64,000 nt of DNA from an uncultured Actinomycetota bacterium (GCA_963704075.1 CAVPGV010000010.1:80564-144563); one strand, 5' to 3'. Shown: positions 1 through 64,000, numbered from the stretch's first letter. The notes: generated by a model from the sequence alone, not told the origin. Translations and numbers: made by a program.

Positions 1-1680
1 TTCCTGCTCGAACTCGAACTCGTGCAGACAGTCCGAGACTGAAGCCCGACAGACCGTCGATCTCCGGGGCTGAGGCGAGCTCCTTCAGCGTCTGTTGCGC
101 GACCCAGGCGTCCTGATGCTCCCCCAGAACCTCGGTGACTCCCGACAGCGCCTTGGCGAAGCTCTTGACGTCCTCGCCCATCACGGGGGCGACCGCTTCC
201 GCGGCGTACCGGGCCTTCTTCGCCCTGATACGCGCCTCGTGCCACGGGTGGGCTTCGCCATCGAGTTCCAGGAGTTTGACCTCCTTGCGCAACTTCTTCC
301 ACGCCTTCTCGACCAACGCCGGCAAGACGTCCTGGGCCGGGGCGTCGGCGGAGGCGTTCAGGCGCGGAGTGCGCGCCGCATCCACGAGGTTGTCGAGGAA
401 GTCCCGGTAGCGCTGCGAGACCATCGCCTTCAACGCGTGGTCGCGCGCGTCATGCCAGCGCTCGGACAACGCCGGATCAACCACCGCTCGGATGAGAGGT
501 GCGAAGTCCTCGCCCACTTCGTCGGCGTGATGGTCGATGCGGGCCTGCAGGACCTCCGTGTCGCGGCTCACGCCCAGTTCGCCGGCAATCCAGCCCAGCT
601 CGGTGCGCAAGGCCTCGGCCCATTCGACATCGAGCATCGGTTCGAAGACCTTGAGCCCGCTGCGTAGCCGCCGGGCGGCCACGCGCATCTGATGCACGCT
701 GTCGGGCAGGTCGCGTCGCACGCGGACGTCCTGGGTCAGAGAAGGCCCGGGCTGTGGCGGCGGATGTGGGCGGTGACCGCCGCTCCTGCCGGGTCCTGCG
801 GGCCGACGATCTGCGGGGCGGGCACGTCCGGCGGTTCCTGGGTGACGGGACCGAGCGTGGTCACCGCCTTGGGGGTTTCGTCGGGCCGGGCACCCAGCGC
901 CACGAACGAGGCCACGAGCGGCTCCAGCTGCGCGTCGTGCGTCAAAGCCACCAGCTGCAACTCGCGGAAACGGGCAGCGATGTGCTCACCGTCGAGCACC
1001 GAGACCGTGTCATCGAACAGTTCCGCGAAGGCCCGCCCCTGGGCGTCGTACAGCACGTACGGCGTGCGCTCGGTGCGCAGTTCAGCGACCGGCTTCACAT
1101 CGACGTTGCGCGCGTACGCCAGGACCAATTCCCGCATCTCGTGGGGCACATCGCCGACCTCCCCTGCTGACAGCGGCAGGTGGACCTCCTCCCGGACACC
1201 GCGCTGCGACTCCACCGGCAACTGCAGATGCCAGCCCTCATCGACGCCACCCTGCCGCCGGCGCAGTGTCACGTCCCAGCGCGCGAGGCGCAGATCGTCG
1301 GTGTCGTGGTAGACCGCCGACAGGTTGCGCATGACCTGACGCTTGGCCCGCGAGACCCCGTTGTCGGCCGCTGAGAGGTCCGGCAGTCGGAACAAGCCAT
1401 GGACCCGCAGGGTGTGCGTGGCGATGGAACCGTCGGGCTCGGTGGGGGCGTCGTCCTCGGCGGCGGATGGACTCACTGCAGTTTCCGGGTCCACCTGCGG
1501 CGGTTCCAGACCCACCTCGGCGTGGTCGATCGTGACCACATCCACCGGCGGGCTGACCTCGACAGCGTCTTCGGGAGCCTGGTAGATCTCATCAGCCGGG
1601 TCGTCCGGCAGTTGCGCCACGCGGGTATCGGGCGGTGTCGGATCCTCAAGCGCCTCGTCCGGATCGCCCATCACTGTCAT
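1..1680 (-). pseudogene. CYTH-CHAD two-domain protein (polyphosphate-associated family); 3' end outside the window; frame broken near 738-745
   Basis: ORF 736..1680(-) has the CYTH core (AVYHDTDDLRLARWDVTLRRRQGGVDEGWHLQLP, FRELQLVAL). My translation of the minus strand below 736 gives an open CHAD-type frame to the window edge (LTQDVRVRRDLPDSVHQMRVAARRLRSGLKVFEPML ... RIRAKKARYAAEAV). The two halves are in different frames. The ATG overlaps the ppk stop (ATGA, 1677-1680). Confidence 0.7.
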
Positions 1681-3781
1681 CCTCCGCGTAGGTGCTTGCG
1701 CCGGATCATGTACGCCTGGAAGTCCTCCAGGCGGCCATCGGGCGCCTCATTGTGGATCCATTCTCCGTCAGGCTCCAGATCCCACGCCGAGGTACCCGGA
1801 TCGAAGGCCTTGTCGAGGATCTCACCCACGTAGGCGATTTGATCCGGGCCCTGCAACGACACGAGCGTTTCCACGCGTCGGTCCAAGGTTGCGGTGCATG
1901 AGGTCCGCAGAGCCGATCCACACCTCCGGATCCCCGCCGTTGAGGAACTCATACGCCCTGGAGTGTTCCAGGAAGCGGCCCAGGATGCTGCGGACCCGCA
2001 GGTTCTCGCTCATGCCGGGCACCTGCGGGCGGATCGCGCAGATCCCGCGGACCAGGACGTCCACCGGCACGCCTGCCATGGAGGCGCGGTACAGGGCGTC
2101 GATGACCTTCTCATCGACGATCGAGTTGCACTTGAACCGGACCCGGGCCGGCAGTCCCGCTTCGTGGTTGGCGATCTCCTTGTCGATGCGCTCGAGCAGC
2201 CCTTTGCGGATCGAGTGCGGAGCTACCAGCAGGCGGTGGTACTCGGTGTGCATCGAGTAGCCCGAGAGCTGGTTGAACAGGTTCGCGACGTCCTGGCCGA
2301 CCTGATCGTCGACGGTCAGCAAACCGAAGTCCTCGTAGAGGCGGGCGGTCTTCGGGTGGTAGTTCCCGGTGCCGATGTGGCAGTAGCGCCGGAGCCGCTC
2401 ACCGTCGTCGCGCACGACCATCGACAACTTGCAGTGGGTCTTCAGGCCGACCAGCCCGTAGACCACGTGCACACCGGCACGCTCGAGTTTTCGGGCCCAC
2501 TTGATGTTGGCGCTCTCGTCGAAACGGGCCTTGATCTCGACCAGGGCCAGAACCTGTTTGCCGGCCTCCGCCGCATCGATCAGGGCGTCGATGATCGGCG
2601 AGTCGCCCGAGGTCCGGTACAGCGTCTGCTTGATCGCCAGCACCTTCGGGTCAGCGGCCGCCTGCTCCAGGAAACGCTGCACACTGGTGGAGAACGAGTC
2701 GTACGGGTGGTGCAGCAGCACGTCGGACTGCCGCATCGCCTCCAGCACGTTGGGCGCGCTGGCACTCTCCTTGTTCTGCATCAACGCAGCGGTTGGTCTT
2801 CGGCACGAACGCCGGGTCGGACAGGTCCTCGCGGTTGAGCCCGACGAACGCCCACAGCCCGCGCAGGTCCAGCGGCCCGGGCAGCACGAACACCTCGTTG
2901 TCGGCGACTCCGAGTTCACGGATCAGCAGATCCAGCACGTGCTGGTCGATGGTCTGCTCAACCTCCAGACGGACCGGCGGGCCGAAACGACGTTTGCTCA
3001 GTTCCCGCTCGAGGGCTTTGAGCAGGTTCTCGGCGTCGTCCTCCTCGACTTCCAGATCCTCGTTGCGGGTCACCCGGAAGACGTGGTGCTGCAGCACGTC
3101 CATGCCGGGGAACAGCAGGTCGAGGTGCTCGGCGATGACATCCTCCAGCGGTACGAAGCGCGAGTTGCCCACCGCCAGGAATCGGTCCAGCGAGGGCGGC
3201 ACCTTGACCCGGGCGAACAACTCGGAGCCCGTCTGCGGATTGCCCACGACCACGGCGAGGTTCAGCGACAACCCCGAGATGTAGGGGAACGGATGTGCCG
3301 GGTCGACGGCCAAAGGGGTGAGCACCGGGTAGATCTTGTCCCGGAACAACGTCGCGAGTTTGCGCCGGTCCTCGTCGTCGAGTTCGGACCAGCGGACCAA
3401 CGTGATGCCCTCGGCGGCCAGCGCCGGCCGGACCTCGTCACTCCAACACTCGGCCTGTCGGCGCATGAGGTCATGGGCGTGCACCAGCACCGCGTCGTGG
3501 ACCTCGCGGGGGAGCAGCCCACTGGCCGCGCGCACGGCGATCCCCGCGGCGATGCGGCGCTTGAGTCCAGCCACCCGCACCATGAAGAACTCGTCGAGGT
3601 TGGAGGCGAAGATCGCCAGGAACTTGGCGCGTTCCAGCAGCGGCAGGTCCTCGTTCTCGGCGAGCTCCAGTACTCGCTGGTTGAAGGCCAGCCAGCTCAA
3701 CTCGCGATCGATGAACCGATGTTCTGGCAACTCGGGTGGATCGCCGACCCCGTCGGAGGTCTGGGCGGTGGCGCTGGTCAT
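1677..3781 (-). pseudogene. ppk: polyphosphate kinase 1 (PPK1), reading frame interrupted twice as sequenced
   Basis: Three minus-strand ORF pieces join into one PPK1. Piece 1: [45 protein letters not shown] (frame of ORF 2651..4693). Piece 2: [85 protein letters not shown] (ORF 1822..2919). Piece 3: [19 protein letters not shown] (ORF 1677..1952). The frame switches near 2790-2797 and 1884-1890. Each is repaired by removing one base, giving a product of about 700 aa. Confidence 0.85.
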
Positions 3782-4710
3782 GTCCCCCAGCGTGCCAGAA
3801 ACCCCACGGGGGTTCCCAGCCGAGGCTGCCGCATACTGCGCATCGCAGTCCGAGCGCGCGAAACCCAGCCGGGTGTAGAGCGCCACGGCTGAAGAATTGT
3901 CGGCATCGACGTAGAGCATCACGTCGTGCAGACCCAGGCCTTGCAGGTACTGCAGGCCGGCGACCGTCAACGCCGATCCGAGGCCGGTCCCCCGCGCCCG
4001 TGGCGCCACCCCGAGCACGTAGACCTCGCCGGTCCGCTCATGGGCGTGCTCGCTGCCGCCGTGCACCTTCGTCCAGTGGAAACCGACCAGGCCCTCGTCG
4101 TCGAAGGCCAGCAGAAAGCCCTCTGGATCGAACCAGGGCTGTTTGACGCGTTCGGCCAGGTCATCGGCGGTCCACCCACCTTGGTCGGGCAGGTCCGCGA
4201 ACGCAACGGCGTTGAGCTCCAGCCATGCCGCCGCGTCCTGCGGATTGAACGGGCGTACCTGCACACCCTCGGGCAGCTGCAGGTCCGGCAGGTCCTGCAG
4301 GTGCGTGTGTAGCGGCACAGCAACCGGACCTGATGCAGGCCCGCCCCCGTGGCCAGCGCATTCGCGGCCGGCAACTGCCCGTGCGCCCACAGACGGACCC
4401 CCGGACCGCCAGCGGACAGGATGTCCTCCAGCAGTGCCGAGCCGATCCCACGGCCTCGCGCACCCGGATCCACGAGGAACTCCGCGACCGGTTCTTCCCC
4501 GGCGGACAGGAACGCGTAGCCCACGATCTGCCCATCCTCCTGGGCCAGCGCGTGCCGCTCCTGGTTCCCGCCTCCGGCCAGCAGATGTAGATAGGTGTGC
4601 TCGGAGATCGCCGAGACCCCGTCCGCGTCGCTGACCCGGTCGAGCATGACGTCGACAGCCGCGACCTGTGACTCGGTCAGTCGTTCCTGCCACGTGATCG
4701 GGACACTCAC
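3778..4710 (-). pseudogene. mshD: mycothiol synthase (MshD, tandem GNAT acetyltransferase); one frame break and no in-frame stop as sequenced
   Basis: N-half in ORF 3967..4710(-): [43 protein letters not shown]-half in the frame of ORF 2651..4693(-): [95 protein letters not shown]. The frame switches near 4318-4326 (one base missing). The C-half frame runs into the ppk ATG without a stop. The GTG start overlaps the glnR stop (GTGA 4707-4710). Confidence 0.8.
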
Positions 4711-5405
4711 GACGTGAACTCCGACTCCAGGTCGGTGCGCGGTGGCACCAGGCGGTAGCCCACGTTTCGCACTGTGCCGATCATCGCCTCGTACTCGGGT
4801 CCCAGTTTGGCCCGCAGCCGACGCACGTGGACGTCGACGGTACGGGTGCCCCCGAAGTAGTCATAGCCCCACACCTCTTGCAGCAGTTGTTGCCGGGTGT
4901 AGACCCGGCCCGGGTGCTGGGACAGGTACTTCAGCAGTTCGAACTCCTTGTAGGTGAGATCCAGCACCCTCCCGCGCACGCTGGCGGTGTAGCTGGACTC
5001 GTTGATGAGCAGTTCGCCATGTTGGATCTCCGGGTCGATGTCCTGCTCGGCCGCGGTGAGCTTGCCGAGAGCCAGTCGGAAACGGGCCTCGAGCTCGCCT
5101 GGTCCGGCGGTGTCAAGAAGGATGTCGTCGATGCCCCAGTCGGCCGAGACGGCGGCCAGACCACCCTCGGTGACGATGAGCAGGACTGGCAGGTCCGAGC
5201 CGGTCGCTTTGAGGACCCGGCACAGACCCCGGGAGCCCGGCAGGTCGCGACGGCCGTCGACGAGGATCAATTCGGCGTGCGGGGCGTCGAGCAGGGCCGC
5301 GGCTTCGGCTGGGAGAACCCGCACTTGATGCGACAACAGGCCCAGCGCGGGCAGCACGTGGTCACTCGGTTCGACCGCATCGGTCATCAGCAGAAGACTG
5401 CTCAT
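4707..5405 (-). CDS. glnR: OmpR-family orphan response regulator, GlnR-type nitrogen regulator
   Basis: ORF 4707..5465(-), start taken at MSSLLLMTD (5405). Receiver-like N-domain plus winged helix ([64 protein letters not shown]). These blocks closely match actinobacterial GlnR as I remember it. It lies next to mshD, as in Mycobacterium. Confidence 0.8.
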
Positions 5406-5515
5406 CGCGCCACCTCTTGCGTACACGATATGGCAGAGGCCGGGTTCGCACGGATCGGGCCGCACGGCGGCGCTCGGCAGTCGCCGTTGATCCGCATCGA
5501 TGCCGGACCACGCCT

Positions 5516-5953
5516 CTACGCCGGGATCGCCTCGCCCAGGGCGGAGATGACGTCGGCTTTGCGGGGCTGACCCGACGCCCGGCGGACGATGCCGCCGTCG
5601 GCGTCCAGGACCAGCACCGTCGGCGTGCGGGAGATGTTCAACTCTCGGGCGAGGTCGAGGTATTCGTCCACGTCGAGGTCGAGGTGACGGACCCCCGGCA
5701 CCATCTGGGCGACCTCTTCCAGGATGCGGCGGGTAGCGCGACAGGGCGCACAGAACGCGGACGTGAACTGCACGAGGGTGGCCTGCTCGCCGAGTTCGCC
5801 ACCGAGCTGTGACGCGGTCAGCCGGTCACCGGCCGACCGCTGGTTGCGCAGACGGCCATTGGCGACCCGGTGCCACACACCGAATGCGACCAGCATTCCG
5901 CCGACCACGAGGAGAATCCACACACCGGACATGTTGTGCAAAACACCTCCCAT
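5516..5953 (-). CDS. membrane-anchored thioredoxin-like protein
   Basis: ORF 5516..6013(-). One N-terminal TM helix ([17 protein letters not shown]), then a thioredoxin fold with a CAPC redox motif ([18 protein letters not shown] .. [11 protein letters not shown]). Start uncertain; 5953 or 5932 is more likely than 6013. Confidence 0.7.
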
Positions 5954-6076
5954 GGCACGGACATTCCCACCGCGCGGTTTATCCTTGACGAACGGCCCGA
6001 CCGTGGAATGCATGACACGGTTTTCGGGTTATCCCCATCAGCACCCACCACGTCGATCGACTTGAGAGAGACCATA

Positions 6077-6583
6077 GTGATAGACCCCCGCGGTACCCGC
6101 TTCTCCGCTGCCATCACCAGCGGAGTCCTGGCTCTGGTCATCGTGACCACACCGGGTCCTGTCGCCGCCCTCCTGCTCAGCCTGCAGACTCTGGTCTTCG
6201 CCTTCGGCGCCATCCTCGGCCCGAGTGCGCAGCCGTACGGCTGGTTGTTCAAGAAGGTCGTGCGTCCCCGCCTCAAGGCCCCCTCGCACACCGAGGACGT
6301 CCTGCCCCCGCAGTTCGCGCAGGCGATCGGCCTCGGCTTCGCCCTGGCAGCCAGCATCAGCATGCTGTTCGGCTGGACCCTGGGCGTGTGGATCTTCGCC
6401 GGGTTCGCCCTGTTCGCGGCTTCGTTGAACGCCGTCTTCGGGTTCTGCCTCGGCTGTGAGATCTACCTGCGGGTGCGCAAGTTCATCCCCGCCGCGGCGA
6501 TGCCGACGCAGCTGGACGAGCCCCTCGTCGATGTGCGGCACAGCGCGGAGGTTCGCGACCAGACGTCCCCGAGCCTGGGATGA
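6077..6583 (+). CDS. DUF4395 membrane protein (SseC-like)
   Basis: ORF 5870..6583(+), start taken at GTG 6077 (VIDPRGTRFSAAITSG), with ATG 6008 as alternative. Several TM helices and a C-terminal FGFCLGCEIY motif typical of DUF4395. The stop overlaps the next start (ATGA 6580-6583). Confidence 0.65.
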   Translation: MIDPRGTRFSAAITSGVLALVIVTTPGPVAALLLSLQTLVFAFGAILGPSAQPYGWLFKKVVRPRLKAPSHTEDVLPPQFAQAIGLGFALAASISMLFGWTLGVWIFAGFALFAASLNAVFGFCLGCEIYLRVRKFIPAAAMPTQLDEPLVDVRHSAEVRDQTSPSLG

Positions 6584-6927
6584 GCACGCGGCTCGTCGTG
6601 CACCTGACGACCGACGAGCCGGAGAAAGCCGCGACCGCCCTGACCGTGGCGATGACCGCGGCGGCCGGCGGGGCGACGGTCGATCTGTGGCTGTCGGGAC
6701 CGGCCACGATGTTCGCAGTGGTGGACCGCGCGCCCCGGCTCGACCTGGAACTCGCCCCGGACCCGCAGCAGGCGCTGGCGCTGGTCTCATCGGTGTCCGT
6801 GTGCAGCCAGTGCGCGGCTCGGCGGGGCTTGCGCGACGACGATCTGCAGGCCGGTGCCCGCATCGCCGGGGCGACGAGCCTGGTCGAGGTGCTACTGACG
6901 GACGGAACACAGGTGGTCACGTACTGA
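6580..6927 (+). CDS. DsrE/DsrF-like sulfur-relay family protein
   Basis: 115 aa. MSTRLVVHLTTDEPEKAATALTVAMTAAAGG and a late CSQC motif; size and pattern match the DsrE-like family. Translationally coupled to the DUF4395 gene. Confidence 0.6.
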   Translation: MSTRLVVHLTTDEPEKAATALTVAMTAAAGGATVDLWLSGPATMFAVVDRAPRLDLELAPDPQQALALVSSVSVCSQCAARRGLRDDDLQAGARIAGATSLVEVLLTDGTQVVTY

Positions 6928-6977
6928 CGATGCGTCCATGTGCAGCGTGACCCGCGGCCGATCGCGCATCCACGCAC

Positions 6978-6983
6978 TAGGCT
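6978..6983 (+). promoter_or_regulatory. candidate -10 hexamer (TAGGCT) positioned for a leaderless transcript starting at ATG 6990
   Basis: A TANNNT-type hexamer ends 6 nt before the A of ATG 6990. There is no Shine-Dalgarno sequence in between. No convincing -35 element was seen. Confidence 0.3.
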
Positions 6984-6989
6984 GTAGCC

Positions 6990-7088
6990 ATGACCGAGTT
7001 TTTCTTCACGTCGCTGCTGGTGCTGGTGACGCTGGTAATCGTGTGGTTCTCCGTGTACGTGCTCTACCGCTTGTTCAAGAGTGACTAG
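6990..7088 (+). CDS. 32-aa hydrophobic peptide (single TM helix)
   Basis: My own reading: ATG 6990 to TAG 7086-7088 gives MTEFFFTSLLVLVTLVIVWFSVYVLYRLFKSD. It is below the ORF-track size cut-off. Its TAG overlaps the GTG start of the next gene (TAGTG). Confidence 0.45.
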   Translation: MTEFFFTSLLVLVTLVIVWFSVYVLYRLFKSD

Positions 7089-7597
7089 TGGACCTCCCTG
7101 ACGAAGTCCTGCCGCTGTCCTGGCTGTTGGGCCACTGGGTCGGCGTCGGCACTGGCCATTACCCCACGATCGAGGACTTCCGCTTCGGCCAGGAACTCTC
7201 GTTCACTTGCGACGGTCGCCCCTTCATCGCGCTGAACTCCCGGTCGTGGATCCTCGATGACCAGGGCAACCGGGTCCGTCCCGGCGCCACGGAATCGGCG
7301 TTCTTCCGCCCCCGTCCCGACAACCAGTTCGAGGCCCTCTTCAGCCATCCCACCGGTTTTGCGGAGGTGTGGCACGGACGCGTGACCATCGCCGACATCC
7401 AGGACGCCCGCATCACGCGGGCGAGTCTGGAAATGACGACCGACACGGTCATGCGCACCGAGAGCGCCAAGGAGTACATCGGCGGCCAGCGGCTCTACGG
7501 CTTGGTGCCCGACGGCGACCTGGCATGGACGTTCGATATGAGTGCGATGGGCGAACCCTTGACCAATCACCTGGCCGCCAAACTCCAACGCGTGTGA
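7088..7597 (+). CDS. nitrobindin / FABP-like heme-binding beta-barrel protein (UPF0678)
   Basis: 169 aa. LPLSWLLGHWVGVGTGHYPTIEDFRFGQELSF..FFRPRPDNQFEALFSHPTGFAEVWHG is the signature of the Rv0813c/Rv2717c-type family. Confidence 0.8.
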   Translation: MDLPDEVLPLSWLLGHWVGVGTGHYPTIEDFRFGQELSFTCDGRPFIALNSRSWILDDQGNRVRPGATESAFFRPRPDNQFEALFSHPTGFAEVWHGRVTIADIQDARITRASLEMTTDTVMRTESAKEYIGGQRLYGLVPDGDLAWTFDMSAMGEPLTNHLAAKLQRV

Positions 7598-8022
7598 GCG
7601 ACCGTTTCGAGGCCCGACTGCGCGACGGCGGCTACCGGCGCACGGATCAGCGTCGCGACGTGTGGGAGACGGTGGAGCGCCTGCGCCACGCGACCCCTGA
7701 CCAGATCGCGGCGCAGTTGCCCGGCGTCGACACGTCCACCGTGTACCGAGCGCTCGACGTCCTGCTCGATGTGGGCCTGATCACCCACACCCACATCGGG
7801 CATGGTGCCCCGGTCTACCACGCCGTCGACCCCACCCCGCACATGCACCTGGTGTGCCAACGATGCGGCGCCCAGGCATCGGCCAGCCTGGCACTGGCTG
7901 ACACGCTCAGGCAGGCCCTTCTGCGTGAACACGGCTTCGCCGCCGATCTCGACTACATCGCTCTGCCGGGTCTGTGCGCCGAATGCCGAAATCCCGGGCC
8001 TGCTCAGCCATCCGGTGAGTGA
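7594..8022 (+). CDS. Fur-family metalloregulator
   Basis: The in-frame GTG at 7594 overlaps the upstream stop (GTGA). Winged-helix N-domain (RRTDQRRDVWETVERLRHATPDQIAAQL..STVYRALDVLLDVGLI). Metal-site motifs HTHIGHG, HMHLVCQRCG and CAECR. Confidence 0.75.
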   Translation: MSDRFEARLRDGGYRRTDQRRDVWETVERLRHATPDQIAAQLPGVDTSTVYRALDVLLDVGLITHTHIGHGAPVYHAVDPTPHMHLVCQRCGAQASASLALADTLRQALLREHGFAADLDYIALPGLCAECRNPGPAQPSGE

Positions 8023-8070
8023 CCTGCCGACTTCCGGCCACGGAGCCCACTGGTCGACCTCGCTGCGTGG

Positions 8071-8246
8071 ATCGGGGAGAGTCTCAATGACCTGGCGGCC
8101 ACGATCTGATGCGTGAAGTGTGGTCTCAGCACTTGCTGGAGGTGGTTGCCCGACGACTGTTACCTCTACCTCACGGACGTTATTGAAACGGCACGACCAC
8201 GTAGCTGAAGGTCACGTAAGGGGAATGCTGCGTGTTTGCGCCGGGG
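8071..8246. repeat. local direct repeat, copy A1 (~176 bp)
   Basis: ATCGGGGAGAGTCT..CCTGGCGGCCACGATCTGATGC..GGAGGTGGTTGC.CGACGACTGTTACCTC.ACCTCACGG..CTGCGTGTTTG.GCCGGG recurs 403 bp downstream at 8474-8647. By eye, roughly four fifths of positions are identical. Confidence 0.85.
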
Positions 8247-8261
8247 CGGGAGCAGGGCGAC

Positions 8262-8392
8262 TCATGCCGAGGCGTGAGAGTTGGGTACAGGCGTTGGAGA
8301 TCGGTACAGGCGTTGGAGATCCGCGGGCCGCGCAACTCCAACGGTTGTGCGTTTGTCCAACGTCTGTACCCAACTCCAACGCCTGCGCAGGC
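8262..8392. repeat. REP-like nested palindrome made of 19-bp CGTTGGA units, copy E1
   Basis: Left arm: GGTACAGGCGTTGGAGATC x2, plus a degenerate third unit. Centre: CCGCGGGCCGCG. Right arm: GCAACTCCAACGGTTGTGC, GTTTGTCCAACGTCTGTAC, CCAACTCCAACGCCTGCGC. Confidence 0.9.
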
Positions 8393-8473
8393 GCGGGAGT
8401 CGGGCGCCGATTGAGCGCCGGAGCGTTACCAGGACGAGCGTGATGGTTTGCGGCCGAAGCGGTCGGACCGCAA

Positions 8474-8647
8474 ATCGGGGAGAGTCTGAAGGGCCTGGCG
8501 GCCACGATCTGATGCACAAATGTGGCCTCAGCACTCGCGGAGGTGGTTGCTCGACGACTGTTACCTCGACCTCACGGGCGTGGATTGAATCTGCACGACC
8601 GCGTAACTCAAGGTCACAGGAGGGGACTTCTGCGTGTTTGAGCCGGG
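8474..8647. repeat. local direct repeat, copy A2
   Basis: Second copy of the A1 sequence. It ends about 14 nt into ORF 8634..8846 and carries a GGAGGGG Shine-Dalgarno-like box 9 nt before GTG 8634. Confidence 0.85.
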
Positions 8648-8846
8648 TTCACGATCACGAGCCAAGAAGCGTTCGTTCCAGACCCAAATTGGGGGAGCAT
8701 CCCAACCGTCCGTCCAGCCGATCGGGGAGCACTGGGCCATTCCACGCCCGGACACCGACCAGCGCGGGGTGGGATCGACGGCCAGCCCTGCGCCACCGAT
8801 GCAGCGTGAAACAACCGCGGCCTGCGCGGTGTTGCAAGGAACATGA
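8634..8846 (+). CDS. hypothetical 70-aa ORF upstream of ygfZ (coding status uncertain)
   Basis: GTG 8634 is preceded by ACAGGAGGGG. Its stop TGA (8844-8846) overlaps the ygfZ ATG (8843-8845). No family recognised. Confidence 0.3.
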   Translation: MFEPGSRSRAKKRSFQTQIGGASQPSVQPIGEHWAIPRPDTDQRGVGSTASPAPPMQRETTAACAVLQGT

Positions 8847-9781
8847 CCCATTTCGGCGACCCCTTCCGCGAGCAGAAATCCCTGTCGGCCGGCGAGGGCT
8901 GGGTGGAGTTGGAGGACCGGAGCGTGGTCTCGATGACCGGATCCGACCGAATCCACTGGCTGGACTCACTGACTTCCCATCGCATCGAACCGGGTGCATC
9001 GACGCAGGCCCTCATCCTCGACCCGCACGGACACATCGAGTACGACCTGCACATCGTCGACGACGGCGAGACCACCTGGCTCATCGTCGACAGCGCAACC
9101 GTCGGAAACCTCGTCACGTACCTGGACTCGATGCGGTTCATGGCGGACGTGGCGGTCTCGGATGTCAGTGCCGACCACCACGTCGTGTGGGTGCCGCGGC
9201 GCGAGGTGCACGACGGCCACCCGACGTGGTTGATCCCCCTGGAGTTCGCCGGACTGGGGACGACACCCTCGGGCGAGGACCGAGGCGGCACTGCCGACAA
9301 GTACGTACCCGCGCGACCGGATCGCCTGGTCGGCGCCGAAGTGATCCTGTCCGTCGGCGAGCTGCCCGACGGCCCCCAGTGCGGCTCGTGGGCGTTGAAC
9401 GCTCTGCGCATCGCCGCCGGGATCCCGGTGATCGGTGTCGACTCCGACCACAAGTCCCTTCCCCATGAACTCGGCCTGATCGGCCCGGCGGTGCACCTGG
9501 CCAAGGGTTGCTACCGCGGACAGGAGACCGTTGCCCGACTGCACAACATGGGCCGCCCGCCCCGGCGCCTGGTTCTGCTGCACTTCGATGGCGCACTGCC
9601 AGACCCGGGCACCGAGGTCGTACGCGGCGACAAGGCCGTGGGCCGGCTCACCTCCGCGGCCCAGCACCACGAGCTCGGCCCTATCGGCCTGGCGGTGATC
9701 AAGCGTTCCGTACCGCTGGCAGAGCCCGTCCACGTGGATGGCGTGGTCGCCTCCCAGGAGCAGATCGTCGCCGCCGAGTGA
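8843..9781 (+). CDS. ygfZ: YgfZ/GcvT-like folate-binding protein
   Basis: 312 aa. HFGDPFREQKSL, SMTGSDRIHWLDSLTSH, LNALRIAAGIPVIGVD, KGCYRGQETVARLHNMG. The N-terminus is unusually short and uncertain. Confidence 0.8.
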   Translation: MTHFGDPFREQKSLSAGEGWVELEDRSVVSMTGSDRIHWLDSLTSHRIEPGASTQALILDPHGHIEYDLHIVDDGETTWLIVDSATVGNLVTYLDSMRFMADVAVSDVSADHHVVWVPRREVHDGHPTWLIPLEFAGLGTTPSGEDRGGTADKYVPARPDRLVGAEVILSVGELPDGPQCGSWALNALRIAAGIPVIGVDSDHKSLPHELGLIGPAVHLAKGCYRGQETVARLHNMGRPPRRLVLLHFDGALPDPGTEVVRGDKAVGRLTSAAQHHELGPIGLAVIKRSVPLAEPVHVDGVVASQEQIVAAE

Positions 9782-9831
9782 ACGTGCGCCGCCGAGTGAA
9801 CCCCACTGATTCGACACCCAAGGAGACCCTC

Positions 9832-10062
9832 ATGATCACCATGTACTCGACATCCTGGTGCGGCTACTGCATCCGACTGAAGTCGCAGATGAAGCGCGCC
9901 GGCCTGGCCTTCCAGGAGATCAACATCGAGCAGGATCCGGCTGCCGCCGAGTTCGTCGGCAGCGTCAACGGCGGCAACCACGTCGTACCGACGGTCGTGC
10001 TCCCTGATGGGTCCGCACTGACCAATCCCAGCATCGGGCAACTGCTGTCCGCGGCGAACTGA
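9832..10062 (+). CDS. mrx1: mycoredoxin-1 (glutaredoxin-like, CGYC active site)
   Basis: 76 aa, with AAGGAG 6 nt upstream of ATG 9832. MITMYSTSWCGYCIRLK..AAAEFVGSVNGGNHVVPTV..DGSALTNPS closely matches mycobacterial mycoredoxin-1 as I recall it. Confidence 0.8.
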   Translation: MITMYSTSWCGYCIRLKSQMKRAGLAFQEINIEQDPAAAEFVGSVNGGNHVVPTVVLPDGSALTNPSIGQLLSAAN

Positions 10063-10067
10063 GCCGC

Positions 10068-10778
10068 TCAGGCCCGTCGACTGCGCCGGTAGGGGCTCAC
10101 GTGGGGATCGCTCTCGATCCAGAACCGCCAGAGCCTGTCCGCGGCCTTGCTCACCCCGACCCGCGGACCCCGGCTGAACGTTCCGACGTTCTCCGCGACG
10201 GACAACCGCAGACGTCCCTTTCGAAGGTCCACCCCGCTGTCGGCCGCTGTGACGCCCAGAGCCTGCCCCAGCCGCCCGGGACCGCGTGCCAGCACGTCGC
10301 TGCCTGATCGACGCGCACGCGCGACCTCCACACCCTCCACGACCTCCCCCGCGCGCAGCAGGATGCCACCTCCCACACCTTCTGGATGGCACACCACGTT
10401 GAGGCACCAGTGGACGCCGTAGCTCAGGTAGACGTAGGCGTGTCCCGGCGGGCCGAACATGACGGCGTTCTTGGCCCCCGGTCCACGGAAGGCATGGCTC
10501 GCCGGATCGCGCTGTCCGGCATACGCCTCCACTTCGACGATCCGAACGGTCACGGCATCGTCTCGGATGGTGGCGCCCAGCAGCAACGGGGCAACCTCCT
10601 CGGCCGGACCCGCGAGCGCAGCGAACAGGTCGACGGTCACGTCGACCAGTGTCCCCGAAGCCGTCGGCAACGGTTGGGCAGCGACGGACCGCCGACGAGA
10701 GCCCGACGAGGGGGTCAGGTGATCTTCGAGCTCGCCGCCTGGCCCGATCGCTGCCACCGCGCGTCGAAACTGGGCCAT
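10068..10778 (-). CDS. mpg: DNA-3-methyladenine glycosylase (Mpg/AAG family)
   Basis: APLLLGATI..VRIVEVEAYAGQRDPASHAFRGPGAKNAVMFGPPGHAYVYLSYGVHWCLNVV..ILLRAGEVVEG..LARGPGRLGQALG..GPRVGVS. Start uncertain: ATG 10778 abuts the divergent start at 10777, and a later GTG is possible. Confidence 0.8.
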   Translation of the reverse strand: MAQFRRAVAAIGPGGELEDHLTPSSGSRRRSVAAQPLPTASGTLVDVTVDLFAALAGPAEEVAPLLLGATIRDDAVTVRIVEVEAYAGQRDPASHAFRGPGAKNAVMFGPPGHAYVYLSYGVHWCLNVVCHPEGVGGGILLRAGEVVEGVEVARARRSGSDVLARGPGRLGQALGVTAADSGVDLRKGRLRLSVAENVGTFSRGPRVGVSKAADRLWRFWIESDPHVSPYRRSRRA

Positions 10779-11863
10779 GATGGCGTCGATGACTGAACTC
10801 ACCGATCGCGACGTACTCGGCATGCGACTGGCGAACCTGCGCTTGAGCGTGCCCGGTCGCAGCCCCGCCGACCTCGTGGACTGGTTCGGGGCGATGCAGG
10901 CCCAGGATCTGGCCAGCGGAAAATGGTCGCTGGGTGTGCGCATTCCCGGCAGCAGCGAGGCGGACATCGACGCGGCGCTGGCCGCGGGCGAGGTAATACG
11001 CACCTGGCCGATGCGCGGAACCATTCACTTGATCCACCCGCAGAACGCGCGCTGGATGCTCGAACTCACCGGCTCCCGGGCGCTCATGGGCCTGCGGAAG
11101 CGCTGGGACTACCTCGGGCTGGACCGCAAGACCGTCGACCGGGCCGCGGACGTGCTGGGTGATGCTTTGCGAGGCGGCACGCGGCTCACCCGCGGGCAGT
11201 GCCTGGACGTGTTGTCCGACGCGGGGATCGAGACCGGGCCAGGGCGTTCGTACCACCTCCTGTGGCACACCGCCCAGACCGGGGTGACCTGCATCGGGCC
11301 GAACGAGGGCAAGGAGCAGACCTTCGTCCTGCTCGAGGATTGGGCTCCCGAGCAACGCGCGCCGGACCGGCAGGAGGCGCTGACCCTCATCGCGCAGATG
11401 TACTTCCAAAGCCACGGACCGACCACGCGGGCGGACTTCCAGGGGTGGACCGGCCTGACGGCGACGGATGCGAGAAGCGGCCATCGACCAGGCAGACCTG
11501 CAACGCGCGACTTGGGCCGGCCGGGAGGTCTTCTACGTCGACTCTGAACGCCCAGAACCGCCCAGGGCCCTGCTTCTGCCCGGGTTCGACGAATACATGC
11601 TGGGCTACAAGGACCGCGGGCTGTTCCTCCATCCCGTTGACAGCGACAAGATCGTGCCCGGCGGAAACGGGATGTTCAAGGCGACCGTGGTGGAAAGTGG
11701 GACGGTCGTGGGCACCTGGCATCGGAAGCCTCTGTCCAAGACCCTCAGAGTCACGATCAGCGCGTTCGCACCCCTCACGAAGACAACCCGAAAAGCGATC
11801 GAAACGCGCGCCCACGAGTATGCGTCCTACGCGGGCCGAGCACTCGACCTGCGCTTCGACTGA
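10777..11863 (+). pseudogene. winged-helix DUF1006 protein, YcaQ/AlkZ-type interstrand-crosslink DNA glycosylase; one frame break as sequenced
   Basis: N-part is ORF 10777..11547 (FGAMQAQDLASGKWSLGVR..IRTWPMRGTIHLIHPQ, including the QxQ motif). C-part is ORF 11468..11863 (AAIDQADLQRATWAGREVFYVD..LLLPGFDEYMLGYKDRGLFL..GGNGMFKATVVESGTVVGTWHRK). Removing one A in GCGAGAAGCGG (about 11471-11480) joins ..GLTATDAR to AAIDQ.. Confidence 0.75.
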
Positions 11864-11942
11864 CACCGACCCGGACACGCACGACGCCAGCCTCCCTGAT
11901 CGGGCGCTCGACTGCCGATAGCGTCACCTGCCGGGAGGTCCC

Positions 11943-13079
11943 ATGTCCAAAACCCCGGCCACGCCACCACCCGGTCTCGAACCGGGTGCCTTGAGCGGTC
12001 CCTTGGGCCAATGGATGCGTCGCCCCCTCCCTCCGTGGAGTGCCCACGCCTTCGTCGTCTTCATCCTGCTGGTTCTGACCACGTGGGCGGCGACAACCAT
12101 GCTCGGCCGCGTGCGGTACCTCCTGTGGTGGGGGCTGGTCGCCGCCTTCCTGTATTTCGCGATGGCGCCCGCGGTGGATTGGCTGGTACGCAAAGGACTC
12201 AAGCGGGGCCTGGCCACCGGCGTCGTGATGCTGGGGCTGATCCTCAGTGTCCTGGTCCTGCTGATCGCTATGACGCCGTTGATCGTCAGCGAGACGGAGG
12301 CAATGATCGCGGACGTCCCCGGCATGATCAACAACCTGAAGGACTTCGCCGGCCATTTCGGTGTGAACCTGGACGCACCGGGCACCGGGCAGCAGGCACA
12401 GTCGGCACTGTCGGCCCTCCAGGGGCATCTGCCCGATCTCGCCGGGGGCGCGCTGAGTGTGACCAGCGCCGTGCTCGGTGGCTTGTTCGAGTTCTTCGTG
12501 ATCCTGCTCTTCACGTTCTTCCTGCTGGCCAACCAGGACACGTTCCGACGCTTCCTGCTGTCCCTGATGGCGCCCGGCACCCAGAGCCTGGTCGGCCAGG
12601 CGTGGGACATCGCCGTGTTCAAGACCGGTGGCTACCTGTATTCGCGCATCCTCACCGCGTTCCTGGCGGGTTCCGTCGTGGGAGTGGCACTCTGGCTGCT
12701 CGACTGCCCGTATGCCCTGGCCCTGGCGATCTGGTACGGCCTGGTCTCGCAGTTCCTGCCGATGATCGGCACGTACGTGGCAGCTGCGCTGCCCCTGCTG
12801 ATCCTGCTCACCCGCGACCCCGCCGATGCCCTCATCTTCGTGATCGTGCTCGCCGCCTGGGTGCCGTTCCAGGACTACGTGATCAGCCCACGGGTGTCCG
12901 CCAAGACGATGCAACTCTCGCCGGCCGCCGCCGTGATCTCCCTGCTCATCGGAGGGGCGGTGTTCGGGCCGCTGGGCGCTTTCCTGGCCCTGCCCGCGGC
13001 CGCCGTGATCCAGAGCGTGGCGACCGCCTTCTTCCCGCGCCACACCGTCGTGGAGAGCGCGGCGGTCCGCGGGACCTGA
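11943..13079 (+). CDS. AI-2E family transporter (PerM/UPF0118)
   Basis: 378 aa polytopic membrane protein. LFEFFVILLFTFFLLANQD, GGYLYSRILTAFLAG, PRVSAKTMQLSPAAAVISLLIGGAVFGPLGAFLALPAAAV. Confidence 0.8.
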   Translation: MSKTPATPPPGLEPGALSGPLGQWMRRPLPPWSAHAFVVFILLVLTTWAATTMLGRVRYLLWWGLVAAFLYFAMAPAVDWLVRKGLKRGLATGVVMLGLILSVLVLLIAMTPLIVSETEAMIADVPGMINNLKDFAGHFGVNLDAPGTGQQAQSALSALQGHLPDLAGGALSVTSAVLGGLFEFFVILLFTFFLLANQDTFRRFLLSLMAPGTQSLVGQAWDIAVFKTGGYLYSRILTAFLAGSVVGVALWLLDCPYALALAIWYGLVSQFLPMIGTYVAAALPLLILLTRDPADALIFVIVLAAWVPFQDYVISPRVSAKTMQLSPAAAVISLLIGGAVFGPLGAFLALPAAAVIQSVATAFFPRHTVVESAAVRGT

Positions 13080-13376
13080 ACACCGGCGCGCGAAAAACGC
13101 GGTAGGACAGTCCGGCGTAGCCGCGAACACGGTTGCGACGAACCTCCCCGGCTCTACGCAGAAAGGCTCGGTCAGGCCGCTGCATCACGGGCAATGCGGC
13201 TCTGGCGTGGCACACATCGGTGGGGCAGAACGGCGAATGAACTCGCGAATCACCCCACGCCGGCGGCGGCTCGACGCCTTCGGACGGTGAGCTCGACATC
13301 AGCCGCCTGCGCAGGTGCAGCCGACTCCGGCCGGTGCACGGCCGCGGACCGGGCATGAACTCCCCTCGCCGCGCCG

Positions 13377-13970
13377 CTAGTCCCGGACTGCGAGGACCAC
13401 CGTGTCCAATGCGACCGCCCCATCGACGGGACGCTGGGCCAGTTCGGCCACCTCGATGCGCAACTCCGACAGTGCGTCCACCGTGTTCTCCACCGTGTAG
13501 CAGACCTCGGGATCGGGCGGACCACCGTGACCGTTCTCGACATTGGCCTTGTCATGAGCCACCACGAAGACCGCACCGCCTGGCTGCAGCCACTCGGCGG
13601 CGCGGCGCAGGATCCGGGCCTGGTGCTCGTCGGGAACCTGCAGGTACGACAGCAGAACCAGGTCGACCGCAGTCGTGGGGTGGTATCGGTCGACGTCGCT
13701 GACGACCGTGGCCAGTTCGGCCTGCGCCTCGAAGGCCATCGCGCGGGCTTTGGCGAGTCCCACCTCTGAGAAGTCGACCGCGGTGACGTCCCACCCCTGC
13801 GTGGCCAGCCACACCGCATTGCGGCCCTCGCCGGCGCCGAGGTCTATGGCCGTACCGGGGGTCCGGTCGCTCAAGTACTGCGCCACGAACAGGTTCGGCG
13901 TCGCACTCCAGACCAATTCGGAATCCTGATACCGGTCGTCCCACCCTTGTGCATCCACGCCGCCATTCAA
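13377..13970 (-). CDS. class I SAM-dependent methyltransferase
   Basis: 197 aa. WDDRY, IDLGAGEGRNAVWLATQGWDVTAVDFS (motif I), LQPGGAVFVVAHD. Confidence 0.75.
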   Translation of the reverse strand: MNGGVDAQGWDDRYQDSELVWSATPNLFVAQYLSDRTPGTAIDLGAGEGRNAVWLATQGWDVTAVDFSEVGLAKARAMAFEAQAELATVVSDVDRYHPTTAVDLVLLSYLQVPDEHQARILRRAAEWLQPGGAVFVVAHDKANVENGHGGPPDPEVCYTVENTVDALSELRIEVAELAQRPVDGAVALDTVVLAVRD

Positions 13971-13997
13971 TCAGCCACTCGGACTACCCTGCGAATC

Positions 13998-15616
<1,619 letters not shown>

Positions 15617-15620
<4 letters not shown>

Positions 15621-16249
15621 GTGCGATCGTGCTGGGCGCCGGCCCCGGCCTCGGAATGGCGCTCGCACGCGCCTACGGCCAGACCGGCCGCCCAGTCGCG
15701 ATCGTCGCCCGCCGCCGGGAAGCCGTCGAGGTATACGCGGCATCGCTGACCGGAGTCGACGCGCTCGGGCTCACTGCGGATCTGGGCGATCCGGAAGCGG
15801 TGGCGTCGGTGATCCGCGAGGCCGCAGACCGGCTCGGGGCTCCCGACATCGTCCATTACAACGCCTCGACCATGGTCCAGGGGACTCCCAGCCAGGTGCC
15901 ACTCGCCGGGGTCGAACAGGCCTGGCGGGTGGGTTGTCTGGGGGCATGGGCGGCTTTGCAGGCCTCGGTCCCCGTGATGCCGACCGGATCGGCGTTCTTC
16001 GTCACCGGGGGCGGGCTGGCGCTGGATCCTTGGCCGTCGGCCAGCGCGTTGGCTGCGGCGAAGGCCGCATTGCGCAGCCTGGTGCACTCCGCCGCCAAGG
16101 AACTGACGGACATCCGGGTGGCGATGATCACCGTGTCCGGAGTCATCGCCCAGGACACCGCATTGTCCCCCGACGAGATCGCCCGGCACTTCCTCGGTCT
16201 GCTCGAACAGACCCATCCCGCGGTGGAGACTGTGCTCCCGAGCGCCTAA
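15617..16249 (+). CDS. short-chain dehydrogenase/reductase-like oxidoreductase
   Basis: 210 aa. N-terminal GAGPGLGMALARAYG Rossmann motif. ATGA overlap with the pgm stop. Confidence 0.65.
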
Positions 16250-16250
16250 C

Positions 16251-16664
16251 TTGGTGCGTATGCTTCGCGTGCTGATTCTGCTGGCCCTCGTCGGGTTCGC
16301 CGTGTACGTGGTGCTGAAGCTGGTCAATCAAGCCCCCAACGCCGCCGCGATCCGCACGACGGCCCGACGCGCGGACCAGGCGTTGCCGCCCATCGATGTT
16401 GGCGACTTCGAACAGGCCGCCGCCATTGCCACCGGGCCCGACAAGGGGCTCGGCGTTCTGCGGCTGACGCCGAGCCAACTGATCTTCGCCAGCGGTTCCG
16501 GGCGGATCATCACCATTGAACGTTTCGACATCACCGGCGTCAGCGCCACTACACACCTACCCGACCGGGAGAGCGCCAGACCGGTGCTGGCCGTCACCAC
16601 CCCTGAGAGGTCCCACTACTTCGCCGTCGACGACCCGGCCGCCTGGGAGCGCCGCTTGCTCTGA
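16251..16664 (+). CDS. hypothetical membrane-anchored protein
   Basis: N-terminal TM helix (VLILLALVGFAVYVVL), then a small beta-rich domain. Start is TTG 16251, GTG 16254 or ATG 16260. No family recognised. Confidence 0.5.
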   Translation: MVRMLRVLILLALVGFAVYVVLKLVNQAPNAAAIRTTARRADQALPPIDVGDFEQAAAIATGPDKGLGVLRLTPSQLIFASGSGRIITIERFDITGVSATTHLPDRESARPVLAVTTPERSHYFAVDDPAAWERRLL

Positions 16665-17167
16665 GGGGGAGCGGCCTGGAGTTCCAGGACCATCCTGGTG
16701 TTGCCCAGAGTGTTGGGCCGGACCCGATCCAGGTCCAGGAACTCCGCGACCCCCTCGTCGACCGATTGCAGCAACTCCTCGTACACCCGGGTCTCGACCC
16801 CCCGCTCGTTGAACTCCTCGAAACCGAAGGCCGCGAAGAACTCGGTTTCGAACGTCAGACAGAAGACCCGGCTGACCCCCAGGTCACGGGCCCGTCCGAC
16901 CAGGGCGGCCAGCACAGAGGAACCGATCCCGCGGCGCATCATGTGCGGCAGCACGGCCAGCGTGCGGACCTCGGCGAGGTCCTCCCACATCACATGCAGC
17001 GCCCCGCAGCCCACGATCGCCCCGTCGTCGTCCGCCACGAAGAAGTCGGTCACATCCTCGTACAACGCCACGGTCGCCTTGGAGAGCAACCGGCGGTCCG
17101 GCGCGTACTGGTCGATGAGGGCCCGGATGGTCCGCACATCCGAGGTTCGTGCGGGACGGATCTGCAT
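16616..17167 (-). CDS. short GNAT amino-acid N-acetyltransferase (Rv2747/ArgA-like)
   Basis: 183 aa. IRPARTSDV..GCGALHVMWEDLAEVRTLAV..RRGIGSSVL..VFCLTFETEFFAAFGFEE..GVAEFLDLDRVRPNTLGNTRMV parallels the mycobacterial short N-acetylglutamate synthase as I recall it. Confidence 0.75.
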   Translation of the reverse strand: MQIRPARTSDVRTIRALIDQYAPDRRLLSKATVALYEDVTDFFVADDDGAIVGCGALHVMWEDLAEVRTLAVLPHMMRRGIGSSVLAALVGRARDLGVSRVFCLTFETEFFAAFGFEEFNERGVETRVYEELLQSVDEGVAEFLDLDRVRPNTLGNTRMVLELQAAPPQSKRRSQAAGSSTAK

Positions 17168-17259
17168 GCTTCAAGTGTTCCGCGCGGGGTCGACGGGTTC
17201 GACGGTGGGTGGGCGGATGTGCGGTTGGGCGTCCCGGGACCGCGATCCGCTTCGTGTGC

Positions 17260-17396
17260 CCGCACAACAGCCGTTGGACTTACGCACAACCGTTGGACAA
17301 ACGCACAACCGTGAGGAAAACCGCCCGTTGGACTCGTCTGTACCGGACTCCAACGCCGGTGCCGACTCCCACGCCTGTACCCATCCCGACGCCTGC
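17260..17396. repeat. REP-like nested palindrome of CGTTGGA units, copy E2
   Basis: Forward units: CAACAGCCGTTGGACTTAC, GCACAACCGTTGGACAAAC, GCACAACCGTGAGGAAAAC (decayed), CGCCCGTTGGACTCGT. Reverse units: GACTCCAACGCCGGTGCC, GACTCCCACGCCTGTACC, CATCCCGACGCCTGCC (decayed). Confidence 0.85.
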
Positions 17397-17421
17397 CCGA
17401 CCACGCGTCGCCCGCCGACGC

Positions 17422-18174
17422 TCACCGGTTCTTCTGGAAGACCAACCGCAGGCCGATCAACGTGAGGTCCGGCTCGTGGGCGGTGATGGTGCGCGATTCA
17501 GGCAGCACGATCGGCGCCAGCCCACCGGTGGCGATGACCGCCTCCAGCGCGACCTCTTCGCGGATCCGGTCGACAAGGCCGTCCACCTGACCGGCGAACC
17601 CGTACAAGGCGCCGGATTGCAGCGCCTCGACGGTGTTCTTGCCGATCACCGAACGGGGCGCGACGAGTTCCACCTTTCGCAAGGCCGCAGCCCTCGAAGC
17701 GAGCGCATCGAGCGAGATCTCGATGCCCGGGGCCAGCGCGCCGCCCAGGAACTCCCCCTTCGCAGACACCACGTCGAGGTTGGTGGAGGTCCCGAAGTCC
17801 ACCACGACGCACGGCCCGCCGTAGAGCGCGTGCGCGGCCAGCGTGTTGACGATGCGGTCCGCGCCGACCTCTTTGGGGTTGTCGGTCAGGATCGGCACAC
17901 CGGTCTTGGTGCCCGGCTCGACGATGACGGTGCGCACATCCGGGTAGTACTCACTGATCATCCACCGGATCTCGCGCAGCACCGCGGGCACGGTGGAACA
18001 CAGGGCGATGCCGTCGATGTCCGGCTCACCGCGCAGCAGTGCGCGGAACATGATGTACATCTCGTCGGCCGTAGCCCGGGGGTCGGTCTTCACACGGAAC
18101 GACCGGTGCAGATCCTCACCGTCGAACATGCCGAGCACCGTGTTCGTGTTCCCGATGTCAATCGTGAGCAGCAT
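17422..18174 (-). CDS. coaX: type III pantothenate kinase
   Basis: Start at MLLTIDIGNTNTVLG (18174). DIGNTN, VVVDFGTSTN, GGALAPG and ATGGLA motifs. Confidence 0.9.
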   Translation of the reverse strand: MLLTIDIGNTNTVLGMFDGEDLHRSFRVKTDPRATADEMYIMFRALLRGEPDIDGIALCSTVPAVLREIRWMISEYYPDVRTVIVEPGTKTGVPILTDNPKEVGADRIVNTLAAHALYGGPCVVVDFGTSTNLDVVSAKGEFLGGALAPGIEISLDALASRAAALRKVELVAPRSVIGKNTVEALQSGALYGFAGQVDGLVDRIREEVALEAVIATGGLAPIVLPESRTITAHEPDLTLIGLRLVFQKNR

Positions 18175-19080
18175 TCCGCACCTCCAAAAGTTGTTCCCCC
18201 ACGTGGCGAGCAGGCTCATCCATCGGCAGAGGCACCTCCCGCAGGTCGGCGCCGATGTCCAGCACCTTCACCGAGTGTGTCAACGCTCCCACCGCGACGT
18301 AGTCGACGCCGGTCGTGGCGACCTCCGCCGCGTTGGCGAACGTCAGACCCCCGGAGGCCTCGAGCCGGGCACGTCCTCCGGTCAGTTCCACCGCCTGCCG
18401 CATCTGTTCGACGGTGAAGTTGTCGAGCAGGACGAGGTCGGCGCCGGCCTCGAGCACCTCCTCGAGCTGCTCGAGGGAGTCAACCTCGACCTCGACCGCG
18501 GTGCCGGGGAACTGCTCGCGCACCGCTCGGAAGGCCGCCGCCACGCCACCGGCGGCGACCACGTGGTTGTCCTTGATCAGGGCGGCGTCCGACAGCGACA
18601 TCCGGTGGTTCACCCCGCCCCCGCAGCGGACCGCGTACTTCTGCAGCGCCCGCAAGCCGGGCAGGGTCTTGCGGGTATCGCGCACCCGCGGGCCGTCCGG
18701 GCCGAGCACCTCGGCCCACCGCGCGGTGGCTGTCGCGATCCCGGAGAGGTGGGTGAGCAGATTCAGGGCCGTGCGTTCGGCGGTGAGCAGGTCACGGGTG
18801 GGGCCCTGGGCGCTGAGCAGAACCTCCCCCGCGGTGATCGCCCGCCCGTCGCGGGTGTGCAGCGTGACGTCGATCGGACCGACGGTCTCGAACACCCGGC
18901 GGGCGACATCCAGTCCCGCCACGACCCCGGGCTCCCGGGCCACCAGATCGAGTTGGGAGCGGTGATCCGTCGGGGATCGTGGCCAGTGACGTCACATCCG
19001 GGCCGTCGGCGAGATCCTCGGCCAACCCGGCGCTGGATGACCCGGTCCACCTCGGAATCGGCAACACCCTCGATGCTCAC
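18158..19080 (-). pseudogene. nadC: nicotinate-nucleotide diphosphorylase (carboxylating), frame interrupted twice as sequenced
   Basis: Three frames. First: VSIEGVADSEVDRVIQR from GTG 19080 (GTGA overlap with the nadB stop). Second: GLAEDLADGPDVTSLATIPDGS (frame of ORF 18792..19067). Third: RSQLDLVAREPGVVAGLDV..TAERTALNLLTHLSGIATAT..DTRKTLPGLRALQKYAVRCGGGVNHR..EVEVDSLEQL..LLDNF..GVDYVAVGALTHS (ORF 18158..18943). The switches are near 19025-19032 and 18958-18966, and each is repaired by removing one base. Confidence 0.85.
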
Positions 19081-20669
19081 AGTTCGGCCTCCTCGGTCAC
19101 CATGTGTCCATCCACCACCTGGGTCTGCAGACGCACCAGCCACCGGTCGCTGGCATCGGGGAAGTCCTCGCGCCAGTGCGAACCGCGGGTCTCCTCGCGC
19201 AGCAGCGCGGCCTGTGTCAGCGCACGGCCCACGAACAGCAGGTTCGTCATCTCCCAGGAGGCTGTGGACGGTTCCCCCGCACTGACCTGATCCAGCGCGT
19301 CCAGGGTCGTCGACAACGACTGGGCACTGCGCAGCACGCCAGCGCCTTCGGTCATGGATTGCTGGAAGCGGTGCCGGGCACCGGCGTCGGCGGTCCATGG
19401 GCGCTGCTTGTCCACGGGATCCCGGCGCTCGTAGGGCTGACCGGCGAGCACCTCGGCGATCCGGTCGGCGAAGACCAGCCCCTCCAGCAGGGAGTTGCTC
19501 GCCAGACGGTTGGCGCCGTGCACCCCGGTGCATGAGCACTCTCCGCAGGCGTACAGACCTGGCACCGAGGTACGGCCCCACAGGTCGGTCCGCAGCCCGC
19601 CGGAGTGGTAGTGCTGCGCGGGAGCCACCGGGATCAGGTCCAGCCCCGGGTCGATCCCGTGCTCCAGACACGTCGCCAGAATCGTCGGGAACCGCTTGGC
19701 CCAATCGATCTTGCGGCCGTCGAGCCACACGTGCTCGGTTCCTTGGGCTCGCATCGTGCGCATGATTGCTTTGGCCACGACGTCGCGGGGCGCGAGTTCC
19801 TCCAACGGATGCACCCCGGCCATGAATCGGTGACCGGTGTCGTCGAGCAGCACCGCACCCTCACCACGGACGGCCTCCGAGACCAACGGCTGCTGACCGA
19901 TGGCTCTGGGACCCAGGTACATCACGGTGGGGTGGAACTGGACGAACTCCATGTCGGCCACCACCGCACCGGCCCGCATCCCCAGCCCGATGCCATCGCC
20001 GGTGGCCACCGTCGGGTTCGTGGAAGCGGTGAAGACCTGTCCGATCCCACCGGTCGCCAACACCACTGCTGGCGCGAGGATCGCGCCCACGCCGCCGATC
20101 TGCCCCTCGCCCATGACGTGCAACGTCACACCTTGAGTGCACCCCTGATCGTCCTGCAGGAGATCAAGAACCAGGGCATGTTCGATCACGCGGATGCGCT
20201 GGCCGACTTCCGCCACCAGCGCCCGCAGGATCTCGGCCCCAGTCGCATCCCCGCCGGCGTGGGCGATCCGGTCGGTGAGGTGTCCGCCTTCCCGGGTCAG
20301 GGCGATGTCTCCTTCGGGGGTGCGGTCGAACTCCGCACCCCAGCCGATGAGCCGCCGAACAGCGGCGGGACCGGACTCGACCAAGACCCGCACCGCATCC
20401 GGATCGCACAACCCGGCTCCGGCCACGAGGGTGTCGTCCATGTGCGCCTGTGGGCTGTCCCCGGCACCGAGCGCCGCGGCGATCCCACCCTGCGCCCACC
20501 GGGTCGATCCCACGTCGACCAGCGACTTGGTCACCACCACCACCTTCAGGCCGGCACGGGAAGCCCTGATCGCGGTGGTCAGACCGGCGATACCGGAGCC
20601 CACGACGACGACATCGGCGTCGATGAACCAGCCGGGCGGCTCAGCCACCAAGGAGTCGGGCAGTTTCAC
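19077..20669 (-). CDS. nadB: L-aspartate oxidase
   Basis: 530 aa, intact. VVVVGSGIAGL FAD motif, RWAQGGIAAAL, GLYACGECSCTGVHGANRLASNSLLEG. Confidence 0.9.
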   Translation of the reverse strand: MKLPDSLVAEPPGWFIDADVVVVGSGIAGLTTAIRASRAGLKVVVVTKSLVDVGSTRWAQGGIAAALGAGDSPQAHMDDTLVAGAGLCDPDAVRVLVESGPAAVRRLIGWGAEFDRTPEGDIALTREGGHLTDRIAHAGGDATGAEILRALVAEVGQRIRVIEHALVLDLLQDDQGCTQGVTLHVMGEGQIGGVGAILAPAVVLATGGIGQVFTASTNPTVATGDGIGLGMRAGAVVADMEFVQFHPTVMYLGPRAIGQQPLVSEAVRGEGAVLLDDTGHRFMAGVHPLEELAPRDVVAKAIMRTMRAQGTEHVWLDGRKIDWAKRFPTILATCLEHGIDPGLDLIPVAPAQHYHSGGLRTDLWGRTSVPGLYACGECSCTGVHGANRLASNSLLEGLVFADRIAEVLAGQPYERRDPVDKQRPWTADAGARHRFQQSMTEGAGVLRSAQSLSTTLDALDQVSAGEPSTASWEMTNLLFVGRALTQAALLREETRGSHWREDFPDASDRWLVRLQTQVVDGHMVTEEAEL

Positions 20670-21469
20670 ACGGACCTCACTTCCACCGCGCAGTTGTCGA
20701 GCAAGCGGGTCGTCCCGACACGCACGGCGACCAGCAGGCGGCCCTCACCGGGCTGCACGGGTCCCATGTCTGCGGACCGGACCACCGCGTAGTCGACATC
20801 CAAACCGGCCAGCTGTTCGGCCGCGATCGCGACGATGGTGTCGGCGTCGGTCTCCCGGGCCGCCACCCGCAGGGCCCGCGGAATCGCGGCGGCTTGTCCG
20901 CGCTGCTCGGTCGACAGGTAGACATTGCGGCTCGAGCGCGCCAGGCCGTCGGCTTCGCGCGCGGTCTCGACCCCCACGATGTCCACGTCGAGGTCCAGAT
21001 CCATGACCATCGACCGGATCAGCGTCAGTTGCTGGTAGTCCTTCTCACCGAAGAAGGCGTCGTGGGGACGGGTCAGCTGCAGCAGTTTGAAGACCACGGT
21101 CAGCATCCCTTCGAAATGCCCGGGTCGGGCGGCACCCTCCAACTGCGTGCCCAGCACGCCGGGGTTGATCGTCACCAGCGGTGGGCGGCGGTACACCTCC
21201 GCGACCGCAGGGGTGTAGACGGTGTCGACGCCCAGGTTCTCGCACAGTTCCAGGTCCGCCTGCAGGGTCCGGGGATAGCGGTCCAGATCCTCACCCGCGC
21301 CGAACTGCATCGGGTTGACGAAGATCGTGACGGTCACCTCGTCGTCGCGATCGCGGGCCGCCCGGATCAACGACGCGTGCCCTTCGTGCAGGGCTCCCAT
21401 CGTCATCACCACCCCGCGGCGGCCGCCGGAACCGTAGTCCAGCTCTCTGCGGGACTTCACCACCCTCAC
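20666..21469 (-). CDS. panC: pantoate--beta-alanine ligase
   Basis: 267 aa. MGALHEGHASLI (HxGH), FVNPMQFG, FGEKDYQQL, SSRN. 4-nt overlaps with both neighbours. Confidence 0.9.
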   Translation of the reverse strand: MRVVKSRRELDYGSGGRRGVVMTMGALHEGHASLIRAARDRDDEVTVTIFVNPMQFGAGEDLDRYPRTLQADLELCENLGVDTVYTPAVAEVYRRPPLVTINPGVLGTQLEGAARPGHFEGMLTVVFKLLQLTRPHDAFFGEKDYQQLTLIRSMVMDLDLDVDIVGVETAREADGLARSSRNVYLSTEQRGQAAAIPRALRVAARETDADTIVAIAAEQLAGLDVDYAVVRSADMGPVQPGEGRLLVAVRVGTTRLLDNCAVEVRSV

Positions 21470-22323
21470 GAGGGTCCACCCAGAGCGTTCAGGAGCCCCT
21501 CGGCGGCGACCGGTTTGAGCAGGCCGTCGGCCAGCGCCCGGTCCGCGGTCAGCCGGGCCATCGCTATGTAGGCGGCCCGCAGTTGGGGGTCGTCGGCGAG
21601 CACCGCGACGTGCGCGGCCACGGTGCTCGCATCACCGCGGACCACCGGTCCGGTCAGGGCGTGGTAGCCCATGCGCAGGGCATTGTCGAGACTGGCCTGC
21701 AACAAGGGTGTGAGAAGCCGGCCGGGCGTGTCGACACCGGCTTCGGTGAGCATCTCCATCCCCGAGGCGACCAGCGTGATCAGATGATTGGCGCTGTGAG
21801 CCAGCGCAGCGTGGTACACCGGGCGGGCGGCTTCCGGAATCCAGATCGGCTCACCACCCATCTCCACGACCAGCGCCTCGGCGGCCATGCGCAGTGGTTC
21901 TGCCGAGGTGACCGCGAACGGCGCGCCGGACAGCCTGTCTGCGTCCAGACTGGTACCAGTCAGCGTCATGGCGGGGTGCAAGGCGAGCGGCAACGCACCT
22001 TGCGCTTGTGCCGGAGCGAGGACCTTGACGCCGTAGCGGCCCGAGCAATGGACCACGAACTGGCCGGGCTTGAAGTCCAAGGCCTGCACCAAGGCCTCGA
22101 GCGTGTCGTCGGGGACCGCCAGCAGCACAAGGTCGCTGCGCTGCACAACCTCGTCGACGTCCATCAGATCGGCCCCGGGCAGCAGCGTCCGCGCGCGTTC
22201 CCGGGACGTCTCGCTGACCGCATGGGCGGCCACTACGGGGTGCCCGGCGCGCGCGAGGGCGGCGCCGAGGGCACTTCCGGCACGGCCCACACCGATCACG
22301 CCGATGCGTAGGCGAACACTCAC
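21466..22323 (-). CDS. Rossmann-like plus DUF2520 domain protein (conserved panC partner)
   Basis: Start at GTG 22323 (VSVRLRIGVIGVGRAGSALG), overlapping the upstream stop as GTGA. Helical C-domain of DUF2520 type. Rv3603c-like position. Confidence 0.7.
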   Translation of the reverse strand: MSVRLRIGVIGVGRAGSALGAALARAGHPVVAAHAVSETSRERARTLLPGADLMDVDEVVQRSDLVLLAVPDDTLEALVQALDFKPGQFVVHCSGRYGVKVLAPAQAQGALPLALHPAMTLTGTSLDADRLSGAPFAVTSAEPLRMAAEALVVEMGGEPIWIPEAARPVYHAALAHSANHLITLVASGMEMLTEAGVDTPGRLLTPLLQASLDNALRMGYHALTGPVVRGDASTVAAHVAVLADDPQLRAAYIAMARLTADRALADGLLKPVAAEGLLNALGGPS

Positions 22324-23168
22324 GCAGGCGAGCCTACCGATGAGACCTCGGTGATCAGCCAGTCGAACGCCCCAAAGCCGCTGCGATCGCGCAGAGCCGC
22401 GAGTTCCGCCGCCTGTTGCGCGTCGGCCGGGGGCCGACCGGCGAGGACCCTGTGCTGCGGGATGACGCGGCCGCCGGTCCGTTCCCGGCACGATCGCAAC
22501 TCCACGCCGGCGCAGATGTCCGTGCACCCGTCGGGAACCGGCGGCGACCTGCGCCCGGCCCGGTGACCCACCGGCGCACCCGGGCGGAAATCCACCGCAA
22601 TCGCCTCGCCCACCTCGACCGACGCGACCAGGTGCGCCCACACCTCGTCGCGGCTCCTGCCGACCAAGCCGGTGTCGCCGCCGGTCCACGTGTGCAGCCA
22701 CTGCAGGTCGTCCGGCGCGGCCGGCCCGCCGAGGGTGAAGTCGGTCAGTTGTACGCGACCGTCCACCACGTATTCGGCGGGAACGTCGTCCAGGAACTCG
22801 TGCGCGAACATCAGGCCCGCGAACCGGGGCACACAGTCTGGTGCAACACCCTGGATCCAGCGCACCGGCAGGTCCACCGGCGCCGGACGGACGTCCACCC
22901 CCACGAGGTGTGCCGCCGGGAATCCCAGGTTCAGCAGTTGTCGCAGCAGCAGGCCGTCGCCCGCCCCGACGTCCACGATCCAGGGGGCAGGGATCCCGTG
23001 GCGACGTGCGGCGGCGCGGCAGCGTTCGAGGACGACCCTGGCCACGTGCTCACCGACGCCGATGGACGTGGCGAAGTGCTCCTCAGCGAGGTGACGCCGC
23101 GAGAAACCGTCAGCGGACTGATGGGTCCATTCGATTGCTTCGGACCAGGTCAGGCGTCGCGCATCCAT
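22320..23168 (-). CDS. putative SAM-dependent methyltransferase
   Basis: 282 aa. VDVGAGDGLLLRQL motif-I-like segment. The family assignment is weak. Confidence 0.5.
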   Translation of the reverse strand: MDARRLTWSEAIEWTHQSADGFSRRHLAEEHFATSIGVGEHVARVVLERCRAAARRHGIPAPWIVDVGAGDGLLLRQLLNLGFPAAHLVGVDVRPAPVDLPVRWIQGVAPDCVPRFAGLMFAHEFLDDVPAEYVVDGRVQLTDFTLGGPAAPDDLQWLHTWTGGDTGLVGRSRDEVWAHLVASVEVGEAIAVDFRPGAPVGHRAGRRSPPVPDGCTDICAGVELRSCRERTGGRVIPQHRVLAGRPPADAQQAAELAALRDRSGFGAFDWLITEVSSVGSPA

Positions 23169-24601
23169 CGTGTGCTCCGGTCGGAGGCACGCGCGGCCCG
23201 CATGTGCACGATCTCATCGTCCAGCATGGCCTGCGCCTGCTCGAGCCCGAAGTGTTCCCACACCGCCACGATCCGTCCCGGTGGGAGATCGAGGTGGACG
23301 CTGGCCAGATCGAGGCTGCGTTCCCACGGACCCTGGGTCAGCCGCACGGACTGAACACGCGCGTGGTGCACGATCTGGGTCCGCCGGGTGACCCGTCCCC
23401 GCTTCAGCACCGCCACCTGGGAATCGACACCGGCGGCGAGGTGGCGCCACTGGATCGGCGACCGGCGACGGACCCTGCGCGGCGGCGTCTGCAACGGCAC
23501 GTCCTGTGGCGCGGTCCCCGGCATGATGCGCGCGAAGAGTTCCTCGGCGACCGCCCGCGGTGCCACGGGCAGGAGCACTGATTCGGTGCCGGTGTCATCA
23601 TCGTCCTTGGCCAGTCCGGCCACGGTGACGTACAGCCTGACCCACCCACGGCGGCGCCAGAAGAGCGGTTCGACGAACTCGACCGCCGACACCCGGCCCG
23701 GCGGGATGGTCCGGGCCTGGGTCTGCAGCAACCCGTGCCGAAGCCGCACACCATCGGGCGATTCGGCCACTGAGAAGTTGTACAACTGGCTGAACTCGGT
23801 GAAGACCATCAGCAGTGGCACACCACCGAGGATGACGGTGAAGATGCCGCCCCAGCCGCTGGCCCAGACGGTCGATATCACGATCAGAATCGTCGCCAAG
23901 ACAAGGAAGACGGTCACCGCGCGGAGCAGCAGCGAGACCAGCAGATCCTTCGTGGGAACCACCAGCAAGGGTTGTTCCGGGGCCTCGCCGGCGTCGTGCT
24001 CCAGGCCGGCGGACCGCGCGATGATCTCACTGCGCAAGGCATCGGCGTCGGCGACCGTCAAGTACTGCAGATCAGCACGCGAGTCACCCGCGCCCGCCAC
24101 CTCGATCCGCAGCGCCGCGAAACCGAACACCCGCGCCACCAGCGGCCGGTTGACGTCGACCGTCTGCAGACGGGACAGCTGCATGCGGCGTTCCTGATGG
24201 AACACCACGCCGGACTGCACGCGCAGATCGCCGTCCTCGTCGAACCAGTAGGCAAGCCGGCGGTAGGCCAGGAACTCGTAGACCAACACGACCAGCGAGA
24301 TCAGTAGGGTCAGCCCGATCAGGATCAGGATGCCGAAGGGTTGCGAAAGGATCGACTGACCGCCGGCGATGAGCATGAAGAAGAACAGCGCCGGGAGGTA
24401 TGTCGACACCCGGACCAGTGGGGTCACCGGATGGACGTGACGCTTCGCCGTCGAGCCCGGCGGCACCTGATCCGGTGGTGCGGCGTGATCCGGCGGCGCG
24501 GGTTGGTACTGCGGCTCTGGTGGCGGCGGCGGGGAGGGTTCCGGGGCTGGTTGCGGATTTTGATCCAGACCCGGGTCCGGTTTGCGCGCGTCGTCGCTCA
24601 C
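23150..24601 (-). CDS. YdbT-like membrane protein with repeated bacterial PH (bPH_2) modules
   Basis: Start at GTG 24601 (GTGA overlap with the upstream stop). Pro-rich N-tail, then TM pairs followed by PH-like modules (LAYWFDEDGDLRVQSGVVFHQERRMQLSRLQTVDV and two more). Confidence 0.7.
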   Translation of the reverse strand: MSDDARKPDPGLDQNPQPAPEPSPPPPPEPQYQPAPPDHAAPPDQVPPGSTAKRHVHPVTPLVRVSTYLPALFFFMLIAGGQSILSQPFGILILIGLTLLISLVVLVYEFLAYRRLAYWFDEDGDLRVQSGVVFHQERRMQLSRLQTVDVNRPLVARVFGFAALRIEVAGAGDSRADLQYLTVADADALRSEIIARSAGLEHDAGEAPEQPLLVVPTKDLLVSLLLRAVTVFLVLATILIVISTVWASGWGGIFTVILGGVPLLMVFTEFSQLYNFSVAESPDGVRLRHGLLQTQARTIPPGRVSAVEFVEPLFWRRRGWVRLYVTVAGLAKDDDDTGTESVLLPVAPRAVAEELFARIMPGTAPQDVPLQTPPRRVRRRSPIQWRHLAAGVDSQVAVLKRGRVTRRTQIVHHARVQSVRLTQGPWERSLDLASVHLDLPPGRIVAVWEHFGLEQAQAMLDDEIVHMRAARASDRSTRWMRDA

Positions 24602-25098
24602 AGCCCCGCCGAACGCTGCTCGCCCTTGGCCGCGAGCCGGTCGCGCAGTTGCGCCGCGACCTCTGGGGCGAGACCGGGGATGGCGGCATCTGAGGAGGCG
24701 GCGGCGGTGTGCAATTGCACCGATGTGAGTCCGAAGGCACGGTCGAGCGGGCCGGCGGTCACGTCGACGAATTGCAGCCGACCGTAGGGCACCACGACAA
24801 GCCGACGGAACCAGATCCCGCTGCCCACGACAAGATCGTCGTCGCGCTCGGCGTACCCCCAGGAGCGGACACGTCGGCCCACCCACGGCCAGCCGATCAC
24901 CAGGATGGCAACGGCAGCCACGGCGATCAGGGCGGGGACCCACCGCGGCGCGGGGGTCAGGGCGACGACAATGGCCGCGATCAGCACCACTCCCGCGAAC
25001 AGCGCGAGGATCAGCCGCCTGGCAACGATCAGCTTCGGAGACAGGGACTGCCAGATGCCACCACCGGGCCGAAACGCCACATCCACCTTGGAAGCCAT
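24598..25098 (-). CDS. YdbS-like membrane protein with one bPH_2 module
   Basis: Start at MASKVDV (25098). Two TM helices, then GIWFRRLVVVPYGRLQFVDVTAGPLDRAFGLTSVQLHTA. Confidence 0.7.
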   Translation of the reverse strand: MASKVDVAFRPGGGIWQSLSPKLIVARRLILALFAGVVLIAAIVVALTPAPRWVPALIAVAAVAILVIGWPWVGRRVRSWGYAERDDDLVVGSGIWFRRLVVVPYGRLQFVDVTAGPLDRAFGLTSVQLHTAAASSDAAIPGLAPEVAAQLRDRLAAKGEQRSAGL

Positions 25099-25178
25099 GT
25101 CCCTGAGTCTAGGCCGCTTCGCCGCGGGGTCCAGGTTCGCGCCTGCGAGCGCCGTCCGATCTGACAGCATGGGCCCTC

Positions 25179-26201
25179 GTGGAGTTCCTCGACATCCCGT
25201 TACCGGCATCGCACCCCGCCGGGCACGGTTTGTTGCGCATCCGCGGAACCGTCGTCGACGGCACCGTCGAACGTGCTGAGGTCGTCACCGGACTGATGCA
25301 CCGGGGCGCGGAGAAGTTGTTCGAGTCACGGGACTACCGGCAGATCCTCTCACTGGCCAACCGGCACGACTGGCTCAGCAGTTTCGACGGCGAACTCAGC
25401 GCCGCCAGAGTGATGGAAGAGGCCCTGGGCATCCCCGTCCCGCCCCGCGCCGAGGCTGCCCGGACCGCGATCAGTGAACTCTGCCGGGTCAACCATCACC
25501 TCTACTGGCTCGGCGAGACGGTGGCGGCGCTCGGCGGAGAGGCGACGCGGCTGCGCGTGGCAAGGGCTGCTGTGACGCACGCGCTCGACCTCATCACCGG
25601 CGCTCGTATGCACCTGATGATCGTGCGGATCGGCGGGCTCAGTATGGACGTCACCGACGACTGGAGGTCCGATCTCCCGCTCGAGCTCGCTGCGCAGGCC
25701 GCGGTCGACTGCCTCGACGGGATCGCGGACCGCCTTGAGGGTGTGGCAGTCCTCACTCGGGAGCAGGCCGTCGAGTACGCGACCAGTGGCGTCGTCGCCC
25801 GTGCCAGCGGCTGGGCACGCGACCAGCGCGATCATGTGGGACCGGTGGTCGGCGAATCCGGTGATGCGGTAGCGCGCATGCAGTGCCTGGCACGTGAGGT
25901 GCAGGTCTCCTGCGAGTACCTCGGGGCACTGCACCTGCCCCCCGGCGAGGTCTCCACCAGACTTCCGCGGACGATCCGGCTGCCAGAAGGTGAGTACTAC
26001 GGCGCCAGCGAGACCGCCTCCGGGGTCAACGGCTGGTGGATCGTCTCCCGCGGTGACGTCGTGCCGTGGCGGATGAAGATGCGCACCGCGAGTTTCAACA
26101 ACGCTGCGGCCCTCGGAGCGTGCCTGCCCGGCACGCGGGTCGAGGATCTGCCGGTGGCCCTGATGAGTTTCCTGCTCGTCGCCGGGGACATGGACAAGTA
26201 G
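25179..26201 (+). CDS. stand-alone NuoD-like protein (complex I 49-kDa / NiFe-hydrogenase large-subunit fold)
   Basis: 340 aa. SHPAGHGLLRIRGTV, VTGLMHRGAEKLFESRDYRQ, CRVNHHLYWLGE, ITGARMH, PEGEYYGASETASGVNGWWIVS, PWRMKMRTASFNN and SFLLVAGDMDK track the conserved NuoD blocks. It is shorter than NuoD, and no other nuo gene is nearby. Confidence 0.7.
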   Translation: MEFLDIPLPASHPAGHGLLRIRGTVVDGTVERAEVVTGLMHRGAEKLFESRDYRQILSLANRHDWLSSFDGELSAARVMEEALGIPVPPRAEAARTAISELCRVNHHLYWLGETVAALGGEATRLRVARAAVTHALDLITGARMHLMIVRIGGLSMDVTDDWRSDLPLELAAQAAVDCLDGIADRLEGVAVLTREQAVEYATSGVVARASGWARDQRDHVGPVVGESGDAVARMQCLAREVQVSCEYLGALHLPPGEVSTRLPRTIRLPEGEYYGASETASGVNGWWIVSRGDVVPWRMKMRTASFNNAAALGACLPGTRVEDLPVALMSFLLVAGDMDK

Positions 26202-26459
26202 GGACGCGGGCCTTTCATCGCGCCCTTGGGCGAACCCCAGGTCAACAACCGCACTGAGCGGGTTCGCGAACGCATGGGCGCGAAGCACGATTCAGCGCCC
26301 GCCCGGGACGGAGTGTGCGAACATCTGTGCACTCAATCAGCAAATAGCTGCAACTTCCCGGACAACCTCCGCACCGAACGCCAGCCGGGCTGTCGTCGTA
26401 CCCACCGCAACTCAGCGCACGAAGCCGCGCCCAGCCACCTGCAGCGAAGCACCCCAGCG

Positions 26460-27413
26460 TCAGGACAGCAGCCCCTGCTCGGTGAGCCACTGCTCGGCGA
26501 CCTTCTGCGGAGACTGCCGATCGATCTCGACCTGCGAGTTCAGTTGCTGCAGCTCATCGGTGGTCAGGGCAGCTGAGACCTCGTTGAGGGCCGTCGTGAT
26601 CGTGTCCGTCACGGCGGGCGTGTACAGCGCGGGCAGGATGTTCTCCGCGGTCTGCAAACCCTTGTCGTCCTCCAGCACCACCAGGTCGTTCGCCGCGACG
26701 GAACCCGATGACGAGAACACCAACCCGACGTTCACCTTGTCCTGCTTGAGGGCCTGGATGGTCAGCGGACCACCGGCGTCGAGCGGAACGAACGAGCCGA
26801 CGTCGACGTTGTAGGTCTCTTCGAGCCCGGGCTGGCAGAACGGCCGCTTCGGGCACTCGGGCGGGCCCCCCAGGGTGATCGGGGACTGCTGCGAGTAGGT
26901 TCCCAACTCGCTGAGCGTGGACAGCCCGTTCTGGTCGGCGAACGCCTGGGTGACGGCGAACGCGTTCTGGTCCTGGGCGGCCGACGGCTCGAGCAGGGTC
27001 AGATCCATGGGTTCGGCGAGCTTCTGCGCCTCCGCGTAGGTCGCCTGGGCATCGCCGGTGGCGATCTGCGCGGCGTCCGTGCCGTTGGCCTCCTTGTTGA
27101 GGAACTCGGTGAGGCTGCCCAGGTACTCGGGGGTCAACTGCACCTCACCCTGCTCGAGCGCGGGGATGATCACCTCGCGGGTGGTGAGTTCCTTGATCGA
27201 GGCTTCCACCCCGTTGGCCTGCAAGACCTGTTGATACATCGAGGCCAGGATCTTGGTCTCGGAGAAGTTCGTGGTAGCAACCACGATCGGACCGCCACCG
27301 CCGCCGGGCGAGGCGCCATCGGTCGAATCACCGCTGTCCGACGAACACCCCGTGATCACGAGGGCTGCCGCCGCCAGAAGTGCCAGTTTTGCTGTCCGTC
27401 GTCCAGGAATCAT
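26460..27413 (-). CDS. glycine betaine/choline-type ABC transporter substrate-binding lipoprotein
   Basis: Start at MIPGRR (27413). Lipobox LVITGCSS. OpuBC/OsmF-type binding domain (VVATTNFSETKILASMYQQVL .. VVLEDDKGLQTAENILP). Confidence 0.8.
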   Translation of the reverse strand: MIPGRRTAKLALLAAAALVITGCSSDSGDSTDGASPGGGGGPIVVATTNFSETKILASMYQQVLQANGVEASIKELTTREVIIPALEQGEVQLTPEYLGSLTEFLNKEANGTDAAQIATGDAQATYAEAQKLAEPMDLTLLEPSAAQDQNAFAVTQAFADQNGLSTLSELGTYSQQSPITLGGPPECPKRPFCQPGLEETYNVDVGSFVPLDAGGPLTIQALKQDKVNVGLVFSSSGSVAANDLVVLEDDKGLQTAENILPALYTPAVTDTITTALNEVSAALTTDELQQLNSQVEIDRQSPQKVAEQWLTEQGLLS

Positions 27414-27459
27414 TCGCCCATACAACCACAAACGACCGTGATGACGTCAACGACGCCGG

Positions 27460-28170
27460 TCACGCAGGGGCGGGGGCCGCCGGAATCTCCTGGGCCTCGA
27501 TCTCTGAACGGGTCAACAATCGCAGTCCCTTCGGCGTCACGGTGCGCTGAACGAATGCCATCACGAGTTCAGCCAGCACCGCCAACAGGGCAGTCAGGAT
27601 CGCGCCAGCCAGGATCAGCGTGTTGTCCTGCAGTGCGAAACCGTCGACGACGTAGCGTCCCAGCCCACCACTGCCGACCAGGGCCGCCAAGGATGCTGTT
27701 GCCACGACCTGCACAGTCGCGGTCCGGACCCCAGCCGCGATCAAGGGAACCGCCAGGGGTATCTCGACCTTGGTCAGGATGCCGGTGCCTCCCATCCCCA
27801 TACCGCGGGCGGCATCCTGCACCTCGTCATCCACTGAGGCGATCCCCGTGTAGGTGTTGGTCAGTAGCGGGGGGATGGCGAACAGGGCCAATGCCAGCAC
27901 GGCCGCGAGGTTGCCGATACCGATCGACGGGATGGAGGCCAGGATGGTCAACACGCCGAGTGTCGGGACCGCCCGTCCCACGTTGCCGACGTTCGTGGCC
28001 AGGAACGCACCTTTGCGCAGATGGCCCAGCGTCAGGGCCACAGGCAGCGCGACGACCAGCGCGATGGCCATGGCGAAGAAGCTGATCTGGATCTGCTCCC
28101 AGGTTCGCACCGGGATCCCGTTCTCCCCGGTCCAGTTGGCCGGGTCGGTGAACCACGAGATGAGATTCAT
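27460..28170 (-). CDS. ABC transporter permease (betaine/choline type)
   Basis: Start at MNLISW (28170), sharing one base with the upstream stop (TGATG). Permease loop DAARGMGMGGTGILTKVEIPLAVP. Confidence 0.8.
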   Translation of the reverse strand: MNLISWFTDPANWTGENGIPVRTWEQIQISFFAMAIALVVALPVALTLGHLRKGAFLATNVGNVGRAVPTLGVLTILASIPSIGIGNLAAVLALALFAIPPLLTNTYTGIASVDDEVQDAARGMGMGGTGILTKVEIPLAVPLIAAGVRTATVQVVATASLAALVGSGGLGRYVVDGFALQDNTLILAGAILTALLAVLAELVMAFVQRTVTPKGLRLLTRSEIEAQEIPAAPAPA

Positions 28171-28847
28171 CAGGTCGCCTGCTTCCTGGTCCAGGGCACG
28201 CTGACGCGTTCGATCACCAGCAGCAGAACCTCGAACAGGACCGCCAGCAGGACGCAGCACACCGTCGCGGTCAGGATCTGTGCGTGCCAGAAGTTGTTCT
28301 GGAAGCCCGACAGGATCAACGTCCCGAACCCGCCGTACCCGACCAGCGCCCCGATCGTGACCATGCCGACCGTGCTGACCGTGGCGATGCGAATTCCCGC
28401 CAGGATCGTGGGCAGCGCCAATGGCAGCGAGACCCGTGTCAGGATCTGCCGATCCGTCAAACCCATCCCGTTGGCGGCGTCCAGGACGTCAGCGGGCACC
28501 TCCTGCAGTCCGACCACCATGTTCCGCAGGACCACGAGCAGCGCGTACACGGCCAGCGCGATGATCACCGTCCACGGGCTGAGCCCGAAGACCGGCCAAA
28601 GCAGGGAGATCAGCGCCAGGGAGGGAATCGTGTACAGAACCCCGGAGAGCCCAAGGATCGGACCGGACAGTTTCGGTGACCTCCGGATCAGCATCGCCAA
28701 CGGGACCGCGACGACCACCGCGAGGATCACGGATCCGACGGTGAGGTAGATGTGCTCTTGCCCCGCAGCCACCAATTCCGACCAGTTGTCCTGCACGTAG
28801 GACCACGAGATCCACGGATTGCTCGCATCCGCGACTGTCGCCGACAT
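28170..28847 (-). CDS. ABC transporter permease (betaine/choline type)
   Basis: 225 aa. Permease loop DAANGMGLTDRQILTRVSLPLALP. Polytopic. Confidence 0.8.
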   Translation of the reverse strand: MSATVADASNPWISWSYVQDNWSELVAAGQEHIYLTVGSVILAVVVAVPLAMLIRRSPKLSGPILGLSGVLYTIPSLALISLLWPVFGLSPWTVIIALAVYALLVVLRNMVVGLQEVPADVLDAANGMGLTDRQILTRVSLPLALPTILAGIRIATVSTVGMVTIGALVGYGGFGTLILSGFQNNFWHAQILTATVCCVLLAVLFEVLLLVIERVSVPWTRKQAT

Positions 28848-28871
28848 GTGCTCGACCGTAGCGCAGGAAGG

Positions 28872-28903
28872 CCGCAGAAGTCACCGAGCACCGGCTTCTG
28901 CGG
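28872..28903. promoter_or_regulatory. perfect 9-bp inverted repeat in the divergent promoter region of the ABC transporter
   Basis: CCGCAGAAG (28872-28880), 14 nt, CTTCTGCGG (28895-28903). It lies in the 70-bp gap between the divergent permease (start 28847) and ATPase (start 28918) genes. Confidence 0.35.
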
Positions 28904-28917
28904 TACCGTCAGGAGCC

Positions 28918-29865
28918 ATGATCTCGCTGCAGGACGTCACCAAGCAGTACCCGGACGGCACCGTCGCTGTCCACGACCTCACGCTGGAGGTCGATGAGGG
29001 GGTGATCTGCGCACTCGTCGGACCGTCGGGGTGCGGCAAGACCACCACGATGCGGATGATCAACCGGTTGATCGAGCCCACGGGCGGCACGATCCAGGTG
29101 GCCGGTGAGGATGTGACGTCGTTGGACGTGCAGGAGTTGCGCCGACGCATCGGGTACGTCATCCAGAACTCGGGCTTGTTCCCCCACTACACCGTGCGCA
29201 AGAACGTGGGCACCGTATGTCGCTTGCTGGGATGGGACAAGCAGAAGATCGCGGCACGCGTCGACGAGATGCTGGAACTGGTCGACCTGGAGCCGGACAC
29301 GTTCGGCGACCGGTACCCCCACCAACTGTCGGGTGGCCAGAAGCAGCGGGTGGGGGTGGCCCGGGCGCTGGCCGCGGATCCCCCGGTGATGCTCATGGAC
29401 GAGCCTTTCGGCGCCGTAGACCCGATCGCGCGTGAGCGGCTCCAGGACGAGTTCCTGGCGTTGCATGCGCGCATGCGCAAGACCGTGGTCCTGGTGACTC
29501 ACGACATCGATGAAGCGGTGAAACTCGGGGACCGCATCGCGGTGCTCAAGCAGGGTGGGTATCTGGAGCAGTACGACCGGCCGGCGGCGGTGCTGGGGTT
29601 CCCCACCAGCGACTTCGTGGCCGATTTCGTGGGATCCGACCGGGCCATCAAACGCCTGCGGGTCAGCCCCATCCCGGTGTCCGCGTTGGGCGACGAGACC
29701 GTGGCGCCCGGCCCCGGCGTGATCGAGGTCGCGCAGGACGCCTCCATGTACGACCTGCTGGCCGCGGTGCTGCAAGCCGAATCCAGCCTGGCGCGTATCA
29801 CACCGGGCGGCCAGGCCGTGCGCGTCGGGGACATCGACCGCTTGATGGAGGCGTCGCGCCCGTAG
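28918..29865 (+). CDS. ABC transporter ATP-binding protein with C-terminal CBS-type region (OpuCA/OpuBA-like)
   Basis: Start at MISLQDV (28918). Walker A GPSGCGKTT, signature LSGGQKQRV, Walker B VMLMDEPF. Transcribed divergently from its permease genes. Confidence 0.85.
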   Translation: MISLQDVTKQYPDGTVAVHDLTLEVDEGVICALVGPSGCGKTTTMRMINRLIEPTGGTIQVAGEDVTSLDVQELRRRIGYVIQNSGLFPHYTVRKNVGTVCRLLGWDKQKIAARVDEMLELVDLEPDTFGDRYPHQLSGGQKQRVGVARALAADPPVMLMDEPFGAVDPIARERLQDEFLALHARMRKTVVLVTHDIDEAVKLGDRIAVLKQGGYLEQYDRPAAVLGFPTSDFVADFVGSDRAIKRLRVSPIPVSALGDETVAPGPGVIEVAQDASMYDLLAAVLQAESSLARITPGGQAVRVGDIDRLMEASRP

Positions 29866-30028
29866 GCGCAGGCTGACCGGTGGCGCAAGCTGACCGGTGG
29901 CCAAAGCCAGCCGTTGGAGTTGGGCACAACCGTTGGAGATACGCACGGGGGTTGGAGTTGCGCGGCCGTTGCAAGTCCAACGGTTGTACCTGAGTCCAAC
30001 GGCTGTGCAGAAGTCCAACGGTTGCGCG
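29866..30028. repeat. REP-like nested palindrome of CGTTGGA units, copy E3
   Basis: Starts right after the stop codon with two decayed units (GCGCAGGCTGACCGGTG, GCGCAAGCTGACCGGTG). Then forward units GCCAGCCGTTGGAGTTGG, GCACAACCGTTGGAGATAC, GCACGGGGGTTGGAGTTGC. Centre GCGGCCGTTGCAAG. Reverse units TCCAACGGTTGTACC, TCCAACGGCTGTGCAG, TCCAACGGTTGCGCGG. Confidence 0.9.
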
Positions 30029-30039
30029 GAAGCCGCCCG

Positions 30040-30324
30040 TCAGCTCTTCTCGTGCTCCCGAATGTAGGTCGCGTACCGCGCCACGAACAACGGCTCCATG
30101 TCGCCCACCTTGTCGTGACCGAACGCCTCCTTCGCCGCGGACATCAGCCCCAGCAGAGACCCGGAGATGTCGCCGAGGGATCCGCCTTCGTCCGAGACGT
30201 TCTCCAACGCCGGAGTGTGGGTCAGCAAGTCGTAGAAGAATCCGATGTCATGGCGCTTTTCGGCAAGTTCGAAAGCCCGATGGCGCAGTTCTTCGTACGG
30301 GAGATCCTCGAGGGCATCGGCCAT
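30040..30324 (-). CDS. hypothetical acidic protein (94 aa)
   Basis: ORF with clean coding appearance (MADALEDLPYEELRHRAFELAEKRHDIGFFYDLL..). It follows the DUF3180 gene after 9 nt. No family recognised. Confidence 0.5.
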   Translation of the reverse strand: MADALEDLPYEELRHRAFELAEKRHDIGFFYDLLTHTPALENVSDEGGSLGDISGSLLGLMSAAKEAFGHDKVGDMEPLFVARYATYIREHEKS

Positions 30325-30333
30325 GGACCGACT

Positions 30334-30834
30334 CTATCGGACCCTCGGATGTACCCAATCGGCTGCTGAGTCGGTGTCCGTGGTGCCGTCGTCATCATCG
30401 TCGCCATCGCCCTTGATACGGCAGATCCGCTCCAGCCACAACGCCGCCGCGACCATCAGCAGACCGGCCACGATCGCCGCGATGGATGCGAATCCGCGCT
30501 CCCGAGCGGCGAGGATGTACCACTGACCGGCGAACCACACGAGGAACCCGGTGTAGACGCCGGTCGCAATCGCACCTGTGCGGGAGGCGGCCATCGCCAG
30601 AGCAGCCGTGCGTGCGGCTACGAACGGGTCGACCGGGCCCTCACGGATGCGCTTGCGGATGCCCAGCGCCCAGAAGAACAACGCCAGGGCCAGAATCGCC
30701 AGGGTGGCGGGGGCGGTCCAGACGACGGGCACACTGCGCCCGGCGATGTCGTCCACGAGGTCGGCGAGCACCCAACCCGCCACGGCACTGACGACACCGA
30801 GGGTGATCAGCAGTCGGGCACTGGTTGGAGTCAC
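30334..30834 (-). CDS. DUF3180 membrane protein (conserved folK neighbour)
   Basis: 166 aa, four TM helices, acidic tail (GDGDDDDDG). Position downstream of folK matches the Rv3605c-type gene. 4-nt overlap with the folK stop. Confidence 0.65.
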   Translation of the reverse strand: MTPTSARLLITLGVVSAVAGWVLADLVDDIAGRSVPVVWTAPATLAILALALFFWALGIRKRIREGPVDPFVAARTAALAMAASRTGAIATGVYTGFLVWFAGQWYILAARERGFASIAAIVAGLLMVAAALWLERICRIKGDGDDDDDGTTDTDSAADWVHPRVR

Positions 30835-31328
30835 CGTTCCACTGTACGCAGCAACCGGCCGAGAGGTCGAACTCCTTCATCGGGCATCGCGTCGCGCACC
30901 GCGGCGACCGCTCGGCCGTCCGGGAGCACGAACTGCGGGTCGGCCTGCGCCCAGGGGATCATGACGAAGGCGCGCTCGGTCGCCCGCGGATGCGGCAACG
31001 TCAGGTCAGGGTCGTCACTGACGCGATCGCCGAAAGCCAGGACGTCGACGTCCAGGGTCCGCGGACCCCAGCGGACCTCGCGGGTGCGACCCTTGCCCCG
31101 TTCCGCGCGTTGTGCTGTGGACAGTACCTCCGCGGCGGAAGCGTTCGTCTCGACGATGACCACCGCGTTGTAGTACTCCGGTTGCTCCGGACCTCCCACG
31201 GGATCGGTCTCGTAGACGTCGGACAGTCCCACGATCTCGCCCAGGCCGGACAGCACGTCCACCGCGTGCTGGAGCGCCGCGACCCGGTCCCCGAGGTTCG
31301 CGCCCAGCGAGAGGGCCACCCGGGTCAT
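30831..31328 (-). CDS. folK: 2-amino-4-hydroxy-6-hydroxymethyldihydropteridine diphosphokinase
   Basis: 165 aa. LSLGANLGDR, YYNAVV, RTLDVDVLAFGD, LTLPHPRATERAFV. Confidence 0.9.
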   Translation of the reverse strand: MTRVALSLGANLGDRVAALQHAVDVLSGLGEIVGLSDVYETDPVGGPEQPEYYNAVVIVETNASAAEVLSTAQRAERGKGRTREVRWGPRTLDVDVLAFGDRVSDDPDLTLPHPRATERAFVMIPWAQADPQFVLPDGRAVAAVRDAMPDEGVRPLGRLLRTVER

Positions 31329-31380
31329 GGGCGCGAACTCAACGAAGCGGCACGCAGGTGGCGACCGAAAGGCAAGTGGC

Positions 31381-31734
31381 TCATCGCGTAATCCGAAGGG
31401 TCACGTCCTCGAAGATCTCCGTGACCGGCGCGAACGGCTTGTGTACGGTCACGGTCACCTGTTCGACCCCGGCGAACTGCTTGATCCGCTCGGCGATCCT
31501 CGCCGCGAGCGTCTCGATCAGTTGGAACGCGGGTCCCGTGATGATCCGGACCACCTCGGTACTCACGGCCCCGTAGTCCACCGTGGCCACGAGGTCGTCA
31601 TCGGCTGCTGCGGCTCGCGTGTCCACTGCCATCTCGACGTCCACGACGAACGGCTGCCCGATCTCCTGCTCGAAAGCCAGAACTCCGTGTTTGCCCCGGG
31701 CCCGGATCCCCAGAATGCTGATGGTGTCGCTCAT
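31381..31734 (-). CDS. folB: dihydroneopterin aldolase
   Basis: Start at MSDTISILG (31734), overlapping the folP stop. GVLAFEQEIGQPFVVDVEM, DYGAV. Confidence 0.85.
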   Translation of the reverse strand: MSDTISILGIRARGKHGVLAFEQEIGQPFVVDVEMAVDTRAAAADDDLVATVDYGAVSTEVVRIITGPAFQLIETLAARIAERIKQFAGVEQVTVTVHKPFAPVTEIFEDVTLRITR

Positions 31735-32537
31735 GTGGCCTCCTGCCATGCGGCTGCGACCCTCACCGCGTCGCAACTCCCCAGAACATCATGGACCCGC
31801 ACACCCCAGACCCCGCGCGTGGCGGCCAGCGCACTGACCGCCGCCGTCGCGACATCGCGCTGCTCCTCCGGTCGTGCAGCTGAATCCGTCGCGAGCAGGG
31901 CACCGAGGAACCGCTTGCGAGAGGCGCCGATCAGCACCCGCGGACCGATACCCACCAGGCGCGGCAGACCGGCGAGCAACTCCCAGTTGTGGTGGGCCTG
32001 CTTGGCGAAGCCCAGACCCGGATCGAGGATCACCCGGTCCGCGGCGATGCCGGCCTCGACGCACGCGAGGAGCCGTTGTTCCAAGGCCGCGGAAACCTCC
32101 GTGGCAACGTCGGTGTAATGGGTGAAGGAGTCCATCTGGGTTGATTGCGCTCGCCAGTGCATGGCCACGTAGTCGACCTCGAGTTCAGCGACAGCGGCCA
32201 TCATCGTAGGGTCCGCGAGGCCTCCGCTCACATCGTTGACCATCCGTGCACCTGCGGCGACGCACGCACGCGCGACCGGGGCCCGCATGGTGTCGATGCT
32301 CACCTCCACACCCTCGGACGCCAACGCCGCGACGACCGGCACGACCCTCTCGAGCTCCGTCTCCAGCGAAACCCGCTCGGCGCCGGGACGGGTGGATTCG
32401 CCACCCACGTCCACCCAGCGCGCTCCGTCGGCGACCATGCCGATCCCGGCTTCGACAGCCGCGGCCGGGCTCCCGTAGCGACCGCCGTCGCTGAAGGAAT
32501 CGGGGGTGACGTTGAGCACCCCCATCACGATGGTCAC
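31731..32537 (-). CDS. folP: dihydropteroate synthase
   Basis: Start at GTG 32537, overlapping the folE stop (GTGA). [53 protein letters not shown]. Confidence 0.9.
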
Positions 32538-33136
32538 CGACCGAGGATAAGTGACATCGCTTCCGCCCGGGTGGCCGAATCGCGCAACTGCCCGCGCACG
32601 GCACTGGTGGTGGTGGTCGATCCCGGCTTGCGGATTCCGCGCATGGCCATGCACAAGTGTTCACACTCGATGACCACGATCACCCCCCGGGGCTTCAGGA
32701 TGCCCTGCAGCGCATCGGCGATCTGGGTGGTCAGGCGCTCCTGGACCTGCGGTCGTTTGGCATACACGTCGACCAATCGCGCCAGTTTGCTCAAGCCGGT
32801 GATTCGGCCGTCGTCGGCGGGGATGTAGCCGACATGCGCTTTGCCGAAGAACGGGACAAGGTGGTGTTCGCAGTGGCTCCACAGTTCGATGTCCCGCACG
32901 AGCACGAGTTCGTCGTGGGCCAAGTCGAAGGTGGTGGTGAGAACCTCCTCGGGCCCTTGGCGCATCCCGGCGAACACTTCGGCGTACATCCGCGCGACCC
33001 GGGCCGGCGTGTCCTTGAGTCCGTCGCGGCCGGGGTCCTCACCCACGGCGTAGAGCAACTCACGGATCGCCGCTTCCGCGCGCTCGGAGTCGAACTGCGG
33101 AATCTCGCGGTCGGGCAGACTGATCGAATCGGTCAT
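32534..33136 (-). CDS. folE: GTP cyclohydrolase I
   Basis: Start at MTDSISL (33136). [35 protein letters not shown]. Confidence 0.9.
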
Positions 33137-33294
33137 TCGTCCAGTTTGGGGCAATTCCGCGGGTTCCGCCCGATGGGGTGCTTCAGGCCTGCGCGCCACC
33201 TCAATGGCAGTCGCACCAGAGTCCACCATCGTCAGCAGTCCGAGACCGCCGGCGACCCTGTGACGGGCGACGGTGACCCTCGGGATTCCTCGAC

Positions 33295-35262
33295 TCAGAC
33301 GGGCGGGTCAGGAATCGGCAGGCCCGCACCGGATCCGGATCCGGATCCGTTGCCGTTCGAGCCGGCCGGGTAATCCACCGGACCACGCTCGTGCGGACGA
33401 CGGCGAGCCGAACCGGTCCAGGCCGGCCGAGCCTGCCGCAGCCGGAGTTCGGCGAAAATGCCGGCCACCTGCTCCTTGTCCAGAGTCTCCTTCTCCAGCA
33501 GTTCCACGACCAGCCTGTCCAGGATGTCGCGGTTGTCGAACAGGATCTCGTAGGCCTCTTGATGCGCCTGTTCGATCAAGGAGCGAACCTCCTCGTCGAT
33601 GGCCGCCGCGATCTCCTCGGAGTAGTCGCGCACGTGGCCCATGTCACGGCCCAGGAACACCTCGTTGTTCTCCTGGCCGTAGCGGATGGCTCCGAGCCGC
33701 TCGGTCATGCCGTACTGGGTGACCATCGCACGTGCCACGGCGGTCGCCTTCTCGATGTCGTTGGAGGCACCGGTGGTCGGGTCGTGGAAGACCATCTCCT
33801 CAGCCGCGCGACCGCCCAGCATGTACGACAACTGGTCGAGCATCTCGTTGCGGGTGGTCGAGTACTTCTCCTCGTCCGGAAGGACCATCGTGTAGCCCAA
33901 GGCCCTCCCGCGGGGCAGGATCGTGATCTTGTGCACCGGGTCGCTGTTGGGCAATGCGGCGGCGACCAGCGCATGCCCGCCCTCGTGGTAGGCCGTGATC
34001 CGCTTCTCCGCCTCGTTCATCAGCCGGGAACGCTTCTGCGGCCCGGCAACAACGCGGTCGATCGCCTCGTCCACGGCCTCCGGGGTGATCAGGGTCTGGT
34101 TCTCGCGCGCGGTGAGCAGAGCGGCCTCGTTCAGCACGTTGGCCAGGTCCGCTCCCGTGAAACCGGGCGTCCTTCGGGCGATGTTCATCAGGTCGATACC
34201 GGGCGCTATCGGTTTGCCTTTGATGTGGACCTTGAGGATTTCCTCGCGGCCCTTGAGGTCCGGGCGCTCGACGGCGATCTGGCGGTCGAACCGGCCGGGG
34301 CGCAGAAGAGCCGGGTCGAGGATGTCCGGGCGGTTGGTGGCTGCGATCAGGATGACACCACCTGAGACGTCGAAGCCGTCCATCTCGACCAGCAGCTGGT
34401 TCAGGGTCTGTTCGCGCTCATCGTGCCCACCGCCGAGTCCCGCCCCGCGGTGACGGCCGACCGCATCGATCTCGTCGACGAACACGATGGCCGGCGCGTT
34501 GGTCTTGGCCTGCTCGAAGAGGTCGCGCACCCGGGAAGCTCCCACCCCGACGAACATCTCGACGAAGTCGGATCCGGAGATCGAGTAGAACGGCACGCCG
34601 GCCTCCCCGGCCACGGCCCGGGCGAGCAGCGTCTTGCCGGTTCCAGGTGGCCCGTAGAGCAGGACACCTTTGGGGATCTTCGCCCCCACAGCCTGGAACT
34701 TGGCCGGTTGTGCCAGGAATTCCTTGATCTCCTCGAGTTCCTCTTTGGCCTCGTCGGCACCGGCCACATCGGCGAACGTGGTCTGTGGCATGTCCTTGGA
34801 GATGATCTTGGCCTTCGACTTGCCGAAGTTCATGATCCGGGATCCGCCGCCCTGCATCTGCGACATGAAGAAGAACAGCAGACCGACGATGAGGATGACC
34901 GGAAGCAGGGAGACCAGCAATGTCACCAGGATGTTGTCACGGGGCACGTCCACCGTGTAGCCATCGGGCAGTTGCCCGGCGTCCTTCTTGGCCTGCAACT
35001 GGTTCTGCAGTTCGAGACCCTGCCCGGTGATGTACTCCGACCGGACCTCGGTGCCGTCCTGCAAGGTGAGCTCGATGCGCTGCTCACGATCGACCAGGGT
35101 TGCCTGCTTCACCTGGTTCTGCTCTATGTAGTCGACCGCCTGCCAGGTGTCGACGTCCTTGGTTCCGCCCACGCCGGACACCAGGCTGCTGCCGAGCAGC
35201 ACCAACAGCACTGCCAGCAGAATCCACAACAACGGCCCACGCGCCAAGCGCTTCATGTTCAT
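33295..35262 (-). CDS. ftsH: ATP-dependent zinc metalloprotease FtsH
   Basis: 655 aa, intact. Two TM helices, Walker [12 protein letters not shown], Walker B VFVDEIDA, zinc site HEGGHAL. Confidence 0.95.
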
Positions 35263-35477
35263 CTCCTTGAGGATAGAACGGTTGAACCCGGTGCGTTCAT
35301 TCCCATGGGGCTAAGGGGGTGCCTGAGGTTGCGCCGGTCCCCCAGCCCGGTCGTTGCTTCGGCCTGCTGATTCCGGGTCCAGCCGGGGTCCCCGACGAGC
35401 GTCATACCAGGGGCGGCGGCTCGCGGAATCGGGGAGCCCAACAGACGCGCGTTCGACTCGCCCGGCGGCTCGCAAGC

Positions 35478-35602
35478 CGGCAGGCGTTGGAGTTGGGTAC
35501 AGACGTTGGACAACCGCACAGGCGTTGGAGATACGCGGCCCGTGGATCTCTCACCGATGTACCGGACTCCAACGGATGTGCACAACTCCAACGTCTGTGC
35601 GC
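35478..35602. repeat. REP-like nested palindrome of CGTTGGA units, copy E4
   Basis: Forward units GGCAGGCGTTGGAGTTGG, GTACAGACGTTGGACAACC, GCACAGGCGTTGGAGATAC. Centre GCGGCCCGTGG. Then a decayed unit (TCTCACCGATGTACC), followed by CTCCAACGGATGTGCAC and CTCCAACGTCTGTGCGC. Confidence 0.9.
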
Positions 35603-35723
35603 GAGGACACCGGGGTTGTTCCACCCGCCCGACCGGACGATCACGGCCCAACGGTCCACGGTCCTTCCGGGAGCCCACAGGACGTCCCTTCGACTCCCGG
35701 ATTCTGCCGCGCCCGGTGGCTCG

Positions 35724-36284
35724 TTACGCGCGACCCTCGTACACCGACGGCGAGAGTTTTGCGACGCAGTCGAGGTTCCGGTACTTCTCGGCATAATCGA
35801 GGCCGTATCCGACCACGAAGTCGTTGGGGATGTCGAAGCCGAGGTATCTCACGTCCACTTCGGTGCGCATAGCGTCCGGCTTGCGCAGCAGTGTCAGCAC
35901 CTCGACGCTCGCGGCACCCCGCGAACGGAGGTTGCGCAATAGCCAGGAGAGGGTCAGACCGGAATCGAGGATGTCCTCGACGATGAGCACGTGCCGCCCG
36001 CTCAGATCGGCATCGAGGTCCTTGAGGATGCGCACGACGCCGGAACTCTTGGTGCTCGATCCGTATGAGCTGACCGCCATCCAGTCCATCTCCACCGGGA
36101 TCGTCAGCGCCCGGATGAAGTCGGCCACCACCATCACGGCACCCTTGAGCACGCCGACGATGAGCAGATCCTTGTCGCGGTAGTCCGCGTCCACCTGGGC
36201 GGCCAGCTGGCCGAGTCGGGCCTGTAGTTCCTCAGCGCTGATCAGTACCGCTTCCAGGTCTCCATTGACATCCTCAACGTGCAC
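35724..36284 (-). CDS. hpt: hypoxanthine phosphoribosyltransferase
   Basis: Start taken at GTG 36284. [32 protein letters not shown] (PRPP motif), [13 protein letters not shown]. Confidence 0.9.
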
Positions 36285-37332
36285 TGCGCCTCCCGGATGC
36301 TCGATGCAGCACAAGACTGCCAGACTCCCGCCGCGCGCGGACGCCGCCCGGCAAATCAATGGGTCCTTGGCCGTGCCACGCGGTCACCAGCGCGTAGACC
36401 GACAGCAGGTGTTCGCGCGTGATCGCGGCACCCGGACACCCGGCTTCCAAGGCCATCCGCCGAATCACCCGCACACCCACTGCCGCCGGAATCCGTTCCA
36501 GAGACTGGATCGGCGCGGCGACCTGCGCGGGGCCCGATTCCGCTTCGATGCAATCCGCCCAGGCATCGAGGGCGGCATTGTCCTCGCCCAACGAGGCCGC
36601 CGACCGGGCCAGGCCGAGCACGACATGATCCCCCAGGTCCTCGACCAAAGCCGGCAGGCTGTGGTGGCGGACCCGCGATCGGGCGTAGCGAGCGTCGGTG
36701 TTGTGAGAATCCTCATGAGCGGAGAGCCCCGCCTGCGTGCAGGCCGCGCGGACCGTCTCGCGTCGCAGTCCCAGCAGCGGCCGCCGGAGATCACCGTCGA
36801 CCGGCGACATCCCGGCGAGGCTGCGAGCGCCGGATCCACGGGCCAATCGCAGCAACACCGTCTCGGCCTGGTCATCGAGAGTGTGTCCGAGCAGCAAGGA
36901 CGTCGCGTCGAGTTCGCGGGCGACTTGGCGCATTGCGCGATACCGCCCATCGCGGGCTGCCGCCTCCGGACCGCCTCGCGAGCCCACCTCGGCGCGTCGC
37001 GTCACCACGGGGTGCAGACCCAGATCGCGACATTGCGCGGCTGCGGTGGAAGCGACGTCGGCGGAACCGACCTGCAAACCATGGTCGACCACGACTGCAC
37101 CCACGTGACGGCCGCTGATCGCAGCACCTGCCGCCAGCGCCAGCGAGTCAGCGCCCCCGGAACACGCGACGAGGACCAGCTGGCTGGGGTCGGAATCGGC
37201 GAGATTGGCGATCACCGCGCGGCGGACCGCCAACAACGCGGGCCCCGCTGCGCGTTCATTCACCGCCGATCCCCTGACGATGACATGCACTGGGTACCAC
37301 GGTGCTTCCGGCGTCAGACCCGGGCCAGCCAC
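36274..37332 (-). CDS. tilS: tRNA(Ile)-lysidine synthase
   Basis: [15 protein letters not shown]-loop, [23 protein letters not shown]. The start may be a later GTG (about 37287). Confidence 0.85.
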
Positions 37333-38330
37333 TGCGCGGGATCCTCGATCTCCGCGCGGGTGGGCAGATGGTCCGCGGACTCCCAGACGGCGTTGAGCCG
37401 GGGCATGCCGCCGTCGGCCATCACCGCTCGCACAAAAGAAGCGCCCTGGGCATACTGACGTGCTTTGAGGTCCATGCCCAGGACTCTGCGCAAGAAACCC
37501 TCCCAGCCGCTGGTGCCCGCGGCCCGCCGGTACTGGAACGCTGCCCGGATCACTTTCACCGTGGGGATCGCCTGCGGCCCGACCTCGTCCATCACCACAT
37601 CGGCGTGTCCCTCAAGCAGGCTCATCACCGCCGTCAACCGGTCGAACACCTGCTTCTGTTCCGGCGATTGCAGGGCCCCGATCACCCCGTCGGGTTCGTC
37701 GCCGGACCGGACCGCCCTGACCGCGCCTGCCAGCCGACCGAACAACTCACCGGTGCTCATGTCGGACAGGCCCATGTACTCGTGGATGTTCTCCAACAGG
37801 TATCCGGTCAGCCACGGCGCGGCCGCGAACTGGATCCGATGGGTCTGCTCATGCACACATACCCACAAACGGAAGTCGCGCGGCTTCACCTGCAGTTGCC
37901 GTTCGATCTCCACGATGTTCGGTGCGACGAGTAGCAACCGCGGGTCGTCCTCGGTGAAGATCTCGAACTGCCCGAGCACCCGGGAGCCGACGAAACCGAG
38001 CACCAGACCCAGTTGCGCCCCAGTGGCTCGGGAACCGATTTCGCGAGTGAACGCCGAGGCGGTCTCCAGCCGTTCGGTCAGAGGAGCACTGATGCGCTGG
38101 AAACTGTCGAGGTTGGACCGGATCCATTCCGCCCGATCGACCACCTTGACCTCGCTGGGCAGGTGCTGGTGCAAACCCGTGGTCTCCTGCACCAATGGGG
38201 TCGCCTCGCCGGCGAGGTAGTACAACTCCGCGACTACCTGGTTCGCCTCATCGGGGCTCAGCCGCGGTCCGCCCCCCACCACCCGGGCACCCAGGGTGGC
38301 GGCCAGGTTCCAGTCCACGGCATCGGGCAT
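37314..38330 (-). CDS. zinc-dependent metalloprotease (DUF2342/TIGR03624-type hydrolase)
   Basis: Start at MPDAVDW (38330). HExxH as VHEQTHRIQF. Conserved position next to tilS, as in mycobacteria. Confidence 0.75.
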   Translation of the reverse strand: MPDAVDWNLAATLGARVVGGGPRLSPDEANQVVAELYYLAGEATPLVQETTGLHQHLPSEVKVVDRAEWIRSNLDSFQRISAPLTERLETASAFTREIGSRATGAQLGLVLGFVGSRVLGQFEIFTEDDPRLLLVAPNIVEIERQLQVKPRDFRLWVCVHEQTHRIQFAAAPWLTGYLLENIHEYMGLSDMSTGELFGRLAGAVRAVRSGDEPDGVIGALQSPEQKQVFDRLTAVMSLLEGHADVVMDEVGPQAIPTVKVIRAAFQYRRAAGTSGWEGFLRRVLGMDLKARQYAQGASFVRAVMADGGMPRLNAVWESADHLPTRAEIEDPAQWLARV

Positions 38331-38473
38331 GTCTCGACAGTATCCCGAGATCCCATGGGGCGGTTCGTGGCACAGGGCTGCGCGACGAGCGGTGAGGTGT
38401 TCGGTCACGACGGACGACCGGTGATCGCGGCGGGCGCTTGGAGCAAGGGTGCGCTTGGACGTAGGCTCTGCGC

Positions 38474-39091
38474 GTGGACATCGACCGTTTTGTGGCATTC
38501 GTGCTGGCATCCGCCGTCGTCCTGGTCATTCCCGGACCAACGATCCTGTTGGTGGTCACGCGATCCCTCAACCACGGGGCGTCGGTGCGTCGAGCGACGG
38601 TGGCGGGCGTCGTGCTCGGGGATCTGGTCGCCATGACCGCGGCGATGCTCGGCGCGGGAGCCCTGCTTCTGGCATCCGCGGAGCTCTTCACGGTGCTGCG
38701 CATCGCCGGCGGCGCCTATCTCCTTTGGCTGGGAGTTCGCACCTGGCGATCCGCGGGCAGCCAGTGGGTGCTCGAGGACTCCCCAGCGGGTTCGCCCAGA
38801 CGGGTCTTCTCCGAATCGTTCGCGGTCACAGCCACGAATCCCAAGAGCATCGCCTTCTTCGTCGCCTTCGTCCCGCAGTTCATCGATCCAGCGCGGCCGT
38901 GGCTTCCGCAGATCGCTGCCATGATCCTGGTCTTCGTCACGCTGGGCGGGCTCAACGCAGCGGGCTACGCCTGGCTGTCCGGTCGCGCGCGCACCGCGAT
39001 CGCGCAGCCGCGGACCCGTCGGCGGGTAGCACACGGTTCCGGCGGAATACTCGTGGCCGGTGGGGTCGCCGTCATGGCCACGGCCCACTAG
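38474..39091 (+). CDS. LysE/RhtB family amino-acid exporter
   Basis: 205 aa membrane protein. VLVIPGPTILLVVTRS, ATNPKSIAFFVAFVPQF. Confidence 0.8.
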   Translation: MDIDRFVAFVLASAVVLVIPGPTILLVVTRSLNHGASVRRATVAGVVLGDLVAMTAAMLGAGALLLASAELFTVLRIAGGAYLLWLGVRTWRSAGSQWVLEDSPAGSPRRVFSESFAVTATNPKSIAFFVAFVPQFIDPARPWLPQIAAMILVFVTLGGLNAAGYAWLSGRARTAIAQPRTRRRVAHGSGGILVAGGVAVMATAH

Positions 39092-39104
39092 GCGGGCAGC
39101 AGCG

Positions 39105-39821
39105 ATGACGTACTATCGCCGCCGCTTGGCCGAGGTGCATGCGGCCGACTACGCCCATTACGCGCGCGCGGCGGCAGAACTGCTGCTGGCGGAACTCGAG
39201 GGACCCGGGATGGTGATCGATCTCGGATGTGGTGCCGGCGACCTGTGCGAGCCGGTGCGCGCAGCCGGCTTCGAGTACCTCGGGCTGGATCTGAGCCCCG
39301 ACATGGTCGCACTCGCGCGACGTCGGTTCCCCGGCGTCTCGTTCAGCGAGGGATCCGCGTTCGACCTGCCGTCGCTGCGCGACGCAGCAGGGATCGTGGC
39401 TATTGGCGAGGTCGTCAACTACGCCTTGGATCCGCGTGCCGGGGCCAGCGGCCTGGTTCAGTGGCTTCGCGAGTGCCGGGAGCGACTGCGACCCGGTGGC
39501 ATCCTGCTGCTGGACGTCGCCGGACCGCTTCGCGGCGATCCCGAACCCACCACAGCGATCACGGTTGCGCAGGACTACCGGATAGAGGTGACGGTGGGCA
39601 CCGACCCCGGTCGGCGCTTGCTGCGGCGCACGATCACCGTCGACGACGGACTCAGCCGAGACACCGAGGTGCACGAGTTGCACCTGATCGACCCAGTGGA
39701 AGTGATGGCCGCGCTCGCCGGAGCCGGGTTCCAGCCCACCGCCCTCGACGGATACGCCCCCGAGCTGCCGTTCGCGCGCGGGTGGTCGGGATTCCTCGCT
39801 CGGGTGATACTCGATACATGA
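39105..39821 (+). CDS. class I SAM-dependent methyltransferase
   Basis: Start at MTYYRRR (39105). VIDLGCGAGDL motif I, LRPGGILLLDV. Confidence 0.75.
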   Translation: MTYYRRRLAEVHAADYAHYARAAAELLLAELEGPGMVIDLGCGAGDLCEPVRAAGFEYLGLDLSPDMVALARRRFPGVSFSEGSAFDLPSLRDAAGIVAIGEVVNYALDPRAGASGLVQWLRECRERLRPGGILLLDVAGPLRGDPEPTTAITVAQDYRIEVTVGTDPGRRLLRRTITVDDGLSRDTEVHELHLIDPVEVMAALAGAGFQPTALDGYAPELPFARGWSGFLARVILDT

Positions 39822-40414
39822 GTTCCCCAGCCGAGACGTCGCGCGGGTTGCGCCCTCTGATCCCCGTGGTCGTCCTCCTGGGCGTGATGTGGTTGCTCGA
39901 GATTCTGGACGCGGCCCTGCCTGGCGACCTCGACCAGTTCGGCATCGAGAGCCGTGACGTCGATGGCCTGACCGGAGTTGCGGCGTCCCCGTTCCTGCAC
40001 GCGGACTTCGCGCATCTGATGGCCAACACTGTGCCGTTCTTGATTCTGGGGTCGATCGTGGCGCTGCGGAACCCGCGTCGGTTCTGGCCGATCGTCATCA
40101 CCATCACAGTCGTCGGCGGGTTCGCGGTATGGCTGCTCGGCCCGTCCAACACGGTGACGATCGGTGCGAGTGGCGTGGTGTTCGGCTTCCTCACCTACTT
40201 GATCACCGCGGGCATACTGACCAGACACTGGCTGGACGTGGTCATCGCCGTGGGAGTCCTGTTCGTCTACGGCGGGATCCTGATCGGCGCTCTGCCGTTC
40301 GGGGTGTCCAGCGGCGTTTCCTGGCTGGCGCATCTGACCGGTGCGGCTGCAGGTGTCCTGGCGGCCCTCCTATTCGCCCGGCAGCCCGACAGTGTCGTCC
40401 ATGTGCCGCAGTGA
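39818..40414 (+). CDS. rhomboid family intramembrane serine protease
   Basis: ATGA overlap with the upstream stop. FLHADFAHLMANTVPF, GASGVVFG (catalytic Ser), WLAHLTGAAAG (catalytic His). Confidence 0.8.
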   Translation: MSSPAETSRGLRPLIPVVVLLGVMWLLEILDAALPGDLDQFGIESRDVDGLTGVAASPFLHADFAHLMANTVPFLILGSIVALRNPRRFWPIVITITVVGGFAVWLLGPSNTVTIGASGVVFGFLTYLITAGILTRHWLDVVIAVGVLFVYGGILIGALPFGVSSGVSWLAHLTGAAAGVLAALLFARQPDSVVHVPQ

Positions 40415-41599
40415 CGGCAGGAACCAGGTGGACAACGCCACCGCCAACACCCCCACAGCCATGATCACGAAGGCCACCTGCAGGCCCAAGAACTCGACCA
40501 TGGGTCCGCTGATCAAGTAGCCGATCGGCCCCGCGACGTACGCCGCGGACGTCAACAGGCCGATGACCCGCCCGCGCAGAACCCCGGGCGTGCGGTGCTG
40601 GATCATCAGGTTCACCAGGGGACCGACGGGTCCGTAGAACAGACCTGCGAGGACTGCGAAGATCAGCAGGACTGCGTACGTCGGCAAGGCGGCCATCCCG
40701 AGGACCGCGACCCCGGAACCGGTCATCGAGGTGACGAACGCCAGTCTCCTGCCGATGCGGTGGCCGACGGCCCCATAGATCAGCGCCCCGACGATGCCTC
40801 CGCCGGAGAGGGCCATCACGGTGACGCCGAGCCGCTCGGGCTGCTCGAGGCCCTGGAAGTAGACGGGCAGAACGACTCCTTCGATGGGCAGCCAGAACCC
40901 GACGATCACCATGCTGACCAGACCGACCGTTCGCAGAATCCGGTCGTTCCACACGAACCGCACCCCTTCCACGGTCGACGTCCACACCCCTGAGGCGTCC
41001 TCGTGACGCTCGGGGCGTCCCGCCCCGGGTATCCGCACCGCGTACATGATCACGGCACCCACCGCGAACATCGCGGCGGACAGCCAAAACGTGGTGGCCG
41101 CGCCGAGGAAGCCGATCGCCAGGCCGCCGATACCAGGACCGATCAGGAAGGCGGCCCCCCAGATCGCCTCGTGTATCCCGTTGGCCCGTTCCAGTCGCAG
41201 TCCCGCGCTGCGAGCCGCTTCAGGCAACATCGCTTCCCGCGCACTGATTCCGGCCGGGTCGAACGTGGCACCGAGCACGGCGAGCGCCGCCAGTGGCCAG
41301 AACGACAAACTGAACCAACCACTCAGGATCGGGACCAGGGCCACCGAGGTCATGGACAACAGGTCGGACACGACAGCCACCCGGCGACGACCGACGATGT
41401 CGACGATCACCCCGGCGAAAAGGAAAGAGACCAGCAAAGGCGCCGCCGTGATGGCGCCCAGCGCGCCCGCCGCACTCGCGGACCCGGTGGCCTCCAGCAC
41501 CAGCCACGGGAAGGCGATCATCGAGATACCGTTCGCGGTCCCGCTGAAGACCGTGGCAGCCTCCAGCGCCCCGAACGGCAGCCAGTTGCGCGAGGACAC
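40370..41599 (-). CDS. MFS transporter
   Basis: Start taken at GTG 41599 (VSSRNWLPFGALEA). About 12 TM helices. IVDIVGRRR loop motif. The 3' end overlaps the convergent rhomboid gene by 45 nt. Confidence 0.8.
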   Translation of the reverse strand: MSSRNWLPFGALEAATVFSGTANGISMIAFPWLVLEATGSASAAGALGAITAAPLLVSFLFAGVIVDIVGRRRVAVVSDLLSMTSVALVPILSGWFSLSFWPLAALAVLGATFDPAGISAREAMLPEAARSAGLRLERANGIHEAIWGAAFLIGPGIGGLAIGFLGAATTFWLSAAMFAVGAVIMYAVRIPGAGRPERHEDASGVWTSTVEGVRFVWNDRILRTVGLVSMVIVGFWLPIEGVVLPVYFQGLEQPERLGVTVMALSGGGIVGALIYGAVGHRIGRRLAFVTSMTGSGVAVLGMAALPTYAVLLIFAVLAGLFYGPVGPLVNLMIQHRTPGVLRGRVIGLLTSAAYVAGPIGYLISGPMVEFLGLQVAFVIMAVGVLAVALSTWFLPSLRHMDDTVGLPGE

Positions 41600-41850
41600 A
41601 CCGCATTGTCTCCGGTGGTGATAGTCGTGGCTGCGCCGGGCGGACGACCACCGCACGCGTCGCGGGAATCCATCCGCCCGTTCAGCCAGATCAGGCCATC
41701 GCCCGCTGGACTGTTGCGGCAACGGACCGGCCGAGCGGGGTCCGCATAGTGAGGTGGAGCGTCTGCCGGCGCCTTAGCCGCTGGCGTACTGATCGTGCGC
41801 GGTCACGGCGACTCACCTGCTCCGCGGACTGCCATTACCACTTCCGGCTC

Positions 41851-43122
41851 ATGACAAGGCAGGATGGTTCTGTGACTTCATGGCCCGGGGGATCGTTACA
41901 CACCAGCGCGCAGGTGGTGGTGGTTGGCGCGGGCATCGCCGGCTTGAACGCCGCCCATCACCTCACGGAGGCCGGGCTCGACGTCGTGGTCGTGGAGGCC
42001 TCAGACCGAGTCGGTGGCCGGATCCAGACCGACGAAGTGGATGGATTCCTGCTCGACCACGGTTTCCAGCTCTACAACCCGTCCTACCCGGACGGGGCGC
42101 GTGTCCTCGACCATGAAGCGCTCGAACTGCGTCCCTTCTTCCCGGGCGCCGTGCTCAGCACCGAGGCGGGACCCCGCTGGCTGGTCGACCCACGCCGAGC
42201 CACCCGCGCGGCTCTTCGCAATGTGCGGACCCCGCTGGGCGTGATCGGCACCCTCCAAACCCTTCGCTACTTCACGGGCTGCGCGGTGACCGACCCCGAG
42301 GAGTTGCAGCAACGACCGGACATGTCGACCAAAGAGGCGTTCGAGCAGGCGCACATCGGGGGCCGGGCCGGGCGGATGCTGCTTCAACCCTTCCTCTCCG
42401 GGGTGCTGGCGGACACCGAATTGCAGACGAGTCGTCGTTTCACCGACTTCGTGCTGCGGTCGCTTTCCCGTGGGACGCCCGCCGTCCCCGCGGCAGGGAT
42501 GCGCGCCATACCGGATCAGCTGGCTCGTCCGCTGCGTCGCAGAATCTTCCGGGGGGTGCCGGTTCACTCAGTGGCGCCGGACCGCGTCGAAACCCATGCA
42601 GGATCGATCGACTGCGAAGCCGTCATCGTGGCGACCGACCCGATGACAGCAGCGAGCCTCGTGCCCGACCTGCCCACTCCGGCAATGCGAGCCCTGACCA
42701 CCTGGTACTTCGGCATCGAGGAGGACGACCTCTACAACGGCCGGCCCGTACTCGTGCTGGATTCAGAGCACCGGGGACCGGTCACCAACACCGTCGTTGT
42801 GAGCTATGCGGCACCTGAGTACGCCCCGCAGGGCCGCCATCTTGTCCAAGCAACCGCGGTTGGCCTGAAGGAGACGGGTATCGACGAGGTTCGACAGCAC
42901 CTCGCCGATCTGTATGGCGTTCCAACGGGGCACTGGGAGCTCGTGGGCCATTACCCCATCCCTGAGGCCCTGCCCGCGGCCGTCCCGCCCTTCCAGGTAC
43001 GCAGCCCCCAGGATTTCGACGGGGTGCTGGTGGCCGGGGACCATCGTGACACCCCGTCGATCCAAGGTGCGCTGGTCAGCGGAAGGCGAGCTGCGGCCAC
43101 CGTTATCCGACGACTGCAGTAG
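41851..43122 (+). CDS. NAD(P)/FAD-dependent oxidoreductase (amine oxidase / desaturase fold)
   Basis: Start at MTRQDGS (41851). VVVVGAGIAGLNAAHHL..VVVVEASDRVGGRI dinucleotide motif. C-terminal GDHRDTPSIQGALVSG. Confidence 0.75.
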   Translation: MTRQDGSVTSWPGGSLHTSAQVVVVGAGIAGLNAAHHLTEAGLDVVVVEASDRVGGRIQTDEVDGFLLDHGFQLYNPSYPDGARVLDHEALELRPFFPGAVLSTEAGPRWLVDPRRATRAALRNVRTPLGVIGTLQTLRYFTGCAVTDPEELQQRPDMSTKEAFEQAHIGGRAGRMLLQPFLSGVLADTELQTSRRFTDFVLRSLSRGTPAVPAAGMRAIPDQLARPLRRRIFRGVPVHSVAPDRVETHAGSIDCEAVIVATDPMTAASLVPDLPTPAMRALTTWYFGIEEDDLYNGRPVLVLDSEHRGPVTNTVVVSYAAPEYAPQGRHLVQATAVGLKETGIDEVRQHLADLYGVPTGHWELVGHYPIPEALPAAVPPFQVRSPQDFDGVLVAGDHRDTPSIQGALVSGRRAAATVIRRLQ

Positions 43123-43172
43123 GCCCTCATCTTCCCGAGGTCGTCGGGTCCGCGGTGGCCCGCGGGTCTGAA

Positions 43173-43446
43173 TTGACGCAGATTGAACACAACTATGCCA
43201 GGAGCAGCATCAAGACAACCTGGAAGAAGTCGTGATCGCCGAAAGTGATCACACGGTTGTTGTCGAAGGCTGACACCCACCGACTCGCACACCACGTGTC
43301 CTTGGAAGGGACAGGCCTCGTACTTCACGATCGAGGTCGATGGGCAGTCTAACCCGGACGCTGCATGGACGTACCCGGATCCCAAACCGGAGGCGGGCAA
43401 GATCAAGGATCACGTCGCCTTCTGGGAGGGCGTTGTCGTCTCCTGA
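43173..43446 (+). pseudogene. DUF427-family gene remnant (frame breaks plus internal deletion)
   Basis: My own translation. SIKTTWKK is in one frame, EVVIAESDHTVVVEG-stop (TGA 43271-43273) in a second, and LTPTDSHTTCPWKGQASYFTIEVDGQSNPDAAWTYPDPKPEAGKIKDHVAFWEGVVVS-stop in a third. About 13 residues expected between VVVEG and LTPTDS in the family (the N.YFP..V segment) are absent. Confidence 0.6.
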
Positions 43447-43478
43447 CAGACCCGTTCCGCCGCCCGGCGGACCGCTGT

Positions 43479-44783
43479 TCAGGGGGGTCCGCGGGTGTGG
43501 GTGATGACGGGGATGGTGTGGGTGTCCATGGTGATGGTGTAGCGGCCGTGGTGCAGGTCGTGATGACATCGCGAACATAAGAGGGCCAGATTTGACAGGT
43601 CGGTTCGGCCGCCGTCTTTCCAGTGCAGGATGTGGTGGGCGTGGCAGTGTCGGGGGGAGCGTCCGCAGCGGATGCAGCCGCGGTCGCGGGCGATCAGCGC
43701 CGCCCACTGCGCGGCGGACGCCCGGCGTTGCCGGCGGCCGAGCGCCAGGGGGATGAAGGTGCCGGTGCGTTTGATCCCGAAGATCACCGTGCACACCGCG
43801 GCACAGGCCAGCAGGTCGAAGCTGCCGGCGCCCAGCGGGGTGCCGTCGACCAGGGTCGCCTGGTCACCGTCGGGCAGGTGTTCGAGGTCGACGAGGATGC
43901 TGACGGCGGATACTCCGAGCGGACGGGTGTTGGCTGCGGCGGCTGTTGCCATGTCGGCCAGGGCGTCGGCGCGGCGCTGGGCCGGGGTGGTCGTGTCGTG
44001 GGTGTCTGGGGGTCGGGTGAACGAGGCCAGGGTGTCGGCCAGGATCGCCCCGTCCACCTCATCCAGCAGCCCGGTGATCGCCCACATCCCGTTCGCCCGG
44101 GCGGACAGTCGCAGGGAGCGTTTGGCGCGTTGCTGGTCGATGGTCAGGTCCAGGTGGGCCGGGTTGTCGGCGTCCGCGGCGACCTGCAACACCCGTCGCA
44201 CCTCCGAGGCGTCGGTGAGTTTCGCCAGGCCGACGGCGGCGGCTTGTTTGGCGGTGAAGTCGTCGATGCCCGGGGCGTGGGCCAGGATCTGATGCACATG
44301 CAACCCCGAAATGGCGCCGTCGGCCCAGGCGTCTTTCACGCTCGGCAGGTCCTGCAACTGCTTGGCGGTGTTCACCATCCCCGACCCCACGGCGACCGGA
44401 CTGTTGGTGGCGATCGCCACCAGCGACCCGGTGGTCCCGGCGCCCAGCACCCGGGAATCCCCCGCGGCATCCGCCGCGCCGGCCAGACCGGTCAGATACG
44501 CCTCCAGCCGGTTACGCAGCCTCGCGGTGACCGCCAGGGCCGCGGCGCGTTCCTCCGCACACAGGTGCTCCGGATCCGGCAGACCATCAATGTCGTCGTT
44601 GATCTGGTCGAACCCGGCCGGCGCCACCGTCGGCAAGCACGCCCGGATCCGGGCCCGGCGGTGCGCCGCGTGCGACACATCGAAAAACGACGAAGAAGAA
44701 GAACCAGAAGCCACAGCACACCCCCGATCGACACACGACTTGAATGTCGAATCGGAAGGGCCCGATGCCCACCGCGACGTCAC
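43479..44783 (-). CDS. DUF222 + HNH endonuclease protein (REP13E12-type)
   Basis: 434 aa. C-terminal HNH nuclease (RDRGCIRCGRSPRHCHAHHILHWKDGGRTDLSNLALLCSRCHHDLHHG) after a long helical DUF222-type region. The start is uncertain (GTG 44783 or an internal GTG). Confidence 0.8.
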   Translation of the reverse strand: MTSRWASGPSDSTFKSCVDRGCAVASGSSSSSFFDVSHAAHRRARIRACLPTVAPAGFDQINDDIDGLPDPEHLCAEERAAALAVTARLRNRLEAYLTGLAGAADAAGDSRVLGAGTTGSLVAIATNSPVAVGSGMVNTAKQLQDLPSVKDAWADGAISGLHVHQILAHAPGIDDFTAKQAAAVGLAKLTDASEVRRVLQVAADADNPAHLDLTIDQQRAKRSLRLSARANGMWAITGLLDEVDGAILADTLASFTRPPDTHDTTTPAQRRADALADMATAAAANTRPLGVSAVSILVDLEHLPDGDQATLVDGTPLGAGSFDLLACAAVCTVIFGIKRTGTFIPLALGRRQRRASAAQWAALIARDRGCIRCGRSPRHCHAHHILHWKDGGRTDLSNLALLCSRCHHDLHHGRYTITMDTHTIPVITHTRGPP

Positions 44784-44816
44784 GAGCTGACAACCACGAA
44801 CTACCAGTTACTGACC

Positions 44817-45033
44817 ACCGTAGACCGGACCTCTGACATTTCCCCGGCCACTTACTCACACCGTAAACCGGACCCCTGACATTTCCCCGAGCTACTGATC
44901 CATACCGTGAACCGGACCTCTGACATTTCCTGAGCTACCTGTTTCACACCGTAAACCCAGGGTTTGACATTTCTCCGATCACTTGTCCACACCATGAACG
45001 GACCCTCTGACAAATCCAGCGGGATCCAGCCGA
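44817..45033. repeat. tandem repeat array, five units of 43-44 bp (plus a decayed unit upstream)
   Basis: Units start at 44817, 44860, 44904, 44948 and 44991. Conserved part: ACCGTRAACCGGACCYCTGACATTTCC. A variable part of about 16 nt follows. A decayed unit overlaps the HNH gene start (about 44771-44816). Confidence 0.9.
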
Positions 45034-45175
45034 CCTACCGTCAGCACGCACAACAACCCAACTGAGGTCCCGGTAGGACGACCCATGCCGAGGCCACGAC
45101 GCCACTCCCCGGACCTCCGGCGCGCATCACCGGCCAGGGCCTGGCCCCAGCCCGCGCTGGCCAGGAGCGAGTAAT

Positions 45176-45739
45176 TCAGCGCCTGGTCTCGTATCTGGTC
45201 AGGAGCACGCCGTCGGGAAACGTCCGGGTCTCCACCAACCTAAGGTTCACCCAGTTGTCCAGGGCCGTGAAGAACGGGGTACCGCCGCCCACCAGGACGG
45301 GATGAGTGACGATCGCATACTCGTCAATCAGCCCGGCCCGCATGGCCGCCGCGGCAAGGGTGGCACCGCCGACGTCCATGCAACCGTCATCCTGAGTCTT
45401 GAGCCGGGTGATCTCGGTGACAGCGTCGCCGGACACCAGGCGGGCGTTACAGTCGACCACGCTGGTCGTCGAGGAGAACACGACCTTCGGCATGTCCCGC
45501 CAGCGGCGGGCGAACTCGATCTGCGCCGGTGTGGCGCCGGGCAACTGGTCAGCAGTCGGCCAGTAGGAGCTCATCGTCTCCCACAATCTGCGCCCGTACA
45601 ACGCCAGACCCGTCGCCTTCACCCGGTCTGACCACCACTGGAACAGTTCATCGCTCGGCACGCTCCAGCTGAGGTCGTCACCGGGCGCGGCGATGTAGCC
45701 GTCCAGGCTCAGGTTCATGGCAAAGGTCAGTCTCCGCAC
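45176..45739 (-). CDS. dihydrofolate reductase family protein (RibD C-terminal domain type)
   Basis: Start taken at GTG 45739 (VRRLTFAMNLSLDGYIAAPGDDLSW). VVFSSTT, GGATLAAAAMRAGLIDEYAIVTHPVLVGGGTPFF. Confidence 0.75.
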   Translation of the reverse strand: MRRLTFAMNLSLDGYIAAPGDDLSWSVPSDELFQWWSDRVKATGLALYGRRLWETMSSYWPTADQLPGATPAQIEFARRWRDMPKVVFSSTTSVVDCNARLVSGDAVTEITRLKTQDDGCMDVGGATLAAAAMRAGLIDEYAIVTHPVLVGGGTPFFTALDNWVNLRLVETRTFPDGVLLTRYETRR

Positions 45740-45858
45740 AGCGTCAGCCTCTCGTGAGTCGGCACTCGGCGTACAGACCAACACGGCGCGGAAGACTCCT
45801 CGCGCAGACCCCACCGAGGACCCGTGGACCACCCGCCCCAGCGGACGCTGCACGCCGA

Positions 45859-46330
45859 CTACGACCCCGTCGAGGGAGGCCCCAAGGCGTCGGGTACCGG
45901 CACACCCCGCTCCCGCGCGACCGTCTCGAACAACTCGCCGAACGGCGGGTGCATGTCGTTGTGGTCATGTCCGCTGATGCGCGGCTCGATGATGGAGCAA
46001 GCTGGCAGGTTTCCGGTCGAGGCGTCCCTGAGGAACTGGCCGCTGGAGACGAAGCGGGTGGCGCGGCTTCAGGCGGGCGGCGTGGATCACTCCGGGCTGA
46101 CGTGTGACCCAGTCCGGGATCGAGTTCGACGGATCCTCGCCGAACACACCCTCGCCCGTACCACTGGATCCTACGAGGATCGCCCGCTTCACCGGTCCGG
46201 CGTTCCAACTCGAAAGCACCGCACCGTCCATGCCCAGGCTCTCCACGTGATGAAATCCACCGTACGCCCACCCACATCGGCCATCCGCGAGCCGACAGGT
46301 CGCGTCTCCCACGCCCGATCCGGGTCGACG
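45859..46330 (-). pseudogene. gene remnant, weakly phosphoesterase (phospholipase C / acid phosphatase family)-like
   Basis: The protein-like minus-strand reading is split over two frames. First: ..GGFHHVESLGMDGAVLSSWNAGPVKRAILVGSSGTGEGVFGEDPSNSIPDWVTRQPGVIHAARLKPR. Second: TRFVSSGQFLRDASTGNLPACSIIEPRISGHDHNDMHPPFGE.., then a stop at 45859. The F..D...GNLP..S.IEPR....ND.HPP pattern resembles the PLC/AcpA phosphoesterase family. There is no intact ORF or credible start. Confidence 0.3.
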
Positions 46331-46534
46331 CTCGCCCATCAGAGCAGGACCCGCCCCGCAAGTTGGAGGTCGTACCTGGCCTTGCATGTCCAAGCCCGTC
46401 GTCGTCGAGGCCACAGGTCCGTACCTCGAGTGGCCGAATCCGTGGCTCAACGCCGGCAGGAACTCCCGGCACTGCGGACCCCAACCCCGCCCATCCCGGC
46501 GTGCGATTCCGCGAGACGCCCGTACCGTGGAGGG

Positions 46535-47476
46535 ATGGGCTGGAACATGACTGACATTCCCGATCTGTCGGGACACACATACCTCGTGACCGGAGCGACC
46601 TCGGGCCTCGGCCTGGAAAGCGCCAAAGCGCTGGCAGCAGCCGGAGGCCAGGTGATTCTGGCCGGTCGGTCACCGCAGCGGCTGTCAGACGCGCAGCGGC
46701 AGATACCCCGGCAGACGGAATCGCTGCTCGTCGACCTCGCGGATCTTGAGAGCGTGCACAAAGCCGCTGACAACCTCCCAGTGGAAACGTTGGACGTCCT
46801 GATCAACAACGCCGGGATCATGGCGCCTCCACTGGGACGCACCGTAGACGGTTTCGAGACCCAGATCGGGACCAACCATCTCGGGCACTTCGCACTCACC
46901 GGGCTGCTACTCCCCAAGATGCCGGTGGCCAGTCCCGGTGCGGATTCGCGGGTCGTGAACGTGTCGAGCGCCGCTCACAAGATGGGCAAGATGGATCTGG
47001 ACGACCTCAACTACGAGCGTCGCAAGTACTCCAATTGGCCTGCCTACGGTCAGAGCAAACTGGCGAATCTGCTGTTCACCGCCGAACTCGACCGGCGTGC
47101 GCACGAGGCCGGCTGGACCCTGAAGAGCGTTGCGGCGCACCCGGGTTTCTCGTCCACCAACCTGCAGTTCGCCGGGCCCGCGATGGCACACAATCCGGTC
47201 GGCAAGCAGATGACTCGGCTGATGAACGCGGTCATGGGCCAGTCGGCGGAATCCGGGGCACGACCGCAGTTGTATGCCGCCACCATGCCTGACGTGCGCA
47301 GCGGCGAGTATTACGGGCCGAAGGATTTCTTCGAGACCCGAGGGGCACCCAAACGCGTGGGACGCACCTCCGCGGCGAAAGACCAAGCCACCGCCGCTGG
47401 ACTGTGGGAGCTCTCCGAGGACTTGACAGGCGTCCACTACGACATGACGTCGCGGCCGAATTCGTCCACTGAGTAG
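46535..47476 (+). CDS. SDR family oxidoreductase (retinol-dehydrogenase-like)
   Basis: Start at MGWNMTD (46535) or ATG 46547. YLVTGATSGLGLESAKAL, NNAG, VSSAAH, YGQSKLANLLF catalytic motif. The 237 upstream codons of the ORF-track entry do not look like protein. Confidence 0.85.
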   Translation: MGWNMTDIPDLSGHTYLVTGATSGLGLESAKALAAAGGQVILAGRSPQRLSDAQRQIPRQTESLLVDLADLESVHKAADNLPVETLDVLINNAGIMAPPLGRTVDGFETQIGTNHLGHFALTGLLLPKMPVASPGADSRVVNVSSAAHKMGKMDLDDLNYERRKYSNWPAYGQSKLANLLFTAELDRRAHEAGWTLKSVAAHPGFSSTNLQFAGPAMAHNPVGKQMTRLMNAVMGQSAESGARPQLYAATMPDVRSGEYYGPKDFFETRGAPKRVGRTSAAKDQATAAGLWELSEDLTGVHYDMTSRPNSSTE

Positions 47477-47985
47477 GTCCAGACCGCAGCGGGCCAGGTG
47501 CCAGGCATCAGGCCCGCCTTGCGCCACAAGCCGGCAACGAACACCTCCCTGGTCTGCAGTTGTTCCCAGACTGCGGGCAGGAAGGTGCCCCGCCGTCCTT
47601 GCGCCGAGACGACCGCGCCTTGCCGCGGCAGCCGGGCGACCACGTCGTCGTAGGAGGTCGCCGGGAACTCGACGAGCGGACCGAGCACCGAGACCTCGAT
47701 GTGGACCCCACGGAGATCCTGTAGCGGCTCGAAGCGCGGATCTTCGAACGCCGCTGCGTAGGCGTGGTCGGCGATGTCTTGGCCGAGCGGCTGATACGGC
47801 TCAAGTGCACCGATACAGCCCAGCAGGTTCCCGTCGCGGCGCAAGGTGACGAACGCACATCCCCACTCCTGCAGGTAGTCGGGAAGACCCTGAACCGCGG
47901 CCCGGCCGCCGGTGGTCAACCCACGCACGATCGCTGCTTCTGCGATGTCGAGCATCTGCTCATGCTGGTGGTCGGTGAACATCAC
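47437..47985 (-). CDS. amrA: AmmeMemoRadiSam system protein A (AMMECR1 domain)
   Basis: 182 aa. GCAFVTLRRDGNLLGCIGALEP, AFEDPRFEPL, GTFLPAVWEQL. ATGA overlap with the amrB stop. Confidence 0.8.
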   Translation of the reverse strand: MMFTDHQHEQMLDIAEAAIVRGLTTGGRAAVQGLPDYLQEWGCAFVTLRRDGNLLGCIGALEPYQPLGQDIADHAYAAAFEDPRFEPLQDLRGVHIEVSVLGPLVEFPATSYDDVVARLPRQGAVVSAQGRRGTFLPAVWEQLQTREVFVAGLWRKAGLMPGTWPAAVWTYSVDEFGRDVMS

Positions 47986-48746
47986 AGCCCCACGGTGAAG
48001 GCGCCATAGCCGACCACGCGGTCATGGGGGCCCGCAGTGTCGCCGGAATTGCGCAGATCCAACAACTCGACCGGAAGGTCCAGTCGCTCGGCTGCAACCA
48101 GCAGCCCCCGCAGTGGATACGCGCCACATGCGTCCTCGTCGGCAATGTTGCGCCAATCGCGGGCGACGATCCGGGCGGCCGTGGCTGCGTCGCGTTCGCA
48201 TGCCTGCGCATACGGCAGGTAGTGGGACAGGTCCGTGGAGAGGACCACCAAGCTGTTTGGGTCGGCGAGGAACGGCTCAAGCACATCGGCGACGTCGAAC
48301 GGATCGGCCCGACCGACCAGCAGTGGCAGCAGCTGCCATCCGGGCTCCAGTTGCTCCTGCAGGAAAGGCAACTGCACTTCCAGACTGTGCTCGGGTGCGT
48401 GCGGATAGTCGTCGACGGTGACCGGCAGGTCGCGGATCGTCGTCTGATCGATCGCCACGTCCCCCAGGGGGGTGCGCCACGCGGATGCTGCCGGGGCGGC
48501 GATCCCAGCCACCGGAACGAAGTGCGCCGGCCCCGCGAGCACCACGCGCCGCGTGCGATGGACCCTGTGATAGGCGAAGGCTGCCACTGGGCCCGAATAG
48601 ATGTGGCCGGCGTGCGGAACGATGATCCCGGCCGGCTGCTCGGTCCCCTGGGGGGCGGCAGCAAGCCACCCCTGGACCTCGTGGGCCAAAGTGCGTTCAT
48701 CGCCGGTGTAGAACCTGCCGGCGACCGCGGGTTCTCGGACGTCCAT
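47982..48746 (-). CDS. amrB: AmmeMemoRadiSam system protein B (Memo family)
   Basis: Start at MDVREPAVAGRFY (48746), sharing one base with the upstream stop (TGATG). IIVPHAGHIYSG, EHSLEVQLPFL, STDLSHY. Confidence 0.8.
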   Translation of the reverse strand: MDVREPAVAGRFYTGDERTLAHEVQGWLAAAPQGTEQPAGIIVPHAGHIYSGPVAAFAYHRVHRTRRVVLAGPAHFVPVAGIAAPAASAWRTPLGDVAIDQTTIRDLPVTVDDYPHAPEHSLEVQLPFLQEQLEPGWQLLPLLVGRADPFDVADVLEPFLADPNSLVVLSTDLSHYLPYAQACERDAATAARIVARDWRNIADEDACGAYPLRGLLVAAERLDLPVELLDLRNSGDTAGPHDRVVGYGAFTVGL

Positions 48747-50074
48747 CACGTGCCCCCTCCTGCCAGCACCAGCCGTTGCACCTTGCCGGAGGCGTTGTGC
48801 GGCAAGGCGTCGAGGCGCTCGATCTCCTTGGGTCGTTTGTACGCGGCCAGCCGCTCGAGGGCCCACGCCGCGACGTCCTCGCTGGTGGCCGGACCGCTGT
48901 AGGCGACGCACACACGCTGGCCCCAGAGGTCGTCGTCGCGCCCGAAGACCGCAACCTCGACCACGCCGGGGCACTCCGCCAGAACGCCCTCCACCTCAGC
49001 GGGATATACGTTCACGCCACCACTGATGATGAGGTCCTCGCGCCTGCCCTCCAGGTACAGGAAGCCGTCATCGAGCCGCCCGAGGTCACCCACGGAGAAG
49101 GCGTCGCCATCCCACGCTGCAGCCGTCTTGGCATCGTCGTTCCAATACCGGAAACGTGCGAACTCGGGGGTGTGACACCAGATCACCCCGTCGCGGACCT
49201 CCAGGCGGCGCCCGGCGCGCGCCCTACCGACCGTCCCCGGGCGCTTCTCCCAGTCGCCACCCGAACACACAGTGAACTGACCCTCGGTCGACCCGTAGAA
49301 CTCCCACACGGCGTCCACTCCGGCCCATTCGTGCAGCCGCCGCTTCAGCGCCGGTGGGCACGCCGCCCCGGCGTGGGTGATCAGTCGGTAGGGGCTCGCC
49401 GGAAGGTCCAGATCGAACAGCCGCTGCAGGTGACTCGGCACGAGGAAGGCGTGGGTGGGGCGGTGGTCGATCAGCGCCTGCGCGATGGCGGGTGCATCGA
49501 ACTCGCCCGGAAGGACCGCCCGCCCCCCGGCCTCCAGCACGAGCATCGCGTAGCGCAGTGGGGCTGCGTGACACAGCGGTCCGTGTACCAGCGTGGTGTC
49601 GGCGGCGGTGAACCGCCATTGGTCGAGTTCGTCGCGCCACAACGCCTCGGAGGCGGCCTCGCCGATCCCTTGCGTGTAGACGCCCTTGGGCCGACCGGTC
49701 GTGCCGGAGGTGTAGTGCATGGGCCGCCCGATCGGCCACCGCGCCAGGTCGGCTTCCGCACCCTCGAAGCTGGTCAGGGACACCAGATCGTCGGCACTGC
49801 TCAACACTGCGCGGGCGCCACTGTCGTCGATGATGTGCGCACGTTCCGCCTCGGTCAGCAGCGGGTTGATGGGGACCGGCACGAGGCCCGACCGCAGTGC
49901 GGCTGCGACGACTGCGATCACCTGGGCCTGCAGGAACGCGGCGTCGTCGGCCCCAAAACGGTGCTCGGGGGTCACCACCGCGACGCGGTCGCCCCTGCGC
50001 AGACCCCGGTAGCGCAGGCCACCGGCCGCCGCTGCGGTCATCTGCCGGTAGTCGTCGGCCGCCAGCACGAACAT
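48746..50074 (-). CDS. adenylate-forming (ANL superfamily) acyl-CoA synthetase-like ligase
   Basis: Start at MFVLAADDY (50074). HYTSGTTGRPKGV, FYGSTEG, GDLGRLDDGFLYLEGRREDLIISGGVNVYPAEVE, C-terminal NASGKVQR. About 442 aa, which is short at the N-terminus for the family. Confidence 0.8.
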   Translation of the reverse strand: MFVLAADDYRQMTAAAAGGLRYRGLRRGDRVAVVTPEHRFGADDAAFLQAQVIAVVAAALRSGLVPVPINPLLTEAERAHIIDDSGARAVLSSADDLVSLTSFEGAEADLARWPIGRPMHYTSGTTGRPKGVYTQGIGEAASEALWRDELDQWRFTAADTTLVHGPLCHAAPLRYAMLVLEAGGRAVLPGEFDAPAIAQALIDHRPTHAFLVPSHLQRLFDLDLPASPYRLITHAGAACPPALKRRLHEWAGVDAVWEFYGSTEGQFTVCSGGDWEKRPGTVGRARAGRRLEVRDGVIWCHTPEFARFRYWNDDAKTAAAWDGDAFSVGDLGRLDDGFLYLEGRREDLIISGGVNVYPAEVEGVLAECPGVVEVAVFGRDDDLWGQRVCVAYSGPATSEDVAAWALERLAAYKRPKEIERLDALPHNASGKVQRLVLAGGGT

Positions 50075-50084
50075 GGGGTTAAGG

Positions 50085-51188
50085 CTAATGGTGAAGTGTG
50101 ACCGGCAGTCGGCGTCGGCCCCAGGTACCCGGGCTGGCGGCGAAAACACCAGGGACCTGCGTCCCGCAATGCGAACAGGCCCCCCGCGCATCGAGGCTGT
50201 AGGAGAGGATCTCGTACCAGTCGCGTTCGATGACCCGCCGGTGGCAGTTGGGGCAGAACGTCGTGTCCCCATCCGGGTCATGCATGTTGCCGGTGTATGC
50301 GAAACGGACGCCGTGCTCGAGTGCGATCCTGCGGGCTCGGCGCAGCGTCTCCGGCGGGGTCGGGGCGACGTCCATCATCTTCCAGTCCGGGTGGAAGGCA
50401 CTGAAGTGCATCGGTACGTCGGTCCCCAGGTGCTCGACCACCCAGGCCGCCATGCGCGAAAGTTCCTCGTCCGAGTCGTTGTGGCCCGGGACGACCAAGG
50501 TCGTCAGTTCCACCCAGACCGGGGACTCCCTGACCGCCCACTCGATGGTCTCCAGCACAGCATCCAGATCGCCGCCACACACCTTGCGGTAGTAGTCGTG
50601 CGTGAAACCCTTGAGGTCGATGTTGACCGCATCCATCGCGTTGAACATCTCCGCCCGAGGAGCCGGCTCGATGTATCCGGCGGTGACCCCGACCGTCCTT
50701 ATTCCCACCTCGCGGCAGGCCAGCGCGGTGTCGACCGCGTACTCCAGGAAGACGACCGGATCGTTGTAAGTGAAGGCGACGCTGGTGCACCCCAGTCGGC
50801 GCGCCGCATCGGCGATGGCCGCAGGGCTGGCCGAGTCGGCCAACGTGTCGATGTCACGGGACTTGGAGATGTCCCAGTTCTGGCAGAACTTGCACGTGAG
50901 GTTGCACCCGGCGGTCCCGAACGACAGCACCGGCGTCCCCGGGAGGAAGTGGTTGAGCGGCTTCTTCTCGATCGGATCGATGCAGTACCCGCTGGATCGC
51001 CCGTAGGTCGTGGACACGATCTCGTCACCGTCGCGGGCCCGCACGAAACACAGCCCGCGCTGGCCCTCGTGCAGTCGGCAGGCGCGCGGACAGATGTCGC
51101 ACTGGACGCGCCGGTCATCGAGCAGGTGCCAGTACTTCGTCTCGGCAACCTCCCCGAACGAAGCGCTGTCACGCAACTGCGCCCCCAT
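50085..51188 (-). CDS. amrS: AmmeMemoRadiSam system radical SAM enzyme
   Basis: Start at MGAQLRD (51188). N-terminal CDICPRAC cluster, radical-SAM CNLTCKFCQNW, C-terminal CPNC..CSHCG. The family is recognised from its context with Memo and AMMECR1 genes. Confidence 0.8.
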   Translation of the reverse strand: MGAQLRDSASFGEVAETKYWHLLDDRRVQCDICPRACRLHEGQRGLCFVRARDGDEIVSTTYGRSSGYCIDPIEKKPLNHFLPGTPVLSFGTAGCNLTCKFCQNWDISKSRDIDTLADSASPAAIADAARRLGCTSVAFTYNDPVVFLEYAVDTALACREVGIRTVGVTAGYIEPAPRAEMFNAMDAVNIDLKGFTHDYYRKVCGGDLDAVLETIEWAVRESPVWVELTTLVVPGHNDSDEELSRMAAWVVEHLGTDVPMHFSAFHPDWKMMDVAPTPPETLRRARRIALEHGVRFAYTGNMHDPDGDTTFCPNCHRRVIERDWYEILSYSLDARGACSHCGTQVPGVFAASPGTWGRRRLPVTLHH

Positions 51189-51252
51189 ACCTCGAGCGCA
51201 CCACCACCGGCCGCCGATGTCAAGGCCCGACCAGGAGCGAATCGGGCCTCGA

Positions 51253-51417
51253 CACCAGGCGTCGGCGTTGTGTGCAGGCGTCGGCGTGGTGTGCAGGCGT
51301 TGGAGTTGTGTGCAGGCGTTGGAGATCGGCACAGAAGTTGGAGAACCACGGCCCGCGCTTCTCCAACGGATGTGCGGGAGTCCAACGGATGCGCGTAACT
51401 CCAACGCCTGTGGCGCA
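51253..51417. repeat. REP-like nested palindrome of CGTTGGA units, copy E5
   Basis: Five forward units: two decayed (CAGGCGTCGGCGTTGTG, TGCAGGCGTCGGCGTGGTG), then TGCAGGCGTTGGAGTTGTG, TGCAGGCGTTGGAGATCG, GCACAGAAGTTGGAGAACC. Centre ACGGCCCGCGC. Three reverse units: TCTCCAACGGATGTGCG, GTCCAACGGATGCGCG, CTCCAACGCCTGTGGC. Confidence 0.9.
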
Positions 51418-51432
51418 CCAGCAGCGACAACA

Positions 51433-51795
51433 TTAGTCCGTCAAGTGATACGCGAAGTGGCTGTCGAGAGCCAGGAGGAAAGCTCCTTGGACCACGACCG
51501 CCGCCCCATCGGCGCGGAAACGTTCCGAGCGCCAGGCCCACAGCCCCAATGAGATGTAGCCGACGTCAGCCACGCAATTCGCCAGCAGGACCTTGCGCAG
51601 CCGATCCGTGTCAGGAGCCGGCCGGCTGAGACCGAATGCCGCGATGGCCGCATCGACGGCGCCCCATGCGGCCGTCTGTCGCCCGAAACTGCGCACTGCC
51701 GGGGTGGGACCGGCGCCCCACAGCGCACCTCCCGCGAGCATGGACCCTGCGGACCATGCGCCCAGGGTATTCAGCAACTGCCGGTGGGTGGCCAT
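51433..51795 (-). CDS. hypothetical membrane protein
   Basis: Start at MATHRQLL (51795), overlapping the upstream stop (ATGA). About four TM helices. No family recognised. Confidence 0.5.
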   Translation of the reverse strand: MATHRQLLNTLGAWSAGSMLAGGALWGAGPTPAVRSFGRQTAAWGAVDAAIAAFGLSRPAPDTDRLRKVLLANCVADVGYISLGLWAWRSERFRADGAAVVVQGAFLLALDSHFAYHLTD

Positions 51796-52019
51796 CAATC
51801 CTCCATCACGTAAGGGCAGTGACGGCACCCGTTGCCGCAGCACGTCCCGCGCTTGACATGAAACGCCGCGGTCAGCACGAACAGTCCCGTGTCGGGATCG
51901 GAGTACCCGGCGTCTCCGGCCTCCACGGCCCTGGCATGCGCTGCGAGGATTTCAGCCCGTCGCGGATGGTCGGACGCCAACCGATCCGGGTGCGGCGTCG
52001 TCCATGCAGCGCGGGTCAT
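51795..52019 (-). CDS. small Cys-rich protein, DUF5522-like
   Basis: Start at MTRAAWTT (52019). 74 aa ending FHVKRGTCCGNGCRHCPYVMED. Confidence 0.5.
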   Translation of the reverse strand: MTRAAWTTPHPDRLASDHPRRAEILAAHARAVEAGDAGYSDPDTGLFVLTAAFHVKRGTCCGNGCRHCPYVMED

Positions 52020-52026
52020 ACGACCA

Positions 52027-52656
52027 TTATTCCGGCGGACCGACGATCTGCGCCAACGTGACGACCATGGGACGCAGCTTCTCGAGCGCCTTGTGCACTG
52101 TGGTCTGCAGCCGCCTGGTCCCCATCCAGGCCTCCGGCTGCCACTTCTTCGTCGCGTGCAGGGTGCGATGGCGCAACAGGTCGAGATCCGGGTGATCATC
52201 GGGGATTCCGCGTGGGCGGGACTTCAACTGGTCTCCATCAATGGTGAAGCCGGCTTTCGGCAGGCCCTTCAAAGCGGCGCGGATATCGCCGGCACCGGCC
52301 TCGGTGATGTGCTCGCGGAAACGCTTGACCTGCGGCCCGGTCGACGAATACCAGCCGCCGGCGACCATCAACCCATGCGCGGAGACCTGCAGGTACCACC
52401 CGAGACCGTTGTCCGCCGCGAACAGGCAACCCTGGTGGTCCTTGTAGGGCGTCTTGTCTCGACTGAACCGCATGTCCCGGTACGGCCGGTACAGCTTCAC
52501 CGGGCCGAAGTCCGGTTCCAGTGACTCAGCGAGTTCGCGCAACGGATCGCGCACATACCGCTCGTAGTCGGACTTGTGCTCGGTCCAGAACTCCCGCGAG
52601 TTGTCCACATCCAAGTGCTCGTAGAACTCGAAGGCCTCAGCCGGTATCCCTGTCAT
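52027..52656 (-). CDS. DUF2461 (TIGR02453) family protein
   Basis: 209 aa. AFEFYEHLDVDNSREFWTEHKSDYERYVRDPL, LYRPYRDMRFSRDKTPYK, GGWYSS. Confidence 0.7.
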   Translation of the reverse strand: MTGIPAEAFEFYEHLDVDNSREFWTEHKSDYERYVRDPLRELAESLEPDFGPVKLYRPYRDMRFSRDKTPYKDHQGCLFAADNGLGWYLQVSAHGLMVAGGWYSSTGPQVKRFREHITEAGAGDIRAALKGLPKAGFTIDGDQLKSRPRGIPDDHPDLDLLRHRTLHATKKWQPEAWMGTRRLQTTVHKALEKLRPMVVTLAQIVGPPE

Positions 52657-52805
52657 GCATCCACCCTGTCAGGATCGGCGGTCGGGTCAACCTGCCCGGA
52701 GGAATCTGTGGATCGCCCAGCACCTGTCCAGGACCGATTCCGCCGACCCGTGCGGCTGAGCCGCGCAACCCGACCATCGGTCCGATCGCGCCCTAGTGTC
52801 TATCC

Positions 52806-54065
52806 ATGAAGGCTGGCATCGGCGAGCGCGTGCTGGCCGCCTCGCGGGCCCGGGATCGGGTGCTGGACGCGGTGAAGGCGGTCTCCCTGCTGCTGGTGAT
52901 CGTGGGCCACAGCCTGGCCTGGCACGTACGGCCCGATGGCACTGCCGTGAACGTTCTCGAAGATGTCCCGTACCTGATCGCGCTGACGTGGTTGTTCCAG
53001 GTCCTTCCCCTGTTCTTCGCGGCGGGGGCGGTGTCGAACGCGGCATCGCTGAGCCGGCATGGCCAGGTGGACTACCTTCGAGCTCGCGGCACGTCGTTGC
53101 TGACTCCGGTTGTCGTGTACGCGAGTCTGTGGACCGTCGTACTGCTGGCTTTCCACGGCTCCGACCAGGTGCGCGGAGCGGGACGCTTCCTGTCACAGTT
53201 GCTGTGGTTCGCCGGGGTTTACCTGCTGGTGGCGGCGGCAGCCGCGATCACGATCCGTTGGATCGCGCACCCAGTTCTCACACTGGGCCTGTGGCTGGGG
53301 GCGATCGTGGCATTCGATGTCCTGCGAACCACGGACCTCGCCGCGTGGGGGTGGATCAATATGCTCCTGGTCTGGGGCTGGCTGCATCAGTGCGGCTACT
53401 ACCTGCCCCGCCTCAAGGGCCGCAGGTGGCTGGCCCCTGTGGGGGCGGCATTGATCGCGATCTCCGTGCTGGTGGCGTTCGCCGGCCCATACTCCCACTC
53501 GTTGATCTCCGTGTCGGGTGTTCCCGGGTTGTCCAATCTTGCCCCGCCCAGTGTCGTACTGGCCCTGTACGGCGCCGGGCAGATCCTGCTGCTAGCCGGT
53601 GTATGGGATCTGCTGGACAGACTCCTACGGCGCGACCGCCTGTGGGTGGTGATCGCACTGATCGGCGCACGTGGGATGGGCATGTATCTGTGGCACATCC
53701 CGTTGGTAGGCGCGGCCGCGACAACCGTCATCGCCACGGGCTGGTCGCAGCCACCCTTGAGTGCGCAATGGTGGCTGGTACACGTCGCGGTAGCAGTGGC
53801 CGTCGTCCCTGGCGCCTGGTTCGTTGCCGGCCTGGTGGAGCCTGTGCAGCGACGCCTGTCGATGTGGCGATGGCCGGTATCGGCCCCCACGCTGGGCTGC
53901 GCACTCGGCGGAGTGGCGGTTCTCAACATGTCGGCCACGGGCTTCGCCACGCTGACCGGGGCCGGCGCGGTGGGACTGCCTTCCTCGGCGATCCTCAACC
54001 TCGCTTTGGTGGTACTCGCCTTCGGCTTGGTCAGCTCCGGTTCACCGGTGAAGTCCGCCCAATAG
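52806..54065 (+). CDS. membrane acyltransferase (acyltransferase 3 family)
   Basis: 419 aa, about 10 TM helices. N-terminal RDRVLDAVKAVSLLLVIVGHS motif. Confidence 0.7.
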   Translation: MKAGIGERVLAASRARDRVLDAVKAVSLLLVIVGHSLAWHVRPDGTAVNVLEDVPYLIALTWLFQVLPLFFAAGAVSNAASLSRHGQVDYLRARGTSLLTPVVVYASLWTVVLLAFHGSDQVRGAGRFLSQLLWFAGVYLLVAAAAAITIRWIAHPVLTLGLWLGAIVAFDVLRTTDLAAWGWINMLLVWGWLHQCGYYLPRLKGRRWLAPVGAALIAISVLVAFAGPYSHSLISVSGVPGLSNLAPPSVVLALYGAGQILLLAGVWDLLDRLLRRDRLWVVIALIGARGMGMYLWHIPLVGAAATTVIATGWSQPPLSAQWWLVHVAVAVAVVPGAWFVAGLVEPVQRRLSMWRWPVSAPTLGCALGGVAVLNMSATGFATLTGAGAVGLPSSAILNLALVVLAFGLVSSGSPVKSAQ

Positions 54066-54424
54066 GTATCGGCCCTGGGAGGTCGATGAGGGCTCGAGCC
54101 ATCCGTGGTATGCGGCCACCCGTAGGCAGTGCACGCTCAGATCGGCGCTCCAGAAACAGGGATGAGCCCGACTCCCCCGAACCCGAGGAACCGCAAATCC
54201 ACACGTGGCGCATAGTCCGCAAGTTGTTGACTGACTCACGCCTCTTGGTGAAGAGCCGACCAGTGGGAGGTCATCTTGTCACCGAAAGGAGCGCGGCTCT
54301 CATGTGCGCGGGCGCCAACCCGAGCAGCAAGCCAACTGCCTGGGGCTGACCTCGGCCGGCGAAGCAGATCGCGCTACCGCAGCCGCGCCATAAACGCCTG
54401 ACCACGAATGATCCCCGTGGAGTT

Positions 54425-54694
54425 CTACGGGTTCACCAGCACGCTCAGCGCCAGCAGACAGCCTGTGACCGTGAGCACGGCCGGCTCCCACGTCGCCCGG
54501 GTCTGAGACCTGCGCAGGGAGGTGAGCCGGTGGGCGGCCGGAACACAGCCCACCAGTGCGATCACACCGACCGCCAATCCGAGATGGCCCAGCCCGGCCA
54601 CGGCCAGGTGCACGGACCCGACCCCCGCCACCACCACCAGCGCGAGAACGGTGCGCCGCCAGGCCAACCGCGTCCGTTCGATCTGGGAGTCCAC
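54425..54694 (-). CDS. DUF202 (YidH-like) membrane protein
   Basis: The GTG start at 54694 overlaps the upstream TAG (TAGTG). VDSQIERTRLAWRRTVLAL signature, then TM helices. Confidence 0.65.
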   Translation of the reverse strand: MDSQIERTRLAWRRTVLALVVVAGVGSVHLAVAGLGHLGLAVGVIALVGCVPAAHRLTSLRRSQTRATWEPAVLTVTGCLLALSVLVNP

Positions 54695-55017
54695 TACAGC
54701 GACCCCGCGATCACGATCACGGTAAGCACGACCATGCCGATGGTCAGGATCAGCGGCCCGCGTTGTGTCGGCAACGGATCGCCTTGCTCCATTCGGCGCT
54801 GCACATCCTGCCAATGCCGGTAGGACGTGATCGTCAGAATGCCACCCAGGATCGCGAAGCCGATGGCCGCCACCGACAACAAGCGGGAGGCGCCGGCATC
54901 GATGATGAAGATCCGGATCGCGATACCTCCGGCGATCAGGGCCATCCCCGTCCGGACCCAGGCGAGATAGGTCCGCTCGTTGGCCAGCGAGTACCGGTAG
55001 TCCACCTCTTCGGTCAC
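54694..55017 (-). CDS. DUF202 (YidH-like) membrane protein
   Basis: 107 aa. YSLANERTYLAWVRTGMALIAGG signature, three TM helices. 4-nt overlap with the glucosidase stop. Confidence 0.7.
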   Translation of the reverse strand: MTEEVDYRYSLANERTYLAWVRTGMALIAGGIAIRIFIIDAGASRLLSVAAIGFAILGGILTITSYRHWQDVQRRMEQGDPLPTQRGPLILTIGMVVLTVIVIAGSL

Positions 55018-56738
55018 GGCGCCACCTCCTGCCTATAGACGCGGACCTCCCACGGCCGCAGAACCGGACCCACCGGTTCCCGGTAGTTGGCGATCACCAG
55101 ATCCCCGTGCAGGTCGACTGGCGACTCGCCAGGATCGGCGCCGACATTCGCCACGATCAACAGGCAGACGTCTGCGGACGTGCGGGTGAACACGAACAGA
55201 TTCGGATCGGCGGGCAGCAGCAGTTCGAAGTCGCCCTCCCGGACCACCGGATCGGCGTGACGCAACGAGATCAGACTGCGGTAGTACGCGAACACCGATT
55301 CCGGGTCGCCCACTTCCGCCGCGGCGTTGATCCGGGGGTAGTTCGGGTTGACCGGTAACCACGGGGTGCCAGTGGTGAAACCGGCGTGTGCCGCATCGTC
55401 CCATTGCACGGGGGTACGCGCGTTGTCACGGCCCATGGCCTGCAGACTGCTCATGACCAGCCGCGGGTCGAGGCCCATGCCATCGACCGCCTGCCGGTAG
55501 TAGTTCAGTGATTCCACGTCCTGGAACTGCTCGATGCTCGAGAACGGGTAGTTGGTCATCCCCAGTTCCTCGCCCTGGTAGATGTACGGGGTGCCGCGTT
55601 GCAGGTGCAGGATGGTCGCCAGCAGCGTCGCGCTCTCGTACCAGTAGTTGCGGTCGTCGCCGTACCGGGACACGATGCGGGGCTGATCGTGGTTGTTCCA
55701 GTACAGGCTGTTCCAGCCCACCTGGGCGAGCCCGTACTGCCACTTCCCGAGGTTCTCCTTGAGCTCCACGAGATTCAACGATCGCACGTCCCACTTGCCC
55801 AGGCCATGATCGAGTTCCACGTGCTCGAACTGGAAGACCATGTCGAGTTCGTGCCGATCCCGGTCGGTGTAGAGGCGGGCCTGCTCCACCGACACCCCGG
55901 GCGTCTCACCGACGGTCAGCAGCTCGGCATCTCGATCGGCGAACACCGCCCTGTGCATCTCCTGTAGGAATTCGTGGACCCGCGGACCCTCGCTGTAGTA
56001 AGGGCTGCCGTTGGCGTATAGCTCGCCCGGCGCTTGCTGCCCGTCGGGCAGGGCGGCGTGTTTGGAGATCAGGTTGATCACGTCCATGCGGAAACCGTCG
56101 ACCCCGCGATCCAGCCACCAGTTCATGAGGTCGTAGACCGCCTGGCGGACCTGGGGGTTCTCCCAGTTCAGGTCCGGCTGCTTCTTGGTGAACAGGTGCA
56201 GGTAGTACTCCCCGGTGACGTCGTCATACTCCCAGGCACTGCCGGAGAAGATCGACCCCCAGTTGTTCGGAGGGCCGTCATCACGTCCCTCGCGCCACCA
56301 GTACCAGTCCCGCTTCGGATTGTCCGGGCTCGACCGCGATTCCACGAACCACGGGTGTTCGTCGGAAGTGTGGTTGACCACCAGGTCCATGATGAGTTTC
56401 ATGCCGCGTTCGTGGACGGCCGTTAAGAGCCGGTCGAAGTCGGCCAGGGTGCCGAACATCGGGTCGATGTCGCGGTAGTCGCTGATGTCGTACCCGTTGT
56501 CGTCCTGCGGTGAGCGATAGATCGGCGACAACCACAGAACATCCACACCGAGGTGGACGAGGTAGTCCAGCTTCGACTCGATCCCGGCGAGGTCCCCGAC
56601 CCCGTCGCCGTTGGAGTCCGCGAAGGAACGGGGGTAGATCTGGTACACGACCGCGTTGGTCCACCACAGGCTCACAGGCGACAGGCTACGGGTGAGCAGA
56701 TGAGCCGCGCGAGCCTGTGTTGCCGGGGTGTCCCTCAT
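55014..56738 (-). CDS. GH13 alpha-glucosidase (oligo-1,6-glucosidase / trehalose-6-phosphate hydrolase type)
   Basis: Start at MRDTPAT (56738). VVYQIYPRSFADSNGDGVGDL, DLVVNHTSDEHPWF, GFRMDVINL, GETPG, WNNHDQPR. Confidence 0.9.
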   Translation of the reverse strand: MRDTPATQARAAHLLTRSLSPVSLWWTNAVVYQIYPRSFADSNGDGVGDLAGIESKLDYLVHLGVDVLWLSPIYRSPQDDNGYDISDYRDIDPMFGTLADFDRLLTAVHERGMKLIMDLVVNHTSDEHPWFVESRSSPDNPKRDWYWWREGRDDGPPNNWGSIFSGSAWEYDDVTGEYYLHLFTKKQPDLNWENPQVRQAVYDLMNWWLDRGVDGFRMDVINLISKHAALPDGQQAPGELYANGSPYYSEGPRVHEFLQEMHRAVFADRDAELLTVGETPGVSVEQARLYTDRDRHELDMVFQFEHVELDHGLGKWDVRSLNLVELKENLGKWQYGLAQVGWNSLYWNNHDQPRIVSRYGDDRNYWYESATLLATILHLQRGTPYIYQGEELGMTNYPFSSIEQFQDVESLNYYRQAVDGMGLDPRLVMSSLQAMGRDNARTPVQWDDAAHAGFTTGTPWLPVNPNYPRINAAAEVGDPESVFAYYRSLISLRHADPVVREGDFELLLPADPNLFVFTRTSADVCLLIVANVGADPGESPVDLHGDLVIANYREPVGPVLRPWEVRVYRQEVAP

Positions 56739-56889
56739 TAAACCTGGGCCACTGAGCCGCCATTCCCGGCAATCCGGCCCAGTTGTCATGCCGATCCACG
56801 GCAATTTGCCCGGGTTTGACTGGTTCTGGCCCTCAAAGCTGGGCCGTCGTCGCTCGGCCCGGACCAGTTTTGATGGCAGTGCCCGCTAC

Positions 56890-58983
56890 TCAGAACCCGT
56901 TCAGTTGATCCACGACCTGCAACAGCTCACCTTGGTCGTACCAGTTGACCGCCACGAAGTTCGGGATCTGACCACGTTCCTCGCGGCAGTCGCGAACCCG
57001 TTGCCCCAAGACGTCCTCGGTGTTGGACTGCTGGGCGCTGGACACCAGCGTCGTGAAACCGCTCAACCAGTGGTTCACCATGAACAGGTCGGCATCCGCC
57101 GGACCCCGGTTCGGTGCGCAATCGAAATCGTCGACACTGTCGTACGTGAAGCCGGTGTCCTGGACTAGGTCGAAGCCGGAGTGCAAGTAGGGGTACCGTG
57201 CGCCGCCGCCCTCGTTCTCCATGAGAACCAGCACCCGGCGGCCCGAGTCGATCATCTGGCCCAGCGTCGGCCAGGGTTCGCCCGGGTCATGGACGTACGC
57301 CACATCGGCCAACCCGGTCTTGTCGAAGACCTCCGCGGTGTCCGCCGGCGTCACCGCATCCTGGATGAAGATCGTCACGACCTCACGCGGATTCTGGTCC
57401 AACCAGGCCTTGACCCCCGCGAGTTCGGACTCCAACTCAGTGGCACCGAGCTCACACAGGGTGTGGCAGAGGAACGGCTTCTCTGGGCCGAGGGTCTGCT
57501 CGCCGCGCAGTCGGTCGATGGTGCGTTCCATCGCGGGCGTCAGCGCGTTCGCTCGGCCCGCTGTGAAGTCCGACTGCGCCCGCGCAAGGGAGCGCTGGGC
57601 CGTGACCGCCCCGCCCGAACGGGTCGCCTGGCCGTACCAGGTGTCGATCAGGAACACCCGCATACCGTCTTCCAGGGACTCGACCATGCCCGTGGGCTGT
57701 TCGGCGAGGAACCAACCCGGCCGGTCGGCTGCGGACATGGAGTTGTGACTGGCCGGGAATGCGACGTCGTTGAACGGACGATCACACAGTTCCACGTGAC
57801 CGTTGCAGGCCGCCGGATCACGGGTCGATGCGGCGACCTGGGTGGCTTGGGGCAACGCGGACGGCAAAAGCACGAATGCGATCAGTCCGATCGTCAGCAG
57901 CCCGAGGGCGGCCGGTGGCGCCCACGCCCAGCGCCAGGTATCCCCTTCCTCGGCCGGGCCCCGCGACCGCTCGGCGACGAGGTCGAGTTCGGCCACTCCC
58001 GTCAGGAGCACGGCGATCCCAACAGCGATCGCAACGAGCACCACCGCGATGTCCGGCTTGAGGATGAATCCCGCTCCGACCGCCACCAGCACCAGGGCCC
58101 GCGCCAAGGCCCACGCAGGCGCACTAGGACGCCGGGTCAGGCGCCGACCCCATGATGCGACCAGTTCGTGCACGTGCACCTGCGGTAGAAGTGCACTTGC
58201 CGCAACCACGAACAAACCACCCACCACCGCGGTCCACAGCACTCGGACGGCCAGCGCCCGACCGAACACGTCGGCGGCCGACTGCAATACTGCCGAGGGC
58301 AGCGGACCCGGGTTGTACAACCGGCTGGTCACCCAGGCGAGTCCGCCCAGAACCGCCAACGTGGTAGCGACCGCCAGCAACGACCACCCCACCCTCAGAA
58401 GCGCCACCCGTCGGTCGGGGGCGATCCATACCCCGAGCACCCACAGGATGATGGTGAGGGTGGGAAGCACCCAGGCCAGGACGGTAATCGTCTGGAACAA
58501 CGGGATGATCTGCGCGGCCACCCCCTGCTGACCGCCGATCTGCGCGAGCGTTACGTCCAGGCCGGGAGGAATGTTCTCAGCCAGGTCCGGGGCGATCGCC
58601 GTCACCAGGGAAACCGCCGAGGAGCCGATGTCGGCGATCGTCAGAACCGCCGACTCTGATCCTTCTTCGGTCAGGGCACTGTGGAAGGCCGCCACCGCTT
58701 GTGTGAAGACCCCGTCGAATGCGCTACTGGCCACGACGGCGGCCGCAGCGGGCTGCAGAGCTGGGGCGATCGCCACCAGGTCGGGCTGGGCGTCGACCAA
58801 TGCGCCGCTGATCTGGGCGCCGATCTGCGCGGCCAGTTCCGGGTCGGTGCGCATGGCGTTGACGTGATCGGCGAAACGCGGGCCGTTGACGACGTTCGCG
58901 TTGAGGAAGCCGGCAATGCTGGCGAACAGGAACAGCACGCCCGCGAGCCCCAGCGCGATCGACGAACCCCTCGTGTTCCGCAC
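56890..58983 (-). CDS. polytopic membrane protein with C-terminal PI-PLC-X-like phosphodiesterase domain
   Basis: 697 aa. About 400 aa with several TM helices, then CNGHVELCDRPFNDVAFPASHNSMS..MVESLEDGMRVFLIDTWYG..VVTIFIQD..NHW, typical of PLC-like TIM-barrel phosphodiesterases. Confidence 0.65.
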   Translation of the reverse strand: MRNTRGSSIALGLAGVLFLFASIAGFLNANVVNGPRFADHVNAMRTDPELAAQIGAQISGALVDAQPDLVAIAPALQPAAAAVVASSAFDGVFTQAVAAFHSALTEEGSESAVLTIADIGSSAVSLVTAIAPDLAENIPPGLDVTLAQIGGQQGVAAQIIPLFQTITVLAWVLPTLTIILWVLGVWIAPDRRVALLRVGWSLLAVATTLAVLGGLAWVTSRLYNPGPLPSAVLQSAADVFGRALAVRVLWTAVVGGLFVVAASALLPQVHVHELVASWGRRLTRRPSAPAWALARALVLVAVGAGFILKPDIAVVLVAIAVGIAVLLTGVAELDLVAERSRGPAEEGDTWRWAWAPPAALGLLTIGLIAFVLLPSALPQATQVAASTRDPAACNGHVELCDRPFNDVAFPASHNSMSAADRPGWFLAEQPTGMVESLEDGMRVFLIDTWYGQATRSGGAVTAQRSLARAQSDFTAGRANALTPAMERTIDRLRGEQTLGPEKPFLCHTLCELGATELESELAGVKAWLDQNPREVVTIFIQDAVTPADTAEVFDKTGLADVAYVHDPGEPWPTLGQMIDSGRRVLVLMENEGGGARYPYLHSGFDLVQDTGFTYDSVDDFDCAPNRGPADADLFMVNHWLSGFTTLVSSAQQSNTEDVLGQRVRDCREERGQIPNFVAVNWYDQGELLQVVDQLNGF

Positions 58984-59099
58984 GCATCCTCCCCATCTGG
59001 CACCTCAGGCTCACGCCCGAGAGGACCCGTATTGACTACTCTGCGTATCCGAATCGCTTCGAATGGTGATCAAGCTCTTCCAAGCAGGATAGTTGAACC

Positions 59100-61481
59100 G
59101 TGGCAGATCCAGGTCTGGATCATAGGGGGGTTCCTTCGGCATGGAAACTTGCCATTCCTGTCGCCCTCGTCGCAACCCTGGGACTCGCCCTGACGATCGG
59201 ACTGGTCCAGCTGCAGCGGCACAACGTCTCCGAGGACGCCCGGGTCGTGGTGCGACAGAGCGTGTCCACCACCGCTGAGCGGGCCTCACGGTCATTGGGC
59301 ACTTTGAACGGGTCGATGGGCGCGGTCACCGGGCTGTTCGAGATCCAGAGCAACATAACGCAGGAGGAGTTTCGCGCCTTCGTGCGCAGGGCGTTCGCAT
59401 CTCGCCCGGACGTCCAGGCCGTGCAGTACGCCCCGCTGATCTCCTCATCGCAACGCACCGAGTTCGAGTCCCTACTGGCCCGGAACGGTCATCCGGACGG
59501 GATCCGTGATCCCTCGCCCGACGGCTTGGTCCAGTCCCCCGAGCGCAAGGAGTACCTGCCGATCCAGTACTCCTACCCACAGGCCAGGAACGGCCAGACC
59601 TACGGCCTGGATGTGCTCTACCGCCCGAGCAACCGTCCCACCGTGCTGGCCGCACGCGACACCGGCGAGACGCAGATCGGCGGCCTGACGAACATCGTGC
59701 AGGACGGCACCCCCGCATTGCTGCTGTACACGCCGATCTATCGCCCCGGCGCGCAACCGACCACGATCGAAGGACGGCGGGCGAATTGGGCCGGAATGGC
59801 GGTGGCGGTCCTGCGGATACCCGAGTGGATGGAACGCGCCACGGGCGTCCACGCGGATCGCACGACGTCGCTGACCCTCATCGACAACCGGCGACAGGAC
59901 TCCCAGGTCATTTGGTCCAACGACACCAACGTCGACCCCAACAACCCGCGGACGTGGTCGAGTTCGGCCACCGTGACGCTGACCGACGACGAGGACGTGA
60001 TCCTGGCTGGCGCGCCCACCCCGGGATTCCTCGCAGAACAGGGCGCCTGGCGACCATGGGCGGCGCTCATCGGCGGGCTGATCATGACCCTGCTCTTGTG
60101 CCTCGTCGTGTGGAAATGGCTGGATGCCCGGCGGATTCGCCGCCTCGCCGACGAGTTGCAGCAGGCGACGGGCCGCCTGCGCTTCTTGGCCGAACGCGAC
60201 CCATTGACCGGCCTGCCGCACCGCGACGGTCTGCGAAGTTGGGTCGACGGATGGTGTTCGCGCAACCCAGACCGATCGCTGGCGGTGCTGTTCATCGACC
60301 TCGACGGGTTCAAAGAGGTCAACACCGCTTGGGGTCATCCGACCGGGGACCTGGTCCTGCGCCAGATCGGCCATCGGCTGTCCGTCCTCGGAGGAGATTC
60401 CGACTCGACCATCGCACGGCTCGGCGGCGACGAGTTCGTCGTGGCGCGGGCGATGGACCGCGGCTCGCTCGCCGGTTTGACGACGATGGTCCACACCGTC
60501 ATCCACGAACCCATCCCGATCGGCGACCGTGATGTGCAGTTCACCAGTTCCATCGGGATCGCAGTCTGGCCCGAGGACGGCAACACCCTGGACACTGTGC
60601 TGGTCAATGCTGATATCGCGGTGCGCGCCGCCAAGCAGAAACAGGCCGACTCCGTGGTGCGGTTCGATCCCGTGATGGCGGCCGAAGGCGCTGCACAACG
60701 GCAACTGGCCAGGGCCTTGCGGGTCGCGATGCGGTTCCCCGACGACAACTTCTATCTGGAGTACCAGCCCCAGGTCGACATGCGTACCGGATCGCTGGTC
60801 GCCGCGGAGGCCCTCATCCGGTGGCGCGATGCCAGCGGACGCATGATCCCTCCGATGGAGTTCATCCCCATGGCCGGGGCACAGGGGATGATGCCGGCGT
60901 TGGGCCGCTGGATCCTGGACCAGGCATGCCAGACCGTCGCCCAATGGCGCCACATCTGCGATGCGGTCGTCGCGGTCAACGTCGACACCCAGCAACTCAA
61001 CGACGACTTCGCCGGCACCGTTTCCACCGTCCTGCACCAACGAGGCGTCGAACCAGACTGGCTGATCATCGAAGTCACGGAGAGTGCGGCCATGGACAGC
61101 GAGGCGCAGCGCGAACTCGACCGGGTCCGCGCCCTCGGAGTGCAAGTGGCGATCGACGACTTCGGGACCGGGTTCTCGTCGTTGTCGCGCCTGGCCGACC
61201 TGCCCGCCAACCAACTGAAGATCGACCGCGCGTTCGTGGCCGGTCTGGGCGAGTCCGCCGAGTCGCTGGAGATCGTGCGCACGATCGTGGCCCTGGCACG
61301 GGCGTTGGGTCTCGACACACTCGCCGAGGGCGTCGAGACCCCACTGCAGGCGCAGATCCTGCTGCGTGAAGGCGTTCATCTCGGACAGGGTTTCCTGTTC
61401 GCACGGACGATCACGAAACAGGCATGTCTGGAGGCCTTCCAGACCGGAATCGGGATGCCGGCCAGCCTGGTCAACCGGTAA
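59100..61481 (+). CDS. CHASE sensor - GGDEF - EAL cyclic-di-GMP turnover protein
   Basis: 793 aa. A periplasmic CHASE-type domain between two TM helices (QAVQYAPLISSSQRTEFE..YLPIQYSYP..GLDV..ARDTGE..LLLYTPIY). GGDEF domain (DPLTGLPHRDG, RLGGDEFVV). EAL domain (EALIRW, IEVTES, DDFGTGFSSL, KIDRAF, AEGVET, QGF). Start is GTG 59100; see the finding on the start. Confidence 0.9.
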   Translation: MADPGLDHRGVPSAWKLAIPVALVATLGLALTIGLVQLQRHNVSEDARVVVRQSVSTTAERASRSLGTLNGSMGAVTGLFEIQSNITQEEFRAFVRRAFASRPDVQAVQYAPLISSSQRTEFESLLARNGHPDGIRDPSPDGLVQSPERKEYLPIQYSYPQARNGQTYGLDVLYRPSNRPTVLAARDTGETQIGGLTNIVQDGTPALLLYTPIYRPGAQPTTIEGRRANWAGMAVAVLRIPEWMERATGVHADRTTSLTLIDNRRQDSQVIWSNDTNVDPNNPRTWSSSATVTLTDDEDVILAGAPTPGFLAEQGAWRPWAALIGGLIMTLLLCLVVWKWLDARRIRRLADELQQATGRLRFLAERDPLTGLPHRDGLRSWVDGWCSRNPDRSLAVLFIDLDGFKEVNTAWGHPTGDLVLRQIGHRLSVLGGDSDSTIARLGGDEFVVARAMDRGSLAGLTTMVHTVIHEPIPIGDRDVQFTSSIGIAVWPEDGNTLDTVLVNADIAVRAAKQKQADSVVRFDPVMAAEGAAQRQLARALRVAMRFPDDNFYLEYQPQVDMRTGSLVAAEALIRWRDASGRMIPPMEFIPMAGAQGMMPALGRWILDQACQTVAQWRHICDAVVAVNVDTQQLNDDFAGTVSTVLHQRGVEPDWLIIEVTESAAMDSEAQRELDRVRALGVQVAIDDFGTGFSSLSRLADLPANQLKIDRAFVAGLGESAESLEIVRTIVALARALGLDTLAEGVETPLQAQILLREGVHLGQGFLFARTITKQACLEAFQTGIGMPASLVNR

Positions 61482-61522
61482 CGCGGCGAGTCGGAAAGCT
61501 CGACGGCCGACCGGGGCTGGTC

Positions 61523-61954
61523 CTAGGTGGCGCGGACGCAGGCTTTGATCATGCGCACGGGGTTGCTCCCGCCGTATTTCTTCATCTTGGCCTTGGTCAC
61601 CGACGTGGTGCCCTTGACGCGCTGCTTGGACCCCGATCCCTTCCACCGAACCGTGTACCTACCGACCGGTTGGTTGAACTCGTCGTACTGGGTGGCGCGC
61701 AGTTTGCCCTTCGAGACCTTCCCCTTGATGCAGAAGTACTCGCTGTAGAACGCGCCGATCGCGCCCACCACCTTGCGGCCCTTCTTGCGCAGTGCCGCGA
61801 AGTCGCCGTAGTACAGTCCATCGACCGACTGCAGGTTCTTCACCATGTACAGGTCCCGAGTCGGCGCGGCGCTGGCCGTCGGCGCCACCACCCCCACCGA
61901 CCCGATGGTCAGAATCGTCGTCAGTGCTGCTGCGCCCATACCTTTGTGCTGCAT
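61523..61954 (-). CDS. secreted hypothetical protein
   Basis: Start at MQHKGMGAAAL (61954). Signal peptide ending ASA-AP. Lys-rich mature part. No family recognised. Confidence 0.5.
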   Translation of the reverse strand: MQHKGMGAAALTTILTIGSVGVVAPTASAAPTRDLYMVKNLQSVDGLYYGDFAALRKKGRKVVGAIGAFYSEYFCIKGKVSKGKLRATQYDEFNQPVGRYTVRWKGSGSKQRVKGTTSVTKAKMKKYGGSNPVRMIKACVRAT

Positions 61955-62055
61955 ACCTCCACGGTACGCCTCTGGGCTCTGATACGAGCGCGTCGCCGGG
62001 CCGGAGCGGCCCACCTGCGACAATCAGGTAATCCCCGATCACAAGGACACGCCAC

Positions 62056-63900
62056 ATGGCCCTGCGCAGCGACCTGCGGAACGTAGCAATCATCGCCCAC
62101 GTCGATCACGGCAAGACGACCCTGGTCGATGCCATGTTGTGGCAGTCGGGCGCCTTCCGAGAGAACGCCGACGTCGCCGACCGGGTCATGGACTCCATGG
62201 ACCTCGAACGCGAGAAGGGCATCACGATCCTCGCGAAGCAGACAGCGGTGCTGCATGGCGGCGTGACGATCAACATCATCGACACCCCCGGCCACGCCGA
62301 CTTCGGCGGTGAGGTGGAACGCGGACTCGAGATGGTCGACGGCGTACTGCTGCTGGTCGACGCGTCGGAAGGGCCGCTCCCCCAGACCCGGTTCGTGCTG
62401 CGCAAGGCGCTGGCCAAACAACTGCCGGTGGTTCTGGTGGTGAACAAGGTCGACCGGTCCGATGCCCGGATCGCCGAGGTGGTCGACGAGGTCTACGAAT
62501 TGTTCTTCGACCTCGACGCCACAGAGGATCAGATCGACTTCCCGGTCGTCTACGCAAGTGCCCGGGCCGGTCGGGCGAGCCTCGAGCGCCCACAGAACGC
62601 GTCGATGCCCGACTCACCGGACCTCGAACCGCTCTTCGAGACGCTGGTCTCCACCGTTCCGGCTCCGAGCTACGACGAGGACGCCCCTCTGCAGGCGCAC
62701 GTCACGAACCTGGATGCGTCTGCCTACTTGGGCCGCTTGGCGGTGTGCCGCATCCACGCCGGAACCATCCGCAAGGGCCAACAGGTCACGTGGTGCCGCG
62801 CCGACGGGACACAGACCATTGCGAAGGTCAGCGACCTGCTCATGACCGACGCCTTGGAGCGCAAGCCCGTCGACCAAGCGGGGCCCGGCGACATCATCGC
62901 GGTAGCCGGGATTCCGGAGATCACGATCGGTGAGACCCTGGCCGATCCGAACGACCCCCGGCCCCTACCGGTGATCACCGTGGACGAGCCGAGCATTTCG
63001 GTGACCATCGGCACCAACACCTCGCCCCTGGCCGGCGGGCAGGGCAGCAAGATGACCGCCCGACTGATCAAGAACCGGCTGGACTCCGAGTTGATCGGCA
63101 ACGTCTCACTGCGGGTCGCGGACACCGACCGCCCCGACGCATGGGAGGTGCAGGGTCGCGGCGAGCTGCAGCTGGCCGTGCTCGTGGAGATGATGCGGCG
63201 CGAGGGTTTCGAGTTGACCGTCGGCAAGCCACTGGTCGTCACCAAGGAGATCGACGGCACTCTGAATGAACCGATGGAGAACGTCACCATCGACATCCCG
63301 GAGGACTACGTCGGGGTCATCTCACAGTTGATGGGGCTTCGACGCGGACGCATGGAGGACATGACCAACCACGGGACCGGCTGGGTGCGCATGGAGTACC
63401 GAGTGCCCGCCCGAGCGCTCATCGGCTTCCGCACGGAGTTCCTCACCGAGACCCGCGGGACCGGCCTGATGCACCACGTCTTCGGCGGATACGAGCCGTG
63501 GCACGGCGACTTGCGCACCCGCCCGAGCGGGTCGTTGGTCGCCGACCGCCGCGGTGCGGTCACCAGCTACGCATGTTTCAACCTGCAGGAACGCGGGACC
63601 CTGTTCGTCGAACCCGGCGCCGAGGTGTACGAAGGCATGATCGTGGGGGAGAACGCCCGGGCCGACGACATGGACGTCAACCCGACGAAGGAGAAGAAGC
63701 TCACCAACGTGCGGTCCTCGACCGGTGAAGAACTCGAACGTCTGATCCCCGCCAGGCGACTGTCGCTGGAGCAGGCATTGGAGTTCTGCCGGGAGGACGA
63801 GTGCGTCGAGGTCACTCCGCACATGGTGCGTTTGCGGAAGGTCGAGCTGAACGCGGCCCTGCGCGGTCGGGCGACGGCACGGCGCAAGGCGCGGGGCTGA
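62056..63900 (+). CDS. typA: translational GTPase TypA/BipA
   Basis: 614 aa, intact. [27 protein letters not shown], and EF-G-like domains throughout. Confidence 0.95.
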
Positions 63901-64000
63901 CTGCCGAGCGGGCTGATAACCGGCGAGCGCCAGGTGCCGCGAGTGAACTCCCGGGACCGGCTCAACCTCCAATCAACTCGGGCAAGACGAACGGCCGGAC

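Follow-up and report, generated by a model that had tools for sequence, protein, structure and literature searches.

An undescribed, lineage-restricted family of modular intergenic palindromic repeats in Micrococcales

Dispersed palindromic repeats are well characterised mainly in the Proteobacteria, and the REP, BIME and REPIN elements of those bacteria are the nearest known systems to the repeats described here (PMC3337134, PMC3116915). Like them, our elements are short, non-coding and predominantly extragenic, are present in hundreds of copies, have inverted halves that could pair as a ~100-nt hairpin, occur in tandem clusters, are inherited vertically, show no target duplications and are enriched at the 3′ ends of genes. 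They differ in that each arm is a tandem array of a non-palindromic 19-bp module instead of one palindromic REP, the variable positions lose pairing, no RAYT was found in 1.54 Mb, and the host is an actinobacterium.

The BOX elements of Streptococcus pneumoniae contain three module types, A, B and C, with the 45-bp boxB repeated between A and C. They are likewise modular and intergenic, with a variable number of internal tandem modules, partly complementary ends and no identified enzyme, but our repeats have only one type of 19-bp module, from which the two arms are built as mirror images. Direct protein-binding repeats of 19–22 bp that are inverted at the other end, a layout like the present one, are also found in Tn7, Mu, Tn5090/Tn402 (the ends of which carry arrayed 19-bp transposase-binding repeats) and eukaryotic foldback elements. 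Transposons of the Tn7/Mu/Tn402 type, however, make 5-bp target duplications and carry or need a DDE transposase, and neither the duplication nor such a partner is seen here. Our literature search found the REPIN/RAYT work and no described actinobacterial family like this one; the family is undescribed and lineage-restricted, and it belongs to the known class of bacterial intergenic palindromic repeats.

The window, by which we mean the whole 64,000-nucleotide stretch that was analysed (G+C ~67%), comes from an uncultured Actinomycetota bacterium and contains the conserved actinobacterial tilS-hpt-ftsH-folE-folP-folB-folK block and coaX. A first-pass annotation had described five loci with a shared architecture of CGTTGGA-type units in inverted arrays, and this architecture is real. 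The window contains 34 exact CGTTGGA motifs, compared to a mean of 9.3 and a maximum of 16 in dinucleotide shuffles, and 24 of the 34 lie in the five loci, which occupy 721 bp or 1.1% of the window; inside the loci the distance from core to core is exactly 19 bp, and plus strand cores precede minus strand cores. With up to one mismatch the loci hold 28 cores, where roughly 25–30 had been counted, and the centre of each is GC-rich as described (CGCGGGCCGCG or CACGGCCCGCG). The ten exact motifs outside the loci are isolated and at chance level, and the coding-DNA examples at 7584 and 29120 are, as had been said, genuine single cores. Arrays of period 19 are also picked up by Tandem Repeats Finder at four of the loci, the exception being 35478-35602. 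Clusters of one-mismatch cores at 31155-31274 and 63692-63792 were set aside as chance occurrences in coding DNA without a 19-bp period. All five loci are intergenic, as claimed, between genes that are supported by Pfam, and the claimed proximity to stop codons holds for three of them (26 nt at locus 2, 1 nt and 12 nt at locus 3, and 16 nt at locus 5).

Locus 1 (8266..8388; none of the five elements is assigned a strand) is a canonical copy with three left and three right modules (dG −86.7, z −10). Its left cores are an outer variant, CGTGAGAG, at 8273 and CGTTGGAG at 8292 and 8311, its centre is CCGCGGGCCGCGC, and its right cores are at 8337, 8356 and 8375; a Fur-family gene (stop 8022) and a GcvT/YgfZ-like gene (start 8843) flank it. 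Locus 2 (17260..17396), just downstream of the coaX stop (17422) and upstream of the start of a GNAT gene (17167), is degenerate, with left cores at 17272, 17291 and 17326, a CGTGAGG variant at 17310 and a decayed right arm (TCCAACG at 17349, TCCCACG at 17367 and CCCGACG at 17385). Locus 3 (29867..30027) fills the spacer between two convergent stops (29865/30040), beginning just past one and ending just before the other. Its two outer modules, each of 17 bp, are degenerate (29867-29907), and they are followed by left cores at 29912, 29931 and 29950, the centre, and right cores at 29976, 29995 and 30014. Locus 4 (35477..35601), between the hpt stop (35724) and the ftsH start (35262), has left cores at 35485, 35504 and 35523 and right cores at 35568 and 35587, and its inner right module has the variant core TCTCTCACC. 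Locus 5 (51253..51417) lies downstream of the stop of a DUF6992 gene (51433..51843, minus strand), with a radical-SAM gene on its downstream side. Its two outer modules, with CGTCGGC at 51260 and 51279, are degenerate, and its left cores (51298, 51317 and 51336) are separated by the centre CCACGGCCCGCGC from right cores at 51362, 51381 and 51400. Degenerate outer modules of the same elements account both for the 17-bp tandem repeat at 29865-29907 and for the CGTCGGC units at 51260-51285.

We also note two other repeats in the window. Two direct copies of a ~175-bp repeat, 85% identical, lie one on each side of locus 1 (copy A, 8071..8245, and copy B, 8474..8647, both on the plus strand). It has conserved blocks (TGTTACCTCGACCTCACG... 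and GGGGACTGCTGCGTGTTTG) and no Rfam match, and its relatives adjoin elements in other genomes (L157, L081, L166, L125, L021, L095 and L079); possible roles are a small RNA, a promoter/leader or a linker module within a larger composite repeat. In the spacer between the minus-strand genes 43479..44783 and 45176..45853, a 44-bp unit is repeated in tandem ~4.5 times (44816-45012; consensus CACCGTAAACCGGACCTCTGACATTTCCCCGAGCTACTGATTCA), and a related array is present in the JADKAV01 MAG introduced below (L003, 1095-1211).

Alignment of 59 non-redundant copies from the window and related genomes refines the 19-bp CGTTGGA unit of the first-pass annotation: the module becomes GYRC-NNN-CGTTGGAG-NNNN (19 bp), with an 8-bp core and a GYRC block that is conserved too. 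Information content is near maximal in the core and GYRC and near zero in the NNN triplet, and a single 19-bp unit has no internal inverted repeat beyond the 4-mer GTAC. The canonical element has three left modules, a 13-nt GC-rich centre (CCACGGGCCGTGC) and three inverted right modules; element length is ~110–165 bp overall, and each arm has 2–5 recognisable head-to-tail modules. In the same alignment the ends of the element are defined and the module variants are ordered by position, the outer left module often having CGTGAGAG instead of CGTTGGAG, and the inner modules ending in ATC on one side and in TTGC on the other. The centre has the same orientation relative to the CGTGAGAG-type end in 24 of the 26 informative copies. 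Because the module variants are position-specific and the orientation of the centre is fixed (24 versus 2), the unit that has been copied is the whole element and not the 19-mer.

Each locus had been said to fold into one long hairpin. This is correct for four loci, which form a long imperfect hairpin (dG −66 to −99 kcal/mol, z −5 to −10), and incorrect for the degenerate locus 2 (z ~−1). Comparison of copies shows that such pairing is not what is maintained. In a set of 41 copies the triplets that are hairpin partners are fully complementary in 0/41 and 1/41 cases, and their identity is 0.26 versus 0.37 in shuffles. Among 56 copies less than 88% identical to each other, pairing is ~1.0 in the cores, ~0.9 in GYRC, 0.18–0.39 in the triplets and 0.12–0.68 in the tails, and the triplet and tail values are mostly below expectation (z down to −5). 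RNAalifold of 48 diverse copies finds 0 compensatory pairs (covariation term +0.04), with 12 invariant core pairs kept. Since the variable positions never covary and are less complementary than chance would give, it is the phased motif array that evolution conserves and not the base pairing between arms, and the arms seem to avoid extended complementarity. Neighbouring modules within one arm have identical triplets in 12/41 and 11/41 copies (~2.8 expected), which is a signature of slippage or conversion within the arm. The (C/G)GTTGGA core and the 19-bp period also recur, with different spacers, in Actinomyces and in the L053/L173 variant (see below).

To define the distribution of the family we scanned one genome per species, from 185,579 GTDB species, with a strict pattern of two plus two exact cores. 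It matched 52 loci, in records that carry five names. Forty-four of the 52 are in the MAG ‘Micrococcales bacterium Mari_18-Q3-R65-66_BATAC.348’ (JADKAV01), where there are at least 58 strict matches; five are in Actinomyces glycerinitolerans and A. succiniciruminis, three on one contig of an ‘Eiseniibacteriota’ MAG and one on a short contig of an ‘Ilumatobacteraceae’ MAG. A relaxed pattern matched at least 120 loci in metagenomes, most of them, among the matches listed, of the window type, and 0 in viral contigs (IMG/VR). A search for copies outside the window had been proposed as a check on the family, and these species-genome and metagenome loci supply them; the accompanying description of the element as very abundant applies within a narrow clade only and not elsewhere, given five matching names among so many species genomes. 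The window is ~89–90% identical to the syntenic JADKAV01 contig and therefore comes from a sister species of that MAG.

The contig of the ‘Candidatus Eiseniibacteriota’ MAG (CALOCN010000018.1; L022, L038 and L052) carries window-type elements, and its loci L038 and L022 are syntenic with the JADKAV01 loci L006 and L041, with 81–97% identity. Because of this synteny, it is probably a Micrococcales contig that was binned into the wrong MAG. The 2.3-kb Ilumatobacteraceae contig (L025) also carries a window-type element.

Two relatives of the window family have a (C/G)GTTGGA(C/G) core, a 19-bp period and a similar layout around a short centre, but have other spacers and another centre. The variant GGTTGGAG (L053 and L173) shows the same core and period in layouts from 2+2 to 4+2. 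‘Family B’, which is Actinomyces-like, has the core GTTGGACCAC and a 19-bp period in an element of ~215–265 bp with extra conserved flank modules, and we assign to it L068, L072, L082, L103-L106, L113, L124, L139, L140, L145, L149, L153, L155, L156, L160 and L171, as well as L009, L013, L014, L026 and L043. Its core can be written (C/G)GTTGGACC(AC), and its metagenome copies have 3+3 modules around the centre GTATTTCGTGAACCAGG and two conserved flank modules, relative to which the centre is found in both orientations; the spacer ‘cassettes’ GCGTGC, ATGTTC and AAATGC are permuted between positions. In rumen Actinomyces isolates the arm spacers lack any complementarity and layouts reach 7+3, and copy number in the isolate genomes is low (1–4 strict matches). 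A third group, ‘family C’, consists of AGTTGGAG hairpins with a 6/13-bp period on contigs of GC 0.5–0.64 and was set aside as probably unrelated. This repeat (L069, L075-L077, L085, L088, L096, L097, L099, L111, L120 and others) has a short AT-rich loop and is abundant in lower-GC metagenome contigs, and it was picked up only because it shares a hexamer with the window family.

Syntenic hpt-ftsH regions, obtained through FtsH homologues, are informative about the fate of individual copies. In L058, whose FtsH is 99% identical, the orthologous locus 4 copy has three mutated cores and deletions of 7 and 41 bp, and the locus 3 copy is shorter by exactly 38 bp, which is two modules. In L053 (FtsH 96%) the hpt-ftsH spacer contains only a 2+2 GGTTGGAG variant, and lineages with FtsH identities of 91–93% and 82% lack the element throughout the corresponding ~20 kb; in the repeat-free lineages the spacers at the locus 3 site are 9–24 nt. 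Between near-identical flanks in the MAG and metagenome contigs, element length differs by 18–19 bp, or about one module, and a tandem duplication of element plus linker is polymorphic (for example, 191 bp between 100% identical flanks). One element (L023, ~2090-3170 of JADKAV010000025.1) has a 1,087-bp IS30-like (rve) insertion in its centre. Thus copies, once in place, are inherited vertically, and their later change is by gain or loss of whole modules (slippage), tandem duplication of element and linker, IS insertion and decay. The IS in L023 is degenerate and frameshifted, and the uninterrupted element is present in metagenome contigs with 100% identical flanks (L087 and L163); by analogy with REPs, which are targets of some IS elements, the palindromic repeats here may be an IS target.

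The copies leave no target-site duplication: no excess of 3–9-bp direct repeats was found at any of 16×16 boundary offsets in 41 copies. Nor did DNA from near-identical strains reveal a clean polymorphism for insertion. A single 379-nt metatranscriptome contig (run X21, from a related strain) joins 29866 to 30028, skipping exactly the 161 nt of locus 3 with no microhomology. As this is one contig from an RNA library, and the joint is absent from the eight DNA runs checked, it is either a rare empty allele or the result of reverse transcriptase skipping a transcribed hairpin; several of the eight runs contain variant elements from related strains, the limits of which fall exactly at 29866 and 30028. 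In the one orthologous pair inspected between species, locus 1 and L023, the cores are kept and the flanks are unalignable, a pattern that host selection in situ or gene conversion could explain as well as mobility. Rates by position class in orthologous pairs, an analysis with few clean pairs that is confounded by the tandem arrays, hint at faster change in triplets (15.7%) than in flanks (4.5%) in the 90–97% identity bin of only six pairs. We also note that short-read contigs from metagenomes containing this organism break at or inside the elements, with depth up several-fold there (29300-36500, DNA and RNA runs), and that assemblies of this lineage are fragmented because of this.

Searches for a known identity or a partner protein returned no candidate. 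Rfam gave 0 matches over the whole window at the gathering threshold, and at an E-value threshold gave only generic miRNA-precursor hairpin models (15–37 bits against the 74–168 needed); blastn against plasmids and phages gave no match, and so the view that this is no named family is upheld. Integron attC cores (GTTRRRY), Chi-like sites, DNA-uptake sequences and the known operator motifs of actinobacteria were rejected on sequence grounds, and cores are not over-represented outside the arrays. The link to a RAYT-type transposase put forward by the first-pass annotation gained no support: the units have no palindromic core, and a crude six-frame regular-expression search for HUH/Y1 transposase motifs found no credible gene in 1.54 Mb around ~250 copies. 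No autonomous IS or transposon that shares ends with the element was found in the element-bearing loci, plasmids, phages or viral contigs, and the only IS seen, of the IS30-like/rve type, interrupts a copy and has ends not shared with it. Genes at multi-copy clusters are of housekeeping type by Pfam (gltD-like, pyruvate kinase, ABC transporter, SDR, AidB-like and DUF2505), and the neighbours of Actinomyces copies are ordinary (Fic/HTH, NUDIX, beta-lactamase-fold and LacI genes, also by Pfam). Apparent ‘solo arms’ were considered as the mark of an autonomous element and rejected, one being the insertion in L023 and the others (L027/L115) being complete elements whose cores are variant and which lie on either side of a CrtY-like gene. 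In L027 (5378-6853; L115 is the same region reversed) this gene encodes a 377-aa FAD-binding, CrtY/lycopene-cyclase-like protein, and the two elements that bracket it are in the same orientation, 1,339 bp apart.

Could the elements be bidirectional terminators or mRNA 3′-end stabilisers, in which the RNA hairpin is the function and host selection keeps the copies? Their genomic context is consistent with this idea. By a crude GC3-based gene caller applied to the loci that carry elements, 43/124 convergent, 44/289 tandem (co-directional) and 12/128 divergent spacers are occupied, which is 1.46, 0.56 and 0.41 copies per kb of spacer, respectively, and the 3.6-fold higher density in convergent than in divergent spacers bears out the preference for gene 3′ ends noted earlier. 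The nearest facing stop codon is at a median distance of 84 nt, with 28 of 110 copies at 30 nt or less, and three of the window copies are 1–26 nt from stops. Strong hairpins are predicted at four of the five loci, and copies may be transcribed, as low-coverage contigs of metatranscriptome library X24, in which carry-over DNA is possible, match the element with other flanks. Yet the 12 occupied divergent spacers are on the promoter side of genes, tandem multi-copies are common, and orientation in co-directional contexts is unbiased (12 same, 10 anti) despite one strand folding 10–22 kcal/mol better than the other. The 48 copies without compensatory changes and the avoidance of pairing at variable positions do not fit a conserved RNA structure, the near-strain copy in L058 has lost cores, and relatives have spacers of 9–24 nt at sites that are occupied in the window. 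No T-run follows the stem at any of the five copies; actinobacterial terminators can lack one, so this absence is still compatible with termination. With no covariation, orientation bias or T-run, with promoter-side copies and with empty sites in sister lineages, the case for termination as the primary function is weakened, and we regard it as unlikely.

Mobility of a known kind fares less well. In the REPIN/RAYT system a single-copy HUH tyrosine transposase moves a REP doublet in the form of single-stranded hairpin DNA, and the doublet shares with our elements the inverted arrangement, the ~100-nt hairpin, the extragenic location, the lack of target duplication, vertical inheritance and tandem clusters (PMC3337134). 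REPIN spacers keep their pairing (PMC3337134), however, while the variable parts here lose it, and the units lack an imperfect palindromic core of their own; on these two points the family falls outside the REPs and REPINs. RAYTs are also typically flanked by REPINs, and the crude motif search found no HUH/Y-motif ORF in the 1.54 Mb that carry our elements. We consider this system a very unlikely source. A foldback-type MITE derived from a DDE transposon with arrayed transposase-binding end repeats (the Tn7/Mu/Tn402 class) would show arrays of ~19-bp sites that are direct at one end and inverted at the opposite one, together with defined ends and a module variant distinctive of the terminus, all of which are seen. 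We nonetheless judge it highly improbable: the 41 copies show no target-site duplication of 3–9 bp at any offset, which places the family outside the DDE-type MITEs, the termini are not TG...CA, no full-length partner and no plasmid or phage match were found, and every split copy found comes down to a degenerate arm or the insertion of an unrelated IS. Another reading is an array that does not move, is bound by a nucleoid-associated or regulatory protein of the host, and has multiplied through local duplication and recombination; it agrees with the conservation of sequence over structure, the strict 19-bp phasing, the core common to Actinomyces elements with different spacers, and the locus 1 orthologous site, where cores are kept between species and flanks diverge. 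It is quite unlikely in turn, since occupation of more than 100 unlinked spacers needs a copying mechanism; near-strain copies decay, sister lineages are entirely without the family, and isolated cores elsewhere are not above chance.

The explanation that we favour, with middling confidence, is that these are non-autonomous REP/BIME-like repeats whose modules are putative protein recognition sites and which are tolerated at gene 3′ ends. The first-pass annotation had offered a protein-binding array among its readings, and as a reading of the sequence it is reasonable. On this view a protein acting in trans, for DNA binding or recombination, would recognise the modules and would have generated, and perhaps still move, the copies; entry into many spacers would date back to the ancestor of a narrow Micrococcales clade. 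The lack of complementarity in triplets and tails may leave the 100-bp palindrome imperfect enough to be tolerated, and copies would persist mainly downstream of genes because insertion there does the least harm. Where transcribed, the imperfect hairpin would probably be a two-way barrier to transcription or to exonucleases, as a side effect and not the cause of the spread. We infer the existence of the protein, the route to new sites and the effects on transcripts.

A bolder form of the same idea is that the modules are phased putative sites of an actinobacterial protein that reads (C/G)GTTGGA(G/C) and both spreads and uses the arrays; candidates would be a single-strand or site-specific recombinase of a new kind, or a nucleoid or partition-type protein, common to Micrococcales and Actinomyces. 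We hold this reading only tentatively, giving some small weight to a new repeat-protein partnership because the arms are modular, the motif and not the structure is conserved, and the core and period are shared with a distant family in Actinomyces.

The family shows an unusual mode of conservation, in which motif and phase are kept and pairing is avoided, and its microevolution by module slippage, tandem duplication and IS targeting is clear. The repeats serve as markers of a narrow Micrococcales clade from wastewater and sediment, and they have helped to expose a probably misbinned MAG contig. If the bolder reading is true, they would represent a partnership like that of REPIN and RAYT, in which the enzyme is another one and the palindrome is modular and deliberately mismatched, and a cognate protein, if it exists, would widen the known range of partnerships between bacterial repeats and enzymes.
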